Of a stretch of 64,000 nt of DNA, positions 1 to 64,000 are shown in pieces. The notes under the pieces are model-generated. The model ran no database searches, had not been told where the DNA came from, and saw only the letters and a list, made by a program, of their open reading frames with translations. Positions within the stretch are counted from its first letter, which is position 1. Each line of letters opens with the position of its first letter. The position numbers and the translations under genes are program-made. Origin of the DNA: a bacterium (GTDB lineage Bacteria; Patescibacteriota; Saccharimonadia; Saccharimonadales; Saccharimonadaceae); assembly GCA_030429445.1 (NCBI GenBank), contig JAUIFG010000003.1:9099-73098 (forward strand), in the 5' to 3' direction.

Positions 1-541
1 CATCATCTTGCCTGTACTGCTCTTGCAGGTAACATATGACTGGGTCGAGCTCTTGCCACACATTGCTATAGACAACAAACCCACCCGAACGTGAATTATT
101 ACGGTTAATAGGTGGCAGCTGGAAGAAATCACCCGACATAACAACCTGAATACCACCAAACGGCTCATCCGGCTCTTCGCGTACCAAGCGACATGCCATA
201 TCAACCATATCCAAACGATAATCATGAAGCATGCTAATCTCATCAATAATCAACACATCCGTCTTTTCGATAATATCTCGCCTGCCCTTGCTAACATGGT
301 CAGCAAACCCACTAGGCAACTCGTCCAATACACCAATACCTGCCCAAGAATGTATCGTTGTTCCGCCCAAATGAGTCGCAGCCAAGCCTGTCGTCGCGGT
401 TATTGATACGTGCTTGCCATCTGCCTTTGCGTAACGAATGAATTGATTCAACAGATGAGTTTTACCCGCTCCTGCCGGACCAGTTAACAAGACGCTCTCT
501 CCCGCCAACATAATTTCAAGTGCCAAAGCTTGATTCATCAT
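1..541 (-). CDS. PIF1/RecD-like P-loop DNA helicase, N-terminal part (gene runs off the left edge of the window)
   Basis: Absent from the ORF track because no stop is reached. Manual minus-strand translation from ATG 541/538 gives MMNQALALEIMLAGESVLLTGPAGAGKTHLLNQFIRYAKADGKHVSITATTGLAATHLGGTTIHSWAGIG...DVLIIDEISMLH. It has a Walker A (GPAGAGKT) and a Walker B-like LIIDEISM, typical of the AAA_30/Pif1 family. Confidence 0.7.
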   Translation of the reverse strand, partial: MMNQALALEIMLAGESVLLTGPAGAGKTHLLNQFIRYAKADGKHVSITATTGLAATHLGGTTIHSWAGIGVLDELPSGFADHVSKGRRDIIEKTDVLIIDEISMLHDYRLDMVDMACRLVREEPDEPFGGIQVVMSGDFFQLPPINRNNSRSGGFVVYSNVWQELDPVICYLQEQYRQDD

Positions 542-640
542 CTTATTATAACCTCTCGTGACATGCATGGAGGGTTATCTAATTGTTGTTATTACATTCT
601 TAACGATTATTACTGACTGCCACGCCTGTCTACTCGTACC

Positions 641-2224
641 CTAGTTCGGACCGACGCCGCTCGTTGGTGGCGAGGGAGGAGGTGGAGGTAACGTAGATTC
701 TGAATCTACAACCATCGCCTTCCTTCTTGATTTTCGTCTCATAATAATCACAATTGTTCCTAGCACGGCCATACCCGCAACAACAACACTGCCAATCAAT
801 AGCAATCCCCCACCTTGCCCCGCAGAGACAACCGTTTTTTGCTCATCCTCAGGATAAGTAATCGTGTTTGAACCATCAATTTTTGCCGTTGCATATATCC
901 AATCGTCAATATAGCGAGCATTGCCCCAAGAATTTGAATTATATTGCCAACCGTGAACGCCACCAGCACTCTCGAAGCATGCCCGACCATCAAGTTCTGA
1001 CGTTATCAATGCGCTATTTGCCAGGGGGCTCAGTTCGGTGTCATTCCAACACAAGCGGTTATTGGGTGCATTCGCACCGTTTACGCGAATTAATTCGAGC
1101 CCGTCTCTACCCTCTACATCGACAGCGACGAAATGGATCTCAGCCACCTTTGTAATCTCAACCTTGATTCCTATTTTTTGAGACGGAGCAATTATCCGTC
1201 CCTGCTTGTCAACGCCTTGAAAATACACTTTTTGCAAACTAGTTGATAGCTCCTTCATCTGCTTAAACAAAACTACGTCGTTCTGGCCATCAAAACCACC
1301 GTCATTATCAACATCTATTTTGACTTGATACTGACCGATGAAATTGCGCAAAAAGAAAGTTACATCACCCGATAGCTGATCCTCTGTGTCGTCGGCAGTA
1401 AAGTGAAGTTCACTTATCTCTGGCTTTTTTATTAATGGCCTCACCCACTCTTTTGACTCATCCGGCAGTATTGATTCTGCCGGCAAGCTACCAGAAGGTT
1501 CCTCAAAGAATAACTTATACCGATTCCCACACGAACCAAGCGCCGGTGACAGCGACTCATTATCTACAGGTGCGCTCTGATATGCCGATATACACTCTTT
1601 ATCCTTGCGCACCCCTATCGAATCCGCTGATAAGATAGATATCTGACCGTTGTAACCATGGTGAATTGCCCTATATATATAGCCATCTTCGCTGACATAG
1701 TGCGTTGTAAAATCACTGGTAAATTCACTACCTGGAGGTTGTCTAAACGCATATCTATCGCTCCATGCACGCCCCTTCTGTTCACCATCCGTACCAGTTA
1801 CCATTATTTTCCACGTATACAAATTCCTCACCCAAAGAACATCATCAGATGCCTCTTTGTGTGCCCTTGCCTTATCATCCGGATCAAAAACTATCGTCCA
1901 AATTCCAGATTTTGTCGCTGTTTGTGCCGAAAAAATACAACCGGAACCAACTGCAGCATCCTTCTTTAATACGCATTTTTTTTGTTTTGTATCTGGACCA
2001 TTCATGGTTACCGTCACGTCATCAGAAGGAAAAGCTTCCTGTATATGTTGAGACAATGTAAACTGTGCCGAGATTCGCTCGCCTGCTTTTACGTACACAA
2101 AGAACGTATTATCGGATCCGACAAAGTGACTCGGATGAGAAGAAATCGCACCTACTGTTTGCGTTGATGCAAACAGACTGATACTAAATACTAGAAAAAG
2201 GACTGATAAAACAAACCTATGCAT
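641..2224 (-). CDS. Secreted, C-terminally anchored surface protein, function unknown (527 aa)
   Basis: Dominant ORF in the region. N-terminal signal peptide MHRFVLSVLFLVFSISLFAST. The C-terminus is a Gly run, a hydrophobic helix, RRKSRRK and a Pro-rich tail (PPPPPSPP). No family recognised. Confidence 0.65.
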   Translation of the reverse strand: MHRFVLSVLFLVFSISLFASTQTVGAISSHPSHFVGSDNTFFVYVKAGERISAQFTLSQHIQEAFPSDDVTVTMNGPDTKQKKCVLKKDAAVGSGCIFSAQTATKSGIWTIVFDPDDKARAHKEASDDVLWVRNLYTWKIMVTGTDGEQKGRAWSDRYAFRQPPGSEFTSDFTTHYVSEDGYIYRAIHHGYNGQISILSADSIGVRKDKECISAYQSAPVDNESLSPALGSCGNRYKLFFEEPSGSLPAESILPDESKEWVRPLIKKPEISELHFTADDTEDQLSGDVTFFLRNFIGQYQVKIDVDNDGGFDGQNDVVLFKQMKELSTSLQKVYFQGVDKQGRIIAPSQKIGIKVEITKVAEIHFVAVDVEGRDGLELIRVNGANAPNNRLCWNDTELSPLANSALITSELDGRACFESAGGVHGWQYNSNSWGNARYIDDWIYATAKIDGSNTITYPEDEQKTVVSAGQGGGLLLIGSVVVAGMAVLGTIVIIMRRKSRRKAMVVDSESTLPPPPPSPPTSGVGPN

Positions 2225-2262
2225 ATACTAATAGCATAACCCTTATAGAGCGAAAAATAAAG

Positions 2263-2718
2263 CTACGACAACGAGATACTTACCGGACTTTCATCCAAAA
2301 AATTCACTTCGTCAAACAATTCAAGTTCACGAATCGCTATCTTGTACAGGTGATGTTTATTTTTACCAGCAACCATTCTTTCATACAGCCCCTTTGCCGT
2401 GTCACCATATTTCTCATTGTACTGTTCCAGTACTTCTTTTTGCTCATCATGATCAATAACTTTTGATGCCTCTCCTGAAAACTGGATACCAACAACGGGC
2501 AAATCTGCCTTGACTACAATCGCTCCACCTACAAGTGGATTTTTGACGATATCAAGACTATGCCGCCGTGTCGCTTCGCTCAGCCAGTAGACAAATCGTA
2601 AATCCCTTGATGCAACATAGTACAAGCTATTAGCGCGGGGTTGATCATCATGCAGAGTCGCCAACTGCATAACTTTACCCTCTTCCATGTAGCGTCCCGC
2701 TAGTTCTTTCGGATTCAT
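2263..2718 (-). CDS. Pyridoxamine 5'-phosphate oxidase-like FMN-binding protein (general-stress-protein-26-like)
   Basis: 151 aa. The N-terminal pattern GKVMQLATLHDDQPRANSLYYV...YWLSEATRRHSLDI resembles the PNPOx-like split-barrel fold family. Confidence 0.55.
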   Translation of the reverse strand: MNPKELAGRYMEEGKVMQLATLHDDQPRANSLYYVASRDLRFVYWLSEATRRHSLDIVKNPLVGGAIVVKADLPVVGIQFSGEASKVIDHDEQKEVLEQYNEKYGDTAKGLYERMVAGKNKHHLYKIAIRELELFDEVNFLDESPVSISLS

Positions 2719-2722
2719 ATAC

Positions 2723-3163
2723 TCACTCGACCTTTTGTGGCGCCATCAGACCCATCTTGCGCGCCTTGTTTGCCCATTCGTCTGCCATTTCGTTACCTTC
2801 ATCACCCTCGTGGCCTCGTACCCAGATAAGTTCGGCCTTGGACTGTTGATGAAGAGGAAAAACATCCTGCACAATATCCAGGTTCTTTATTTCTCCACCC
2901 TTCTTTTTCCAGCCTTTTGCTTGCCAACCGAATGCCCACTTCGTAATAACGTTAATCCAAAATTCGCTATCTGTATATATCTGACACTCCTCACCGTCGG
3001 CGTCCTCTAGCGCAGCTTTGATCGCCAAACCCTCCATGCGAATATTTGTTGTTTCTTCTGCTGGCTCACCCCCAACAATGTGCGGCTTGCCATCACGAAT
3101 AACAGAAAATCCACCAGGACCTGGGTTTGGACTCGCACTCCCATCTGTATAATAAGTTATCAT
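2723..3163 (-). CDS. rnhA: Ribonuclease HI
   Basis: Motifs YTDGSASPNPGPGGF, TNIRMEGLA, IYTDSEF and GHEGDEGNEMADEWA match the RNase H DEDD signature. Start moved to MITYYTDGS (ATG 3163), because the ORF-track extension to 3220 is hydrophobic read-through. Confidence 0.85.
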   Translation of the reverse strand: MITYYTDGSASPNPGPGGFSVIRDGKPHIVGGEPAEETTNIRMEGLAIKAALEDADGEECQIYTDSEFWINVITKWAFGWQAKGWKKKGGEIKNLDIVQDVFPLHQQSKAELIWVRGHEGDEGNEMADEWANKARKMGLMAPQKVE

Positions 3164-3208
3164 TTTACCAGTATACCAAGTTGTTTTTATATTATTTGGC
3201 AAAACTAC

Positions 3209-3214
3209 TATAAT
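3209..3214 (+). promoter_or_regulatory. -10 box TATAAT lying 6 nt upstream of the ATG of the PafA/Dop-like gene (putative leaderless transcript)
   Basis: TATAAT at 3209-3214, then ACACAT, then ATG at 3221. No Shine-Dalgarno motif in between. Confidence 0.4.
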
Positions 3215-3220
3215 ACACAT

Positions 3221-4612
3221 ATGGAAAAGACAGGAAAGCGAAGGATTAAGCCTTCATCATTTTTTACTAACGAGCCACCCGAGCGCATAGTGGGCGTCGA
3301 GTGTGAGTACAATATACAAAATACTATTAGCGAAACTAAAAAACCTGACATTTCGGAATATATTTCACAGCAGGCAATGGAAAGTGCAGGAATTCAAAGT
3401 ATTCGAGGATACACTGATAATGGATACAGGATATATAGCGATATGGGACATGCAGAGTGTTGCACTCCAGAATGTCTAGGTCCTTATCAAGCAGCAGCCG
3501 CTGACCTGGCGGGTATTGCCATAATGTCATCAATCATTGAAGCTTCGGGTGTTGACCATAATGGAGTTTACAGAGTTAGTGGAACATGGCCTAGCGGTAA
3601 CACAAATACTACCAGCGGTCTTCATGAGAACTTCATGGCTCCTGCAAGTATTGCCTACAGCTTGTTATTAAAATCACTGCTACCTACATATTATGCTACT
3701 AGGCTTGGCACCATGGCTGGAACTATAGTAGATAATCAATTCAGATTTTCCCAAAAAATACACGGCATTGGAGGTGACCCACTGTCATGGAGAACAGATG
3801 GCCGCAGAACTGCACACAGCAATAAACCAATGGCTTTATTGCTAAGCAACGATATAGACACTATTGATTCAGGCTGGTTAAGGCTAGAAACCAGATTTGC
3901 AGACGGGCCCATTTCTCTAGAATCAAGACGCCACGCCCTTGCAACAACCTCATTGATACTCCGGATGATAGAAAATGAAGAATTATTCATGGGAGACAAA
4001 CCAAAAGACATAGGTAACTTTGACGATATAATTATTGTTCGCCCATTAGAGGCGGCACAGAAGTTTATGTCTGATTTGTCATTAAAATCAACCGTATTAG
4101 TAGAATCTGGCAAACGAATGACCATGCTTGATATACAAGAACAGCTTGCAAAAAATGTTTTGTACTTGTGTGATCGAGTGAATTTACCATCAGATGAAGT
4201 AACTGCTGCAAATAAGTGGCCAGAAATATATGACGCATTTAGACGAAGCAATCCATTAAAAGCAGAGTACGATAGATACTTGCTGTACGATTTTGGCGTA
4301 GCCTCTAAACATAGTTGGCTAACCCATAAAAAGGATGCTTTCACAAAGGGCGACCTTGAAGCAAAAACAAGATCTCTTCAGTGGGACAGAGTCATTCCAA
4401 GAGGTAACGCACTATCTCTATTAGAAAAAACCTGTGACGATCCACAAATTGAAGTACTTAAACGGTCTGCCCCCAATACTCGTGCAAAATTAAGATCAAA
4501 TTTTATCTCAAATAACGACTCAGCCGAAGACATAGGGTATCTAAATTGGAGATACGTAAAAAAGGACGGTATAGAAAGAAATTTCGGTGACGCATTTGGT
4601 ACTATAAACTAG
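3221..4612 (+). CDS. Pup ligase/deamidase family protein (PafA/Dop homologue, glutamine-synthetase-like fold)
   Basis: 463 aa from MEKTGKRR. RIVGVECEYNI matches GIETE[FY]G, YRIYSDMGHAECCTPEC matches LYLDVGSHPEYATAEC, GLHENFMAP matches GCHENY, LLPTYYATRL matches LLPFLVTRQL, and APNTRAKLRSNFIS matches TTRARLRGEFIS of M. tuberculosis PafA as I remember it. The ORF-track start at 3080 overlaps rnhA and was rejected. Confidence 0.8.
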   Translation: MEKTGKRRIKPSSFFTNEPPERIVGVECEYNIQNTISETKKPDISEYISQQAMESAGIQSIRGYTDNGYRIYSDMGHAECCTPECLGPYQAAAADLAGIAIMSSIIEASGVDHNGVYRVSGTWPSGNTNTTSGLHENFMAPASIAYSLLLKSLLPTYYATRLGTMAGTIVDNQFRFSQKIHGIGGDPLSWRTDGRRTAHSNKPMALLLSNDIDTIDSGWLRLETRFADGPISLESRRHALATTSLILRMIENEELFMGDKPKDIGNFDDIIIVRPLEAAQKFMSDLSLKSTVLVESGKRMTMLDIQEQLAKNVLYLCDRVNLPSDEVTAANKWPEIYDAFRRSNPLKAEYDRYLLYDFGVASKHSWLTHKKDAFTKGDLEAKTRSLQWDRVIPRGNALSLLEKTCDDPQIEVLKRSAPNTRAKLRSNFISNNDSAEDIGYLNWRYVKKDGIERNFGDAFGTIN

Positions 4613-4613
4613 G

Positions 4614-4823
4614 CTACTGACCTCCCTTTTGAATATAGCCTCTAACGAATTCTTCAGCATTCTCTTCTAGTACTTCATCAATCTCGTCTAATATTCCATC
4701 AGTGTCCTCGCTCAATTTCTCGCGACGCTCTTGACCTGCTGTAGCATCAGAAAATTCCTCACTAGCTTCATCCCTATCTTCGTATTTTTTGCGAAATTGT
4801 CCACCCGACTCTAAATTACCCAT
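4614..4823 (-). CDS. pup: Prokaryotic ubiquitin-like protein Pup (C-terminal GGQ)
   Basis: 69 aa, acidic. The C-terminal half AGQERREKLSEDTDGILDEIDEVLEENAEEFVRGYIQKGGQ-stop closely matches remembered actinobacterial Pup. Codons GGA GGT CAG TAG were verified on the minus strand at 4625-4614. A weak SD (AGGGG) lies 7 nt upstream of the ATG. Confidence 0.85.
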   Translation of the reverse strand: MGNLESGGQFRKKYEDRDEASEEFSDATAGQERREKLSEDTDGILDEIDEVLEENAEEFVRGYIQKGGQ

Positions 4824-4887
4824 TGATGCCCCTGTCTATTATTGTTTACATTTTACTATCGTTGGTTCCTCCGCACAAATTCGCCAA

Positions 4888-5634
4888 CTAATCCTCACCG
4901 ACTTCTCTATAGTGTTTTTTTAGATATCTTTGCATAGAATTCTTTCGCAACACACGAACGCCCTCATGTAATGGATTAGCGGCTCTAACTTCATCAGGAA
5001 AATCGTTCGTCTTTGCTGGAACATCAGCATTTAGTAAGTACTTTCTGATCATATTCTCTGCAATCCTCCTGAGCCCATCACTCAATTGACCGTTGTGCTG
5101 CTCTTGCGGAGGTACGAGTAGACTGTATACACCGGCACGATGTGCCGCTACAACATCAGTCAATATGCTGTCACCTACCATCAATATCCTCTCTTTTGGC
5201 AAGCGTTTTTTTCTGACAACATAATCAATCATCGCAAGAAGTGTGTGGCGTGCACGGATTACTGGACTCGGATCAACCTCAACCCGTAGGATCTCGGGGC
5301 AAACAATATCAATGTCTAACGCGCGTCTCCCTACCTCACTCTCCAGTTCATCCTGACGACGCTCGCCCTCTTCATTCAACATATACAAATCTAAGCCTAT
5401 TTGAGACATCTTCCGCATGTTTTCGCGAACCTTAACCTGATCAACTGTCTCACAATCAGAAATGAGAGCGACCCTCGAATCGAATAGAACAGTATCGAAA
5501 TCACCAAGTATTTGACCCTCTCCAAAATCAGCTGATGTTATCATTTCGACACTACTAGCAATGTATGTAGGCTGTAGCTGCTCAAAACATTGCTTCACAA
5601 CCCCCATTATGCTCCTCCTTAAAATAGGTTTCAA
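4888..5634 (-). CDS. HAD-superfamily (YqeG/IIIA-like) phosphatase
   Basis: ILMVGDSILTDVVAAHRAGVYSLLVPP matches the YqeG-type motif GDQLLTDVLGGNRNG..ILV.P. Motif I looks degenerate (LFDSRV). The start is uncertain (alternative M at 5607). Confidence 0.55.
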   Translation of the reverse strand: MKPILRRSIMGVVKQCFEQLQPTYIASSVEMITSADFGEGQILGDFDTVLFDSRVALISDCETVDQVKVRENMRKMSQIGLDLYMLNEEGERRQDELESEVGRRALDIDIVCPEILRVEVDPSPVIRARHTLLAMIDYVVRKKRLPKERILMVGDSILTDVVAAHRAGVYSLLVPPQEQHNGQLSDGLRRIAENMIRKYLLNADVPAKTNDFPDEVRAANPLHEGVRVLRKNSMQRYLKKHYREVGED

Positions 5635-5654
5635 CCATAATTTGCAAAAATTAT

Positions 5655-6533
5655 TTAGAAATCGACTCGCGTATCCAAAACTCTTGTACCAAAACCTTTT
5701 AGCTCGAAATGATCGTCATACAGCTCACTGATTCCATACGCATTCGTAACTCCACTCAACATCCCCGGTAATGTAATATATAGCGCCTTTTCTCGAGTCA
5801 AACCATACGCGCCACCATGATTGTGTCCATTCAGAAAGACTCTTGTATTATCATGATTGTGTATAACTTCCATGATTTTGTCATTGTTGAGCGCACTAAG
5901 CGAATTGTGCGGAAATATCTGATGGTGCGCCATTGGAATAGCCCATTGACCGTCTTTTTCAGCATCAGTTAGCTCCTGATCAAACCATTCCAACTGTTGA
6001 TCGCTGAGACCTCCGTTCCATTCATGAGCATTAATTGCGCCCCTCCCTCGCATTCGATTTAAAAATATGTGTCCTGCCTTCCATTCGGGACTTCCGACAG
6101 GGTGTTCTAACGGACCAAGTTCATTTGTATCTAGCATAATCAAACGGCTTCTGCCTTTTTGTACAGAATAGTAGTTACTCGGCATGTTATAGAGTGACAA
6201 CAATCCTTGCATTGTTGCTCGCGGGTCTGTCCATTCATGATTGCCAAATAAGTGCAGTACTCGCACACCCACCCTGCCCAAAATACGATTGAGCCTGTGT
6301 GCCTCATCCATATCACGATCATAAAAATCACCCAGATGGACGACATAATCAAGGCGCTTTTCTTTTTTGTACGCTAAAAATGTATCGACGGCTTCTTCTA
6401 ATTTTTGCTCCGACATACGATAACAATTGCGGAAACGAGAGCCCGATGCGCCACGTATCACACCCTCCGTATCGTCAGCATCTGCGAACTGACAATCCGC
6501 AATGACGCCATAAGAGACCTCGGGTTTTTTCAT
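5655..6533 (-). CDS. Calcineurin-like metallophosphoesterase
   Basis: Signature motifs GVIADCQFAD, VVHLGDFYD, GNHEW and NGHNHGG. Confidence 0.75.
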   Translation of the reverse strand: MKKPEVSYGVIADCQFADADDTEGVIRGASGSRFRNCYRMSEQKLEEAVDTFLAYKKEKRLDYVVHLGDFYDRDMDEAHRLNRILGRVGVRVLHLFGNHEWTDPRATMQGLLSLYNMPSNYYSVQKGRSRLIMLDTNELGPLEHPVGSPEWKAGHIFLNRMRGRGAINAHEWNGGLSDQQLEWFDQELTDAEKDGQWAIPMAHHQIFPHNSLSALNNDKIMEVIHNHDNTRVFLNGHNHGGAYGLTREKALYITLPGMLSGVTNAYGISELYDDHFELKGFGTRVLDTRVDF

Positions 6534-7087
6534 GCTATCAGTTTATCAGATTGTGCCTCTATGGTCTCTATCGAACGTGTGGGGCGAAAACGCAACCAAG
6601 TCTGCGGCGGAATATCAAACCTCACCACCGCTACAGCAAGCGACGCAAATGTTATCAAATCAGCTGTTGCACCCAAATACGATCCATTCAATATATTGTA
6701 AGTTAGCCAAAATGGCGCGATAGTTAGTGAGATCAATCGAATGTGCCGCGGATTTTTTTGCCACACTGCAACCGTCGCCAGTATCATACCAATGAGCGCC
6801 ATAATACTTGTCCAATCCTTCCATGTAACAAGCGTTGCGACTGCAAATGCAACTATAAATAGACCAAGTATCCATTCATGCTGACGAAACTTATCAAATG
6901 CGTAGCTCCGTAACGCACCTAGAAATACCAATCCAGAACCGGTAAATGCGCCCATAGCCATATAATGAGCCGCCCAGACAAGACATGACAAGATTTGAAC
7001 TCGTAGCATCCCCTGTCGATTGTTGACCTGAAACATCAAGACCAACAAAAAAACACCTACCAGTCCTAGCAGTTGACCAACAAGCAT
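6530..7087 (-). CDS. YgjV-like inner membrane protein
   Basis: 185 aa with about 5 hydrophobic helices. The overall pattern resembles E. coli YgjV. It overlaps the downstream gene by 4 nt. Confidence 0.5.
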   Translation of the reverse strand: MLVGQLLGLVGVFLLVLMFQVNNRQGMLRVQILSCLVWAAHYMAMGAFTGSGLVFLGALRSYAFDKFRQHEWILGLFIVAFAVATLVTWKDWTSIMALIGMILATVAVWQKNPRHIRLISLTIAPFWLTYNILNGSYLGATADLITFASLAVAVVRFDIPPQTWLRFRPTRSIETIEAQSDKLIA

Positions 7088-7212
7088 TCTTTACCCTCGA
7101 TTCTCCGAATTGTCCCGCAAATGTGCGAGTTACAGCATCATAATACCACCTGATATATCCTTTTGAATACGCTAATTTTGATGATGTTTTCCACAGATAC
7201 TTTAAAAGATGT

Positions 7213-7247
7213 AAAAAGGCGCCGTACCCGAGGGTCGTACGCCTTTA
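7213..7247 (-). terminator. Imperfect hairpin with T-run downstream of the sortase gene
   Basis: AAGGCG...CGCCTT outer stem with an inner CCC/GGG stem. On the minus strand it is followed by TTTTT. Confidence 0.45.
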
Positions 7248-7266
7248 TTACTACCTTGAAGGATGG

Positions 7267-7932
7267 TCACCGAGGCTCTGCACGAACAAGATATGCAACA
7301 ACAACAGTTCCTGCATTTTCCTTGCTATTGCACGTCACCAAGACAATTTTATCTGGCTCCTGCCCATAGACAAGCTCACTCGTTGGAATCTCTTCGTATT
7401 GAATCAGCCTAGGCTCAACTGCCTCATAGATAAACGTGCCGTTTTCAGTCTCAGCAATGATTGCATCTCCTTGACGAACGGCAGGCAGATCATTAAAGAC
7501 CTGCTGGCTAGTGTCATTCCAGTTGGAATGACCATAGACCAATACCGCATCACTTGATGGCACTGACGGCAAGGCACGAGCGCCATACCATGCAGCCTGA
7601 TTCATTACTGGAGGATCTATACAGACAGTGGCACCGTGACAATACGGCGACTCACGAGGCCATGTCTCGCCAGAAAATCCTACATCAATGCCAACGGATG
7701 GTATCCGTAAATTGACGAGAGCTTTCGGTTCGATGACAACAGATAATTCTTCTGCCGTCGCCTCACTCCGCTCCTTTGCATCCTGCAAGATTTGCGTCAA
7801 TTCATTTGAGGAATCAACGCGCTGAGGCAATGGCTCTGTTTGCCAGGAAGCAACCCACAATGCAACACTCACCATTAGACAAACAACAAACGCTAGACTA
7901 AAAAATAGTCGTAAGCTGAGAAGTTTCATCAT
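7267..7932 (-). CDS. Sortase-family transpeptidase
   Basis: N-terminal membrane anchor. Catalytic triad context: VYGHSN (His), IVLVTCNS (Cys), YLVRAEPR (Arg). Confidence 0.8.
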   Translation of the reverse strand: MMKLLSLRLFFSLAFVVCLMVSVALWVASWQTEPLPQRVDSSNELTQILQDAKERSEATAEELSVVIEPKALVNLRIPSVGIDVGFSGETWPRESPYCHGATVCIDPPVMNQAAWYGARALPSVPSSDAVLVYGHSNWNDTSQQVFNDLPAVRQGDAIIAETENGTFIYEAVEPRLIQYEEIPTSELVYGQEPDKIVLVTCNSKENAGTVVVAYLVRAEPR

Positions 7933-8002
7933 TCTCCTTCCGTAGCTGAAATGTGCAAGCCAAAAGCCTTAGTATATTATAACATATTTACATACTATTT
8001 AC

Positions 8003-8042
8003 AAAATAAAATAGCCTGGCGGTAATTGCACCGCCAGGCTAT
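8003..8042 (-). terminator. Rho-independent terminator
   Basis: Perfect 12-bp stem ATAGCCTGGCGG / CCGCCAGGCTAT (8011-8042) with an 8-nt loop. On the minus strand it is followed by TTTATTTT. Confidence 0.8.
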
Positions 8043-8070
8043 TAACTTTTAAACTGGATGAGATTCCTTG

Positions 8071-8241
8071 CTAGGGCCGTTGATCAATGGTCCTGCGCCT
8101 TGATTTACGAACCATGTTCACCATCAAAGCAATGATAAACAAAGCTGCAACAACTAGCATCAAGTAGCTAGCGTACTGCATTGCAACGAAACCACCACCA
8201 CCGACAGTGACGCCTGTTCCGATGTGAGGACCATAAGGCAT
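8071..8241 (-). CDS. Small (56 aa) single-pass membrane peptide
   Basis: Found by hand (below the 60-aa cutoff of the ORF track): MPYGPHIGTGVTVGGGGFVAMQYASYLMLVVAALFIIALMVNMVRKSRRRTIDQRP. GGAGGTGG lies 5 nt upstream of the ATG at 8241. It sits between the GT2 gene and a strong terminator. Confidence 0.5.
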   Translation of the reverse strand: MPYGPHIGTGVTVGGGGFVAMQYASYLMLVVAALFIIALMVNMVRKSRRRTIDQRP

Positions 8242-8290
8242 TTAACCACCTCCTTCTATACTTGCAGAAATTGCTCCGGGAGACTTACGA

Positions 8291-9403
8291 CTACACGCCC
8301 TCTGCGTGATATTGCAGCGCCCATCGATCCTTGTATCGACCAGTTAGTCTGGATACAAGAACTTCTTTCCACGCAGCTATGAACCATGCCATCGCAATAC
8401 ATCCGAATAACTCGTACGGAATGATTGTGACGGCGAGAGCTCGGTCTTTCCAGTCGGCATTAGGTATTCGCCAGCTCAAACAAAACTGAGAACCAGCTAT
8501 TACCAATGGGTAGACTGTCCACCAGAACCAATGAACCTGAAAAATACCCAGCGTAACCTGTAGCACTATCAGGAAGATCCATAGCAACCGAACAGTGATC
8601 ATAATGGCACAAAGTAGCTGATGCCACCAGTCAATCAACGTTAGCCGATTAAAACCAATGGTTATCAAGTCATCAATTGTGCCGGTAGACCACTTCATGC
8701 GCTGATCCCACATAGCCCTAAATGAGCTCATGCTGTCCGTATACATACGAACGCGGGGGCTGACCATACACAGATAGTTGCGTTTGCGTAACTGATACGT
8801 CAATTCGAAGTCTTCAACCGGAGATTCGTAGGACCAAGGTCCTTCGCGTCCGGTTTCGTCGACGATTCGACGAAGTGCTGCATTATCAAATGCCGCACCC
8901 GCACCAGGTAGCACCGTGGTATATCCACGTTGCAAACTAGCATCTACCGACCTAGCGAACTCAGCCTTTTGCAAACGATCCCAAAAACCTGGTTTTGGCA
9001 TAGTCGCTTTTGCAGCAGAACCACCAAGTGGTTTATAGTGCCTCTTTCGCCGGCCAACACCGTCAAAATCGTCTTCCCAAAATTCGACAGCATCTGCGTC
9101 AAAAATTGTGTCAGCATCAATACTGACGACGATATCGGCATCACGTGCATACTTGTTCCAGGCCATATTGAGCGCCTGGGACTTTTTATGCTCCAACTTT
9201 GGAAGCTCGTATACAACGAGTGAGCTAGACTCACTCGCATACGACCGAGCAACATCTGCCGTGTCATCAGTACATCCATTTGGAATGATTATGATGGCGT
9301 CCAGTGGACGCGTCTGTGCAAACAGGGCCTCAATCGTGGCCCCTATACTTGATGATTCGTTATACGCTGGAACCAGCGCTACGATTCTACGAGTACGAGC
9401 CAC
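8291..9403 (-). CDS. Processive family-2 glycosyltransferase with C-terminal transmembrane domain (IcaA/PgaC/chitin-synthase-like)
   Basis: VPAYNES, NGCTDDT, SIDADT and a QxxRW-like QRMKW motif, followed by about 4 hydrophobic helices. Confidence 0.8.
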   Translation of the reverse strand: MARTRRIVALVPAYNESSSIGATIEALFAQTRPLDAIIIIPNGCTDDTADVARSYASESSSLVVYELPKLEHKKSQALNMAWNKYARDADIVVSIDADTIFDADAVEFWEDDFDGVGRRKRHYKPLGGSAAKATMPKPGFWDRLQKAEFARSVDASLQRGYTTVLPGAGAAFDNAALRRIVDETGREGPWSYESPVEDFELTYQLRKRNYLCMVSPRVRMYTDSMSSFRAMWDQRMKWSTGTIDDLITIGFNRLTLIDWWHQLLCAIMITVRLLWIFLIVLQVTLGIFQVHWFWWTVYPLVIAGSQFCLSWRIPNADWKDRALAVTIIPYELFGCIAMAWFIAAWKEVLVSRLTGRYKDRWALQYHAEGV

Positions 9404-9557
9404 GAGATATCTCCATCCTAGTAAAAAGTTAATGTACGAGTACGGTGGTACATATGATATCGATTATCCGACCACACTTGTATACTCAACTTCTCATTTT
9501 AGCATAAATGTTTCATAAAGTCAATGATACACCTCTGTAATTAATTGTTTTGATCCA

Positions 9558-9589
9558 AAATGAACAACCCCCACTCAATTGAGTGGGGG
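9558..9589 (-). terminator. Hairpin terminator after the deacetylase gene
   Basis: 9-bp stem CCCCCACTC / GAGTGGGGG (9568-9589) with an AATT loop. The minus strand continues TTGTTCATTT. Confidence 0.55.
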
Positions 9590-9604
9590 CTTGGATAGAG
9601 ATGT

Positions 9605-10345
9605 TCATGAAATGCGTTCGTACGCCCAGTTCATTTGATCTAGATACTGAACAACTGCGTCGATCAACTCTGGCGTATGCGGGTGTTGCATGTGTGCCAG
9701 AATTACCGCATCTGGACCCAGTGGCAACTGATGACCACCATTACCTTTACGAAGGTAATCCATCATTTCGTCAACACTGCCGCCCTTCCAGTCGAGCGTA
9801 TCCGCAGTCCAGGTACAAATCTGAATACCCTTTTCACTCAGACGCTGAACGACCTTGGCATCGTATGCACCGTAGGGAGGGCGAAGCAACATTGGCTGGG
9901 TATTGACGAGTCCTTCAACAGGATAGATTTCACCATAAAACGCTGGCTCATCATTGGCGGATAATTCTACCAAATTAGCGTGCGTGTGCGTATGATTACC
10001 CACAATATGGCCATCTGCTCTCATCTGAAGCATGAGGTCATAATGCCTCAACACCCATTCACCTGTCGGAAAGAATGCAGCACGCATCCGATGCATGCGC
10101 AACCTCTCCAAAATAGCCCGAACCTGCTCTGGTGTCCCGTGATCATCAAATGTCATCAGAACACCCGAGCCTGGCTCGCGGTTACAGTGCCGGATCGCTA
10201 CAGGCATATTGTTCATAGCTGCGATTTGGTAGACCGCAGCTTGCGGATCCACCTGCTGCTCTGACTCCTCGTTGGCATTCGCACAACCAGCAAGAGCTAA
10301 TACTGCCGTAAAAAAACATGTCAAAAAGACACGAATCTTACACAT
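9605..10345 (-). CDS. Polysaccharide deacetylase (NodB/CE4 domain) lipoprotein
   Basis: Lipobox LALAGC. NodB motifs MTFDDHG and GNHTHTHANL. Confidence 0.85.
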   Translation of the reverse strand: MCKIRVFLTCFFTAVLALAGCANANEESEQQVDPQAAVYQIAAMNNMPVAIRHCNREPGSGVLMTFDDHGTPEQVRAILERLRMHRMRAAFFPTGEWVLRHYDLMLQMRADGHIVGNHTHTHANLVELSANDEPAFYGEIYPVEGLVNTQPMLLRPPYGAYDAKVVQRLSEKGIQICTWTADTLDWKGGSVDEMMDYLRKGNGGHQLPLGPDAVILAHMQHPHTPELIDAVVQYLDQMNWAYERIS

Positions 10346-10444
10346 TTAAACATCTCCTTAAGGAACGAGGTAGTCAGACTACTTATCAACATATACTCTA
10401 ACATGAATTATAAATAAAGTCAATAAGGAGCGCTCCCCCGAAGC

Positions 10445-10496
10445 AAAAAAATATGCCTCACGTCGCTAGCCTGATGGCAGCGTACGCGAGGCATAT
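10445..10496 (-). terminator. Rho-independent terminator
   Basis: Long imperfect hairpin ATATGCCTC...GAGGCATAT (10451-10496). On the minus strand it is followed by TTTTTTT. Confidence 0.7.
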
Positions 10497-10513
10497 TAGA
10501 GACGAGTTAGATG

Positions 10514-10768
10514 TCAGTAGCAGACATTGGGGTCAATCTGGTAGCCAAACTGCTTGCGATGCTGATAGTACCAGCCATCGCAGTACCCCGGTGGGGGCGG
10601 AACGTGAACACCGTCCCGAGTACAGCTCTTCGTCGGCCCAGGTCCCCAAGGACCTGCTTCGTATCCAATCTGCGTACAACCAGCGCTTGCCGGAGCAGCA
10701 CAGATGATTCCTCCGCCGAGGCCTAGCGTGCTTGCAGCCAAGACACCGAGTGTCAATCGCTTGAACAT
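10514..10768 (-). CDS. Small secreted Cys/Pro/Gly-rich protein (84 aa), unknown function
   Basis: Signal peptide MFKRLTLGVLAASTLGLGGGIICAAPASA. The mature part has 4 Cys, PPPPGY and WYYQ. A strong terminator lies downstream. The gene is visibly GC-richer than its flanks. Confidence 0.55.
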   Translation of the reverse strand: MFKRLTLGVLAASTLGLGGGIICAAPASAGCTQIGYEAGPWGPGPTKSCTRDGVHVPPPPGYCDGWYYQHRKQFGYQIDPNVCY

Positions 10769-10889
10769 CTTATTCTCCCTTGTTTGAGGTGCTTTAGGCG
10801 TATAGGCTCAACTACCACCTAGATAATTTAACTATAGCATAAGTATTATTGTTTGTCAATATAGCTTGCCTCCCTTGAGCCCGTAGAAC

Positions 10890-10898
10890 TGTTACAAT
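10890..10898 (+). promoter_or_regulatory. Extended -10 promoter TGTTACAAT, 6 nt upstream of the ATG (putative leaderless transcript)
   Basis: TG-n-TACAAT at 10890-10898. ATG at 10905. No SD. Confidence 0.45.
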
Positions 10899-10904
10899 AT
10901 AGTT

Positions 10905-11189
10905 ATGAAGGCAAAAACGGCTAGCGAAGCAAATAAACTCACCGACATACCGAACATAGGCCCAGCGATGGTTAGAGATTTTGCAAAGATTGGTATCACT
11001 TCTCCAAAACACCTGGCGACAGCAGATGGCTACGACCTGTACGTGAAGGTCTGTGATAGTTACGGCGTCCGTATGGACCCATGCGTGCTAGATACATATC
11101 TAGCGGCAGTAGATTTTATGAATGGAGCGCCGGCAAAGCCTTGGTGGAATTATACGGCTATGCGCAAACGGCAATATCCTGATATTTGA
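10905..11189 (+). CDS. Helix-hairpin-helix domain protein (Cdd1 / mitomycin-resistance-locus-like)
   Basis: LTDIPNIGPAMVRDFAKIGITSPKHLA...DPCVLDTYLAAVDF matches the small HhH family as I remember it. Confidence 0.6.
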   Translation: MKAKTASEANKLTDIPNIGPAMVRDFAKIGITSPKHLATADGYDLYVKVCDSYGVRMDPCVLDTYLAAVDFMNGAPAKPWWNYTAMRKRQYPDI

Positions 11190-11196
11190 AATCGAT

Positions 11197-11577
11197 CTAA
11201 TTCAACGCAACGACCAAAAACAGCACCGCCAGCACTATCACTATCGGCGTCATCACATAGCGTTCGTATGTGCTACGTGACATACCGTTCATAGCAATGC
11301 CCACAAACAAATAGCCCGTAATCACCCACGCGCCCACATTCACCACCGAATCATCTAGCGCGGATATTGCACCCGTCTTGTCCAACGCAAACATAGCAAA
11401 AACCGCATACAAAACTATCGATATCGCACTGCCTACCCGCAAATTTGTAGGTAGAACTTTTTTGTGTTGACCACCCCATGCAAACCTGCCCAACGGAGCG
11501 CCTAGTACTAATGCCAACTGAAAAATACCCAGCCCAACCAAAATTATCGTTGCCATAATCGCTAGCACTATAGTCAT
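11197..11577 (-). CDS. Small integral membrane protein (4 predicted helices)
   Basis: 126 aa, strongly hydrophobic. No family recognised. Confidence 0.5.
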   Translation of the reverse strand: MTIVLAIMATIILVGLGIFQLALVLGAPLGRFAWGGQHKKVLPTNLRVGSAISIVLYAVFAMFALDKTGAISALDDSVVNVGAWVITGYLFVGIAMNGMSRSTYERYVMTPIVIVLAVLFLVVALN

Positions 11578-11671
11578 ATATTAATTCTAGCAGATACCCC
11601 GGACACCGACGGCTACGTGCGGAAACGCAACTATACAATAATTTAAATCACTTCGAGGTTGAACCCTGAAA

Positions 11672-13057
11672 TCATTTCTTTGATTGTGGCGTAGACAATT
11701 CGGATACCACCGCCTGCGGACTCACACTGGAACTACTACCTTCATCCAACCGGATACTATTCTCTCTTTTCTTGAATATACCAATAAGTTTATCAATCAG
11801 CGTCTCATCCTTGCCGTAGACATCGCTAGGATTATTTGAAATTACCTTAAGCAATGCTTTCTCTAGCTGTTTACGGGTTTCGCCTTCCAAGGGATAAGTT
11901 GATTCTTTTCCGGTAAATAACATGTACATCTGTAGAACTCTGTACTTATGATTATATTCTTCAAAGAGTCTTCTTCTTTGAGAAATACTTTTTTGACCAA
12001 AATAGGATACCCACAATAACGGTAAGGCAATGGTTAACTTATATACAATGTACTCCGTTCCCGAAAACTTGATTCCATCATCACTCTCGTCACCTGGCGC
12101 CTCTGGCAAAAAAACATCATTCAACGTTCCTCCAACGAAAAACCAACCAATCAAAACTAACGGACCTATGAATAATATGTAGCTACCAACAAATTTTATT
12201 AAATGCTTTATGCCTATGAATAGATTTTGAAATATTAACCACCACTTGTTCTTTGTTATCTGCTTATACACAGGGCTACCATACACATGCATAGCTTCTT
12301 TGTAATTTTCTGAAAGTGTCTGTATTGTGGTATCCGACAATAGACTATCCACTTCGTTCTGCTTAATTTTGATATCCTTGGCGATATCACTGATTTCTGT
12401 CTTGCTAGTATCAATAAAAGGCTCTATCTCGTCCACTAGCCTTCCGTGAAATTCATTAGTTTTTTCAATCTGATCTCTTAGTATGTCCGCTTTGCTGAGT
12501 TTGTTTTTTTGATCAGCAGTAAAAAATTCACTATGTGCTGATAGTATATCTTCCTTTGCTCTCTCGATTTTATAACGATAACCAATATCCGCCTTGTTTA
12601 ACTGATCATCAAAATCAACAATTGATTTTATTGCTGCATTTAGTTTTTTCTCCTGACCACCATCATTCTTTTTAACGTCAGATGTAAAGAGCTTCTCATA
12701 AAAGCCAACTATCTCGGTTTCTGCCTGCTGAATTAATCCCTGAACGGGCGTATCACCACTTATTAATTCCTTATGTAGCTCTCTTATTTCCTCTATTTTA
12801 TTGTTGATTTCCTCTATTTTGCTAGATGAAGCATCGCTCGGAGTAGAAAAGAGCTCGCTATACCGCTTGTTTATAGAATCTATTTTATTCTCTATTTCTG
12901 TTGCCAGTGCGGGCTTGTCTGAATTTGGCTCGAAAAACTTTTCGTATAGTGTGTTGATTTCATTTACTTCGTCAAAAACCGTGTTGAACAATTTAACAAA
13001 CCGCGCCTTTGGTATGGTGGTTTTCTCAGAAATTGGAGGTATGAGTTTATTGGGCAT
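11672..13057 (-). CDS. Orphan coiled-coil / transmembrane protein (461 aa), unknown function
   Basis: Long uninterrupted ORF. The N-terminal ~260 aa are K/E/D/I-rich and helical. The centre has hydrophobic segments (WWLIFQNLFIGIKHLIKFVGSYILFIGPLVLIGWFFVGG; YKLTIALPLLWVSYF). The gene is visibly AT-rich. Confidence 0.6.
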   Translation of the reverse strand: MPNKLIPPISEKTTIPKARFVKLFNTVFDEVNEINTLYEKFFEPNSDKPALATEIENKIDSINKRYSELFSTPSDASSSKIEEINNKIEEIRELHKELISGDTPVQGLIQQAETEIVGFYEKLFTSDVKKNDGGQEKKLNAAIKSIVDFDDQLNKADIGYRYKIERAKEDILSAHSEFFTADQKNKLSKADILRDQIEKTNEFHGRLVDEIEPFIDTSKTEISDIAKDIKIKQNEVDSLLSDTTIQTLSENYKEAMHVYGSPVYKQITKNKWWLIFQNLFIGIKHLIKFVGSYILFIGPLVLIGWFFVGGTLNDVFLPEAPGDESDDGIKFSGTEYIVYKLTIALPLLWVSYFGQKSISQRRRLFEEYNHKYRVLQMYMLFTGKESTYPLEGETRKQLEKALLKVISNNPSDVYGKDETLIDKLIGIFKKRENSIRLDEGSSSSVSPQAVVSELSTPQSKK

Positions 13058-13112
13058 TAAATAACCTAGCTATTCCGCCCACCCATTTACAAACTATTAT
13101 ACCACTTTGATA

Positions 13113-14399
13113 CTAGATTAACTTGCCAATATCCACTCGTTTTTGCTCAGTCGTATCCCGATCGCGAACAGTTACCGTGTCATCATTTAGCGTATCAAAA
13201 TCAATCACTACACAGTATGGCGTGCCGATTTCGTCCTGGCGGCGGTAGCGTTTGCCGATGTTTCCATTGTCGTCCCAAGATACATTTCCATATTGTTTTT
13301 TCAACATGTTGTAAACTTCTCTCGCCTTTTCAACCAACTCTGGTTTGTTTTTGAGAAGTGGTGATACGCAATATTTTACAGGGGCGAGGTGCTCCGGAAA
13401 CTTCATGACAATACGCTTTTCACCATTCACTTCATCCTCGGTATAAGCAGAAGCCATGACAGCCATTACAACACGTTCAACGCCAAATGATGGCTCTATT
13501 ACATGCGGAACAAATTTTGTGTTCGTTCCCTTAATTGTGTATTCCATACTCTTGCCAGCGTTGTTTTGGATATTCATCAAATCAAAATCTGTACGATATG
13601 CCAATCCCAGCAACTCCTCGCGTCCTATCGGAAAGTCATATTCAATATCAATCGTTCGCTCGCTGTAATGCGCACGCTCTTCCTGAGGTACTTCCAACTC
13701 ATGAACTTTATCCTGCGGTAGACCAAGAGCCTTTAGATATTCATGAATGTCCCTCAGTAATGCATCAAAAGATTCTTGCCATTTATCTGGTTCAACGAAA
13801 TACTCAATTTCCATCTGTTCAAATTCACGACTACGGAATATAAAATCACGCGGACTAATCTCGTTTCGAAATGCCTTGCCCTGTTGCGCTAACCCAAAGG
13901 GTAAATCAGGATAAAAACTATCGACAACATTTTTGTAATTCGTGAATATACCCTGTGCAGTTTCTGGGCGCAAATAACTCACTGATGTTTCATCTTCGAT
14001 TGAACCAACATGGGTCTTAAACATCATATTAAACTGACGTGCTTCGCCGAATGTACCTTCGCTACCACACGTTGGACATTTATTTGAATCATCCAATTTG
14101 TCTGCACGAAACCGCCCCTTGCAATGACTACATTCAACGAGCGGATCGGTAAACGTATCGACATGCCCACTCGCCTGCCACACTTTTTGATTCATCAAAA
14201 TTGCCGCATCAACACCGTACATATCTTCACGATCATCAACAAACATCTTCCACCATAAATTCATAATGTTCTTCTTTAGCGCAACGCCTAACGGACCATA
14301 GTCCCAAGTACCACTCAGACCACCATAAACATCCGATCCGGGATAAATAAATCCTCTGCGCTTTGCCAAACTAACAATGTTTTCTAATGAAGAACTCAT
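13113..14399 (-). CDS. glyQS: Glycine--tRNA ligase (homodimeric alpha2 type)
   Basis: MSSSLENIVSLAKRRGFIYPGSDVYGGLSGTWDYGPLG aligns with the N-terminus of the alpha2 GlyRS from residue 1. GGGAGG lies 10 nt upstream of ATG 14399. The ORF-track extension to 14453 (TTG) was rejected. Confidence 0.9.
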   Translation of the reverse strand: MSSSLENIVSLAKRRGFIYPGSDVYGGLSGTWDYGPLGVALKKNIMNLWWKMFVDDREDMYGVDAAILMNQKVWQASGHVDTFTDPLVECSHCKGRFRADKLDDSNKCPTCGSEGTFGEARQFNMMFKTHVGSIEDETSVSYLRPETAQGIFTNYKNVVDSFYPDLPFGLAQQGKAFRNEISPRDFIFRSREFEQMEIEYFVEPDKWQESFDALLRDIHEYLKALGLPQDKVHELEVPQEERAHYSERTIDIEYDFPIGREELLGLAYRTDFDLMNIQNNAGKSMEYTIKGTNTKFVPHVIEPSFGVERVVMAVMASAYTEDEVNGEKRIVMKFPEHLAPVKYCVSPLLKNKPELVEKAREVYNMLKKQYGNVSWDDNGNIGKRYRRQDEIGTPYCVVIDFDTLNDDTVTVRDRDTTEQKRVDIGKLI

Positions 14400-15001
14400 C
14401 TCAACATATCCTCCCAATTTTTGATCGTCTATTTTCGGCTGTGTCATTTTCAAAACTCGTCAACGTAGCTATGGCTATGTTTCCTCGCATTTCAAATGCC
14501 TCGCTCGAAACTAGCTCGCTCAAAAGCTTGCGAGATACATTGAAATAAGCTCTGTGATTTTTTTCGTTCATACTGGGGTTAATTGTAACATATTTGCCCC
14601 TATGCGAGTTCTGTTATAAGATTGTCCAGACGTTTACAAGGATAGGAGCGCACGTTGTTGAAACGAGCACGTCGTCGCAGAATGGAAAAAATTACTGGCA
14701 ACTATATCTGGAATCCAATTCCCGATACCCTGTTGCTCGTCTGCGAGCAGGGTAAGAAAATCGGTCGAATAGTTCTGAAACCCTTACGAGTATTCAAAAA
14801 ATGAGAAGTAACCCGTGGGAATGCTGAATGCACGAGCCTTGCTGGCATGCAAACGTGAACAGTTCGACGAAACACACCCCAACATCACCTATGCTCGACT
14901 AGTTGTTGGTGACAGTTTTCGGATGAGCACTCTAGCAATTTCGAAATTCTGTAAAAAAATATTTACCACAAGATAAATACGCTCCATCCTAGCACGTTAA
15001 A

Positions 15002-15023
15002 CGCCAAGGACAAAACCTTGGCG
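15002..15023 (-). terminator. Hairpin terminator downstream of recO
   Basis: 8-bp stem CGCCAAGG / CCTTGGCG. On the minus strand it is followed by TTT. Confidence 0.5.
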
Positions 15024-15030
15024 CCCCCTC

Positions 15031-15076
15031 CCCATATCCCTGGTCGACCACAATATCCCAGGGGTATGGGCATTTT
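15031..15076 (+). terminator. 13-bp hairpin plus T-run, plus-strand oriented
   Basis: CCCATATCCCTGG (15031-15043) pairs with CCAGGGGTATGGG (15058-15070). The single non-Watson-Crick pair is G.U on the plus-strand RNA but A.C on the minus strand. It is followed by CATTTTAATTT. Confidence 0.5.
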
Positions 15077-15079
15077 AAT

Positions 15080-15754
15080 TTACAATGCAGCATGCTGACG
15101 TGCAACGTACAAACAATCCAATAAATATTTATCTACACCCCCTACTTGCAATATTACGTTCAAATCTTTTGTCGCAACAAGTCGCAAAATCTTAATATGT
15201 TCTGCGGTAATTTGTCCATCAAGATCATCAATAAAGCCTTTTTCAGTACTATCGTATCGATATTTCTTGTTACTTTCCAACGCAACCCCCTTGTGATCGC
15301 TCACTAAATTTAGTTCATCCCCCAACAGAGTCGCAATACGCACATAGAACCATGTTTGTACTAATGCCAGTTGCACACCGGCGACGTCGAGTGCCGCCAA
15401 AACTTTTTGCGTAATATCATACCACTCCAATTCATCCAGAGTCGCACTTGCCTTTGCCACCTGCGTTAACGTTTCGTATGCAAACTGCATTCGATCATAG
15501 TCATCCAAAATATGTCGATAGAAATGGACAAGTCGCGCAGATGTCAAAACACCTAGTTCACCCTTACCTTCTCCAATGACAACGTCACAAACTGCAAATA
15601 GTTCAATTCCGCCTGCGAGTTTTGATTTCTCACGCCGAACACCCCGCGCCATCACACTAACACGACCATTGGTGGTAAGTAAGTCGAGTATGCGGTCTGC
15701 TTCGCCGTAATTTGTTCGACGCAGCACTATCGCTCGGCTGCGTGTTGTCTTCAT
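15080..15754 (-). CDS. recO: DNA repair protein RecO
   Basis: MKTTRSRAIVLRRTNYGEADRILDLLT..GRVSVMARGVRREKSKLAGGIELF is the typical RecO N-terminal OB-fold signature. Confidence 0.85.
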   Translation of the reverse strand: MKTTRSRAIVLRRTNYGEADRILDLLTTNGRVSVMARGVRREKSKLAGGIELFAVCDVVIGEGKGELGVLTSARLVHFYRHILDDYDRMQFAYETLTQVAKASATLDELEWYDITQKVLAALDVAGVQLALVQTWFYVRIATLLGDELNLVSDHKGVALESNKKYRYDSTEKGFIDDLDGQITAEHIKILRLVATKDLNVILQVGGVDKYLLDCLYVARQHAAL

Positions 15755-16122
15755 GCCAAAACACTCCGTACAGTTGTAACGATATCACTCGGTTGCATTA
15801 TTCTACTATTCACGATGCGTTGAACTCCGTATGGTCGTAGCTCATCGATGTCCAGATCGGTCATGCTACTACATACAACCACTGGGATGTCCGCCGTATC
15901 AACGTAGCTCTGTAATTCATGTAGTAAGTTCAGCGCTCCTGGACCGTTCAGCAACAAACTCATGATTATTGCGGACGGCGGATTTTCATCTACCAAATCA
16001 ATCGCAGCATATGCGTGAGATGCACGGACTACGGAAAACCCGTGTGCCTCCAGTTGTCGCTGGTAGTGGTCTCCCAACCATGGCTCACTCTCGATAACCA
16101 TTATTGATTGATTGCTACTCAT
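15751..16122 (-). CDS. Receiver (REC)-like single-domain protein with degenerate phospho-acceptor pocket
   Basis: CheY-like alternating pattern (IMVIESEP...AIIMSLLLNGPGALNLL...PVVVCSS). Ser occupies the expected acceptor Asp position and ES replaces DD. It overlaps both neighbours by 4 nt. Confidence 0.55.
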   Translation of the reverse strand: MSSNQSIMVIESEPWLGDHYQRQLEAHGFSVVRASHAYAAIDLVDENPPSAIIMSLLLNGPGALNLLHELQSYVDTADIPVVVCSSMTDLDIDELRPYGVQRIVNSRIMQPSDIVTTVRSVLA

Positions 16123-16883
16123 AATAAACTCATCTGACCTGACATGCGTAAATCAACATAGAAGGTTGCACCGTCACGATGACGTACAATTCCCACGACA
16201 CTATCCATCATCTCCGCCAGACGCTGAGCCGTCAGTAAGCCAACTCCACTCGCCTGCGGGCGATTACTCAGTGGAGCCAGTGCTCGACGCGAGACTCTCC
16301 CTTCAAGTCGTTTCCACATATCAATTGGCACAGCTGGCCCATAATCACGTACACCAATCCGTACACGATCACCATGTCCGCTAATTGCCATTTGAACTGG
16401 ATGTTCATCCGAACCATAATGCAGTGCGTTGTCTCCAAATGCCAGTAGTATTCGTTGCAAAATAGTACGATTCGCCACCATCAATGGCGTGCGTGTTCGT
16501 GACTGTAACGTGATTTTACGATCATAAGCCGAAAACATTGGCGTCAATTCATGAATAACTTCCTTGCAAACACTGAGTGGGTTAACCGGTTCGAGCGCAA
16601 ATACCTGCTGGTCGGTTGTTGTCATACTCAAACTCGATGCCATGCCTAATGCCCGCTCGCTTGTCAAAGCCAACCTCTCGCCGAGCAGTTTACGTTCGTC
16701 ATCACTAATGCCATCAGCGCCAACAGCTAGGCCTAATTGTCGCATCAAAACAAGAGGCGAAGTCAGCTCACTCGCCGCCGCAATAGACAAAATCGAGCCA
16801 TCAAAGAGATGGCCCATACTACCCTCACCGTGTTGATTTCCCTCCACGCTCATCACTGCTTCTAGTTTATCACGCACGCACAT
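16119..16883 (-). CDS. Soluble histidine-kinase-like protein (HATPase_c) with an atypical H-box
   Basis: N-box FGDNALHYG, G1 VRDYGPAV, G2 QASGVGLL. The DHp-like segment IAAASELTSPLVLMRQL has no His where SHELRTPL is expected. No TM segment. The start is uncertain. Confidence 0.55.
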   Translation of the reverse strand: MCVRDKLEAVMSVEGNQHGEGSMGHLFDGSILSIAAASELTSPLVLMRQLGLAVGADGISDDERKLLGERLALTSERALGMASSLSMTTTDQQVFALEPVNPLSVCKEVIHELTPMFSAYDRKITLQSRTRTPLMVANRTILQRILLAFGDNALHYGSDEHPVQMAISGHGDRVRIGVRDYGPAVPIDMWKRLEGRVSRRALAPLSNRPQASGVGLLTAQRLAEMMDSVVGIVRHRDGATFYVDLRMSGQMSLL

Positions 16884-16945
16884 GCAAAACTGCTGTAAAA
16901 AAGAGCAACATCCCCTGTAGTGCTAACGGTTTTTGAAGGCTTTCA

Positions 16946-17611
16946 CTAGTCGTTGTAATCGAGAGTAGATACTATCGTCTGAAAATCAGTCTTGAACGCA
17001 TCCGCATCTGTACGTACTGTTATTGTCTTGTCTCGACAGCGATAAATAACAGCATCACCACGAATATTCTTGCTGAAGTCTCCGGTGAGACGAACACCTT
17101 CATGACCTTGCGATGATGACGAACTCTGTTTTAGATCACCCTTTTTCACTAAATTATCGTAGCGTTGCAATACATCATCAAAATCACGCTGTTCAATGGT
17201 TACACGAAGCGCAAATTGCTGTGAGTTGCTAATCGGTGGCACATAGCCAGGGTTCAAATATGCCTCAAAATCACCTCCATTTGTAACCCGCTCGGACCAG
17301 TGCTCACTCCACGTCTTTGGATAATCAAATCGAACACCGCAATAATCATCGGGAGCTTTGAAGTTCTTCGCGGGCTGCTTTTCTCGTTCGGCAAATTTTT
17401 CTTCATCGATTTCAGCCTGTTCCTGTTTTGCTTCAATGGAAGCCACTCGTAATTTACTCTCTAGATCACTATTCGCTTCACTGTATGCAACATATGCCCA
17501 GATACTAAAAATACCTAGCCCCAGCACTAATACACTTAGTCCAATGACAGCTATCAACAGTCCTGAAATAACACCGCGTTCATTATGATGCGCATCTTTC
17601 ATACCGCTCAT
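16946..17611 (-). CDS. Membrane-anchored hypothetical protein
   Basis: N-terminal TM helix (ISGLLIAVIGLSVLVLGLGIFSIWAYV), a short coiled coil, then a globular C-terminal domain. No family recognised. Confidence 0.5.
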   Translation of the reverse strand: MSGMKDAHHNERGVISGLLIAVIGLSVLVLGLGIFSIWAYVAYSEANSDLESKLRVASIEAKQEQAEIDEEKFAEREKQPAKNFKAPDDYCGVRFDYPKTWSEHWSERVTNGGDFEAYLNPGYVPPISNSQQFALRVTIEQRDFDDVLQRYDNLVKKGDLKQSSSSSQGHEGVRLTGDFSKNIRGDAVIYRCRDKTITVRTDADAFKTDFQTIVSTLDYND

Positions 17612-17650
17612 TATACTTGTGCTTACCCACCCTGTAAAGACAAAAGGGGG

Positions 17651-18160
17651 TTAATTTTGTGGCTTAATTTTATATAGATAAAAACTTTTGTCATGCTTTT
17701 CATATTTGATGCCAGGAACCTTAAACCCGAAGCTCATAAAATATACGTTCTTTTTATACCGGTTAGCAGTCTGTTGGACTTTTTTGTACATTTTTTTGAT
17801 ATCACGCGAGTCACCAAATGTGTATACGATCGTCGTCTCGGAGGGCAAAGTTATCAGCCAAAAATCAGCAAAATGAACAGATACTAATGGGTTGCGCGAT
17901 AACAGTTTAGTGATTACAACTAATAAGGGGTTGAGCTCGTAGCCAATTGCTCGTGCACCTTGTCGTGCTGCAGCGCGCAAAATCATACCATCACCACTGC
18001 CAATATCGACCAATACATCATCTTTACTGAGTGGATACAGATCTTTAAATGCCTCGTCAATTAATTTTCTTCGAGTTGGAACATAGGGCGCTCCACGCAC
18101 AACCACAAATCCAAAAAGTACAATAATTCCCGCAACAAGCCAAAGCCAAAACCAAATCAT
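17651..18160 (-). CDS. Class I SAM-dependent methyltransferase with N-terminal membrane helix
   Basis: Motif I VLVDIGSGDGMILRAAARQGARAIGYELNP. Overlaps xseB by 4 nt. Confidence 0.65.
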   Translation of the reverse strand: MIWFWLWLVAGIIVLFGFVVVRGAPYVPTRRKLIDEAFKDLYPLSKDDVLVDIGSGDGMILRAAARQGARAIGYELNPLLVVITKLLSRNPLVSVHFADFWLITLPSETTIVYTFGDSRDIKKMYKKVQQTANRYKKNVYFMSFGFKVPGIKYEKHDKSFYLYKIKPQN

Positions 18161-18372
18161 GTATCACTTTTGTTAGCGAATGACTGCTTTACTTCTTTGA
18201 TATCATTCTCAACTGCACTCAAATCTTTTTCTATGTCTTTCGCTAATTTTGTCGCTTCTTTCAGTCTTGCGGTCGCCTGTTCGAGCTGAAACTCATCACC
18301 ATCGAACCATGCAACTATCTGATCAAGTTGATCGATCTTTTCCTGAACCGTTACTTTACTATTTTTGGTCAT
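18157..18372 (-). CDS. xseB: Exodeoxyribonuclease VII small subunit
   Basis: 71 aa, helical. KIDQLDQIVAWFDGDEFQLEQATARLKEATKLAKDIE is typical of XseB. It lies immediately downstream of xseA. Confidence 0.8.
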   Translation of the reverse strand: MTKNSKVTVQEKIDQLDQIVAWFDGDEFQLEQATARLKEATKLAKDIEKDLSAVENDIKEVKQSFANKSDT

Positions 18373-19447
18373 ATTGTTTTACCTCTGCTTTTATTATAGC
18401 CTGCGCTGTTTCAATTTCGATACTCCGCCCCACCTTCATTGTGCCGCGTACTAATGCATATCCACGCTCAAGCGCTCGTGCTGGATCAAATTCTGCTAAC
18501 AAACGCTTCGTTTGCTCCAGTTGTTGTTGATATTGTTCTAATCGCCGCCCAGCCACGTCTAATGCTCCTTCAACCTCACCTCTGACTTGCTGGCGAAGCC
18601 CGTCAAGTGCAGCAAGGGCTTGAGGAACTAGCGATTGGACTTGTACTCGTGAATGCCGAATAATATCATGCCGGTTTGGCACTAATATTTGTGCCGCATT
18701 GCTAGGAGTTGCCGCTCGTACATCAGCTACTAGATCACACAGTGACGTATCAACCTCATGGCCAATGCCGGTGAGCGTCGGAATGCGACTGGCAGCAAAC
18801 GCTCGAACCAATTGTTCGTCATTGAACGCGCTCAAATCATCAGCACTACCACCACCCCTAATGACAACGATGACATCCGCCAATTCTTTCTGAGTATTAA
18901 AATAATCCAGTGCTCGAATGATTTGATCTGGCGCGTCAGTACCCTGCACCGTAACCGCAGCAACATCAACTCGCAAACCGCCCCATCGATCATTCAGTAT
19001 CTTGATGAAATCAGCGTATCCTGCAGCCTGCGGGCTACTGATAACTGCAATACGACGTGGAATTGTCGGCAATACACGTTTACGCTCTGGCGCGAACAAG
19101 CCTTCTTTGTCCAATTTTTCCTTGAGTAGCTCAAAGCTCTTTTTAATACTCCCCTCACCACTTGGACGAATGGACTTAACCGTCAAGCTAAATTTACCCC
19201 ACTTTGTCAGCTTTGGACTTGCCGTTACAACCACTTTCATGCCATCTTCCACTGGAACGCGAAGTTGAAATAGCATCATGAAACAATTCACACTGGCATC
19301 TTCGTCCTTCAAATCAAAAAAAACAAACTTGCCCTGATTGACTTTGAAACTAGCAACTTCACCCTCAACCTCAATTAATGGATACGCATACTCGAATGTC
19401 TGGTTGACGATAGCTACAAAGTCGCTAACGCGGAATTTCGGGGACAT
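18359..19447 (-). CDS. xseA: Exodeoxyribonuclease VII large subunit
   Basis: N-terminal OB fold (FRVSDFVAIVNQTFEYAYPLIEVEGEVASFKVNQGKFVFFDLKD), the catalytic region (VIRGGGSADDLSAFNDE...PTLTGIGHEVD) and a C-terminal coiled coil. Start moved to MSPKFRV (ATG 19447). Confidence 0.85.
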   Translation of the reverse strand: MSPKFRVSDFVAIVNQTFEYAYPLIEVEGEVASFKVNQGKFVFFDLKDEDASVNCFMMLFQLRVPVEDGMKVVVTASPKLTKWGKFSLTVKSIRPSGEGSIKKSFELLKEKLDKEGLFAPERKRVLPTIPRRIAVISSPQAAGYADFIKILNDRWGGLRVDVAAVTVQGTDAPDQIIRALDYFNTQKELADVIVVIRGGGSADDLSAFNDEQLVRAFAASRIPTLTGIGHEVDTSLCDLVADVRAATPSNAAQILVPNRHDIIRHSRVQVQSLVPQALAALDGLRQQVRGEVEGALDVAGRRLEQYQQQLEQTKRLLAEFDPARALERGYALVRGTMKVGRSIEIETAQAIIKAEVKQYDQK

Positions 19448-20474
19448 TGCCACCCTCTCCATATGTCGATAGTGCATGTTGGTAGAAAATATAACCAAAC
19501 GCAATAGTTCCGAGCAAAATAACAACGCGCGCCAGTACAATTCCCGCAATCGCTACTCCACCCGCAATACCTGCAAATGCCAAAAACGTAACCATCACCG
19601 CCTCGTACGCACCAGCACCACCTGGAGTCAAAACAAAAAAACCAACAAGTGTTGCAACACCATACGCAATTAAAATTGGTGCCGGGTTAAATACTTCACC
19701 AAGTGCCCAAAAAGCAACCATAAACAAGCCTGCGTCACCCAATGTATGCACAATGCCCCATAGCAGTGGCTGTTTGAGTAATTTTTTATCATTTTTTAAC
19801 TCTATAAAATCACGATGCATGTCCCTCAGAAAAGTCTCGGTAGTAGATTCATTGACGAGCTTTCGGCGATGACCGAAGGTCACACGCCGCACCACCAAAT
19901 TCATTGTTCTATATACCCATGACGCAAAGTGATCAATACGCGTCTTGCTACTAAGTAAATAGATACCCGCCAAAACCGTGACAGACATCAAACCAAACAG
20001 CGTTGCGCTTGCTAGAATAATCCAACGGTTTAGTGTACCATCAAGAGTCACCAAAAAAAGTGAGAGCAATAGCAGTGCACCAAAAGCAAAAAAACCCGAT
20101 GCATAACGCACTACCTGTGCCATCGTTGCGCGACCTGGCGGAACATTCAATGAACCCAGTCGCCATGTCAGATAAGAAACGCCACTCACGCCACCACTGG
20201 GCAATACGTGATTCACGAAGTTACCCTCTAGTGCAATACGAACAAGTTCGCGTCTTTTAACTTTGAGGATTTGTCCCTTACCCCGTAAATACGAAAAAAT
20301 CATTTCTCCACCCGCATAGTAAACAAGAACTTGTAGTGGCACCATCAACAGCAAAATCAACAAGTTCACTTGACTCAATAATTCCCATGCTCGTATCAGT
20401 TCGTGACGCGATGCAAACAGGATAATTGCCAACAAGATAATAGTTGTTAGACTTAGCCAGGCTCGAAAAGACAT
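19425..20474 (-). CDS. Flippase-like / UPF0104 (lysylphosphatidylglycerol-synthase TM-region-like) membrane protein
   Basis: 349 aa, about 8 TM helices, N-terminal WLSLTTIILLAIILFASRHELIRAWELL. The family assignment is from overall pattern only. Confidence 0.5.
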   Translation of the reverse strand: MSFRAWLSLTTIILLAIILFASRHELIRAWELLSQVNLLILLLMVPLQVLVYYAGGEMIFSYLRGKGQILKVKRRELVRIALEGNFVNHVLPSGGVSGVSYLTWRLGSLNVPPGRATMAQVVRYASGFFAFGALLLLSLFLVTLDGTLNRWIILASATLFGLMSVTVLAGIYLLSSKTRIDHFASWVYRTMNLVVRRVTFGHRRKLVNESTTETFLRDMHRDFIELKNDKKLLKQPLLWGIVHTLGDAGLFMVAFWALGEVFNPAPILIAYGVATLVGFFVLTPGGAGAYEAVMVTFLAFAGIAGGVAIAGIVLARVVILLGTIAFGYIFYQHALSTYGEGGNVPEIPR

Positions 20475-20485
20475 ACTAACCAGTA

Positions 20486-20491
20486 TATACT
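20486..20491 (+). promoter_or_regulatory. -10 box TATACT, 7 nt upstream of the ATG (putative leaderless transcript)
   Basis: The divergent intergenic region is only 24 bp. TATACT at 20486-20491, ATG at 20499, no SD. Confidence 0.4.
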
Positions 20492-20498
20492 ATAGGAT

Positions 20499-21665
20499 AT
20501 GTACATTGCGATGCTTGGTCGACAACCAGAACTCGGAATTGCCGAACTCGAAAGATTGTACGGCACCGTTCGATGGTTCGCACATGATTCAGCGCTTGTA
20601 GAAAGTGATGTATTTAACGTAGAGCGATTGGGCGGCACAATCAAGGGGGGTGTCGTTGTCCGTGAACTGACTGGCGCCGACTGGCGAAAGACAAGCATGG
20701 AACTAGTGCGCGTCTACCACAAAAAGTGGTCTAATGCGTCTGGTAAACTTACCGTCGGCATCAGTGCCTATGGGTTTACAGTTTCATCCCAGGATGTCCA
20801 GCGCACTGGTCATATTCTCAAGTCAAAACTCAAAGGTAATGGCGTGAGTGTACGCATCGTTCCAAACGAACAACCAGCGCTCAGCAGTGCATCATCCCAT
20901 CACAATAAACTCGGCCTATCAGCAAACAAAGTTGAATTAATGGTTGTACGTGGTCACAACGGCAAAGTTATTATTGCTGAGAGTACGGGCGCTCAAAACA
21001 TTACGGCCCTCGCCCGACGCGACCAAGCTCGACCCGCACGCGATACATTCGTTGGTATGCTACCCCCGAAATTAGCCATGATTATGGTTAATCTAGCACA
21101 TCCTGACGATAGTAGTTCAAAAACAGTGCTCGACCCATTTTGTGGAACAGGGGTTGTCCTGCAAGAAGCTTTGCTATCCGGGCATAACGTGGTTGGCACT
21201 GATGTATCAGACAAGATGATTGCTTATACAACCGAAAACCTCACCTGGCTTTCTGAAAAATACGAACTACGCGGCTCGAAATTTGAGGTGCATCAAGCCG
21301 ATGCAACATCTGCCAACTGGAATAAACCCATTGATAGCGTGGTGGCTGAAGGATACCTCGGACAACCATTCAGCGCTCCGCCCTCTGAAAAAAAATTAGC
21401 CGAAGTACGCCAAACGTGCGACACAATCATTAGTAAGTTCCTCACAAATATCGGTAAACAGATTCAATCGGGCACCCCTCTGTGCATTGCAATACCTGCA
21501 TGGCGCAGTAAAGACGATCGATTCACCCATCTTTATTTGGTGAAAAAACTTGATGAACTAGGATACAAACAAATTGAATTCAAGAATGTTTCCGCTCGTG
21601 ACCTACTGTATCATCGCCCAGATCAGGTTGTCGCCCGAGAACTGTTAGTACTAGAAAAGCTTTAA
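20499..21665 (+). CDS. UPF0020/Trm11-like RNA (guanine-N2?) SAM-dependent methyltransferase
   Basis: MLPPKLAMIMVNLA followed by motif I LDPFCGTGVVLQEALLSGHNVVGTDVS. Confidence 0.55.
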   Translation: MYIAMLGRQPELGIAELERLYGTVRWFAHDSALVESDVFNVERLGGTIKGGVVVRELTGADWRKTSMELVRVYHKKWSNASGKLTVGISAYGFTVSSQDVQRTGHILKSKLKGNGVSVRIVPNEQPALSSASSHHNKLGLSANKVELMVVRGHNGKVIIAESTGAQNITALARRDQARPARDTFVGMLPPKLAMIMVNLAHPDDSSSKTVLDPFCGTGVVLQEALLSGHNVVGTDVSDKMIAYTTENLTWLSEKYELRGSKFEVHQADATSANWNKPIDSVVAEGYLGQPFSAPPSEKKLAEVRQTCDTIISKFLTNIGKQIQSGTPLCIAIPAWRSKDDRFTHLYLVKKLDELGYKQIEFKNVSARDLLYHRPDQVVARELLVLEKL

Positions 21666-21688
21666 ATTTTATATCTGTGTCACAGGGG

Positions 21689-21717
21689 TTGACGAATTAC
21701 TGTTTTTTAGTTACAAT
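21689..21717 (+). promoter_or_regulatory. Sigma-70-type promoter of rpmA (TTGACG - 17 nt - TACAAT)
   Basis: -35 at 21689-21694, 17-nt spacer, -10 at 21712-21717. It is followed by SD AGGAG (21742-21746), 7 nt before GTG 21754. Confidence 0.65.
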
Positions 21718-21753
21718 GATTTAGATTTTGATAACAACGTTAGGAGTTATTCC

Positions 21754-22026
21754 GTGTCACATGTCAAAGCTGGCGGTTCCAGCAAAAACAATCGAAACAG
21801 TCCCGGTCAACGACTTGGCACCAAACGTTTTGGTGGCCAAAGTGTTCGCAATGGTGAAGTTTTGGTACGTCAAACCGGAGCAACCAAACTTGCCGGTCCC
21901 GGTACCTACATGAGCCGAAATTTCACAATTCACGCTGCTCTTGATGGCGTTGTTAGCTTCGTTAAGGTAAAAAAGAGTCGATTTACAGGCAAAACTGTCC
22001 CCAGGACACAAGTCATCGTAAAATAA
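21754..22026 (+). CDS. rpmA: 50S ribosomal protein L27
   Basis: SHVKAGGSSKNNRNSPGQRLGTKRFGGQSV matches the L27 N-terminus. GTG start with a good SD. Confidence 0.9.
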   Translation: MSHVKAGGSSKNNRNSPGQRLGTKRFGGQSVRNGEVLVRQTGATKLAGPGTYMSRNFTIHAALDGVVSFVKVKKSRFTGKTVPRTQVIVK

Positions 22027-22045
22027 TTACCTCTACTCAATAAAA

Positions 22046-22075
22046 ATAACCCTCCGCTACTGGAGGGTTATTTTA
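22046..22075. terminator. Bidirectional rho-independent terminator
   Basis: 10-bp stem ATAACCCTCC / GGAGGGTTAT, flanked by an A-run (5') and a T-run (3'). It lies between convergent rpmA and the response-regulator gene. Confidence 0.8.
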
Positions 22076-22089
22076 TATTCACCAAAAAC

Positions 22090-22641
22090 TTAATCCATTT
22101 CGAGGTGATGTTTGACTCTATCGACAACGTCACCGATCACAACCTGCGATTTAACTAAATAGTCATTAACGCCCAATGACTCCGCCCGTTCTTTGTCCTT
22201 TGATTGGCTAAGTGCTGTTAACATAATAACTTTAATATCAGTTGTTTCAGGCGTATTGCGTAAAATATCCAACACATCAAAGCCACTAATCTTTGGCATC
22301 ATAGCATCAAGTAGTATCAAGTCAGGTTTGAATTCTTTTGCAGCCTGTAGTGCTTGTTCGCCGTCATTCACCTCATAAAGCTCAAACCCTTCGAGCTCTA
22401 ACCGAGATCTGTAGACTGCCGCTAACGCAACGTCATCCTCCACGAGGAGAATTTTTGGCTTTTTCTCGCCTTCATTTGTCGAATTGACCTCTGTTGATGT
22501 AGCAACTGAAGCTGCTGAAGTTGGTTCGTCCGAACTGTCTACGTTTGATGTATCAGTTTCGGAAGATTGCTCCTGAGGATCATGCTGATCTTCTTGAACT
22601 GATTCTTCTGGCCTATCTGTTTGTTCTGGTTCATTTTGCAT
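22090..22641 (-). CDS. Single-domain response regulator (canonical REC) with an acidic low-complexity N-terminal extension
   Basis: KILLVEDD, DLILLDAMMP, VIMLTAL and DYLVKS form an intact CheY-like pocket. The first ~65 aa are E/D/S/T/Q-rich. Confidence 0.8.
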   Translation of the reverse strand: MQNEPEQTDRPEESVQEDQHDPQEQSSETDTSNVDSSDEPTSAASVATSTEVNSTNEGEKKPKILLVEDDVALAAVYRSRLELEGFELYEVNDGEQALQAAKEFKPDLILLDAMMPKISGFDVLDILRNTPETTDIKVIMLTALSQSKDKERAESLGVNDYLVKSQVVIGDVVDRVKHHLEMD

Positions 22642-22673
22642 ATGCTTATACTACTATACAACTGGTCATACGT

Positions 22674-23879
22674 CTACTTTTTTAATATTTCCAATGCCCT
22701 AGCCAACTGCGGATCCCGATCTGCATTGACATCTTCAAACGTCAGCTCTACTTTTTCATCCGGACCAATACCTTTTTCACTAATGTTCTTTCCGTTAGGT
22801 GTATACCACTTCGCAATAGTCACCTTCAGCACTGCACCATTTTGTAGATTGATAAGTTGCTGTACGCTCCCCTTGCCGAATGTCTGCTCGCCAACAAGTG
22901 TCGCGACCTTGTGATCCTGCAGTGCTCCAGCGACAATTTCACTCGCACTCGCACTCGAGCCGTTAATCAATACAGCTGTTGGAACACCTTTTAGAATCGA
23001 GTTGTCGCTCGATCTTAGCTTTTCGGTCACCTTATCACCCGACCTCTCGGTCACAACAACTTTGTTATCCAGCCAAATACCGGCAATATCCTGTGCTACG
23101 GTTAGTAAACCACCGCCATTCCCTCGCAAGTCCAAAACAACCCCCTTAACACCCTGTTTTTTGAATTTTTGGGCAGCTATTCTCGCTTGGCTTGCTGTCG
23201 TTTCATCAAAGCGTCGCATAGTCAAAACACCAATGCCATCAACTAACTCTGTTTCAATACTCGGCGCAGTTATTTCAGCACGTGTTATCGAAAACTCTTT
23301 ACTATCCAAACCACGTAATACTGTTAGCTTTACAGTCGTCCCAATATTGCCACGTATTTTATTAACAACCTCGTCCAAGGTACGTTCTGCCATAAACTCA
23401 TCATTAACAGCGATAATGGTATCACCCGACCTGAGCCCTGATTCATCAGCGGGCGTATCGGGTAACGTTCGAATTATCGTCGGTTTTAAATCGCGACTAC
23501 CTATCTCTGCACCGATACCACCACCGATATTGCCCGTGAGGTCTTTGTTGAACTCTTCAGCTTCTTCCCTATCAAAATATACGGTGTACGGGTCACCCGC
23601 CGCCATGACTAATCCACGACTTGCACCGTCAATCAAAGATTGCTCATTCAACTTGCCGTCAAAATTTCCCTTTAGCTGTCGAAAAGTTGACTGAACCGCC
23701 GTCAGATCAAGAGTACCCGTTTCGACCTTGAACCCCAGAACGGGAGCAACCGCTCCAATAATCTGATCATTCCTCATCCCACCGGCATAGCCAACCACGG
23801 CTGCAAGTGCCAAAACGAGTACAAATGTACTCGGTGTAAAGCTCCATTTTTTGGATTTTTCATCTTTGGTCACTTCCAC
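22674..23879 (-). CDS. Carboxyl-terminal processing (S41) protease with PDZ domain
   Basis: PDZ segment (GLRSGDTIIAVND), the S41 core (VVLDLRGNGGG, NGSSASASEI) and TFGKGSVQ. Confidence 0.85.
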   Translation of the reverse strand: MEVTKDEKSKKWSFTPSTFVLVLALAAVVGYAGGMRNDQIIGAVAPVLGFKVETGTLDLTAVQSTFRQLKGNFDGKLNEQSLIDGASRGLVMAAGDPYTVYFDREEAEEFNKDLTGNIGGGIGAEIGSRDLKPTIIRTLPDTPADESGLRSGDTIIAVNDEFMAERTLDEVVNKIRGNIGTTVKLTVLRGLDSKEFSITRAEITAPSIETELVDGIGVLTMRRFDETTASQARIAAQKFKKQGVKGVVLDLRGNGGGLLTVAQDIAGIWLDNKVVVTERSGDKVTEKLRSSDNSILKGVPTAVLINGSSASASEIVAGALQDHKVATLVGEQTFGKGSVQQLINLQNGAVLKVTIAKWYTPNGKNISEKGIGPDEKVELTFEDVNADRDPQLARALEILKK

Positions 23880-23920
23880 TCATTATACTCGAAATAACCA
23901 AAAGCGTGAACTAAAGAAGT

Positions 23921-25114
23921 CTAGAAATAAATATATGTATCGTAAGTTGATGCATTCACTCGCATTTCGCTGTAGTGACCCCAACCCGAACCACCAGCGT
24001 TGAAATAATTGTACTGACTAACATCAACCGTACCATCGCCATTCACCGCCTCTACCCACACGGCATGTCCATACTCACCAGCCGAAATAATACCAACCGA
24101 GTTAACCTGAGGTACGGCACCAGTAGAATATCCTTCATTTACCGCACTTGACGGCCATTGGTTTGCATTACCCCAGTAATACGGGAAATTACCTGTATGC
24201 TGACCGACCTTCCAGCCGGTATAACTAACACACTGACGGCAACCATACCCGATTGGATCGCTACCATTACCATTGGCGCCTCCGTGCGACCACGCTTGAC
24301 CATCGACTACACAGCCCGCTTCCCAAGGATAACCACCCTTATTGGGATCACCGGGCAAGATATTTACGAGACCGCCAGCCGCTGCCAAAGCAGCCTCGAT
24401 AGCCTTTTGCTGCGCTTTTTGAACCTCTAGTTTTTGTTGTTCACGCTCACTTGCCAAGCGCTTGTATGCGGCCTCCTGGCCCCTAGTTTCATTGATCAAC
24501 GCCAGTCGCTCATTTTCTTTTGCGGCCAACGCGTCTCGAGCAGACTCCTGTTCCGCAATTACCCGTTCAATATCTTTTTGCTGTTGTTCCAGCTCTGCCT
24601 TTATGCGCTTAATCGTGGCAATAGTGAGCACTAAATTGTCACGAATGCTGTTTTGATATGTTTCTTTATCGACATACTCTGCAATACTATGACTACTTGC
24701 CAACATTTCTAGAGGAGTAATATCACCGGACAGATAAAGGTTTGCTATCGTATCACCCAAGACGTTTCGATTATCAACAATCTTCTGTTCATTTTCTGCT
24801 ATCCGCGCCAACAGTCTTTTACGCTCAGCTCCTTTGAGGTTAATCCGTTTTTGAATAAGCTTTTTCTGCGTATTCAATGCATCCACTTCCTTCTGCAGTG
24901 AATCAGCCTTATCATTTAACTTTTTTGCTTCACCTTGCAGACTTTCGATCTGTTTTTCGATTTTTGCAATCTGATCATCAAAATCATCTGCATGCGTCAC
25001 ATTCACAAACTGAAAAGGTACCGTTATAGCAAATAGGATGGTAACCGTGATGATAGCTATTTTTTTCGCGGTTTTTTTTGTGTTTACGACCGATGTGACA
25101 GGCAATCGATTCAT
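23921..25114 (-). CDS. PcsB-like secreted coiled-coil + CHAP-domain peptidoglycan hydrolase (paralogue 1)
   Basis: Signal/anchor sequence, about 230 aa of Q/K/E/A-rich coiled coil, then a C-terminal CHAP domain (CRQCVSYTGW ... GHAVWVEAVNGDGTVDVSQYNY). Confidence 0.75.
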   Translation of the reverse strand: MNRLPVTSVVNTKKTAKKIAIITVTILFAITVPFQFVNVTHADDFDDQIAKIEKQIESLQGEAKKLNDKADSLQKEVDALNTQKKLIQKRINLKGAERKRLLARIAENEQKIVDNRNVLGDTIANLYLSGDITPLEMLASSHSIAEYVDKETYQNSIRDNLVLTIATIKRIKAELEQQQKDIERVIAEQESARDALAAKENERLALINETRGQEAAYKRLASEREQQKLEVQKAQQKAIEAALAAAGGLVNILPGDPNKGGYPWEAGCVVDGQAWSHGGANGNGSDPIGYGCRQCVSYTGWKVGQHTGNFPYYWGNANQWPSSAVNEGYSTGAVPQVNSVGIISAGEYGHAVWVEAVNGDGTVDVSQYNYFNAGGSGWGHYSEMRVNASTYDTYIYF

Positions 25115-25166
25115 GTGACATCATTATAGCATAAGAATTATAAATTGTCTAGATGCAGAAACGATC

Positions 25167-26372
25167 TCAAGCGTTTGGAAAACGTAGAAGGACAACGCCA
25201 GTGTTTTTGACGAACATCGTACTGTAGTCACCGGTACCATAGAAGTTGTACTGACTGACGAACATATCTCCGTTTGCCTGTACCGACTCAACAATCATAA
25301 CGTGACCCACAGGGGCGAATGCCCCTGATTGTGGCAGTACTACTACATCCCCTGGCTTCGGTGAATACACGCGCCATGCCCCACTCCATTTAGGCGCACT
25401 CCAAGGCCACTCGTATGCATTACCGTCACCGTGCCATGGCTGGACGTTCTTGCCAAACCTATACTTTAGTGCCCACGCGACATAACTGACGCATTCACGC
25501 ATATATAAATTCCATTGATCAACTGCATACGAAGTATAGGTACCGCCAGGATAGTTACAATATGGATAACCACCCGAACAACCCTTATTACCGCTCCATC
25601 CCCAGTAGTTAAACGAGCCAACTACTCCAGAATTACCACCACCACTCGATACCAAGCTCGCATAGTACGCCTGTTGCTGTGCACGAACAGACTGCAACTG
25701 ACTTTTGGCTTTTTGTACTAGACTTTGATATGCTGCCTCTTCGCCACGAGTTTTATTCACCAAATACTGCTGTTCTGCTTGCACTGCCCTTAACTGCTTG
25801 TCCTGCTGTTTTAGATTTGCAAGCACTTTCTCGACTGATTCCTTATCATTCTCTAGTTTTGCTTTAATTTCTTTAACTTCAACGATCGTATCATTTAATT
25901 GATCGCGTACGGACGAGCGATATTCTTGCTTATCCACATAATCACCGATGCTTTCACTGCTCGCAAGGATTTCAAGAGAAGATATATCGTCATCAACATA
26001 CAAATTCGCTAACATCTCACCAAGCACATCCTGAGATTCCTTCAATTTTATTTCATTAGCCCGAATCGTAACCTTTAACTTTTTTAACTTAATATTGTTC
26101 GTGGCAATTTTTGCTTCAATCGCTGCCTTTTGCGCATTGATTTGATCCAACTTGTTTTGTAATGTGTTCGACTTTGCACGTAGCTTGTTTGCCTCTGCCT
26201 GATAGGCATCTGCTTTCGCCTGTAGATTACTGATTTGTGCATCCCATTGGTCGGCAAATACACTCTGCATCGACGTCATCGGCAAGGTAGCGCACATCAG
26301 AACAGCAAACGAGACCAAAATTATTTTGGTCGTTAAACGGCGCAATACTGGTGTGGCGGACCGTGATTTCAT
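25167..26372 (-). CDS. PcsB-like secreted coiled-coil + CHAP-domain peptidoglycan hydrolase (paralogue 2)
   Basis: Same architecture as paralogue 1. CHAP Cys in MRECVSYVAW and His in GHVMIVESVQANGDMFVSQYNF. Confidence 0.75.
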   Translation of the reverse strand: MKSRSATPVLRRLTTKIILVSFAVLMCATLPMTSMQSVFADQWDAQISNLQAKADAYQAEANKLRAKSNTLQNKLDQINAQKAAIEAKIATNNIKLKKLKVTIRANEIKLKESQDVLGEMLANLYVDDDISSLEILASSESIGDYVDKQEYRSSVRDQLNDTIVEVKEIKAKLENDKESVEKVLANLKQQDKQLRAVQAEQQYLVNKTRGEEAAYQSLVQKAKSQLQSVRAQQQAYYASLVSSGGGNSGVVGSFNYWGWSGNKGCSGGYPYCNYPGGTYTSYAVDQWNLYMRECVSYVAWALKYRFGKNVQPWHGDGNAYEWPWSAPKWSGAWRVYSPKPGDVVVLPQSGAFAPVGHVMIVESVQANGDMFVSQYNFYGTGDYSTMFVKNTGVVLLRFPNA

Positions 26373-26423
26373 GCTATCTATTATTTTAATGCCTTTACCC
26401 CAGTGGCGTCAATACGCTTGTGG

Positions 26424-27398
26424 TTAAATTTTTAAGTACTTACGGGTAGCAAGTAATGACGATACGACCCCTATCGCTGCACCAGCCAAGAGCATTATTA
26501 AAACAACAAAACCAATATACGTCGTTACCAGTTCGACAGTATTACTAATATTTACCCATTCGTTCAGCTTGTCTTGTACAGCATAGAGCGCACCAACACC
26601 CAAAGCCGTTGCCAAAACTGCCGCGATAAAGCCATAGACAATCGCCTCGACAATAAATGGCCCACGAATAAAGTTACGATCCGCACCAATTAGCTTCATC
26701 ATTTGGATCTCTTCTTTGCGATTAAAGATTGCCATCCGAATAGTGTTAAAGACTATCAGTGCAGAAATTACCAAAAAAACCAAACTTGCGATTAAACCAC
26801 CGCGTTCTGCAAATTCAACCCATCGACCAATCGTTTCGATCGCCGTTCGCCGATCACCCTGGAACGATGGCTCTCTATCTGGGTCGGCATGCGTTTTATA
26901 CAACTCATTTGTACTCACAAATTTATTCAATTCAGAGGGGTCATTAATATCTGCGATCTTTACGCGAAATATACCCGGTAATTTGTTTGTCGCCTCATTG
27001 AGGGCATCAAGCGTTTCTATGTCACCCTTGTTTTGATTCGCAAAATCTGCACGACCCTCTTCCGGACTAATATAAGTGACGCTTTTTACCGTTGATAGCT
27101 TCTCGATTGCTTCCTTGATACCTTGCGCTTGTTCATCGGTCGTCTCGGTATCAACATAGATCGACATATCGACTTTATCCTTGATAACATCAACCGTATC
27201 GACAAGCACCTGTCGTGCAACCAGCGTCATAAACATAATGAGCAACGTAATTGTCATTACCGCAGTCGCTGCAACTGTTAACCACATGTTACGGCTAAAG
27301 TTGTTAACACCATAACGACACATGCGCAAAAAAGTCAGCCACTTACGACGCGTCTTTTTTCCCTGTGCTAGTGCCTTTGGTTCTTGATTCTTACCCAT
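26424..27398 (-). CDS. ftsX: Cell-division ABC-type permease-like protein FtsX
   Basis: FtsX topology: TM1, a large extracellular loop, then 3 C-terminal TM helices. It lies immediately downstream of ftsE. Confidence 0.85.
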   Translation of the reverse strand: MGKNQEPKALAQGKKTRRKWLTFLRMCRYGVNNFSRNMWLTVAATAVMTITLLIMFMTLVARQVLVDTVDVIKDKVDMSIYVDTETTDEQAQGIKEAIEKLSTVKSVTYISPEEGRADFANQNKGDIETLDALNEATNKLPGIFRVKIADINDPSELNKFVSTNELYKTHADPDREPSFQGDRRTAIETIGRWVEFAERGGLIASLVFLVISALIVFNTIRMAIFNRKEEIQMMKLIGADRNFIRGPFIVEAIVYGFIAAVLATALGVGALYAVQDKLNEWVNISNTVELVTTYIGFVVLIMLLAGAAIGVVSSLLATRKYLKI

Positions 27399-27401
27399 AT
27401 A

Positions 27402-28085
27402 TTATTGCCTGTAACTCCCCTGCGCTTGGTCACTTGTCACCTTACCGTGATCAAGCGTAATAACACGACGTTTCAGCTTGTTTACAATCTCAACATTATG
27501 AGTAGTAAGCAAAACGGTTGTTCCATATTTGTTAATTTTTTCCAATAAACGCACGATGTCCCAACTGTGTTTTGGATCGAGGTTGCCCGTTGGCTCATCC
27601 GCAATTAAAATCTTTGGTTGTCGCACAACTGCACGTGCGATTGCAACACGCTGCCGTTCGCCGCCAGACAATTGATGCGGGAATTGTTTTTCCTTACCAG
27701 TTAGACCAACCAATTCGATGACTTTTGGCACAGTGTTCTTGATCTCACGACCGGTCATGCCGGCAATCTCTAATGCAAAAGCAATATTTTCGTACACTGT
27801 ACGCTGCGGTAATAGTTTAAAATCCTGAAAGACAACGCCAATTTTGCGACGCAAAAGAGGAATGTGCTTGTCTTTTAGCTGATCATAATCGATCCCACCA
27901 ATAACAATTTTGCCACTAGTTGGTTTTTCTTCACGAGTTAATAGTTTCAAGAGTGTTGATTTGCCCGCGCCGCTCGTGCCCACAATGATAACGAATTCTT
28001 TTGGCTCAACATGCAAACTAATCCGGTTCAGTGCCGGTTTGTCATCTCGTCCGTATGATTTCGTTACCCTATCTAGCAGTATCAT
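27402..28085 (-). CDS. ftsE: Cell-division ATP-binding protein FtsE
   Basis: Walker A GTSGAGKST, signature LSGGERQRVAIARA, Walker B ILIADEPTGNLD. Confidence 0.9.
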   Translation of the reverse strand: MILLDRVTKSYGRDDKPALNRISLHVEPKEFVIIVGTSGAGKSTLLKLLTREEKPTSGKIVIGGIDYDQLKDKHIPLLRRKIGVVFQDFKLLPQRTVYENIAFALEIAGMTGREIKNTVPKVIELVGLTGKEKQFPHQLSGGERQRVAIARAVVRQPKILIADEPTGNLDPKHSWDIVRLLEKINKYGTTVLLTTHNVEIVNKLKRRVITLDHGKVTSDQAQGSYRQ

Positions 28086-28139
28086 CTATGCCTTTTATTA
28101 TAGCATAACGCTCATGGAAAAATAGCAAATAACTAGTGT

Positions 28140-29234
28140 TTAATTGTCGGTACCGTCCGCAAGATTATGCTCTAGATAGGCGTTGATAAAACCATCGATT
28201 TTGCCGTCTAATACCGATTGTGGATCTTTTTCTTCGTACTTCGTACGCGTATCTTTAACAAGTGTATACGGATGAAGAATATAGTTACGAATTTGGCTAC
28301 CCCAATTTGCTGACTCCCCTGCGCGTAAATCTGCGATTGATTCAGCATGCTGTTCTACCTGCAGGTGCGCCAACTTTGAGCGCACTATCTTCATCGCCGT
28401 TTCTTTGTTTTGTAGTTGACTTCGCTCGTTCTGAATCGCCACAACAATACCCGTCGGTATGTGCGTTATGCGTACTGCACTGTCGGTTGTATTTACCGAC
28501 TGTCCGCCATGCCCACCAGCTCGATATACATCAATTTTTAAATCCTTTTCATCAATCTGAACCTCGTCGGGTGTATCAATTTGAGGTAAAACTTCAACTA
28601 GTGCAAAACTGGTCTGGCGCAAATTGTCACTATTGAATGGACTGAGACGCACTAGGCGATGCACGCCATTTTCGCTCCGCAATTTTCCATATGCGTACGG
28701 CCCGCTCACTTCAAAAACACTTGTTTTTATACCCGCTTCTTCACCTGTTGATCGGTCGTCTTGCACTACTTTCATTCCATCATTTTCTGCCCAGCGCAAA
28801 TACATCCGTTCAAGCATCTCTGCAAAATCTTGGGCATCAGTTCCACCTACACCCGCACTGATGCGTACAATTGCATCATGATCATCATATTTACCGTTAA
28901 ATAATAGTTCTTTTTTTCGTTCAATTAGCTCGGTCTCTAAAGCCTCAATCTGACCCTCGAATTCAGCCTGCAATGTATCATCGCCCATCCCCATTAATTC
29001 AACAATATCGTCAACTTGTGCGCGAAGCGTCTGCCATGGCTGAACCTGCGCAGACAAGGCAGCCTGCTGTTTACTTTTTGCTTGCGCATCAGCAGGATTG
29101 TTCCAGATTTCCGGCACAGACAACTTATCATCAAGTGCTGATAATTGCTCGGCTTTGCTATCAATTGACAGCTGCCGATACGCAGTAGTAACGTCATCCT
29201 TTAATGACTGGACTCTTTTTTCCAGTGGTTGCAT
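28140..29234 (-). CDS. prfB: Peptide chain release factor 2 (single uninterrupted frame)
   Basis: SPF motif (RLSPFNS) and GGQ motif ([21 protein letters not shown]). Start set to MQPLEKRV (ATG 29234). The ORF-track extension to 29546 is read-through into murI. Confidence 0.9.
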   Translation of the reverse strand: MQPLEKRVQSLKDDVTTAYRQLSIDSKAEQLSALDDKLSVPEIWNNPADAQAKSKQQAALSAQVQPWQTLRAQVDDIVELMGMGDDTLQAEFEGQIEALETELIERKKELLFNGKYDDHDAIVRISAGVGGTDAQDFAEMLERMYLRWAENDGMKVVQDDRSTGEEAGIKTSVFEVSGPYAYGKLRSENGVHRLVRLSPFNSDNLRQTSFALVEVLPQIDTPDEVQIDEKDLKIDVYRAGGHGGQSVNTTDSAVRITHIPTGIVVAIQNERSQLQNKETAMKIVRSKLAHLQVEQHAESIADLRAGESANWGSQIRNYILHPYTLVKDTRTKYEEKDPQSVLDGKIDGFINAYLEHNLADGTDN

Positions 29235-29236
29235 GG

Positions 29237-29269
29237 GTATAATTATACAGTACGCACCCATGCTACACT
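29237..29269. promoter_or_regulatory. Compact divergent promoter region between prfB and murI
   Basis: The perfect 12-bp palindrome GTATAATTATAC (29237-29248) reads TATAAT on both strands. The minus-strand copy ends 7 nt before the prfB ATG. TGCTACACT (29261-29269) ends 7 nt before the murI ATG. Confidence 0.45.
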
Positions 29270-29276
29270 TGAGTAT

Positions 29277-29942
29277 ATGGTGAAAATCGGTGTATTTGAC
29301 TCGGGAATCGGCGGACAAGCAATCGCTGATAAACTGCACGACTTGTTTCCTGCTGCAAAAATTATCTCTGTTAATGATAGTGCAAACGTTCCTTATGGAA
29401 ACAGGCATCGTGGTTCTATCATTCAAATGACCGAAGATGCGATCAAGCCACTGATCAAAAAAAAGTGCGATGTAATCGTTATTGCATGTAACACAGCGAC
29501 AACGAACGCTATCGACGATATACGCAAAAAACACCCAAGCATCCATTTTGTTGGCATTGAGCCAATGATAAAGCCAGCCGCAAAATTAACGCAAACAAAA
29601 ACAATTGCAGTCTTTGCAACAACCGGAACCCTAAAAAGCCATCGATACCACCAGCTAAAACATCGATGGGCATCTCAGCTAGTCGTGCTCGAGCCCGATT
29701 GTAGCCAATGGGCTACTCGTATCGAAAATGGCGAAGCTGAACGTATTGATATTCATTCTGCTATCTCGGAGGTAAAGCGATGGAATGCCGATGTTATCGT
29801 GCTCGGCTGTACGCACTACCACCACATCAAAGATCGTATAGAGAGAGCTGCCGGACCGGGTATCCACGTGCTTGAACCATCCGATGCAATCGGTGCACGA
29901 TTAGACGCAATACTATCTACAAACTCTGAACTGCCTGAATAA
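29277..29942 (+). CDS. murI: Glutamate racemase
   Basis: MVKIGVFDSGIGG, VIACNTATT and LGCTHYHH (the two catalytic Cys contexts). Start moved to ATG 29277. Confidence 0.85.
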   Translation: MVKIGVFDSGIGGQAIADKLHDLFPAAKIISVNDSANVPYGNRHRGSIIQMTEDAIKPLIKKKCDVIVIACNTATTNAIDDIRKKHPSIHFVGIEPMIKPAAKLTQTKTIAVFATTGTLKSHRYHQLKHRWASQLVVLEPDCSQWATRIENGEAERIDIHSAISEVKRWNADVIVLGCTHYHHIKDRIERAAGPGIHVLEPSDAIGARLDAILSTNSELPE

Positions 29943-31212
29943 ACTGATCGCCTCTGTCTGAATAACTCGTAAACATGTCAAAGCTTGCGCACGCTGGGCT
30001 GAGGATCACAACATCTCCCGCCTCTGCCGCATCGGTTGCTGATTTTACTATATCCGTCATCGAAACAGCAGAACCAAGATTTGTATAGCGAGCAAAGGAC
30101 GCATTTTTTAGAGCCATCTCAATCTTTGGAGCCTCAGCACCAACCAAAAGTACTCTACGAATATCCGAGCTCGTTTTTATCTGTTTTGCCAATCCATCAT
30201 ACGAAGCACCCTTACTTGAGCCACCCAAAATCAACACTTTAGGTGAATCGAATGCAGTGATTGCTGCAATCGCGCTACCAGGTGTTGTCGCAATACTGTC
30301 ATCGAAATACCTTATGTCATTCACCGATCCAACAAGTTTTAAGCGATGAGGCAGCCCCTCAAAAGTCTCGACACCTCGTTCCATGTCAAAGCCATCCTTT
30401 AGCCATGGCCAAACAGCAGTAATTGCAGCACATGTATTATCACGGTTATGAGCGCCCGCCAATTTCAACGCAGCAACCGAAAACAACTCATTCTCGCCAT
30501 AATAGAACATACCGTCTCTGATATGTGCCGCAGTTTCATCTGGGTATGCCACCTTGTTAGTCGCAGGTGAAACTTTGCTGACATACTCAGAATATTGATT
30601 CCCTGCCCTGGAAACAACAACATCATCAGGCTTTTGATACTTGGCGATATTCGCCTTTGCCATTAAATAATCATTAAAATCTTTGTGTACGTCCAAGTGC
30701 TCCGACTCAATGCCCAACACAACAGCGACATGAGGACTTATGTCACTATCCCAAAGTTGAAAACTACTGAGCTCATAAATAACGATGTCACGAGAGTTGA
30801 TTTGATTCAGTACATCAAGCGCACCAACGCCAATATTGCCAACAAGCCACGCCTTTTTACCAGTAGCATCCAGCATCGCCTTTATCAAACTACACGTCGT
30901 TCCCTTGCCTTTTGTGCCCGTAACACCAATAACTGGCGCTGGACAATGTTTCAAAAACTCCCGAGTTACCGTCGTTAACTCACCAGTCACTTCAACTTGC
31001 CATGGCGGAATGGACGGTGACTTAACTATCAAATCGGCCGTTATGCCCTTGAAATCTTTTAAACCGCCCACAAAACGAACACCTTCGGGCAACTGTTTTG
31101 TCGGTTTTAGATTATTATCATATACCGTAAATGTCGAACCAGGATGCAATGCGCTGTAATACTTATAGACGCTTTCGCCTTCGACACCATAACCTAAAAT
31201 AGCAATATTCAT
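29917..31212 (-). CDS. murD: UDP-N-acetylmuramoylalanine--D-glutamate ligase
   Basis: Mur-ligase P-loop GVTGTKGKGTT. The C-terminus ILSPACASFDMFTSYSDRGDQF matches the MurD-type LLSPACASLDQF..RG..F. Confidence 0.8.
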   Translation of the reverse strand: MNIAILGYGVEGESVYKYYSALHPGSTFTVYDNNLKPTKQLPEGVRFVGGLKDFKGITADLIVKSPSIPPWQVEVTGELTTVTREFLKHCPAPVIGVTGTKGKGTTCSLIKAMLDATGKKAWLVGNIGVGALDVLNQINSRDIVIYELSSFQLWDSDISPHVAVVLGIESEHLDVHKDFNDYLMAKANIAKYQKPDDVVVSRAGNQYSEYVSKVSPATNKVAYPDETAAHIRDGMFYYGENELFSVAALKLAGAHNRDNTCAAITAVWPWLKDGFDMERGVETFEGLPHRLKLVGSVNDIRYFDDSIATTPGSAIAAITAFDSPKVLILGGSSKGASYDGLAKQIKTSSDIRRVLLVGAEAPKIEMALKNASFARYTNLGSAVSMTDIVKSATDAAEAGDVVILSPACASFDMFTSYSDRGDQFIQAVQSL

Positions 31213-31228
31213 AAATCTAGTATATCAA

Positions 31229-32515
31229 CTATTTGGATTCAAAGAGGGTAGATAATTTATCATCAAGCGATACAAAATCTTTGCGTTCACCCGAGCTAAC
31301 ACCGGCCAAAACGCTAATATTATGCTCGATAAACATCTTTGCGGTATTGATAATACACTCTCTTGTTGTGCCGTTAATCGATTCTGGAACTTTTTCATAA
31401 TCCTTGACAACCCCATCAGCAAAATAACGATTCGTGTAAAAATTGCTAATTTGAGACACCGTCTGAGCGCCCATCTGATGCCGACCAAGTGCATATGATT
31501 TTGCGGCGTTTATCTCTGCCTCGCTAATTTTTCCGTTCAAAATGGCGTGCAACTCACGCACAATTATTTCAAATAACGCATCGGCGGTTTCTAAATTAAC
31601 TTGTCCACCAAAATCCCATGACGAATCGTGAAAGCCAACTGATGTATCACTGAACATTCCATATGCCAGCCCTCGTTTACGTGCAGCTCCATATATACGA
31701 GAATGATTTGTACCCGTCAGAATATGATCCAGACAATCCATTGCGTCAGATTCTTCATCCGAAAGCTCACGAGGTACAATTAACGACCACGCAAATGTTA
31801 GATTCGATGCCTCTTTGCGTCGGATTAATGTCGGCTTGCCCGAATGAAAATCATCTTGTGGCGCGGGGAAACGCTCGCCTTCTGGCAATTCCCACTCCTC
31901 TAACTGTCGGCGAATTTCAGCCTTGCGTCCATGCAACTTACCTGCAATAACAAAACGCATATTCTTTGAGGTATGCGTACGAGAATGATGCTCTTTGATG
32001 TGACGAAGTTTGACTCGCGGGATTGTACGCAAACGCTGATTAAAAGTCAGCACATCTTCACCTAGTAGCTGTTGGACTTTTGGCCACAACAATCGATTAT
32101 GACTATTTAAATATCCCGTCAATTCGCTACGAACATTGCCTTTCTCTGCATCGAGTTCTTCATTATTAAACCGTGGCTGACAGATTGAGACACGTTGTAA
32201 ATCTAAAATTCGCTCCCACTCAAAGTCTGCACAATCAGCAATATACACCATGCTCATGTCGCTTGTATAAGCATTATGATACGCACCATTTTTGGTAAAC
32301 TCTGCTTCAAATTGATGCTCATCATGAAACCGCGCATTTGCACCAAACGCCATATGCTCCATGATGTGCGCTGCCTCATATACATTCTTATTTTTTACAT
32401 AACGATTACCTGCGCGAAATTGAAATTGAAAGCTCATGACAGTTGCACCAGGTACGTCAATGAGCAACCCTCGTGCACCATTCTTTAGTCTCACCTCTTC
32501 GACAGTATGTTTCAT
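31229..32515 (-). CDS. M16-family (pitrilysin/insulinase-like) zinc peptidase
   Basis: Inverted zinc motif HxxEH in AAHIMEHMAFG. Size typical of the family (428 aa). Confidence 0.75.
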   Translation of the reverse strand: MKHTVEEVRLKNGARGLLIDVPGATVMSFQFQFRAGNRYVKNKNVYEAAHIMEHMAFGANARFHDEHQFEAEFTKNGAYHNAYTSDMSMVYIADCADFEWERILDLQRVSICQPRFNNEELDAEKGNVRSELTGYLNSHNRLLWPKVQQLLGEDVLTFNQRLRTIPRVKLRHIKEHHSRTHTSKNMRFVIAGKLHGRKAEIRRQLEEWELPEGERFPAPQDDFHSGKPTLIRRKEASNLTFAWSLIVPRELSDEESDAMDCLDHILTGTNHSRIYGAARKRGLAYGMFSDTSVGFHDSSWDFGGQVNLETADALFEIIVRELHAILNGKISEAEINAAKSYALGRHQMGAQTVSQISNFYTNRYFADGVVKDYEKVPESINGTTRECIINTAKMFIEHNISVLAGVSSGERKDFVSLDDKLSTLFESK

Positions 32516-35127
32516 CGACGACTCTTCTTTCGATTCTGCCTCTGTTTCTTCTTCTTTTTACGCGCATCACTCTTTGCTTTTGCCTCGCCCTTTGGCTTCT
32601 TTGCAATATCAAAATCATCATCACGATTTTTTTCACCATTGGTAATTTCATTTGCTCCACGCTCAACTGCATGCTCCGCTAGCTTCGTCAACTCAGTCTC
32701 GTGCTCCTCTTCGATAACCGCCCTCACATCACTTGCCCGAACGCGCATGATAGTTCCCAAAACCTCATCACGAAGCGTTGCCTGCAAACTATCGAAAAGC
32801 TTTGCGCTCTCAGAACGATATTCAACCAATGGATCACGCTGACCAACAGAGCGCCAATGAATACCCTCGCGCAAATGTTGCATATTTTCGAGATGCTGCA
32901 TCCATAATGTATCAAGTACTTGCAAATAAACATCTCGTTCTACCTTGCGTAGAGTCTTGGTTGTGAGCTCTTTTTCCTTTCCTGCATACAGTTTAGCTAC
33001 CGCCTCTTTGGCCATTTCACGACGATTTTTATCTCGCTTTTCGGCACCAATTTTTTCTAATTCCTTTTCATCTAATGGAAATACAGCAGCAAATTCTTCG
33101 GCAAACTTTGGATTATTTTTTGCCGGTAAATCAACTAACGTATCTACCTTTTCGCCCACTAATCGTTCGATTTCTGGCTTGATATTCTCGCCTTCCAAAA
33201 TCTTGCGACGCATTGTGTACACAACTTTTCGATGCTTATTGATAACATTATCGTACTGAACAACATTCTTTCGGATGTCATAGTTGTAACCTTCGACGCG
33301 CTTCTGAGCGGCTTCAAGTGTCTTTGTTACAGCCCTATTCTGGATCGGAGTATCTTCGGTAACGCCAAGCCGAGTCATCAATTTAGCTATGCGCTCACCT
33401 TGGAAAATACGCATGAGATCATCTTCGGTTGATACATAAAATTGCGTCTCGCCCGGATCACCCTGACGACCACCACGACCACGTAACTGATTATCAATTC
33501 GGCGAGATTCATGTCGTTCACTACCGATCACTACCAGACCACCCAACTCCTTGACTCCATCAGCTAGTTTGATATCAGTACCACGACCCGCAATGTTGGT
33601 CGCCAAAGTAATCGCACCTTTCTCGCCCGCCTTTTCGATAATCGCTGCCTCACGCTCGTTATTCTTTGCGTTCAAGATTTCGTACTTGATACCCTCTTTG
33701 CGCAAATAATTAGCAATCATTTCGTTTTTTGTAATTGATGCGCTACCGACCAAAACCGGCCGACCAGCCTTGTGATGCTCTCTTATGGCATCAGCGACGG
33801 CCTTCAATTTGCCCTTTTCTGTCTTGAAAATCAAATCTTCTTTATCGTCACGAATAATTGGTCGATTCGATGGAATCTGAACAACGTCCAAACTATAAAT
33901 TTGCTGGAATTCTTCGGCTTCAGTGAACGCTGTACCCGTCATGCCGGCTAACTTGTCATAAAGCCGGAAGAAGTTCTGAAACGAAACTGTTGCGAGTGTC
34001 ATGCTTTCCTGCAAGACAGCGACACCTTCTTTGGCCTCGATTGCCTGATGAAGACCCTCATTATAACGACGACCTTGCATTAAACGACCGGTGTGTTCAT
34101 CAACTATTATCACCTCGCCATCTTTGGTAACGACATAATCTTTATCTCTGTGAAATAATGCCTGAGCCTTGAGAGCCTGGTCAACGTGATAGACGGATTG
34201 TACGTATCCAGGCGTGTATAAATTTTTTATTCCCAACATTTTTTGCACTTTTTCAACACCCTCGTCGCTCAACGCAACCGTGCGCCTCTTTTCATCCAAA
34301 ACATAATCGTCAGGAACTAACCTTGCAGCAACTTTCGCAAACTGCAGATAACTGTCTGGATTTTCAGCTGCCGGCGCACTAATAATCAATGGTGTCCGTG
34401 CTTCATCGATCAAGATACTATCGACCTCGTCAACAATCGCAAAATTCAGTGTACGCTGACGCAATTCTTCAACATCGTTTACCATGTTGTCGCGCAAGTA
34501 ATCAAAGCCAAATTCGTTGTTTGTTCCGTATGTTACATCCGCTGCGTATGCCTCTTTACGACTCACGGGGCGTAATTTTCGCATGCGTGGATCGTCGTGC
34601 TTTTCATTATCATAATTAGGATCATAAATAAACGAAGCGTCATTAATAATAACGCCAGTCGACATACCCAAGAAATGATATATCTCACCCATCCAGCCAG
34701 CATCTCGTTGTGCCAGATAGTCATTCACAGTCACAACATGCACGCCCTTGCCAGTCAGTGCATTCAGATACACAGGCAGGGTTGCAACAAGAGTTTTACC
34801 TTCACCAGTTTTCATCTCGGCGACATTACCTTCGTGAAGTGCCATACCGCCAATCAACTGAACATCAAAGTGACGTTGACCGAGGACTCGATCACCCACC
34901 TCGCGTACTAATGCAAATGCATCCGGCAAAATATCATCAAGTTCTACTTTCTTTTTCCCTAATCTATTTTTGAGCACCTCCGTCTGTTTTTTTAGCTCTG
35001 GCTTGCTCATTTTGTGGTACTTTTCAGCAAGCGCATTAATTGCGCCGACCTTTTTTTCTAAACCTTTAAGAATCCGCTTTTGCGGGTCACCGAATATTTT
35101 TGTTAAGACCCCTTGTCTGCTAACCAT
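32512..35127 (-). CDS. secA: Preprotein translocase ATPase SecA
   Basis: LTKIFGDPQKR, MKTGEGKTLVATLP, DEVDSILIDEARTPLIIS and TNIAGRGTDI. Start taken as ATG 35127 (MVSRQG) because the AGGAG SD overlaps the GTG at 35139. It has a Lys/Arg-rich C-terminal tail and no Zn-finger cysteines. Confidence 0.93.
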   Translation of the reverse strand: MVSRQGVLTKIFGDPQKRILKGLEKKVGAINALAEKYHKMSKPELKKQTEVLKNRLGKKKVELDDILPDAFALVREVGDRVLGQRHFDVQLIGGMALHEGNVAEMKTGEGKTLVATLPVYLNALTGKGVHVVTVNDYLAQRDAGWMGEIYHFLGMSTGVIINDASFIYDPNYDNEKHDDPRMRKLRPVSRKEAYAADVTYGTNNEFGFDYLRDNMVNDVEELRQRTLNFAIVDEVDSILIDEARTPLIISAPAAENPDSYLQFAKVAARLVPDDYVLDEKRRTVALSDEGVEKVQKMLGIKNLYTPGYVQSVYHVDQALKAQALFHRDKDYVVTKDGEVIIVDEHTGRLMQGRRYNEGLHQAIEAKEGVAVLQESMTLATVSFQNFFRLYDKLAGMTGTAFTEAEEFQQIYSLDVVQIPSNRPIIRDDKEDLIFKTEKGKLKAVADAIREHHKAGRPVLVGSASITKNEMIANYLRKEGIKYEILNAKNNEREAAIIEKAGEKGAITLATNIAGRGTDIKLADGVKELGGLVVIGSERHESRRIDNQLRGRGGRQGDPGETQFYVSTEDDLMRIFQGERIAKLMTRLGVTEDTPIQNRAVTKTLEAAQKRVEGYNYDIRKNVVQYDNVINKHRKVVYTMRRKILEGENIKPEIERLVGEKVDTLVDLPAKNNPKFAEEFAAVFPLDEKELEKIGAEKRDKNRREMAKEAVAKLYAGKEKELTTKTLRKVERDVYLQVLDTLWMQHLENMQHLREGIHWRSVGQRDPLVEYRSESAKLFDSLQATLRDEVLGTIMRVRASDVRAVIEEEHETELTKLAEHAVERGANEITNGEKNRDDDFDIAKKPKGEAKAKSDARKKKKKQRQNRKKSRR

Positions 35128-35218
35128 AAATAGACTCACTCCTGCCGTAATAGCCTGAAAATAACTACCTTAATTATAGCGTAATTTTTACCAAAAAGAC
35201 AGGTGTTTTTGACGACAG

Positions 35219-35605
35219 TTAAGACTTTTTTTCAACACTCAAACCACTGCCACGCCTCAGACGCAACAAAACACGCCCACGTTTACTACGCCTCTTGAGT
35301 GCTGTCTTGTAGCGATGCAACTGAGAGACTAGCTTTGATTCAACAATATCAACTGCCGCCAGAATATTAAGCGTCGAATCTTTGGCAACAAGTGTTTTCT
35401 GCGGTAGTTTAATTACGACTTCAGCTTCGTACTTGTTCCCATACGCACGATTTACTTCCCGCAAAACCACTTCTGCAGAAACAGAGGTACGGGCGTGACG
35501 AGGAATAAATCTATCGAGTCGACTAATTTTTTTGACAACGTACTTCTTTGTAGCTTCATCAACGTCATACCTTGCTCCAGAAGTAATTGTAATATGATCA
35601 ATCAT
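35219..35605 (-). CDS. hpf: Ribosome hibernation-promoting factor / RaiA family
   Basis: ITITSGARYDVDEATKKYVVKKISRLDRF...YEAEVVIKLPQKTLVAKDSTLNILAAVDIVESKLVSQLHRYK is the typical S30AE family pattern. Confidence 0.8.
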   Translation of the reverse strand: MIDHITITSGARYDVDEATKKYVVKKISRLDRFIPRHARTSVSAEVVLREVNRAYGNKYEAEVVIKLPQKTLVAKDSTLNILAAVDIVESKLVSQLHRYKTALKRRSKRGRVLLRLRRGSGLSVEKKS

Positions 35606-35607
35606 AG

Positions 35608-36915
35608 TTACAGTATTTCACGACCACCCATATATGGTCGTAGCGCCTCCGGAACTTGCACATTACCTTCTGCAGTTTGAAAGTTTTCAATAATACCAAT
35701 AATCGGGCGTTGTGAAAATGCAGTTGCATCATTTGTATGAACAAATTCGACTTCACCAGACGAACGACGAACCCGCGTCTTCATAGCACGAGCCTGAAAA
35801 TCAGTCAGATAGTCAGCCGTATGCGTTTCGCGATACTGCTGCTGTGATGGCAACCATACATCCAAATCGACACCCTTAGCATTCGGACGGCCAATATCCG
35901 CCGTGCATTTTTCGAGCACACGATACGGCAAACCTAATTGCTGCATCAAATACTCCTGAATTGCAACCATAAAGCGATGCTCATCCAGTGATACATCTGC
36001 CGTTGCAAAGCTTTCCATCTCAAGCTTGTTGAACTGATGCAGACGAAAAATACCTTCTGTATCTTTGCCGTATGTCCCCGCCTCGCGACGAAATGCAGTC
36101 GTGTAACCAACCAAACGTACTGGTAGTTCAGCTTCGGGTACTATTTCGTCTAGATACATCGGCGACATAGTGTGCTCGGCACTTGCGTTTAGCCACAAAT
36201 CTTCATCTTCAATCTTGTACGTCTGTTCTTGCTTGTTTAGTCGGCCAGTTGCTTCAAATACTGCCGTTTTTGCAACAGCTGGCGGTAAAACAAATGTGAA
36301 TGGCTTATCGCTCACATTCAAGCTATTATCTGCAGCAATTTTACGCAAAGTTTCTTGATTCGTAAGTGTTTCGATACCAAACTGCCACAATGCAAATTCC
36401 AATCGAGCCATATCACCCTTGATATAGACAAACCGCGAACCGGCAACTTTGACAGCGCGTGGTGTGTCCAACCACCCCTTTGCCTCGGCAATTTCGGCAT
36501 GATTTTTTGGCTCAAAGTCAAAGCGGGGCTTATCACCCACCTCTTTGACTACAACATTTTCATCCTCAGTCGCACCAACTGGTACATCAGGAAGTGCCAT
36601 GTTTGGAACGGCCTTGAGAAGTTTCCAAAACATTCCATCCGCGTTCTCCAAACGACCCTCAGATTCAGACAACTCAAGCTTTATCTGCTTACCCTCATCA
36701 ATAATCGTTTGGTCGGGTTGACCTCCGCCTCCGGCGGACTTCATTTTTGATGCATTCTGATTGCGTCGTTCACGTAGTTCATCGACCTGTTGTTGCAAGG
36801 TTCGACGCTCATTGTCTAATTCAACAAGCCTAGGTACATCTATATCATGCCCTTTGTTTCGAGCATTTTGCGCAACAGCATCGGGCTGTTCGCGTATCAA
36901 GCGAATATCAATCAT
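35608..36915 (-). CDS. serS: Serine--tRNA ligase
   Basis: N-terminal coiled coil MIDIRLIREQPD... and class II motifs (FRREAG, TFRLHQFNKLE, GRPIIGIIENFQ). Confidence 0.93.
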   Translation of the reverse strand: MIDIRLIREQPDAVAQNARNKGHDIDVPRLVELDNERRTLQQQVDELRERRNQNASKMKSAGGGGQPDQTIIDEGKQIKLELSESEGRLENADGMFWKLLKAVPNMALPDVPVGATEDENVVVKEVGDKPRFDFEPKNHAEIAEAKGWLDTPRAVKVAGSRFVYIKGDMARLEFALWQFGIETLTNQETLRKIAADNSLNVSDKPFTFVLPPAVAKTAVFEATGRLNKQEQTYKIEDEDLWLNASAEHTMSPMYLDEIVPEAELPVRLVGYTTAFRREAGTYGKDTEGIFRLHQFNKLEMESFATADVSLDEHRFMVAIQEYLMQQLGLPYRVLEKCTADIGRPNAKGVDLDVWLPSQQQYRETHTADYLTDFQARAMKTRVRRSSGEVEFVHTNDATAFSQRPIIGIIENFQTAEGNVQVPEALRPYMGGREIL

Positions 36916-36947
36916 GAGTTTATTGTAGCAAACAGTTTATCTACTCG

Positions 36948-37634
36948 CTAGCGAGCTACTGTGTTTACGCCTGGTTTCATAAATGCTCGACGCGCCATGT
37001 CTCGCATAGTCTTTCGACGAGTGAGTGCATTACTGGTTGCAATAAGTTCGGTGAGAGTCTTTTTTCGCTCATCATCAAGCTCTTTGTTGTTCACAATGTA
37101 CAGTGTTGAGTAGACTGCCAGATGCTCTTCTTGCAATGACAATTCAACAGTACTGTTAGCGCCTGTATCTGCCACGATAGCAACATCCGAAAAACCAGCT
37201 TTTTCCAGCCGTTCTCTCAATTTGTTTCCTTTATAGACTGGGTATACCGCCGTCACTCCCCGATAACCTTCATTATTAACAGTTGCCCCTATCATCTCTT
37301 GTAGCGCTTTTGCCTGATCTTTCTGGTCAAGGTGTTGCATCATAAATGAACTGATAACGACATCATACTTACCGCGAAAATCTCCTAAATCAGTCGCATC
37401 AGCTGCTTCCCAATTTTCTCCAACTGGAGGATTGGTGGCATAGTCAAAATCAATACGCTCAACAGATTTGCCTTGTTGTACGACCGATTCAGCAAAGTCA
37501 CTATCACCAGCCCCGACATCTAGAATTGTTTGTACATTATCAGATGCGATGACCTCACCGAATACTCGACGATAGAGTGCCGCTGATTTGTTTGTTCGTT
37601 CAATTTTTTTCTGTTTTTCGTGAGCACGAGGCAT
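36948..37634 (-). CDS. Class I SAM-dependent methyltransferase
   Basis: Motif I ILDVGAGDSDFAESVVQQGKSVERIDFD. Post-I and motif II are plausible. Confidence 0.65.
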   Translation of the reverse strand: MPRAHEKQKKIERTNKSAALYRRVFGEVIASDNVQTILDVGAGDSDFAESVVQQGKSVERIDFDYATNPPVGENWEAADATDLGDFRGKYDVVISSFMMQHLDQKDQAKALQEMIGATVNNEGYRGVTAVYPVYKGNKLRERLEKAGFSDVAIVADTGANSTVELSLQEEHLAVYSTLYIVNNKELDDERKKTLTELIATSNALTRRKTMRDMARRAFMKPGVNTVAR

Positions 37635-37675
37635 ATAATCATATTATAACACAATGCTTATGGTAAATCAATGAC

Positions 37676-39040
37676 CTATTCCGTTCGAAGTGCTTCAATC
37701 GGATCCAACTTAGCAGCTTTTCGCGCAGGAAAGTATCCTGCAATCACTGCAATGATCATCAAGCCAATAATCAAGCCAATAACTGGCAACGGTTCAAATA
37801 TTAACAAGTGGTTTCCTGCACCTAGGTCGAGTTGTTCTGTAATCCATGGATTAAGTACAGTTCCCGTACCCCATGCAATCACCGAACCAATCACGCCACC
37901 CAAAAATCCGATCCAGGCCGCCTCATATCGAAATAGCTTGGCAACGTCCCTACTGTGCATGCCAAGTGCCTTCATCAGGCCGATCTGCTGCGTTCGCTCT
38001 AACACACTAATATACTGCGTGTTAATGATGCCGAACACACTAGCGATCAATGCCAGCACGCCAAACCCAGCAACAATACCCTGTAGCAGGTTGACGATTG
38101 TAAACAATAGACCCTGTAAATCCTCAGCTGTGCGCACAGTAAGATCTTTGTCAGTTAATCGTTGCTTTACTACCTCTGGTTCAACACCATCCTTCACGAT
38201 GGCTGTTGCTGCGACATAGCTGCGATAACGAGGAGTATCACGAGTCAAAAAGTCAGACAAACTCCTTGCTGTATTTTCAGATATAAACAGTGCATTACTG
38301 GCGCTCAACGATGTTACCGAAGCCTTGGAAACAACCCTGACGACAAAACTCTCGTCTCGCACTTCACCACCTACCAATTCAGCCAAGCCAGCAGAGCCCT
38401 TCTCTTGTATTGTCTTCGTGATTTCTTCCTCTGATGGCTGTACTTGCCGAACCAATCGTAGTGTCACTTTTTTGCCCACTATATCCTTTGGGTTATCTAT
38501 TTTGAGTGCTTTCAAAAAACCCTCGGGAATGACAACTTCGTCATCCTTGATTTGCTCTCCAAGCGGAGGCAATGTTCCTGCAGCAGATTCAGCCAATACG
38601 CTGGCATCATATACCGAAACGTCTGACGTATACTTCTTTTTTATCCCCTCAAAGGTCATGTACTGTGCCTCTACCAAGTAGGTCGGGATCACTTGCTCAA
38701 TATCTTTGTCATTCTCGATAACATCGAGGTCTTTTGGTTCGAGCGACTTAATACTCAATCCCGAAAACTGAGTTGATGTCTCTGAATATTCCTTCAGTCC
38801 GTCACCACCAGGTAGTCCACCGCCACCAACCAAACTTTCATCTCTAACGACAAAGAGTGCTTGCGAATTGATATTCGAACTAATCAGCTTCTCGGCATAT
38901 TGACGCGAACCCTCGCCAGCTGCCAGTGCAATCGTCAGCGTAAATGCACCGACGGCAATCGCCAAGCTTGTCAGTAGCGTTCGAATCTTTGCTTGCTTGA
39001 GACTGCGACCAGCACGTCGTACTATATATCGAGCTTTCAT
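37676..39040 (-). CDS. ABC transporter permease, FtsX/MacB-type
   Basis: TM1, a large extracytoplasmic domain and a C-terminal FtsX-type 3-TM bundle (GLMKALGMHSRDVAKLF, YFPARKAAKLDPIEALR). Confidence 0.8.
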   Translation of the reverse strand: MKARYIVRRAGRSLKQAKIRTLLTSLAIAVGAFTLTIALAAGEGSRQYAEKLISSNINSQALFVVRDESLVGGGGLPGGDGLKEYSETSTQFSGLSIKSLEPKDLDVIENDKDIEQVIPTYLVEAQYMTFEGIKKKYTSDVSVYDASVLAESAAGTLPPLGEQIKDDEVVIPEGFLKALKIDNPKDIVGKKVTLRLVRQVQPSEEEITKTIQEKGSAGLAELVGGEVRDESFVVRVVSKASVTSLSASNALFISENTARSLSDFLTRDTPRYRSYVAATAIVKDGVEPEVVKQRLTDKDLTVRTAEDLQGLLFTIVNLLQGIVAGFGVLALIASVFGIINTQYISVLERTQQIGLMKALGMHSRDVAKLFRYEAAWIGFLGGVIGSVIAWGTGTVLNPWITEQLDLGAGNHLLIFEPLPVIGLIIGLMIIAVIAGYFPARKAAKLDPIEALRTE

Positions 39041-39756
39041 GACTTACCTGCCTTTTTACGGCTACTCTTTGTAGCGGGTTTTTTATTATCAACAGACACG
39101 ATTTTCCCATCACGAATCTGAATCATAATGTCGCATCGCTTTGCCAGATCATGATCATGCGTCACAATAATTAACGTCACGCCCTTTTCTCTATTATAAC
39201 GAAATAATAGGTCTTCGATAATTTCGCCTGTCGCACTATCGAGATTCCCTGTCGGTTCGTCTGCAAACAAAATCTTTGGATCATTTACAATTGCACGCGC
39301 TATCGCTAGGCGTTGCTTTTGACCACCCGACAAATCACGAGCTCGTGATTTTTTCTTGTCTGTTAATTCAACGGCTTCGAGAGCACGTTCGATGCGATCC
39401 TGATGTTCCGCAGATGGTACGTCAGCAATCTCACAAACCATGCCGACATTGTTGTAGCAACTTTCGTTTGCTTCAACAAAAAAGCTCTGAAAAATAAAGC
39501 TCATCTGCCGTGAACGAAATCTGTCGACTTCTTTTGATTTGAGTTGCAGAATATCCTGACCATCAATAATTACCTCACCGGTTTGCGGCCTATCCAGCCC
39601 ACTCATCGTATGCATCAGAGTACTCTTTCCTGATCCACTTTTACCGATAATCGCAACACTCGCCCCATCAGGAATCGAAAAATTAACATCATCAAGTGCG
39701 GTAAAGATAGTACTCTTCTTCCCGTACGTCTTTGTAACATGCCTTACATCAATCAC
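39037..39756 (-). CDS. ABC transporter ATP-binding protein (MacB/LolD-like)
   Basis: GKSGSGKSTL, LSGGQKQRLAIARA, LFADEPTGNLD. GTG start with GGAGG 6 nt upstream. Confidence 0.9.
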   Translation of the reverse strand: MIDVRHVTKTYGKKSTIFTALDDVNFSIPDGASVAIIGKSGSGKSTLMHTMSGLDRPQTGEVIIDGQDILQLKSKEVDRFRSRQMSFIFQSFFVEANESCYNNVGMVCEIADVPSAEHQDRIERALEAVELTDKKKSRARDLSGGQKQRLAIARAIVNDPKILFADEPTGNLDSATGEIIEDLLFRYNREKGVTLIIVTHDHDLAKRCDIMIQIRDGKIVSVDNKKPATKSSRKKAGKS

Positions 39757-39781
39757 GCTGCCCCTCCGTTTTTACTATTGT

Positions 39782-39803
39782 TAGTATACCATTAGTATAC
39801 CAT
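39782..39803. repeat. Exact tandem duplication of an 11-nt unit TAGTATACCAT (each unit contains the palindrome GTATAC)
   Basis: Read directly from the sequence: 39782-39792 and 39793-39803. It lies about 25 nt upstream of the ABC ATPase start. On the minus strand each unit reads ATGGTATACTA and contains a TATACT -10-like hexamer. Confidence 0.8.
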
Positions 39804-39809
39804 CGACCG

Positions 39810-40343
39810 CTAAGTTAGCTTATTTATATGCTCGACAAAATGGTCGATATAACTGTTCAATTTTTCCCTATTTTCATCAGTAACAACACCCCGTTCATCA
39901 AGTTTTTGACTCGCAAAATTAAAGTAAAGTTCCGGCTGACCCATCAAATACATTCCTAAATGGCTAACAATATGGCGAAGATTCGACTGTGCCACAGCTG
40001 TCCCTAACGCTCCGTTTGTAGCTCCGGCAATTGCAACAGGTTTACCAATAAACGAATTATTCGGACGAGTCGACCAGTCAATCGCATTCTTTAATACTCC
40101 TGGGATACTACGATTATATTCTGGCGTTACGAACAGTACAGCATCTGCCCCCTCAACCATCGCCTTCATTGCTCGAACGCTTTTTGGTAAATCCGCCTCA
40201 ACATCTCCGTTAAATAACGGCTGTTCCAAGTTAACGTATTCGAATTTCACGCCATCGGGAGCAAATGATTCTAGGTTTTGTGCTAATTTTTTATTCAATG
40301 AATCTTTTCGCAAACTTCCTACAAATACCGCTATTTTTGCCAT
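39810..40343 (-). CDS. NADPH-dependent FMN reductase family protein
   Basis: MAKIAVFVGSLRKDSLNKKLA...LFVTPEYNRSIPGVLKNAIDW. Start at ATG 40343, preceded by GAGGAG. Confidence 0.8.
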   Translation of the reverse strand: MAKIAVFVGSLRKDSLNKKLAQNLESFAPDGVKFEYVNLEQPLFNGDVEADLPKSVRAMKAMVEGADAVLFVTPEYNRSIPGVLKNAIDWSTRPNNSFIGKPVAIAGATNGALGTAVAQSNLRHIVSHLGMYLMGQPELYFNFASQKLDERGVVTDENREKLNSYIDHFVEHINKLT

Positions 40344-40482
40344 AGAACTCCTCACTTATTTACTATATTTAGTATAGCATACATTGTCCGTTTTCTTATT
40401 TCATCGTAGCCTGTTATTGACTTTTTATCAAGCTTATGCTAATATTAACTTACCCGTTAGTCATAAACACGGAAAACAAAAA

Positions 40483-41424
40483 ATGTCAGAAAACTTAAAA
40501 TCACCCCAACCAGAACGACCAGAGCTCACCGATAAAGAGGTCGATTCTCAATTTGATGCCATTGCAGACTACTATAATTCTCATTTTAAAAAAGTGACCA
40601 GTGAAGCATTACAACAGGAACAACCTGCCCTCTTTGATATAGAGGGAAATGTAAACCCCGACCTCGTCGAAAGCCCTGTACAAAAAACCGAAAAACCACA
40701 GAATCCTCTAGAGCTTTATTCCGTCGATGAATTACGAACAGCTCTGGCATCGGCTGAAAACAACTCATCAAATATCGAAGATCTAAAAGAAGATGAAGCT
40801 TACGCTGAAAACGAACGACGCGATACCGAAACTTCTGATGAAATGTCACCAGACGAAACTGACTACAATACGCGAATTGTAACTTCCGTTGATCGTGTAT
40901 CTCGATGGCTTGGTGGTAAAGCAGAAAAATACGAAAACGCTGGTGGCGCCAAGGGACTTGCCAAAAAAGCTCTTCGTCGATTTGGCTCTGCCGCATATCG
41001 TAAATCCGGCCTAAAGGCGGGAGTCGAAAAAGTACAAAGAGGCGTAGAAGCCGTCGATAGAGCCCTTGACCGCACGATAGATCGCGTAGACCAGTTCTCG
41101 AACGACGTCGAAGACAAAGTGTTGGATGCAAAAGATAAGTATCGCAAAGCACGAGAAGCCCTCGCCTCTCGACGTAACGCCGCCCACGAACGTACCAAAA
41201 AACGTGCCGAACAACATGAACGACAACGCGCCCAAAAGACAGCACGAAAATTAGAACGAACACAGGAACGTAGTGAAAAGGAAAAGGCGCTCTACGAATA
41301 CAATTGGCGCGGTGGCCCACGTCCCGACTTCCTAGATGGTAAAAAGGCTGAACCAAAAAACAAAAAAATGGGTCGTATTGGCGTTCGATCACCCTTTTAC
41401 ATCAAAAACACACCCGAATCGTAA
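40483..41424 (+). CDS. Highly charged hypothetical protein (acidic N-terminal half, Lys/Arg/Glu-rich C-terminal half)
   Basis: 313 aa from MSENLKSPQPE. No family recognised. Long antisense ORFs here are shadows of the purine-rich coding strand. Confidence 0.5.
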   Translation: MSENLKSPQPERPELTDKEVDSQFDAIADYYNSHFKKVTSEALQQEQPALFDIEGNVNPDLVESPVQKTEKPQNPLELYSVDELRTALASAENNSSNIEDLKEDEAYAENERRDTETSDEMSPDETDYNTRIVTSVDRVSRWLGGKAEKYENAGGAKGLAKKALRRFGSAAYRKSGLKAGVEKVQRGVEAVDRALDRTIDRVDQFSNDVEDKVLDAKDKYRKAREALASRRNAAHERTKKRAEQHERQRAQKTARKLERTQERSEKEKALYEYNWRGGPRPDFLDGKKAEPKNKKMGRIGVRSPFYIKNTPES

Positions 41425-41453
41425 ATACATAGGAATTAGTAGGAGAAAACATT

Positions 41454-41774
41454 ATGCAACATTACGTCACCAAACAAATGCTCACTGATCTTGGGATTGA
41501 TATTGGTGATAAGAATGCCGATTCACTCCTCACCCACCTTAACGAGAAAATTGAAGAGATGATAGGTGTCGAAATCACTGAAGCACTTGACGATGAGCAA
41601 CTAGAGGAGCTCGTCAAATTACAGGACAAAGGTACCGATGATGAAATCGGTGAATGGATTGCAAGTCATGTTCCCGACTACCGAGAAATCGTCGAAGACA
41701 ACATCGACATCGCCATGGGTGAGATGGTTGATAGTGCAGACGACATTAATAAAGTTGCAAAAGAACAAGAATAG
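41454..41774 (+). CDS. Small acidic hypothetical protein (106 aa)
   Basis: AGGAG lies 8 nt upstream of the ATG. A strong terminator lies downstream. Confidence 0.55.
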   Translation: MQHYVTKQMLTDLGIDIGDKNADSLLTHLNEKIEEMIGVEITEALDDEQLEELVKLQDKGTDDEIGEWIASHVPDYREIVEDNIDIAMGEMVDSADDINKVAKEQE

Positions 41775-41792
41775 TAAATCTGAGTGATACCC

Positions 41793-41822
41793 AAAACAGC
41801 CCGCGGTAAAGCGGGCTGTTTT
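41793..41822. terminator. Bidirectional rho-independent terminator
   Basis: Stem ACAGCCCGC / GCGGGCTGT, flanked by AAAA and TTTT. Confidence 0.8.
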
Positions 41823-41851
41823 ATTATATTACGGATGAATGTGTGCGTGTT

Positions 41852-42556
41852 TTACACTCGAGAGAGTCGTTCTAGCTCGCGTATGACGTCGCCGAGTCGA
41901 CGATGAAAGACTGATCCATCCTCAACGAGCACAGCCTCGTTCAATTCATCAACCATGCTGTACACTTGCTCAATACTTGCATTAGTTGGCAATGCAACCA
42001 AAGCTTCCCTTAGACCTTCTCGTACACGACGTATATAGCTGTGGTCAAGACCACGACTTTCGTCAGTGGGACGATCTTCTGCAATCTCTTTTATCTTGCT
42101 CAATACGCCATCATATTCATTGCTAGAATTTTGCTCTGCACCAGAAATGACTGGAATCGGTTCGGTTGAACTATCTGCCATTACGGGAATCTTGAACATT
42201 TCAGTCTCTTTGTCGCCAAAAGATGGTGCAGAATAGAAACGACTTCCGTCATTCCTGGCAAGACTCTCTGAAACCTCACTTAGTGATGGGTTTGCTGATT
42301 CTGGCCTTACCGTATCAGATACGGGTGGCCTGTTTATCTGTGGTTTCTTGAAACTATTGGGATGTTTCAGTCCCGTGCGACCAAGTGCCGGGAATACTTC
42401 TGGTTGCGCCATATCAGTTGGCCACAAGGGCTCCTCGCCACGTGCTTTTTGCTCTCGCATTTGCTTGTTCAAGCGAGCTCGACGGGCAAAATGCGCTACC
42501 CTTTCTTTTATCTGCTCTGATTCAGATTTATCCGTATGTTGATTTCGTTCATTCAT
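41852..42556 (-). CDS. Hypothetical protein (234 aa)
   Basis: Only long ORF in the region. Disordered, charged N-terminal half and a helical C-terminal ~70 aa. No family recognised. Confidence 0.5.
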   Translation of the reverse strand: MNERNQHTDKSESEQIKERVAHFARRARLNKQMREQKARGEEPLWPTDMAQPEVFPALGRTGLKHPNSFKKPQINRPPVSDTVRPESANPSLSEVSESLARNDGSRFYSAPSFGDKETEMFKIPVMADSSTEPIPVISGAEQNSSNEYDGVLSKIKEIAEDRPTDESRGLDHSYIRRVREGLREALVALPTNASIEQVYSMVDELNEAVLVEDGSVFHRRLGDVIRELERLSRV

Positions 42557-42611
42557 ACTCTAATTATAGCATAAGCTTTACAAAAAGTAAATAACCAAGC
42601 GATGTTTTTGT

Positions 42612-43496
42612 CTACAGTTCTTTACCATTTTTTAGCATCACCAAATGGTGGTCGGCGAGTTTTTTCGTAATAGGATTTGTGCCCGTAATAGTACGACCAT
42701 CAATTTCAGAAACACTTGCCAAAAATGCTGACGTACCACATATAAAGACCTCGTCTGCTACATACAGCTCGGTCAAATCAACTGCTCGCTCCTGCACAGA
42801 AATCCCCTTTTCTCTTGCAAATTCCAAAATAGCGCGACGATTAATCCCCTCTAACAAATCACTGCTGGTATCTGGCGTGATGAGCACCCCGTTACGCACC
42901 ATAAAGATATTTGCAGCAGCAAGTTCACAGACATGACCTGACTGATCGAGGAATATACAGTCATCATAACCCGCATCCAGCGCATCTTGATGTGCGAGTA
43001 CCGAGTTAATGTACGCACCGTTCACCTTTGCGCGCGATGGGATACTGTTATCGGGAATTCGACGCCATTGACTAGTCTTTAGTCGTACGCCGCTGGATTT
43101 GTGTATTGATTTTGCAGTGTATACAAACGCACTTAACTGCGTGTGAACACCCCTTGTGCGAGTACCAGGAGCCAGATCATCGGCATGCAAAGTTGCACGA
43201 ACAAAAACTGGTTTCTTGGGACTATTTGCACTTATTAATTCCTCGATAATCCCACAAAATACATCATAGGTGAGATAGTCTGGCCAATTCAAACCAATAA
43301 TTTTTGCCGATGAACAAAGTCGCTTATAATGCTCGTCCAAACGAAATGCCCGATATTTTTTGCCATCAGGTACGACATAGAATACCGTATAGACGCTCAA
43401 GCCATACAGAACCGCCGAGCTTGCGATTGATAAATGAGCCGACTCAAACGACACTACCTTTTTGTTCAGGTAAGCGTACTCGTGTATATCTGCCAC
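42612..43496 (-). CDS. Class IV PLP-dependent aminotransferase (branched-chain / D-amino-acid aminotransferase family)
   Basis: Fold-type IV pattern: YGLSVYTVF, AKVNGAYINSVLA, ELAAANIFMVRNGVLITP, LEGINRRAIL and ADEVFICGTS. Confidence 0.7.
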   Translation of the reverse strand: MADIHEYAYLNKKVVSFESAHLSIASSAVLYGLSVYTVFYVVPDGKKYRAFRLDEHYKRLCSSAKIIGLNWPDYLTYDVFCGIIEELISANSPKKPVFVRATLHADDLAPGTRTRGVHTQLSAFVYTAKSIHKSSGVRLKTSQWRRIPDNSIPSRAKVNGAYINSVLAHQDALDAGYDDCIFLDQSGHVCELAAANIFMVRNGVLITPDTSSDLLEGINRRAILEFAREKGISVQERAVDLTELYVADEVFICGTSAFLASVSEIDGRTITGTNPITKKLADHHLVMLKNGKEL

Positions 43497-43504
43497 CTTT
43501 TCCC

Positions 43505-45067
43505 CTATGTTAGTTTGACGTCAGGATATATCGACTTGGTCGTCTCGTCAACTTCACGGCGTAGTGCTGGGAACGGTACACCCTCTCGCGCAGAAAGACC
43601 CTCCAGTGACCAAAAGACTCGCTCCGAAAAGCCCAATCCGCAAGCAGGTGGCATTGCATATTCAAGTGCTTCAACATAGTCAACGTCCATCATTTGCGCT
43701 TCATCATCACCAGCATCTCGCAATTTCTGTTGTTCCAAGAAACGATTGTATTGATCGACAGGATCGTTCAATTCCGAAAATGCCTTACACATCTCGCTAC
43801 CGCCAAATACCAAATTGAATTGCTCAGTCAACAGAGGATTATCAGGTTGCACCTTGGCGAGTGGTTGCATGAACATAGGGATGTCCACCAAAAAAACTGG
43901 ACCAGCGATTGTTTTTCGATGCTTTTTCCAAAGTTTATCGAGACTACGCTGACGGTTGTCTTGCTTCTCCACCTCTAGTCCATGCTCTTTTAGCTGCGCC
44001 GCAATATCTTCAATCGTAGAATCGAATACATTAATGCCGTACTCACTCTGCAAAACATCGACAAAACTAATCCGTGCAAAATGCTCACCATCTGCACCAA
44101 AATCAACAACCTTACCGTCAGCAAGCGTAAACTGGCGCTTACCCCACGTCTTGTCGACAATAGAGCGAATCATTTGTTCCGTCAGTACCATTCCCTTTTC
44201 CCAGTCGGAATAAGCCCAATACCACTCCATGGCAACGTGTTCTGGTAAATGTTCATCGCTGTAATTTTCGTTACGAAACCGAGGGCCAATGTCGTATACT
44301 TTTTCATATCCAGCAACCAACAGTCGCTTGAGTGGTAATTCGTGACTAATACGTAGGTAAAAATCTTGATCCAGCGCGTCCATGTGCGTTACAAAAGGCG
44401 TTGCATCGGCGCCACCTGCTGTTGTTTCCAGAACAGGAATATTGACCTCTACAAAATCATGCTCATTCAAAAAATCGCGCGTCGCCTGCCAAAACTTGCT
44501 GCGACGAACAAACCGTTCTCGGATATCTGGATTTACATTCATATCAACATAACGACGACGTAAGCGTTGCTCTTTGTCTGTTAGTTCAGTGGGTATTGGA
44601 CGCAAACTCTTTGTAAGTAAACGAAGCGTTCGTACGCCAACGGATATCTCGCCTGTTTTTGTCTTTATGACCTCGCCTGTCGCCTCAACAAAATCACCAC
44701 TATCCAGCAATGGTAATTGGTCCATACCAACAACACTTTGTGCTGCGTCTAAGGGTGCAACATCAGGTGCATGCAAAAACAATTGGACCTGACCACTTTG
44801 ATCCCGCAAAACGATGAATGCTAATTTACCAAACTTACGTAGCCCCATAATCCGGCCAGTAACGGTAACTGTTTGCCCCTCTAGTTCTCCAAACCTCTTG
44901 ATCACATCATCTGCAACATGGGTGCGATGTGATTCGGCTGGATACGGATCAATGCCCAACCCGCGCAATTCGGTTAGTTTACGTAATCGTTCGTCTCGAT
45001 AGTCCTGAAGTGTCGCCATATCTGTAGCCATCGTACCATAAAACTGGACATTTTCTCTAGCACTCAC
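43505..45067 (-). CDS. lysS: Lysine--tRNA ligase (class II)
   Basis: N-terminal OB domain (VTVTGRIMGLRKFGKLAFIVLRDQSGQVQLF). Class II motifs (FRNE, GGSEMCKAFSELNDP, GLGFSERV). The start may be an internal Met (45031 or 45019). Confidence 0.9.
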   Translation of the reverse strand: MSARENVQFYGTMATDMATLQDYRDERLRKLTELRGLGIDPYPAESHRTHVADDVIKRFGELEGQTVTVTGRIMGLRKFGKLAFIVLRDQSGQVQLFLHAPDVAPLDAAQSVVGMDQLPLLDSGDFVEATGEVIKTKTGEISVGVRTLRLLTKSLRPIPTELTDKEQRLRRRYVDMNVNPDIRERFVRRSKFWQATRDFLNEHDFVEVNIPVLETTAGGADATPFVTHMDALDQDFYLRISHELPLKRLLVAGYEKVYDIGPRFRNENYSDEHLPEHVAMEWYWAYSDWEKGMVLTEQMIRSIVDKTWGKRQFTLADGKVVDFGADGEHFARISFVDVLQSEYGINVFDSTIEDIAAQLKEHGLEVEKQDNRQRSLDKLWKKHRKTIAGPVFLVDIPMFMQPLAKVQPDNPLLTEQFNLVFGGSEMCKAFSELNDPVDQYNRFLEQQKLRDAGDDEAQMMDVDYVEALEYAMPPACGLGFSERVFWSLEGLSAREGVPFPALRREVDETTKSIYPDVKLT

Positions 45068-45169
45068 AAACCATTATCAGCGATGATTCGTGAGTTATAA
45101 GCATAAGAGGATTGCTTTATTTTGATTTTGTGCTATAATCATGACATAAGCGTTAAGCGCTATAATAGC

Positions 45170-45874
45170 ATGACGGAATCAAACACAAACAAACTTGAAC
45201 ATAACATCCAGCAAACGGATGAAATCGATTCGATACAAAAACGATACGATAACGGTGATAAAACAAGATACTACAAAGAAAAAGAAGACTGGTCTTTTGG
45301 CAAAAACTACCTAGAGGGAGCAATCGAAACTAACGAACAATATGATAGTTCCGGGTTTGATACAGGTGAAATTGAGACAATCAAGGAAGTGACCGAGAAA
45401 ATTCAGTCTGGTGAAATCGAAGCATCACAAGAAGTTATTGAACAATTACGTGAACAGGCACTCGCTCTTGTCCCCCATGTTGATGTCGATTTAACCCCCA
45501 TCCATATTGAACGGGTTCTGCTTTATGTTCTTATTATCCAGCCTGACTCTACTTTTGAAAAACAAGTTGATAACGCTGTTGGCACCCTCTATGACAATCG
45601 TCCGGGTACCAATCCAGAATTGCTGAATAGAATCCACGGTCTAGTCCATCAGACTGTCGAGGTTGCCACGCATCCCGATGACTATATTCATCTCACGACT
45701 CCTGAGGAATTAAACCGGCCTCCTTCAATTGATCGTATCCTTGAAACTGCCAATGCTTTTGTCGTTACGCGTTACATTGCAAGAGCTGTCATGAAAAAAA
45801 TATTTGATGAAGAAACTGCCGAATTAAAAAATGCCGAGGCAGACAACTCACCGGTACTTCAAAAAGTAGCTTAA
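45170..45874 (+). CDS. Hypothetical protein (234 aa)
   Basis: Start taken at MTESNTNK. Upstream are TGCTATAAT (45131-45139) and a second TATAAT (45161-45166). No family recognised. Confidence 0.5.
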   Translation: MTESNTNKLEHNIQQTDEIDSIQKRYDNGDKTRYYKEKEDWSFGKNYLEGAIETNEQYDSSGFDTGEIETIKEVTEKIQSGEIEASQEVIEQLREQALALVPHVDVDLTPIHIERVLLYVLIIQPDSTFEKQVDNAVGTLYDNRPGTNPELLNRIHGLVHQTVEVATHPDDYIHLTTPEELNRPPSIDRILETANAFVVTRYIARAVMKKIFDEETAELKNAEADNSPVLQKVA

Positions 45875-46326
45875 CCTACTTTTACAACTTCGTACTTGAT
45901 ATCACCTTTTGGCGTACTAATAACGACAGTATCACCGACTTTTTTGCCCATAAGTGCCACGCCGATTGGAGCTTTGTCACTAATCTTACCCGCCATTGGG
46001 TCCGCCTCAACAGGACCTACCAGATGGTATTGGACAGTCTTTTGTCCAGTTTTCAGCTCAACCTTGCTGCCAAGCTTTACCTTGGTACTTTTTGTAGCAG
46101 ATATTATTGTTGCGTTTAGCAAAATGTCTTCGATTTCGGCAATGCGACTCTCGACAAGGCCTTGTTCTTCACGAGCAGAATCATACTCGGCATTTTCACT
46201 CAAATCACCATAACCACGAGCATCGGCAATCTTATCAGCAATTGCGCCACGACGACTCTTTAGTTCTTCGAGCTCACGTTCGAGCTCTTTTTTACCGATA
46301 TCAGTGATTTGAAATAATTTCTTCAT
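45871..46326 (-). CDS. greA: Transcription elongation factor GreA
   Basis: LERELEELK...GDLSENAEYDSAREEQ and the C-terminal FKBP-like domain ISDKAPIGVALMGKKVGD. Confidence 0.85.
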   Translation of the reverse strand: MKKLFQITDIGKKELERELEELKSRRGAIADKIADARGYGDLSENAEYDSAREEQGLVESRIAEIEDILLNATIISATKSTKVKLGSKVELKTGQKTVQYHLVGPVEADPMAGKISDKAPIGVALMGKKVGDTVVISTPKGDIKYEVVKVG

Positions 46327-46387
46327 ATATTTTCCTTTTCGTTGATTCAAAAAGTGCTGGACTTCAGCACGGTCCCTCCCTTATTAA

Positions 46388-47635
46388 TTAGTTCAGTTTA
46401 GCAAACAGCTCGGACCGTGTCAATTCAACTGTTTCACCACTTTTTCTAGGGGTAAACTCGTATTTTTCAGCCTCTACCAATCGATCACTGACAGTCACTC
46501 GAAATGGTATGCCTATCAACTCGCTGTCGGCAAATTTCACGCCAGGACGCTCGTCACGATCATCATATAGCACCTCGATACCATTGCCCTTCAACTCTTT
46601 ATACAATTCATCAGCATGTTTCACTGCATCGTCACCGCCAATACGTACCAAATAGACTTTTGCTGGCGCAACAGCTTCTGGCCACACAAGACCCTTATCA
46701 TCACTAAACAACTCTGCAACAACGCCCATCAAACGACTGACGCCAATACCATAGCAACCCATAACAATAGATTGTTGCTCACCCTGTTCATCCGCATAAT
46801 ACACGTCCAAAGCATCCGTGTATTTTGATTCCAAATGAAATGTATTTCCCACCTCAACACCACGCTTTTGAACCAAGTCGCTCCTATTCAAACCAAGTTT
46901 TTGCAAATTTTCATCAGTCATAATTTCTTCGTTAATCGCTACTTTTTTTGCCTCATCAACAAAAATCGTATCCTCACCCACATCACTCAATGTCTGAAAT
47001 TCATCACTAAACCTTGATGTGAAAATACCACCCTCGGCGTATGTACGATATGTAATCTCACCCAGCCCCAGACGATCGTACACCTTGTAGTAAGCCTCTA
47101 CGGCTCGTTCGTACATCTGCTCGTGCTCTTCTTGCGAACGCGCGAGACTGTACATGTCTTTCATCAAGAACTCACGACCACGCAACAGTCCACTCTTTGC
47201 CCGTAGCTCGTTACGAAACTTATTCGCAATCTGATATGTATAAAAAGGAAGATCTTTGTATGAGTGAACGTAGTTGCCAGATGCGTCAACGATAGGCTCT
47301 TCGTGCGTCAAGCCAACGCCAAGTTCCGTTCCATTAGCAAGCTTTGTCTTGAACCAATTATCAACCTTTTTATCATCCCAACGATCTGTTTTCTCCCAAA
47401 TATCACGTGGCTGTAATGTCGTCATCATGACTTCCTGACCACCAACAGCATTCATTTCTTCGCGAACAATTTTTTTAATGTTTTCAAGGACCCTAAAGCC
47501 GAGTGGCATATAGGCATACACGCCTGCCATTTCCTTGTGAATGAACCCTGCCTGAATAAGTAATTGGGCGTTCTTTGCCGTTTCATCGGCAGGAACGTTT
47601 TTGCTCGTTTTTGTGAATAGCTGACTGAGTCGCAT
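46388..47635 (-). CDS. proS: Proline--tRNA ligase, bacterial-type N-terminus but lacking the INS editing domain
   Basis: MRLSQLFTKTSKNVPADE...GFIHKEMAGVYAYMPLG, RGREFLMKDMYS and GCYGIGVSRL. It is only 415 aa. A ~30-aa linker occupies the place of the ~180-aa insertion domain. Confidence 0.85.
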   Translation of the reverse strand: MRLSQLFTKTSKNVPADETAKNAQLLIQAGFIHKEMAGVYAYMPLGFRVLENIKKIVREEMNAVGGQEVMMTTLQPRDIWEKTDRWDDKKVDNWFKTKLANGTELGVGLTHEEPIVDASGNYVHSYKDLPFYTYQIANKFRNELRAKSGLLRGREFLMKDMYSLARSQEEHEQMYERAVEAYYKVYDRLGLGEITYRTYAEGGIFTSRFSDEFQTLSDVGEDTIFVDEAKKVAINEEIMTDENLQKLGLNRSDLVQKRGVEVGNTFHLESKYTDALDVYYADEQGEQQSIVMGCYGIGVSRLMGVVAELFSDDKGLVWPEAVAPAKVYLVRIGGDDAVKHADELYKELKGNGIEVLYDDRDERPGVKFADSELIGIPFRVTVSDRLVEAEKYEFTPRKSGETVELTRSELFAKLN

Positions 47636-47746
47636 GAGAGATGTATCTCCAAATACTTTCCATTATAAAATCCTACCCTGATAGTAACAGATGATTGTAA
47701 TCGTGACAAAACGTTTACGTGAAGGACCTGGTAACGAGCATGCTAT

Positions 47747-48550
47747 TTATCCGCCGACGACATAAGGGCTTATCAAAATGAAGTATGCAACAGCATTTTT
47801 AAGACTGTGCGCCAATATGCCGGCCCAAATACTACCCGTAATGGAACGGAGCCAGCACAAAAACATACTAAGTACAAATACATCAACTGCCACATTCCAC
47901 TGAAAATGAACCAGACCGAACAATAGGCTCGTCACTACAGCACCCCATAATGCCGGCACATACGCTTTTAATTTGCCATACAAATATCCTCGGAAAAGCA
48001 CTTCTTCCGCCAAAGGTGCAATGACGACAAGCGCTGTAAATGCCATGATATTATCTAACCGAGACCCAAATACACTGAAACCAACATCCTGCACCTCGTC
48101 TATCGGAAAACCAGGGAACAATGTCGTAATAATACCCATAACGACTGTAATCGTGAGAATATAAGCAATAAATGCTACAGGCGCCAATCCAATATCGGTC
48201 CACGACATTAAGCGTGTAAGTCCAAGGTCTTTTAGTGTCGTCTTTTTGCGCTTTATTAGGTATGGAACACCCAAGGCAATCATCAAAGTAAGAACGTACG
48301 TTTTTGCCGTTAATATTAACTGGTAAGCTGTCGGGCTAAAGTACTGTTCGGGTGACATATGCAGCCACTCGAGCACCCAAGCAACCGCAGAGATAGTAAA
48401 AATACTGAGAATAAATGAAAATAGTACCCAGATGGGTAAATAGACCAAATACGCCCAACGCGGTGAACTTTTTTTATCATCCTTAGAATGGCTACCCTTA
48501 ACAGACAACTTCTTGATGGGACTAATTTTAGCTAATAATTTTTCCAACAT
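47747..48550 (-). CDS. CPBP-family intramembrane glutamic endopeptidase (CAAX protease-like)
   Basis: PLAEEVLFRGYLYG and FGLVHF motifs. Multi-pass membrane protein. Confidence 0.75.
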   Translation of the reverse strand: MLEKLLAKISPIKKLSVKGSHSKDDKKSSPRWAYLVYLPIWVLFSFILSIFTISAVAWVLEWLHMSPEQYFSPTAYQLILTAKTYVLTLMIALGVPYLIKRKKTTLKDLGLTRLMSWTDIGLAPVAFIAYILTITVVMGIITTLFPGFPIDEVQDVGFSVFGSRLDNIMAFTALVVIAPLAEEVLFRGYLYGKLKAYVPALWGAVVTSLLFGLVHFQWNVAVDVFVLSMFLCWLRSITGSIWAGILAHSLKNAVAYFILISPYVVGG

Positions 48551-49667
48551 CCGCCACCGTTATCAGCACAACAAGTGCCATTAATACTAAAAAGCCTGTT
48601 GCCTGAATCTTCTCTTCGCGTTCTTTCGTCAATTTTTTCTTGAGCGCATAAAAAGCAGTCATCGTAAACCAGCGACCCCCGTCAAGCGCAGGAATTGGAA
48701 GTACGTTCATGACAGCCAATGCGATTGATACAACAGAGATAAGCATAACAAGCGACGTCAGACCTGCCTGTTGAGCGGCTGGGAAAATTACACCCAATAT
48801 ACCCACTGGACCGGCAACACTATCACCCGCTGCTGCCACTTCTTTGCTACCCGCTTTTCGCTGTTCTTCATCCCCAAACAACTGCAAACCAATGCCATTC
48901 ACTAAATTACCAACGAGCCCGCCAACACCCTTAAGTGTTTCCCATGTCAATTGACCTGCCGTCGCAATGCCAACAATCGGCGCCGACCATGTCGAACGTG
49001 TCTCGGTGGCTTGAACGATGCTGGCACCAAACAGTGTCTCACCCTCATGCCTCAGCGTCACCGAAGTCGCTGCCTCACGACCATCTCGCGAATAAATCAC
49101 CTCTGCTTCTCTACCCTTATACTCCCTCGTTAAGTCAATAAAAGCCTGGGTAGTTTCAACTTGTTGTCCAGCAAAACGCAAAATTTTATCACGTGATTGC
49201 AAACCCGCTTCTGCCGCTGGATAGTTCGGGCTAAGCGTTCCCAACTGTACGGGTTGATACAGCGTTTTCGTATCGCCTTCGATTGAAAATTGATTTGGAA
49301 TAACCTGCGGCAAACCAGTGATAGCCAAGACTGTGAGTAGTATCGCCGCTGTCACCCAATTAATGAATACACCAGCAAGCAATATTCTTGTCTTTACCCA
49401 ATAACTCGCCGCGCCATAATCACCCTCTTTGTCAGCTTCGTCATACTCACCCTTTAGTTTGACGAAACCTCCAAGCGGTAACCAGTTTAAGCTAAATAGA
49501 ATTTTGTTTTTTAGCTTTTTACTCCATGCTCGTGGTGGAAAACCAATACCAAACTCTTCGACAACGACCCCATTTCGTCGTGCAACAATCGCGTGACCTA
49601 GCTCGTGCACTACGACCAAAAATGTTAGTGCAAGCAACCCCACAATGATACCAAAGACTATTTCCAC
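48528..49667 (-). CDS. rseP: RIP metalloprotease RseP/site-2 protease (M50) with PDZ domain
   Basis: HELGHAIVAR (HExxH) in TM1, a central PDZ-like segment, and the C-terminal NVLPIPALDGG motif. Confidence 0.8.
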   Translation of the reverse strand: MEIVFGIIVGLLALTFLVVVHELGHAIVARRNGVVVEEFGIGFPPRAWSKKLKNKILFSLNWLPLGGFVKLKGEYDEADKEGDYGAASYWVKTRILLAGVFINWVTAAILLTVLAITGLPQVIPNQFSIEGDTKTLYQPVQLGTLSPNYPAAEAGLQSRDKILRFAGQQVETTQAFIDLTREYKGREAEVIYSRDGREAATSVTLRHEGETLFGASIVQATETRSTWSAPIVGIATAGQLTWETLKGVGGLVGNLVNGIGLQLFGDEEQRKAGSKEVAAAGDSVAGPVGILGVIFPAAQQAGLTSLVMLISVVSIALAVMNVLPIPALDGGRWFTMTAFYALKKKLTKEREEKIQATGFLVLMALVVLITVADVGKIIS

Positions 49668-49669
49668 GG

Positions 49670-50224
49670 CTATACCTTCAGAATATCCTGTTCTTTAACC
49701 TTAAATGCGGCGTCAATCTTTGCCTGAAAATCTGCGACTAACTTATCAACGGCCTTCTCTACCGCCTTTACATCATCTTCAGTCAATTCCTTGGCTTCTT
49801 TTTTACGTTTTGCTTCTTGCAACGCATCCTGACGAGCACCTCGCAAGCCAATTCGAGCGTCTTCTACCTTTTCGCCCAATTGTTTTACCAATTGGCGACG
49901 TCGCTCTTCGGTAAGTGGAGGTACTGGTATTCGAACAATACGACCATCATCGGATGGATTGAATCCGAGTGATTGATCGTTACGAATCGAAGTTGAAATT
50001 GCCTCCAGGTTTGTTGGATCAAATGGTGTAATCTGCAACAATTGTGGCTCTGGGCACGACACATTTGCCACCTGATTGAGCGGCATCATCGAACCATATG
50101 CCTCGACCTTAACATCATCGAGCATACTGGCTTGTGCACGACCAGTTTGCACCTTGCGAAGCTCGCCCTCAAAATGCTCGAGTGCAGCTTCCATCTTTAG
50201 TTCATATGTATCAGTATTAAACAT
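49670..50224 (-). CDS. frr: Ribosome recycling factor
   Basis: Typical RRF sequence (FEGELRKVQTGRA, PLTEERRRQLVK). 184 aa. Confidence 0.9.
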   Translation of the reverse strand: MFNTDTYELKMEAALEHFEGELRKVQTGRAQASMLDDVKVEAYGSMMPLNQVANVSCPEPQLLQITPFDPTNLEAISTSIRNDQSLGFNPSDDGRIVRIPVPPLTEERRRQLVKQLGEKVEDARIGLRGARQDALQEAKRKKEAKELTEDDVKAVEKAVDKLVADFQAKIDAAFKVKEQDILKV

Positions 50225-50261
50225 AATTTATCTCTTTTTAGTATAGCAAATTAATTTCCTC

Positions 50262-50293
50262 AGAATAATAAAATCGCCCCAAGGGGCGATTTT
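50262..50293 (-). terminator. Rho-independent terminator after tsf
   Basis: 10-bp stem AAATCGCCCC / GGGGCGATTT (50271-50292). Confidence 0.7.
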
Positions 50294-50309
50294 ATCGAAT
50301 ATGATTCCC

Positions 50310-50906
50310 TTATTCCGTAACGCCAAGCTCAATACGACGAAACTGTGAAATACGAACGTTCTCACCGTTTTGTGCGATTTGTTCCTTGATGCGCTGTTCA
50401 ACGGTCTTACTATCATCTAGGACGAAGACCTGTTCAGCCAATACTTGCTCAGCGAAATGCTTTTTTAGTTGTCCTTCGACAATTTTTTCTGCCATTTCAG
50501 CTGGTTTGCTTTTTAGCGAATCGCTTTCTAACAGTTCTTTCTTTTTTGCATTCATCACGTCAGCCGGGATGTCTTCCATTGTTGAATATTTTGGAGACAT
50601 AGCAGCAATTTGCATCGCCATCTGATGAGCAAATTCTTTGAATTCAGGTAGACGCGCAACAAAATCTGTCTCGCAATTTACTTCGACAACAACGCCAATA
50701 CGATCAGAGTGCACATAGCTTTCGATGATGCCGGAACGAGTCTCACGATCACCCTTTTTCTCTGCCTTTGTTACGCCTTTTTTGCGAAGTACTTCAAGAG
50801 CCTTGTCAAAGTCACCCTCGGCCTCTACGAGTGCTTTTTTTGCATCTGTCAGACCAATACCTGTCAACTCTTTTAATTTTTTAATGTCATCTATACTAAC
50901 GCTCAT
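50310..50906 (-). CDS. tsf: Elongation factor Ts (short form)
   Basis: IKKLKELTGIGLTDAKKALVEAEGDFDKALEVLRKKG is the UBA-like N-terminus. It overlaps the rpsB stop by 1 nt (TAATG). Confidence 0.9.
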   Translation of the reverse strand: MSVSIDDIKKLKELTGIGLTDAKKALVEAEGDFDKALEVLRKKGVTKAEKKGDRETRSGIIESYVHSDRIGVVVEVNCETDFVARLPEFKEFAHQMAMQIAAMSPKYSTMEDIPADVMNAKKKELLESDSLKSKPAEMAEKIVEGQLKKHFAEQVLAEQVFVLDDSKTVEQRIKEQIAQNGENVRISQFRRIELGVTE

Positions 50907-51607
50907 TATGCATTCCCTTTCTTTGTCACACCCTCCGCAACTGCGTCACAAAAGTAATCCAGCAATACTTGAGTGCCCTTAATTGTGTCATCATTGCCAG
51001 GTACAACATATTTGATTGGAGTAGGATCAACATTCGTATCAACAACGCCAACAATAGGAATACCCAGTACGTTTGCTTCTTTCACTGCGCCATCATCAGC
51101 CAAGACATCTAGAATGACAACCGCACCCGGACGTCCATTGAGACTCTTGATGCCACCGTATTTCGTATTTAGCTCTTCAACTTCTTCACGAAATCGTTGA
51201 ACTTCCAGTTTGTTATAGCGTTTTTCTAAATCGCCGTTTTCCAATCGTTGTTCGAGATCCTTCAGCTTTTTCACTTGCTGATTTATAGTGTTGATATTCG
51301 TCAAAATACCGCCGATCCAACGTTCAGTCACATATGGCTGGCCCACTTTTTCGGCAGATGCCTTTACGACGTCTTTCATTTGCTTCCTTGTTCCAACAAA
51401 CAATACTTGCTTGCCGCCTGCCACAACGTCAGTCAAGAACGGCAACACTACATCAAGTGCCTCAACGGTTTTTGTTAGGTCAATGATATGGCTATCTTGA
51501 CGCTTGCTATGAATGTACGGTGCCATTTTAGGATGCCACCTACTGGTTTTATGTCCGAAATGCACACCCGCTTCGAACAATGCTTTAATATCGACTTTTG
51601 CAGCCAT
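50906..51607 (-). CDS. rpsB: 30S ribosomal protein S2
   Basis: LFEAGVHFGHKTSRWHPKMAPYI. AAGGAG SD upstream. Confidence 0.93.
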   Translation of the reverse strand: MAAKVDIKALFEAGVHFGHKTSRWHPKMAPYIHSKRQDSHIIDLTKTVEALDVVLPFLTDVVAGGKQVLFVGTRKQMKDVVKASAEKVGQPYVTERWIGGILTNINTINQQVKKLKDLEQRLENGDLEKRYNKLEVQRFREEVEELNTKYGGIKSLNGRPGAVVILDVLADDGAVKEANVLGIPIVGVVDTNVDPTPIKYVVPGNDDTIKGTQVLLDYFCDAVAEGVTKKGNA

Positions 51608-51742
51608 TGTTACTCCTTTTTCCTCACTGCCAGCCCTGAAAATCAGGAGCGCGCTAGCAGTTGTGTCATTAAAATAGTTACTCGAATACTCTAACAGAGG
51701 TGATGAAATATGTCAATGCTCTGGAACGAATACAAACATTAG

Positions 51743-51751
51743 TGATATACT
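51743..51751 (+). promoter_or_regulatory. Extended -10 promoter TGATATACT, 9 nt upstream of the ATG
   Basis: TG-n-TATACT at 51743-51751. ATG at 51761. No SD. Confidence 0.4.
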
Positions 51752-51760
51752 AATTTCATT

Positions 51761-52255
51761 ATGAAAAACCTATTCCGTGTTGTCGCAAATAAAATATCCG
51801 TATGGACAGGTACCGCCACAGTCTTTCTTGGCGCCATACTTATTGTTATCGTATGGGCAACCACTGGTCCTTTTTTTCACTTTTCCGATACTTGGCAACT
51901 TGTCATCAACACAGGCACCACTATTATTACCTTTTTAATGGTTTTTTTAATCCAAAATACGCAAAATCGTGACGGTAAAGCCGTTCAACTAAAACTTGAT
52001 GAGCTTATACGCGCGACGAAAGGAGCCAGAGCTTCATACGTAGGGCTTGAAGATTTGAGCGACGAGGATTTATCTGCTCTCGACAAAGAGTTCAAGATGC
52101 TCACACAAAGCCCTGGAGCTGTTCGTGCACTTAACAAACTACATGAAAAAATCGAGGAAGAACACGCTCGTCGAAGCAGCCTCCGTGACCGCGCAGCACA
52201 TATTTTGCACCACGACCACAACGATATAGATAAAAATGTCAACAAACACCTTTGA
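51761..52255 (+). CDS. Low-affinity iron permease (Fet4-like) family membrane protein
   Basis: FHFSDTWQLVINTGTTIITFLMVFLIQNTQNRDGKAVQLKLDELIRA matches the family signature as I remember it. Confidence 0.65.
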   Translation: MKNLFRVVANKISVWTGTATVFLGAILIVIVWATTGPFFHFSDTWQLVINTGTTIITFLMVFLIQNTQNRDGKAVQLKLDELIRATKGARASYVGLEDLSDEDLSALDKEFKMLTQSPGAVRALNKLHEKIEEEHARRSSLRDRAAHILHHDHNDIDKNVNKHL

Positions 52256-52280
52256 CATTTCTCTATAAGCACGCTATAAT
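52252..52280 (+). promoter_or_regulatory. Perfect consensus sigma-70 promoter (TTGACA - 17 nt - TATAAT) for rpmE
   Basis: -35 at 52252-52257 (overlaps the stop codon of the upstream gene). -10 at 52275-52280. Only 9 nt separate it from ATG 52290, and there is no SD. Confidence 0.65.
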
Positions 52281-52289
52281 ACTCCAGAT

Positions 52290-52616
52290 ATGAAGAGTAA
52301 TTTGCATCCGACAAGCTACCGACCTGTCGTCTTTTCTGACGATACTGCTGGCTTTTCCTTCCTTACGCAGTCAACCGCAAAAGCTGACGATACAGTTAAA
52401 TGGGAGGACGGAAACGAATACCCTCTTGTAAAGATTCATGTTTCTAGCGCATCTCACCCCTTCTTTACGGGCGAAGAAAAGATTATTGATACCGAAGGTC
52501 GTGTTGACCGATTTAAAGCTCGTGCTGCTGCCGCACAAGAACGCAAAATGCAACTAGCGAATAAAGCCAAAAAAGCCAAAGCAACTGCAGCAAAAAAAGA
52601 TAAAGCCGACGAATAA
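52290..52616 (+). CDS. rpmE: 50S ribosomal protein L31, type B (Cys-less) with Lys/Ala-rich C-terminal tail
   Basis: MKSNLHPTSYRPVVF...HPFFTG. No CxxC zinc motif and no Cys at all. Confidence 0.85.
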   Translation: MKSNLHPTSYRPVVFSDDTAGFSFLTQSTAKADDTVKWEDGNEYPLVKIHVSSASHPFFTGEEKIIDTEGRVDRFKARAAAAQERKMQLANKAKKAKATAAKKDKADE

Positions 52617-52629
52617 ACCAGGTAGAAGC

Positions 52630-52659
52630 AAAGAGACCGTTCTTGCAACGGTCTCTTTT
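52630..52659 (+). terminator. Rho-independent terminator after rpmE
   Basis: 12-bp stem AAAGAGACCGTT / AACGGTCTCTTT with a 5-nt loop, running into T residues. Confidence 0.8.
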
Positions 52660-52678
52660 GATACAATAAGGATAAGTT

Positions 52679-53746
52679 ATGCCAAAAATTGAACTGAACG
52701 TAGACGAACTAAACGCCGAAAAGGAAGAAATCGGTGAATTTTTGACATCTCCTAACGCCTACAACGACCCCGACTTTACTGCAAAAAACAAACGATTTAC
52801 CGAACTCGAAAACATTATTGAAAAAGTCTCGCTGAATGATACCCTTGAACAACAACTTACTGAAGCACGAGAACTTGCCAATGGCAACGATGAGTTAGCT
52901 GAGCTCGCAAAATTAGAGGTCGCCGAGACAGAAAAAAAGCTTGCCACCCTTGAAGATGAGCTCTTCGTCATGCTGACTCCGCGTGATCCAAACGATGACA
53001 AGAACGTTATCGTCGAAATTCGTGCTGGCGCTGGAGGTGACGAAGCAAGCTTATTTGCAGCTGAACTCTATCGAATGTACCTACGTTACTGCGAAGCGCA
53101 TGATCTAAAAACTGAGCTAATAAGTGAAAGTGCGAATGATACCGGTGGTTACAAAGAAGTTATTTTTAAAATCGTTGGCGACTCACCGTATGCACGGCTG
53201 AAGTTTGAAAGTGGCGTTCATCGCGTACAACGCATTCCAGCCACTGAATCCCAGGGGCGCATTCACACCAGTACTGTGACCGTTGCCGTTTTGCCGGAAG
53301 CCGAAGAAACAGATGTTGAAATTAATCCATCGGATCTACGTATCGATATTTATCGTGCCAGTGGCCATGGTGGTCAGTCAGTTAACACGACAGATAGTGC
53401 CGTGCGTATTACCCATTTACCGAGTGGCATGGTCGTCACGAATCAAGATGAAAAGTCACAAATAAAAAACAAAGACAAGGCCATGAGCGTCCTTCGTAGT
53501 CGCCTATTGCAGCAAAAAATTGACGAAGAAAATGCTAAGCTCGATGCCGAACGCCGAGGATTAATTGGTACTGGCGATCGTTCGGAAAAAATCCGCACCT
53601 ACAACTTCCCCCAAGACCGCATCACTGACCATCGTATCGGGTACAGTCGTAGTGCCATCCCATCTGCGATGAATGGTCAAATAGATGATTTAATTGAGCA
53701 TTTGCAAGCCTACGAACGCGAGCTTGCTGCCAAAAATGCAGCTTAA
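52679..53746 (+). CDS. prfA: Peptide chain release factor 1
   Basis: PAT tripeptide (RIPATES) and GGQ ([21 protein letters not shown]). Confidence 0.93.
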
Positions 53747-53819
53747 AGATTCCTTCCTTTACACTTGATATTATCCAGACTGCTTTGCGATTTTTTAACA
53801 GAGGTGAGATAATAAGGCC

Positions 53820-54641
53820 ATGAGTATAGATGAGTGGCTCGCCATGGCGACCAAGGAACTATCAAGCACAGGTATCCCCTCTGCCAGGCTCGATGCGGAA
53901 CTCATTTTGTCACATACCATCCGCAAACCAAGGACATATCTACACGCACACAATAGTGAAACCATCGAGAGCAATCGTAAAGAAGTTGCCGATGCACGCC
54001 TGCGAATGCGCCTGGAACGCACTCCTATTGCCTACATTGTTGGACACAAGGAGTTCTACGGTCGACACTTCAAAACCACCCCTGCAGCCCTTATTCCCCG
54101 TCCGGAGTCAGAGACAATCATCGAACTATTGAAAGAAATCGTTCCGAAAAGCAATCGAACTTTATCAAAAATTCATCTAATCGATGTCGGCACAGGCACG
54201 GGCTGCTTGGGAATCAGCGCCAAATTAGAGTGGCCAGAACTCGACGTCACCCTCACCGACACGAGCCAACACGCCCTCAACTTAGCTCACAAAAATGCAG
54301 ATTTACTAGGTGCTGAAGTCCATTTTCTCAGAAATAATCTACTACGTGGCTTGACTGCTCCGATTGATATTATTATTGCTAATCTGCCTTACGTTGATCG
54401 TATCTGGGACATCTCGCCAGAAACAAACAACGAGCCAGATGACGCCCTTTTCGCGCACGACGGAGGTCTTGCCTTAATATTCCAACTAATCGAACAAGCA
54501 TCTCAGATACTTAAACCTGGCGGACACTTGCTACTTGAGTCAGACAAACGTCAACAATCTGACATCATCACATTTGCAAAGAAACACACCTTTGAACATC
54601 GCAAGACATCTGATTTGATCACATATTTTGTTCACGCATAA
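53820..54641 (+). CDS. prmC: Release-factor glutamine N5-methyltransferase (HemK/PrmC)
   Basis: PIAYIVGHKEFYG, IDVGTGTGCLGI, and ANLPYV as a variant of NPPY. It lies directly downstream of prfA. Confidence 0.85.
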   Translation: MSIDEWLAMATKELSSTGIPSARLDAELILSHTIRKPRTYLHAHNSETIESNRKEVADARLRMRLERTPIAYIVGHKEFYGRHFKTTPAALIPRPESETIIELLKEIVPKSNRTLSKIHLIDVGTGTGCLGISAKLEWPELDVTLTDTSQHALNLAHKNADLLGAEVHFLRNNLLRGLTAPIDIIIANLPYVDRIWDISPETNNEPDDALFAHDGGLALIFQLIEQASQILKPGGHLLLESDKRQQSDIITFAKKHTFEHRKTSDLITYFVHA

Positions 54642-54650
54642 CAAGTCAGT

Positions 54651-55847
54651 TTACTGACCATATGTTTCAAGAGTTGCTTTCACGACTTGCTCATCACCAT
54701 CTCTCAGCAAAGTGATCTCGACCGTCTCGCCGGTTGCATATTCAGATACAAGTGATGCTACACTACCTTTATCACCAACCGCCAATCCACCAATTTTAAT
54801 AATAATGTCACCGTCCTTAATGCCAGCCTTTTGGGCGGGACTATCACCAATGACACTCTGCCCTTTTTCGGCAAAAACATATGCACCCTTCTTGACTGGT
54901 AATTCATATTCTTTTGCCACTTCGGGATTAATTGTAATATAATTAATGCCTAGATATGCTCGTGCGATCTTACCGCTACTCTTAAGATGCTTAATGATTC
55001 CCTTTGCAGAATTAATCGGTATCGAAAATCCGATGCTCTGTGCGTCCTCGGCAATTGCTGTATTAACACCAATCACCTGACCGCTTAGGTTGACTAGTGG
55101 ACCGCCAGAATTACCTGGATTGATAGCAGCATCTGTTTGCAATAAGTCAGTGAGAGCCTCCACCTTACTGCCTTCTTTTGCATAAATAGGACGTCCAGTG
55201 CCAGAGATAATTCCACTTGTCACTGTATTTTGAAACTCACCAAGTGAATTACCAACTGCTACAACCGTTTGACCAATACGAACTGTACTGGAATCACCAA
55301 GCTTTGCTGGTTTTAAATTTTTTACACCACTAATCTTTAAAAATGCTAAATCATTGAGAGGATCCTTTCCGGCCACCTTCACATTTTCATACACTGTGCC
55401 ATCGCTCAAAATAACTGACAGCTGCCCACTATCCGAAACCACGTGCTTGTTCGTCAATATCCATCCGTCATTTGTCAAGATAATACCACTCCCAGCACCC
55501 TCTTCAACCTGATTGCCAAACAACGACCCTCTTTGCTCGGTAGTAATAATTGAAACCACACTCGCACTAATCTTTTCAACTACTCCAGAGATGTTACCTA
55601 CTTCGCCATTAACAATTGCGTTACCATCGCTAGTACGGTCAACGACTGTTGTAGGCGGATAAAGCTGAAAAGCGACGTATCCCCCGCCTAGCCCAGCACC
55701 AAAACACAAAGCCAATATTAAAAACAAAAGCGAACCGTAGCGCACCTTATGCGAAGGCTTCGATACTTTACTTACTACCGATTCTTGCCCATCTTGTTTC
55801 ATAAATTGCTGATCCACCTTAAATTCCCGATATTGCTTATGAGACAC
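54651..55847 (-). CDS. HtrA/DegP-family serine protease with one PDZ domain
   Basis: N-terminal TM. Catalytic His/Asp/Ser contexts TNKHVV, DLAFLK and GNSGGPLVN. C-terminal PDZ (GIKDGDIIIKIGG). Confidence 0.85.
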   Translation of the reverse strand: MSHKQYREFKVDQQFMKQDGQESVVSKVSKPSHKVRYGSLLFLILALCFGAGLGGGYVAFQLYPPTTVVDRTSDGNAIVNGEVGNISGVVEKISASVVSIITTEQRGSLFGNQVEEGAGSGIILTNDGWILTNKHVVSDSGQLSVILSDGTVYENVKVAGKDPLNDLAFLKISGVKNLKPAKLGDSSTVRIGQTVVAVGNSLGEFQNTVTSGIISGTGRPIYAKEGSKVEALTDLLQTDAAINPGNSGGPLVNLSGQVIGVNTAIAEDAQSIGFSIPINSAKGIIKHLKSSGKIARAYLGINYITINPEVAKEYELPVKKGAYVFAEKGQSVIGDSPAQKAGIKDGDIIIKIGGLAVGDKGSVASLVSEYATGETVEITLLRDGDEQVVKATLETYGQ

Positions 55848-56637
55848 CTATAGCTGCCTGATTAAACGGCGTGTATAACATTACAATGAGTACAGCGATG
55901 AGGAGAAGTACTGGTAATAATACGTCGTTTCTACGTATTTTATCGTGGTGATGATATGAATTATAAACACGCTCTGCAACAAAACTAAATCCCAATAGAA
56001 TAAGGGCTACTTGTGGCAGCTTTAGACCAGCAGCGGATGGAAGCGTATACGCAATCGTCCAATGATACGTTATCCAACCAATTTCTGCTGCAACAAATCC
56101 CCACGCCAGACTGAGAAACCGAAGGCTCTCGTCAGAGTACGAAGCAAGCACGTGTCGCGCGCTTGTGTATCCTATCAACCACATACCTATTACGACAAGA
56201 CTAGAAGGCCATTCATAAGACACGCTCGCAAGCGCCATAGTCCCTACAAAAATTGCAATTCCAGCCTGAATAGCAATTGCTCGTCGATTACCCCGAGGCT
56301 TTATAACCAATAACCACACCGCATAAAGAGATGCAAGAATTGCCTGCACAATAAGTCCCTGCAAGCTCTCTGCCTGTCCTGCGAGGAATATCAGCAGCAC
56401 GACGCTCACGCTCACAAGAATATCCACCATGTTTACTTCAATATGCGTAAACCAGTATCGTGGACGAACCGCTAGCACGCGCCATTTACTAAGTAATACG
56501 ATAGCTAATCCCAACCAGGGCGAACCAGTCGCCCATACCGCAGCTAACACGGCAAGCGCGAGTCCAATATTGAGCAAGATATAAACCGACTCGCTAAGAA
56601 ACGACCCCCGTCTTTTTACAACTCGCAGAAATTCCAT
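55837..56637 (-). CDS. Polytopic membrane protein, unknown function
   Basis: 266 aa with about 8 hydrophobic helices. Overlaps the HtrA-like gene by 11 nt. Confidence 0.5.
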   Translation of the reverse strand: MEFLRVVKRRGSFLSESVYILLNIGLALAVLAAVWATGSPWLGLAIVLLSKWRVLAVRPRYWFTHIEVNMVDILVSVSVVLLIFLAGQAESLQGLIVQAILASLYAVWLLVIKPRGNRRAIAIQAGIAIFVGTMALASVSYEWPSSLVVIGMWLIGYTSARHVLASYSDESLRFLSLAWGFVAAEIGWITYHWTIAYTLPSAAGLKLPQVALILLGFSFVAERVYNSYHHHDKIRRNDVLLPVLLLIAVLIVMLYTPFNQAAIGVS

Positions 56638-56657
56638 ACTTCTACTAGTATATCATG

Positions 56658-58310
56658 TTAGTTGCTGCTTGTGTTTTTAGGCGGCTCTGGTCCTATTATC
56701 AATACAAATTTAATAGTTGAATCAACAGTAATCGGTGGATCACCCTTCGTAATTTTTACTCCATACCGTTTTTGTAGCTTTGATGATGTGCCACTATTGC
56801 CGCTACCAATCTTGTACAAAGTATACTGCTTATAACTACCGGCCGGCGCATCACCAGCGTAGGATACCGTGAATTTAGCAGCCTTAAGTAATTCCGACTC
56901 TTTCGTTGCAACGCCCGCTACATTTGAGCCGTTCAGGACAACGATTGGCGCAGCTTCACGAACAACTGGATTTGACGATAGTTTTTGCTTGATTAAGGCT
57001 CTTAGCTGGTCGTAATTAAACACCCCTGCACTTGGTATAACAGCGCTCACCCCATTGATACTACCTGTCGTCATGACAGGGTTATCGCCATCAATAAGAC
57101 TAATCGATTTGATATCCTCGCTCTTGATTTCTTGAGCTAATGCAACAAGCGTGCGAAACTCCTTGAAATCAAATGTTGTGCGCAGATTTTTGCCAAGTGC
57201 ATCGATGATTGCACTGACCTTCTTGAAATCACTCAAAACACCGACACTAACCGCCTTTTCCCGCAATGCCTTGATGATCTTTTGCTGATTCTTCTCTCGA
57301 TCAAAATTAGACTGCTCAAAGCCATACGTTGGCGCACGATCACCCCGTGCTTGTGCAAGATACAGTGCATGCTCGGCATCTAGCTTTACAGGGCCATTCG
57401 GATAATCAATAAAGTGTCCATTCGGCGGGCACCGCTTGATACGTTCAGCATACGAAGATCCACACTTCCAATCAAAATTACTATCCATCTGCCCATTGGG
57501 ATGACGACTGTCTATTGTTACGGTGATGCTACCCCCAACAGCATTCACCAGTTCACGCATAACCGTATAGTTCACGTTAATACCGTATTGAACCTGGAGA
57601 CCAAAAATTTTACCAACAAAACCTGCCTCCTTAGTCAAAGCTTTTCTATCATGGGCAACGCCTGTTCCTTCATGAGCACAACCATAGTATTCATTTATTT
57701 TACCTTGGTAGCCAGCATTACACGCCCTGCCGTACTCTACATACAAATCACGTGGAATACTGATCATGAATGCGTCTTTTGTTGTTTGATTCAAACTGAG
57801 AATCATCATTGAATCGGTCAAACTTGCACCTTGATGACCAGGATCGTCCTCGGACGTACCAACAATCAATATATTACTGCGACCATTAGCATCCTGCTTT
57901 AGGGGAACTGTCTGAAATATCTCAAATACATTGCCCTGAAAGACATTTGACCCTGCAATAAATGCCCGAATTCCAAAAAATATTCCAAAGCCAATCACTA
58001 CTACCAGTAATAGTAGTAGTGAGAGTTTGACCCACTTTTTACGAAGGAATTTTGGCATCAACCGTCGGCGTTGTTTTTTCTTTGGCTCCTTTTGATCTTC
58101 ATCATCAATGCCATTTAATGACTCGTCAATTTCATTCCTATCGATACTACCCAAACCTTTCAATGTTGTTGGGGCGGTTTTTTTCTCAGGTTTGTCATTA
58201 TCAACACTCGCAAACTCTTCTGGATTTTTTTCACCACCAATAGTACCTCCAACCTTTCGCTTTGGTCGGCGAGGTACAAATCCTTCAAGTGACGTCTGTT
58301 TTTTACCCAT
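56658..58310 (-). CDS. LytR-CpsA-Psr (LCP) family cell-wall glycopolymer transferase
   Basis: Basic N-terminal tail, one TM, then NILIVGTSEDD...SLTDSMMILSLN...ISIPRDLYV as the LCP core. Confidence 0.8.
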   Translation of the reverse strand: MGKKQTSLEGFVPRRPKRKVGGTIGGEKNPEEFASVDNDKPEKKTAPTTLKGLGSIDRNEIDESLNGIDDEDQKEPKKKQRRRLMPKFLRKKWVKLSLLLLLVVVIGFGIFFGIRAFIAGSNVFQGNVFEIFQTVPLKQDANGRSNILIVGTSEDDPGHQGASLTDSMMILSLNQTTKDAFMISIPRDLYVEYGRACNAGYQGKINEYYGCAHEGTGVAHDRKALTKEAGFVGKIFGLQVQYGINVNYTVMRELVNAVGGSITVTIDSRHPNGQMDSNFDWKCGSSYAERIKRCPPNGHFIDYPNGPVKLDAEHALYLAQARGDRAPTYGFEQSNFDREKNQQKIIKALREKAVSVGVLSDFKKVSAIIDALGKNLRTTFDFKEFRTLVALAQEIKSEDIKSISLIDGDNPVMTTGSINGVSAVIPSAGVFNYDQLRALIKQKLSSNPVVREAAPIVVLNGSNVAGVATKESELLKAAKFTVSYAGDAPAGSYKQYTLYKIGSGNSGTSSKLQKRYGVKITKGDPPITVDSTIKFVLIIGPEPPKNTSSN

Positions 58311-58400
58311 AGATACTCAGTATACTATACAGAATTATTACGCTTAAGACTAGTTTGATTCGCTAGTATATTCATCTTGCTTGAGGTATAGTGAATTGGA

Positions 58401-59003
58401 ATGGTACGAACATTTATCGAACGACATCCTTGGTTAAAAGATGCAGGAGGGTTGCTGTTGTTTGCCGTTGCCGTCCTAGTAGGTACGATCCTTATCAATA
58501 CCTATGTTTTTCGTAGCTTTAACGTTGAAGGCCCGAGCATGGAAACGACTCTTTCTACGGGCGATCGCCTGATAGTAAATCGCCTTCCTGTCACCTGGGC
58601 GCAACTGCAAAATACCGAATATATTCCAGAACGCGGCCAAATCATCGTCTTTAAAAACCCCCGCTATACAATCGGAAGCCCCGATGAGTACATCGTCAAA
58701 CGTGTCATAGGCCTGCCCGGTGAAAAGGTTGCTCTCAAGGACGGGCATTTCACTGTCTATAACAACGCTCATCCAGAGGGATTCAATCCGGATGACACGA
58801 ACAACAAAGAACCAGGCAGTCCAACATCAGGTACCGAAAAAGAGGTTATCGTACCAGATGAAACCCTCTACGTAGCCGGTGATCACCGTACAGGTAATTA
58901 TTCTTTTGACTCTCGCAATGGTCTTGGATTTATACCTCTTTACGACATTGTCGGTCCAGTGAGTGCTCGACTACTCCCAATCACTGGCCTACGCGGATTC
59001 TAG
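58401..59003 (+). CDS. lepB: Signal peptidase I
   Basis: GPSMETTL (catalytic Ser), KRVIGLPGE (Lys box) and GDHRTGNYSFDSR. Confidence 0.85.
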   Translation: MVRTFIERHPWLKDAGGLLLFAVAVLVGTILINTYVFRSFNVEGPSMETTLSTGDRLIVNRLPVTWAQLQNTEYIPERGQIIVFKNPRYTIGSPDEYIVKRVIGLPGEKVALKDGHFTVYNNAHPEGFNPDDTNNKEPGSPTSGTEKEVIVPDETLYVAGDHRTGNYSFDSRNGLGFIPLYDIVGPVSARLLPITGLRGF

Positions 59004-59881
59004 TCATCACCGAGTAAATTGGTTAATCTACCCAAGTCTTTTTCATTTTCGAATCGTATAACAATGGTGCCTGACCCTTTTGAATTTGATCGAATCTGCA
59101 CCGTCGCCCCCAGGTGCTTGGTGAGCTTGTCTGCAGTAGGCGTGTGATAGGATCGCTCCGAAAACGCAGTTGAGTCCGTTTTTTTTGCCTTTTTCATATC
59201 AACAACAAACTGCTCAATCTTTCGCGCGCTCCACTCTTCGGCAATGATCTTTGGTAAGATTTGCTCGACCATGTCTGGATCGGCGCTTACAAGTGGCCGT
59301 GCCTGCCCCTCAGTGAGCCTTCCTTCTCGAATCGCCTTCTTGACACTATCGGGTAGACGTAAAAGCCGCAAAACGTTGCTCACGGCGCTGATAGACTTTC
59401 CACCTACGCGCGCACCAATCTGCTCAAGTGACATGTTGAACTGATCGCGTAATTTGAGGTAAGCAGTCGCTGTTTCAAGTACATTCAAGTCGCGACGCTG
59501 TATGTTCTCTATCAAAGATACTTCGAGTCTGCGCTGATCATCGAGTGAACGAACAAGTGCGGGAATTTTTTGCAACCCTGCCCTTTTTGCACCTCGGAAT
59601 CGACGCTCACCGGCAACAATTTCGTACGAACCATCTTTTGGCATAACAATGATCGGCTGAATAACACCGTGCTCCTTGATTGATTCGGCCATTTCTTCCA
59701 ATGCACTCTCGTCGAACGTCCGACGCGGCTGATCGGGGTTTACCTTGATCTGAGACAAGCTAATTTGATGTAATTCACTCAATTTACCATCCTGCGTGGC
59801 CGTTGGATCGAGTGATTCCTCAATGAGATCAGACGGAATCAGCGAATCAAATCCCCTGCCAAGCCCCTTTTTAATACTCAT
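59000..59881 (-). CDS. parB: Chromosome partitioning protein ParB/Spo0J
   Basis: NPDQPRRTFDE, GVIQPIIV, and the GERRFRGAKRAG arginine patch plus HTH. Confidence 0.9.
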   Translation of the reverse strand: MSIKKGLGRGFDSLIPSDLIEESLDPTATQDGKLSELHQISLSQIKVNPDQPRRTFDESALEEMAESIKEHGVIQPIIVMPKDGSYEIVAGERRFRGAKRAGLQKIPALVRSLDDQRRLEVSLIENIQRRDLNVLETATAYLKLRDQFNMSLEQIGARVGGKSISAVSNVLRLLRLPDSVKKAIREGRLTEGQARPLVSADPDMVEQILPKIIAEEWSARKIEQFVVDMKKAKKTDSTAFSERSYHTPTADKLTKHLGATVQIRSNSKGSGTIVIRFENEKDLGRLTNLLGDD

Positions 59882-60648
59882 CTCACCACCTTCAAGCGCT
59901 CTTCAACTTCTTTGGCAACAGCCTTATACGCCCGCGCGCCCTTGCTCCAACGATCGTAGGCGCCGACTGGCACACCATGACTCGGAGCCTCCGCTAGACG
60001 AATGTTTCGTGGGATTGTATTTTGAAATACCTTATCACCAAAATGCTTTTTAATCTCTTGATACACTTGATTGCTTAAAGTGGTACGCGAGTCCATCATC
60101 GTCGGTAAAACGCCCAAAAGCTCAAGACCAGGGTTCATGCCCTTACGTACTAATTTCATTGTTTCTAGTAGTTGTCCTAGGCCTTCGAGAGCATAAAACT
60201 CCGCCTGAACGGGTAAAATAACATACTTGGCAGCAATCAGCCCGTTAACCGTTAGTAGACTCAAGCTTGGCGGACAATCAATAACAACAACATCGTAACC
60301 TTCTACTGATTCCAATGCACTTTTTAGACGAGTAAACTTGTCATTTCCTGAAGCCAATTCTACCTCAACATTTGCCAGATGGGGCGTTGTCGGAAGAATC
60401 GATAAATTCTTGTGACCCGTTGGTCGCACTGCAATTGCCAAGTCTGACGACTGCATCAATACTTCGCCGGTCGTTACGTCCAAGTTATCCTTGTCGATGC
60501 CCAAGCCACTGGTCGCATTTCCCTGTGGATCAAGATCAACCAAAAGTACGTTCTTGCCCGCCTTGGCGAGGTAATAGGCAATATTAATAGCACTGGTTGT
60601 CTTGCCAACTCCACCTTTTTGGTTGGTTGTTGCTATAACAACCGTCAT
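59878..60648 (-). CDS. parA: Chromosome partitioning ATPase ParA/Soj
   Basis: Deviant Walker A NQKGGVGKTT. DCPPSL. Overlaps parB by 4 nt. Confidence 0.9.
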   Translation of the reverse strand: MTVVIATTNQKGGVGKTTSAINIAYYLAKAGKNVLLVDLDPQGNATSGLGIDKDNLDVTTGEVLMQSSDLAIAVRPTGHKNLSILPTTPHLANVEVELASGNDKFTRLKSALESVEGYDVVVIDCPPSLSLLTVNGLIAAKYVILPVQAEFYALEGLGQLLETMKLVRKGMNPGLELLGVLPTMMDSRTTLSNQVYQEIKKHFGDKVFQNTIPRNIRLAEAPSHGVPVGAYDRWSKGARAYKAVAKEVEERLKVVR

Positions 60649-60694
60649 TAGTATTTCCCCTCACTCATTTACTATCATTGTACCATGAGCAAGT

Positions 60695-60725
60695 AAAAAA
60701 TCCCCGCGATGACGGGGATTTTTTA
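60695..60725 (-). terminator. Rho-independent terminator after rplU
   Basis: Stem ATCCCCG / CGGGGAT flanked by an A-run and a T-run. Confidence 0.75.
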
Positions 60726-60729
60726 TCAG

Positions 60730-61035
60730 CTATTTGATCGAAGTGATCTGAATTTCGCTGTACTTCTGGCGATGACCAGTTTCTTTGTGAACACGCTTTT
60801 TTGACTTGTAGCGGATGATGCGAACCTTGTCGCCTTTTACCTCTGCCTCGGTCACTTTTGCGCTTACCTTGACACCCTTGACGAGTGGCGTTCCAACGAC
60901 AGTTTTATCACCATCGATAGTTAGTAGTGCATCAAGTGCGAGCTCTTTTGTTCCATCCGGGAGGCGGTCCACCAGGAGGGTCTCTTTTTCGGCGACAATA
61001 TATTGTTTGCCACCAACCTTGATTACTGCTTTCAT
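60730..61035 (-). CDS. rplU: 50S ribosomal protein L21
   Basis: MKAVIKVGGKQYIVAEKETLLVDRL...RYKSKKRVHKETGHRQKYSEIQI. Confidence 0.9.
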   Translation of the reverse strand: MKAVIKVGGKQYIVAEKETLLVDRLPDGTKELALDALLTIDGDKTVVGTPLVKGVKVSAKVTEAEVKGDKVRIIRYKSKKRVHKETGHRQKYSEIQITSIK

Positions 61036-61101
61036 ATGTTCCTCATATTATTAATACAATCAGTAGTAAATTGTAACAGATATGAGCACTATTTACAAGT
61101 A

Positions 61102-61929
61102 TTACTGGCGTTCGACAATCAACTTATTAGCGTGTAGCCAACCATGAACATTACCGCAATCTAAGTACTCACCAACTGCTGGCACTACCGCTACGGTGAC
61201 CTTGTCTGGAATGGCTTGGCTAATAGGATCAGTAATCATGTACTCTCCCGAGACCTCAAGTTGTGAATAATTATAAATACGCGTCAGCATATCATAGTTC
61301 AGCACATACTTGCTGATATTGATCTGGTTACTTGGTGCTTGATCCACCGAAGGCTTCTCGACAATTGCCTGAAATCCGCCAGTGTCTTCATTAAAATCAA
61401 TCACACCATAACGACTCACTTGTTCCCTCGGAATTTCCACCGAAAGCAAACTATTTCCACCCTCTGGCGTTGCGGCTATAAGGCGCGCTAATTCTGACGA
61501 ACCATCCCTGTTGTAGACAAAATCATCGCCAGTCATCATCACCACAGACTCTTCTTTTTTGAGGTGTGGATATACTAGTGCAGCTGGTATTGCTGTACCA
61601 TACTTATCGTTTGAGTCTTGCTCGATATAATGGAAAACGACTTCGCGTGGTGGACGAGCCAGCTCCATCAAATCCTGTTTTCGGTTATACGTCAGAAACT
61701 GATTGAGCTGCTCGTTATCTGAATAATACTGTTGCAGCTGAGTACTTCCTTTGTTCACAACAAAGAATATCTCTTTAATCCCCGCCTTGATACAATCACG
61801 TACGGCATAATCAACAATGGGGCGGTTACCGACCGGTAACATACACTTTTCGATTGCTTTTGTTATTGGCAGGCGCCGTGTTCCCCAGCCTGCAACGGCG
61901 ATAATTGCTTTTGTGGCAGTTGTAGTCAT
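61102..61929 (-). CDS. galU: Sugar-1-phosphate nucleotidyltransferase, GalU-like (UTP--glucose-1-phosphate uridylyltransferase)
   Basis: AIIAVAGWGTRRLPITKAIEKCMLPVGNRPIVDYAV matches GalU ([26 protein letters not shown]). Confidence 0.65.
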   Translation of the reverse strand: MTTTATKAIIAVAGWGTRRLPITKAIEKCMLPVGNRPIVDYAVRDCIKAGIKEIFFVVNKGSTQLQQYYSDNEQLNQFLTYNRKQDLMELARPPREVVFHYIEQDSNDKYGTAIPAALVYPHLKKEESVVMMTGDDFVYNRDGSSELARLIAATPEGGNSLLSVEIPREQVSRYGVIDFNEDTGGFQAIVEKPSVDQAPSNQINISKYVLNYDMLTRIYNYSQLEVSGEYMITDPISQAIPDKVTVAVVPAVGEYLDCGNVHGWLHANKLIVERQ

Positions 61930-61944
61930 GATTCTCCTAGTATA

Positions 61945-62838
61945 TTAGATTTGTCCGCCCGAGTACACTGCTACCAACACTACTAATATCGCCACCAAGC
62001 CAGTCGCCTTTAGTAGGCCATGATGGTAGCGCCATGTTTGACGTACTGCCAGTGGAAGCTGGCGACGATATGCATGCGCCAACAAAGCCACCATTGAAAC
62101 TATTAGCAACAATAGTATCGAGCTCAAAACTGCTGGTGATAACGACTGAAGCACTACGCCAAATCGCGACATAGCGCTCAAACTACCAAGAGTGGCGCTA
62201 TTCTCTACTGGTGCAACAACCCCCGCAACAGATGACGCGGGACGGCCAAACAATGCAACAACTAATGTTGTTTGCTTATCGTTTAGCACGCCATCAACAA
62301 CCGCAAAGCCAGCCTCTGTATATTGTTGACCTAGGACATTGTCACGATGTTTCTGCGAAGCCATCCATGCAGAAACTGTTGCTGACGCTGACTGAAAATT
62401 CTTCGCTAGGTTCTCGCCAGCAAATGCATAATTATAATCAACTTTACCAAACCACTGCCACGGAGTTGTTCCATCTGGTGAGTTGTGTGCCCAGTATTGT
62501 TTATCCAGCATGTCCTGCGCTTTCAAAAAGGCAGCTTGCGACAATTGTTTGTTGTATCTCAAAACACCCTCCCCCTTACGTGTACGCTCGTCGTTCACGT
62601 TATTTAACAGGCTAGTCGGCGTAATATTGACCTCTGCCCCCAAAACAGAACCTGTCGATAACCAGTTTGATCCAAAAACAAGTGTCGCTACAAGTATCAG
62701 GACCGTGGTGATACCATATCCTCGAACAAGGTGTGGTCGAAATTGATTCTTTGCGTGCGGAACAACCGCCATTTTTACGTGATGGCGAACACGTTTGTGT
62801 ACAGCGACGATTTTTTTTGATCTTTTTGTTTTCTTCAT
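61945..62838 (-). CDS. CAP/SCP-domain protein with N- and C-terminal membrane segments
   Basis: YWAHNSPDGTTPWQWF, GENLAKNF and ASQKHRDNVL are CAP-domain motifs. Hydrophobic helices lie at both ends. Confidence 0.65.
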   Translation of the reverse strand: MKKTKRSKKIVAVHKRVRHHVKMAVVPHAKNQFRPHLVRGYGITTVLILVATLVFGSNWLSTGSVLGAEVNITPTSLLNNVNDERTRKGEGVLRYNKQLSQAAFLKAQDMLDKQYWAHNSPDGTTPWQWFGKVDYNYAFAGENLAKNFQSASATVSAWMASQKHRDNVLGQQYTEAGFAVVDGVLNDKQTTLVVALFGRPASSVAGVVAPVENSATLGSLSAMSRFGVVLQSLSPAVLSSILLLLIVSMVALLAHAYRRQLPLAVRQTWRYHHGLLKATGLVAILVVLVAVYSGGQI

Positions 62839-62877
62839 AATGAATACCGTTTGCGCCTATTATACCGTATTCTTGAT

Positions 62878-62916
62878 AAAAAAAGCGAGAGGCTACTGAT
62901 GGCCTCTCGCTTTTTT
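62878..62916. terminator. Bidirectional rho-independent terminator
   Basis: 9-bp stem GCGAGAGGC / GCCTCTCGC, flanked by AAAAAA and TTTTTT. Confidence 0.8.
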
Positions 62917-62933
62917 ATATTTATTTATTATTT

Positions 62934-64000
62934 TTATGCATTTGCTTCAGAACGTCGTCGCCACAATGCGTACAGTGCGGCAAGGCCAGCAAGAATCAAT
63001 AGCCACCAGTACCATGCGAGGCCAAAGATTGTCCATTCGCTATCGTTTTGGTCAGAAGTACCGAGGATATCTTCGCTAACTGTTTTCGTGTCGCTATTAT
63101 CACCTTCAGTTTGTGCACCCAAAACTTCTTGATCATCAGTATTCGTTGTTGCGTTATCTGGATCAGGAGTTACGGTAGTGCTGATAGTAGCAGGAGTTGT
63201 CTCGGTAGCAGGTATCTCCTCAACCGTGATAGTGCCCGGTACTGTTATTGCGTTACCATACGTATCGGTACTAACAACCTCGATATCATGCGTACCAGTA
63301 GTCTGTGTTGGGAATGTATACGTCCAGTCATATGTGCCGTCACCATTTACAACCGTATCAACCGTCGCCAAGACTCCGTCAACCGTCACGACATCATCTG
63401 CGCCGTCAGTTGTACCAGTGATAGTTGGCGTTAGGCTTGTGCCGGTGTAGCCACCTACTGTTAGTGCTGGTGCCGTATTATCAACCGTAATTGTTACCGA
63501 ATCACTGGCTGGGTTGCCCGCAGCATCTGTACCTTCAAACGTGATTACATAAACACCGCTTGCGAAGCCAGTTGTATCCCAATCGTAGCTTGTAAAGACA
63601 GCTTCATCAGCTTCAGTCTGAACGGGCGTACCGTCAATCGAAAGAGTATAGCTCACTGCATCGTCACTCGTACCAGTTATTGGTACTAAAGCGTTGTGCC
63701 CGACCGTTGCACTATCAAGTGCATCAGTGATGTCTACTACTGGAGCAGTTGTATCGATTGTTACTGTCTTTACAACATCGACAGATCGGTTGCCACTGCT
63801 AGCCGTACCGCCGGCTAAGTCTCGAGCAGCAACAGTAATCGTATATTCTCCATCTTCTGTTAACGTATAGAGTAGTTTATCGGTAATACCGCTACTGAGA
63901 ACTGTTTGACTCTTTATGACAGAGCCGTTCTTTTTAATCTGAAACCAGTAGTGGCGCAAATTAGCATCGCTTACCGACGCTCGAACTTCGACATCACCGT
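62934..64000 (-). CDS. Large Ig-like-repeat surface protein, C-terminal part (gene continues beyond the right edge)
   Basis: Repeated T/D/V-rich beta-type modules with recurring TAP(A/V) motifs (TIDTTAPVVDITDA, TVDNTAPALTV). C-terminal TM plus RRRSE. I translated upstream of the TTG at 63959 and the frame stays open to position 64000. Confidence 0.7.
   Translation of the reverse strand, partial: GDVEVRASVSDANLRHYWFQIKKNGSVIKSQTVLSSGITDKLLYTLTEDGEYTITVAARDLAGGTASSGNRSVDVVKTVTIDTTAPVVDITDALDSATVGHNALVPITGTSDDAVSYTLSIDGTPVQTEADEAVFTSYDWDTTGFASGVYVITFEGTDAAGNPASDSVTITVDNTAPALTVGGYTGTSLTPTITGTTDGADDVVTVDGVLATVDTVVNGDGTYDWTYTFPTQTTGTHDIEVVSTDTYGNAITVPGTITVEEIPATETTPATISTTVTPDPDNATTNTDDQEVLGAQTEGDNSDTKTVSEDILGTSDQNDSEWTIFGLAWYWWLLILAGLAALYALWRRRSEANA

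Follow-up and report, generated by a model that had tools for sequence, protein, structure and literature searches.

The convergent pup and Pup_ligase-superfamily genes

The window (the whole stretch of DNA that was analysed, 64 kb of contig JAUIFG010000003.1) carries a convergent gene pair, as the first-pass annotation had described. A 463-aa ORF at 3221..4612 on the forward strand encodes a Pup_ligase-superfamily enzyme (PF03136), and a 69-aa ORF at 4614..4823 on the reverse strand, pup, encodes an acidic tag with a GGQ end (PF05639 and TIGR03687). The enzyme's TAG stop (4610-4612) and the pup stop (4614-4616) lie 1 nt apart and form a tail-to-tail junction at 4610..4616, too tight to accommodate an intergenic terminator. 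The non-actinobacterial surroundings noted in that annotation are of Saccharibacteria/TM7 type, in a genome that is neither actinobacterial nor nitrospiral, and the gene order of the window is collinear with Saccharimonadaceae genomes (L002 and L007). The enzyme gene itself is part of a syntenic block whose housekeeping genes are vertically inherited.

Two neighbours recur around the pair and are given here as context only. The RNase H gene (PF00075; 2723..3163, reverse strand) is a conserved neighbour divergent from the enzyme gene, with a likely start at the ATG of MITYYTDGS at 3163 rather than at 3220; its homologs in L002 and L007 occupy the same position and are 76-83% identical. An Imp-YgjV membrane protein gene (6530..7087, reverse strand; PF10688 in L001 and L002) is a recurrent neighbour upstream of pup on the same strand, with homologs that adjoin pup in L002 and L007 and, in L014, a homolog joined to pup as one in-frame fusion. 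Unlike these two, the HAD and metallophosphoesterase genes near the pair are found in the window lineage only. Just upstream of the enzyme ATG lies a promoter-like site (3186..3214, forward strand; TTTATA, 17 nt, TATAAT) matching 10 of 12 consensus positions; it is a consensus match only, in a region not enriched in such sites (10 found vs 6.8 +/- 2.6 expected). A role in anti-phage defence was considered and dropped, as PADLOC recognised neither the enzyme nor the tag nor any of four neighbours.

The convergent arrangement is found in 12 Saccharimonadales loci, with enzymes 34-88% identical to that of the window and with -22 to +35 nt between stop codons. In L097, pup is co-directional with the enzyme gene, and several members of the enzyme clade have no Pup ORF within 8-10 kb. 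A search of the junction for a terminator-like site found none, and the junction RNA has no stable fold, being no better than shuffled sequence (z = +1.3); both results speak against a hidden bidirectional terminator. The tight layout in 12 loci and the lack of a terminator or hairpin at the junction make it plausible that the enzyme and pup transcripts overlap antisense at their 3' ends, as had been suggested at first sight of the locus.

Judged by its sequence, the 69-aa product is a true Pup homologue, with a similarity that goes beyond mere composition: it matches Pfam Pup PF05639 with an E-value of 6.8e-24 and 85 bits (cut-off 27) and TIGR03687 with 69 bits (cut-off 41). By the definition of Iyer et al. 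(2008, PMC2588565), a Pup is 50-90 residues long and forms its isopeptide through a C-terminal G-[EQ]; the window tag has 69 residues, such a C-terminus, and an adjoining PafA-family gene. The early estimate of about 8 differences in the last 40 or so residues proved accurate, with 8 in the last 41 (80% identity) relative to the M. goodii / M. tuberculosis-type Pup, and the tag is of actinobacterial type over its whole length, N-terminal GGQ motif included. In the database it comes closest to Pups from Actinobacteria, which reach 69-76 bits and as much as 88% identity across the final 41 residues; those from sister Saccharibacteria score only 38-41 bits against it. These similarities are incongruent with the enzyme tree, in which the enzymes track organismal relationships. 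The mid-region of the tag is identical at 11 of 13 positions to the part of mycobacterial Pup that binds Mpa; it is absent in L002 and L007 and partly kept in L016, while actinobacterial-type features of the tag are partly present in L016 and L002. The retained segment GQERREKLSEDTD, which in mycobacteria serves Mpa binding and not ligase binding, hints by its sequence at an unseen Mpa-like partner. Tags across the enzyme clade end in GGQ in seven lineages, in GGE in two, and in NGQ in two.

A third clade of the PafA/Dop superfamily

The enzyme matches Pfam Pup_ligase PF03136 with an E-value of 6.8e-28 and 98 bits (cut-off 25). Against the PafA equivalog TIGR03686 and the Dop equivalog TIGR03688 it scores 73 and 58 bits, below cut-offs of 551 and 492, which agrees with the strong divergence remarked on earlier. 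On sequence grounds the enzyme is neither a PafA nor a Dop ortholog. Its initial placement in the PafA/Dop family holds at the level of PF03136; the enzyme lies outside the orthologous groups of both PafA and Dop. We compared it with PafA and Dop references taken from the M. goodii locus, PDB alignments, and the canonical loci of a metagenome scan; a profile search for such references gave Mycobacteriales Dop only. The enzyme falls in a third clade, apart from PafA and Dop, with 100% NJ bootstrap, and a grouping of the Saccharibacteria enzymes with PafA appears in 0% of NJ replicates. The enzyme lies 2.2-2.5 substitutions per site away from every canonical PafA and Dop, compared with a PafA-Dop separation of 1.2-1.3. 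More than 150 cluster representatives (50% identity) make up the third clade, and its taxon-labelled members are all Saccharibacteria/Saccharimonadales except for one 'Nomurabacteria', a label that looks wrong. The Dop motif was seen in none of the best 150 representative homologs.

The enzyme keeps the carboxylate-amine-ligase catalytic core and the two-domain fold of PafA and Dop. The four hallmark motifs picked out in the first-pass annotation do align with the canonical ones: GxExE (E27, E29), D74..H77.E79, H135-E136-N137, and T420-R421-A422..R425. Each of E27, E29, D74, H135, and N137 is shared by at least 93% of the 177 clade members compared, across which 28 of the 72 positions that are near-invariant in canonical PafA and Dop are kept (including GxExE, N67-G68, Y72, D74, E79, E84, H135, N137, Q178, R196, R221, D228, R421, and R425). 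Among 34 close homologs, 38 columns are invariant, catalytic residues included. The AF2 model of the enzyme has a pLDDT of 90.4 and a pTM of 0.92, and Foldseek aligned it to the known enzymes at TM 0.74-0.76 overall (0.76 to Dop 4b0r, 0.75 to PafA 4bjr), the next-best fold family being GCS2/YbdK at TM 0.45. A predicted enzyme-Pup fusion was uninformative, its Pup part being a single long helix, undocked and with a low pLDDT of 40-57.

By sequence, the enzyme and its clade are without the Dop loop, a ~40-residue insertion before the catalytic Asp, in line with the earlier reading of this ORF. In the enzyme, 47 residues separate GxExE from the catalytic Asp. Actinobacterial PafA has 48 and Gram-negative PafA 47-67 (mostly 57-67), compared with 80-97 in 28 of the 31 Dop sequences that show both motifs. 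Alignment of the clade profile to solved Dop structures likewise skips Dop residues 22-81. The clade motif Y.D[VM]GH[AL]E..TPE resembles the Gram-negative PafA motif Y.DMGHLEY[AC]TPE and not the Dop motif Y.DH[AT]HPEY. The Dop-invariant residues H96, P99, S152, and H232 are replaced in the clade by V/M, L/A, T, and M, which are PafA-like in character; at the His96 and His232 positions the window enzyme has M75 and M204, and the clade majority V and M. The clade profile aligns with PafA over the full length, the DP[FY] motif at the C-terminus included, and with Dop only up to position 441 of 458.

Other features lean towards Dop or towards neither enzyme. Clade profile scores for Dop (124 and 110 bits) are somewhat above that for C. 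glutamicum PafA (86 bits). The equivalent of the alpha-loop (residues 176-205) is modelled as coil, as in Dop, and not as the helix that is a PafA trait (Hecht et al. 2020, PMC7947786), with a pLDDT of just 59 at 191-200. Of the 13 positions that tell PafA and Dop apart across phyla, 12 show neither state in the clade, and we set such positions aside as a tool for assignment; the actinobacterial positions of Hecht's Table 1, inspected by eye on the alignment, do not transfer to the clade either. Relative to both known enzymes, the active site has clade-fixed changes (R206->K, E230->K, H242->E) and has lost the NN.D motif and R228. With an active site remodelled in this way, the chemistry of the enzyme could therefore differ from that of PafA and Dop.

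Genomic context compared with known pupylation systems

Searches of the six-frame ORFs of the 64-kb window with M. goodii Mpa, PrcA, PrcB, PafB, and PafC (phmmer, E<=1e-3) gave no matches, and a scan of its long ORFs for a strict Walker-A motif, [AG]xxxxGK[ST], picked out just a ParB-like protein and two small ABC ATPases. The original observation that the 64 kb hold neither an AAA+ unfoldase nor a 20S subunit, and only a single PafA/Dop-family enzyme, was thus reproduced, and it extends to relatives of the locus: no Mpa/ARC, 20S subunit, PafBC, or second paralogue was found in the window or in 22 related loci (+/-8-10 kb). In ~60 canonical loci from the same scan, Mpa-Dop-PrcB-PrcA-PafA lie together within ~10 kb. 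Seven GTDB species genomes gave exactly one family locus each, in a scan with clade-built patterns that would miss a canonical Dop.

The canonical actinobacterial system (Mpa/ARC, Dop, Pup, PrcB, PrcA, PafA, PafB, and PafC; L013 in M. goodii) shares with the window a tag that is homologous over its full length and ends alike in GGQ, as well as the enzyme fold, GxExE, the catalytic Asp, and the HEN core. It differs in having two enzymes rather than one that is orthologous to neither and has no Dop loop, in linking Mpa, PrcAB, and PafBC to them, and in being arranged as a co-directional operon rather than tail to tail. Moreover, its host is an actinobacterium, whereas here it is a genome-reduced CPR bacterium. 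Corynebacterium and similar Actinobacteria carry out pupylation without a proteasome, using separate PafA and Dop enzymes and an ARC ATPase. Tagging there is uncoupled from the 20S particle, as it would be here, but neither PafA nor Dop nor ARC is linked to the Saccharibacteria pair.

Loci of the Gram-negative type, Mpa-Dop-(tag)-PrcB-PrcA-PafA (Nitrospirae and similar; ~60 examples, L025-L094), have a PafA whose motif around the catalytic Asp is like that of the Saccharibacteria enzyme, and both enzymes are without the actinobacterial Ser insertion. These loci always pair PafA with a loop-bearing Dop, Mpa, and 20S genes, whereas the Saccharibacteria loci do not, and their enzymes are separated from the Saccharibacteria clade with 100% NJ bootstrap. 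Their tag, reportedly called UBact by Lehmann et al. in 2017, also differs from that of the window, which is of the actinobacterial Pup type.

A parallel to the single enzyme is found in Planctomycetes, which have a single-copy PafA/Dop homolog equally distant from PafA and Dop, 29-31% identical to both and partly aligning with the Dop loop (Hecht et al. 2020, PMC7947786); Iyer et al. (2008, PMC2588565) described, in Plesiocystis and Rhodopirellula, Pup-PafA neighbourhoods devoid of proteasome genes. The resemblance lies in the one equidistant homolog, the adjoining Pup-like gene, and the lack of neighbouring proteasome genes. Going by the published description, the Planctomycetes homologs are set apart by lineage, by their partial Dop loop, and by their identity to the canonical enzymes, which for the Saccharibacteria enzyme is ~19-25% with no such insertion.

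A proposed one-enzyme pupylation module and its alternatives

We consider it about an even chance that the pair represents a vertically inherited, Saccharimonadales-specific two-gene pupylation module, unlinked to a proteasome, in which the single enzyme would also handle the terminal Gln. The enzyme would bind the conserved C-terminal helices of Pup, form a gamma-glutamyl-phosphate on the terminal residue, and pass the activated Pup to protein lysines. With a terminal Gln on most clade tags and no accompanying Dop-type gene, this enzyme would most likely be the one that handles the residue, either by deamidating it first or by making the acyl-phosphate directly from Gln, as in an engineered hybrid (PMC7947786), and it would probably also remove the tag again. 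The outcome, uncoupled from a linked Mpa-proteasome, may be regulatory or may feed another route. The idea that deamidation of the terminal Gln might be the work of the ligase was put forward by Iyer et al. (2008, PMC2588565). Wild-type PafA is unable to use Pup-Gln, while the engineered Dop2PafA-alpha-Ac hybrid pupylates with ATP and Pup-Gln in a mixed Dop-PafA reaction, through an acyl intermediate that is passed to lysine, and keeps some depupylase activity (Hecht et al. 2020, PMC7947786). This hybrid is a working model of the chemistry that we propose for the Saccharibacteria enzyme, though it is artificial and has a Dop loop, whereas the natural enzyme is known from sequence.

The alternative that weighs most, albeit an unlikely one, is an ordinary scattered system, in which other parts of the genome would encode a Dop-type enzyme and perhaps ARC/Mpa (with a proteasome or without), the window enzyme being a fast-evolving PafA. 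Actinobacterial pafA can sit apart from dop (~5 kb in M. goodii), the ligase-like signature of the enzyme suits a pure PafA role, the match of the tag to the Mpa-binding part of mycobacterial Pup fits an unfoldase partner, and only ~70 kb of a ~1 Mb genome was covered. The 22 related loci without a second paralogue, Mpa, or PrcAB nevertheless argue against it when set beside the ~60 canonical loci that cluster all of these, as do the absence of the Dop motif among the best 150 representative homologs and the single locus in each of seven species-level genomes, the last subject to the blindness of clade-built patterns to canonical Dop. Should Dop and ARC sit elsewhere in the genome, the finding would shrink to a taxonomic extension of a known system. 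Less probable again is an enzyme that only ligates, with the change of Gln to Glu left to an unrelated amidase or to a slow non-enzymatic reaction, and with tagging either irreversible or reversed by other means. A non-specific amidase was raised as an alternative by Iyer et al. (PMC2588565), and the two lineages that already encode GGE indicate that Glu-ended tags work in the clade; however, no amidase is conserved beside the pair, and the fact that most lineages have kept Gln speaks for a dedicated step like the one in Actinobacteria.

The actinobacterial character of the tag bears on two further readings. That the module, or the tag alone, was recently acquired from an actinobacterium is improbable, even if the full-length likeness of the tag to actinobacterial Pups and its incongruence with the enzyme tree would suit such an event. 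For the enzyme, the acquisition from an actinobacterial partner that had been envisaged at the outset is not supported, at least as a recent event: it belongs to a deep, Saccharibacteria-only clade, more distant from PafA and Dop than these are from each other, and sits in a syntenic block. Both genes have a GC content of 0.41-0.42, as against 0.68-0.74 in actinobacterial loci, and a GC3 of 0.33 and 0.31, below the window mean of 0.40. The identical tail-to-tail position of pup in distant relatives also speaks against recent transfer, and the sharing of parts of the actinobacterial-type tag features by L016 and L002 suggests that these features are ancestral. The phage and plasmid-collection matches gave no hint of a mobile vector: MT835496.1, considered as a possible phage carrier, is a 74% GC Mpa-Dop-Pup-PafA stretch that looks like actinobacterial chromosome, and the two plasmid-collection matches are actinobacterial replicons with 22% identity. 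Marginally less probable still is cross-talk with a host, in which the tag of an epibiont would mimic the Pup of its actinobacterial host, and the module would act on, or be acted on by, the host PafA/Dop/Mpa-proteasome, or process host pupylated proteins. Cultivated Saccharibacteria live on Actinobacteria; the window Pup is nearer to actinobacterial Pups than to those of sister Saccharibacteria, even though the enzymes follow the organisms, and its conserved mid-region corresponds to the Mpa-binding part. Against cross-talk, the pair has no secretion signal and no linked secretion genes, the likeness is lineage-restricted (the mid-region being absent from L002 and L007 and partial in L016), and a short peptide that evolves slowly under strong constraint would explain it more simply. 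A decaying, functionless remnant is the least credible of the readings. Conservation within the syntenic block is lowest for these two genes (53% for the enzyme, 48% for the tag), and Pup is missing nearby in some relatives; yet both ORFs are intact, 38 columns including the catalytic residues are invariant, the structure model is confident, and the gene pair is conserved even where the enzymes share only 34% identity.

Within the vertically inherited two-gene module that we favour, a more specific version is possible and is put forward tentatively: a natural one-enzyme pupylation cycle, in which Pup Gln would be converted directly to gamma-glutamyl-phosphate, followed by transfer to lysine and reversal, without Dop, Mpa, or a proteasome. 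The ancestor that preceded the PafA-Dop duplication has been proposed to be a promiscuous ligase with Dop-like activity, and such a cycle, if true, would be its living counterpart (Hecht et al. 2020, PMC7947786). How one ancestral enzyme split into a ligase and a hydrolase has been approached through mutagenesis up to now (PMC7947786). A natural clade of this size, in which a Gln-ended Pup goes with a single enzyme of mixed features, would allow the question to be tested directly with two recombinant proteins.

Pupylation has been studied as a PafA and Dop pair tied to Mpa and the proteasome in Actinobacteria. In the literature within our coverage, outside which most subscription journals fall, Pup, PafA, or pupylation is never linked with Saccharibacteria, TM7, CPR, or Patescibacteria. 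The near identity of the tag to that of host Actinobacteria raises a testable question of host interaction. More generally, the module would add a post-translational tagging system to the ultra-small epibiotic bacteria of the CPR.

The gene pair and its chromosomal setting

The 69-aa Pup ORF (4614-4823, minus strand) and the 463-aa Pup_ligase-superfamily ORF (3221-4612, plus strand) were located both in the ORF list and in the sequence itself, with a single base between their stop codons, as the first-pass annotation had described. An alternative upstream GTG would give a 510-aa enzyme ORF overlapping the RNase H gene; the homologs begin at the ATG of 3221. As listed (2723-3220, minus strand), the RNase H ORF stands back-to-back with this ATG. 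The listed ORF is longer than its homologs (144-148 aa), and a start at 3163 is suggested by the motif MITYYTDGS; this would leave a 57-nt divergent intergenic region containing a promoter-like site (3186-3214). At the enzyme/pup junction we found neither a terminator-like site nor a stable RNA fold, making it plausible from the sequence that the two transcripts overlap at their 3' ends.

The arrangement recurs among relatives. Twelve loci show Pup and enzyme tail-to-tail (stop-to-stop distance -22 to +35 nt), their enzymes being 34-88% identical to that of the window; in one deep member of the clade the two genes are co-directional. No Pup ORF was recognised within 8-10 kb of the enzyme in the related loci L011, L012, L019, L020, L022, L024, L095, and L096, where the tag may be located elsewhere, be too divergent for detection, or have been lost. 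In several members, the His that follows the catalytic Asp is missing as well.

Linkage was surveyed across the window and the +/-10-kb flanks of relatives, using Mpa, PrcA, PrcB, PafA, Dop, PafB, and PafC from the canonical M. goodii locus as queries. In the six-frame ORFs of the window, phmmer returned nothing beyond one enzyme and one Pup, and a strict Walker-A pattern ([AG]xxxxGK[ST]) matched only two small ABC ATPases and a ParB-like protein. Likewise, no Mpa, PrcAB, PafBC, or second paralogue lies beside the enzyme in 19 further clade loci from genomes and metagenomes, or in three deep-branching clade members. This is in sharp contrast to approximately 60 canonical loci from the same metagenome scan, which carry Mpa, Dop, PrcB, PrcA, and PafA in order within ~8-10 kb. 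The gene pair is real and conserved together, with no linked Mpa, 20S subunit, or second paralogue in the loci surveyed.

The window is a Saccharibacteria (TM7, CPR) chromosome and not an actinobacterial one. An identical enzyme is present on the 128-kb contig SRR24075712_4627, assembled from SRR24075712, and a 53%-identical homolog in the complete 1.13-Mb genome CP060232.1 of assembly GCA_023898645.1 has matching neighbours (RNase H, enzyme, convergent Pup, and YgjV). When every GTDB species was scanned by a single genome, seven loci came up; those with a label are Saccharimonadales, Saccharimonadaceae, or Saccharibacteria MAGs. Both CP060232.1 and a Saccharimonadaceae MAG are collinear with the window; identities to them are 84-89% for GlyRS, 76-83% for RNase H, 73-75% for RecO, 53% for the enzyme, and 48% for Pup. 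The latter two are the least conserved of the syntenic block, compared with 58-89% for most neighbours. Their GC3 (0.33 for the enzyme and 0.31 for pup) falls about two standard deviations under the window mean (0.40 +/- 0.04). The window has a GC content of 0.44; the minus strand carries 54 of its 62 long ORFs, and every 2-kb bin shows a negative GC skew. This strand bias and skew fit a single replichore with strongly co-oriented genes. CP060232.1 is labelled 'Candidatus Nomurabacteria bacterium', a label that looks wrong: its stretch 870132-891511 is collinear with the window and the MAG, most shared genes being 58-89% identical.

A third clade of the PafA/Dop superfamily

The first-pass description of the Pup partner as a divergent PafA/Dop-family enzyme was borne out by a Pfam Pup_ligase match (E 6.8e-28) together with equivalog scores of only 73 bits for PafA (cut-off 551) and 58 bits for Dop (cut-off 492). 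Across 1.84 billion cluster representatives, an exhaustive search recovered 601 relatives, 94 of them below 1e-30. Among the best 150 of these 601, none carries the canonical Dop motif, and the Dop-loop insertion is almost always missing where both flanking motifs could be located. In a neighbour-joining tree, the window enzyme, its relatives, and these representatives form one clade (100% of 200 bootstraps), to which no canonical PafA or Dop belongs, whether actinobacterial or from Gram-negative lineages. The distance of this clade to PafA or Dop is 2.2-2.5 substitutions per site, compared with 1.2-1.3 between PafA and Dop, and at such distances the tree would fit an old lineage or a fast-evolving one alike. 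Those members with an organism label are all Saccharibacteria or Saccharimonadales, except for the 'Nomurabacteria' collinear genome.

The AlphaFold model of the enzyme is confident (pLDDT 90.4, pTM 0.92) and resembles Dop and PafA structures to the same degree (TM 0.74-0.76); the GCS2/YbdK ligases, next among fold families, reach a TM of 0.45. The clade retains 28 of 72 positions that are nearly invariant in canonical PafA and Dop, including GxExE, the catalytic Asp, HEN, and the TRA..R motif, and has replaced 25, among them R206K, E230K, and H242E, which are fixed. The fold and catalytic core are kept; Dop-specific features are missing.

Features bearing on PafA or Dop affinity divide four towards the ligase and three against or neutral. 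On the ligase side, the absence of a Dop-loop insertion, noted at first pass, is evident from a motif spacing of 47 residues, as opposed to 80-97 in 28 of the 31 Dop sequences with both motifs located. The clade motif Y.D[VM]GH[AL]E..TPE matches that of Gram-negative PafA (Y.DMGHLEY[AC]TPE) and not that of Dop (Y.DH[AT]HPEY), and where Dop has the invariant H96, P99, S152, and H232, the clade, like PafA, carries hydrophobic residues or Thr. In addition, the clade profile spans C. glutamicum PafA fully, including the C-terminal DP[FY] motif, while on Dop its alignment stops at position 441 of 458. On the other side, the core profile scores 124 and 110 bits with Dop versus 86 bits with PafA, and of 13 positions that discriminate between PafA and Dop across phyla, 12 show neither state in the clade. 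The alpha-loop, whose conformation as a helix in PafA or a loop in Dop decides activity (Hecht et al., PMC7947786), corresponds to a segment modelled as coil at low confidence. These mixed features place the enzyme in the PafA/Dop superfamily as a member of neither orthologous group, with active-site surroundings that lean to the ligase side.

An actinobacterial-type tag

The small ORF is a true Pup ending in GGQ, as proposed at first pass, with a Pfam match at E 6.8e-24 and a score well over the cut-off of the NCBIfam Pup C-terminal model. The earlier estimate of about eight differences proved exact, there being 8 in the last 41 residues relative to M. goodii / M. tuberculosis-type Pup. Its closest database relatives are Pups of Streptosporangiales, Frankia, Pseudonocardiaceae, and Mycobacteriales (69-76 bits, 56-71% full-length identity, N-terminal GGQ motif included). 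Sister Saccharibacteria Pups, whose enzymes are 53-56% identical, score 38-41 bits, with similarity confined to the last ~25 residues. The segment GQERREKLSEDTD shares 11 of 13 residues with mycobacterial Pup, where it mediates binding to Mpa and not to PafA or Dop. It is retained in the window and its 88% relative, partly so in the related locus L016, and is gone from the remaining Saccharibacteria-clade tags aligned. Either GQERREKLSEDTD is ancestral and has been retained under a constraint acting in only some lineages, or the window tag has been replaced.

The composition of the tag (GC 0.42, GC3 0.31, compared with GC 0.68-0.74 in actinobacterial loci) argues against recent import. For the enzyme, recent acquisition from an actinobacterial partner finds no support, as it belongs to a deep, separate clade with Saccharibacteria labels. 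The first-pass interpretation is upheld in part, namely for the single linked enzyme, for the lack of neighbouring Mpa and 20S genes in the 64 kb, and for the non-actinobacterial context. Tags in the clade end in GGQ in seven lineages, GGE in two, and NGQ in two; in a set of 120 mostly actinobacterial Pups, GGQ is the ending of 95 and GGE that of 24.

In a locus whose enzyme is 88% identical to that of the window (L014:6591-7265, minus strand; ENA ERZ24794615 k141_1833020; contig found in two samples), ygjV has no stop before the last 41 codons of pup, giving a fused 224-aa ORF that matches Imp-YgjV as well as Pup. An AGGAG lies 7 nt upstream of an internal in-frame ATG that would also yield a 60-aa Pup unattached to YgjV. 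In the window, ygjV and pup are parted by HAD and metallophosphoesterase genes (4888-6533), which this locus lacks.

A candidate single-enzyme pupylation system

We propose that the enzyme would bind the conserved C-terminal helices of Pup, activate the terminal side chain as a gamma-glutamyl-phosphate, and pass it to lysines. Since Gln-ended tags predominate and no Dop-type gene accompanies the pair, the same enzyme probably also handles the terminal amide, which is chemically reasonable given the acyl-phosphate intermediate common to Dop and PafA. The main rival is that Dop, and perhaps ARC, is encoded elsewhere in the genome, beyond the window and the +/-10-kb flanks of relatives that were covered; we regard this as less likely. 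An engineered Dop/PafA hybrid performs pupylation from ATP and Pup-Gln, and a promiscuous ligase has been proposed as the ancestor of PafA and Dop (Hecht et al., PMC7947786); self-deamidation by the ligase was suggested in 2008 (Iyer et al., PMC2588565). We place the probability of the proposed scheme as a whole at roughly 0.5, and regard the specific one-enzyme cycle directly from Gln as less likely than that.

Besides the canonical Pup-proteasome system and the pupylation of some Actinobacteria that have no proteasome but still employ PafA, Dop, and ARC, the best parallels described are the PafA/Dop homologs that Planctomycetes carry in single copy (PMC7947786) and the Pup-PafA neighbourhoods without a proteasome in Rhodopirellula and Plesiocystis (PMC2588565). 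The genes do carry an annotation, the NCBI pipeline giving the Saccharibacteria proteins the name 'proteasome accessory factor PafA2 family protein'. In the literature searched in full text, Saccharibacteria/CPR papers included, Pup, PafA, pupylation, and the proteasome go unmentioned for Saccharibacteria/CPR. The novelty lies in the combination of a large lineage-specific third clade, a fixed tail-to-tail pair, an epibiotic CPR host, and an actinobacterial-type tag. The superfamily is also atypically arranged in two metagenomic loci (L064:2086-7079 and L073:31-5102): after a distant Mpa-like ATPase come two PafA/Dop-like paralogues (520-590 aa) on very long branches, and no 20S genes are present. 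A Mpa-Dop-Pup-PafA stretch at 74% GC in a 159-kb human faecal record, 'UNVERIFIED: Bacteriophage sp.' (MT835496.1:36180-49319), was set aside as a phage example, as it resembles an actinobacterial chromosome rather than a phage. The finding on the single enzyme would be less interesting if Dop and ARC were encoded elsewhere in the genome, and more so if one enzyme performs both reactions.
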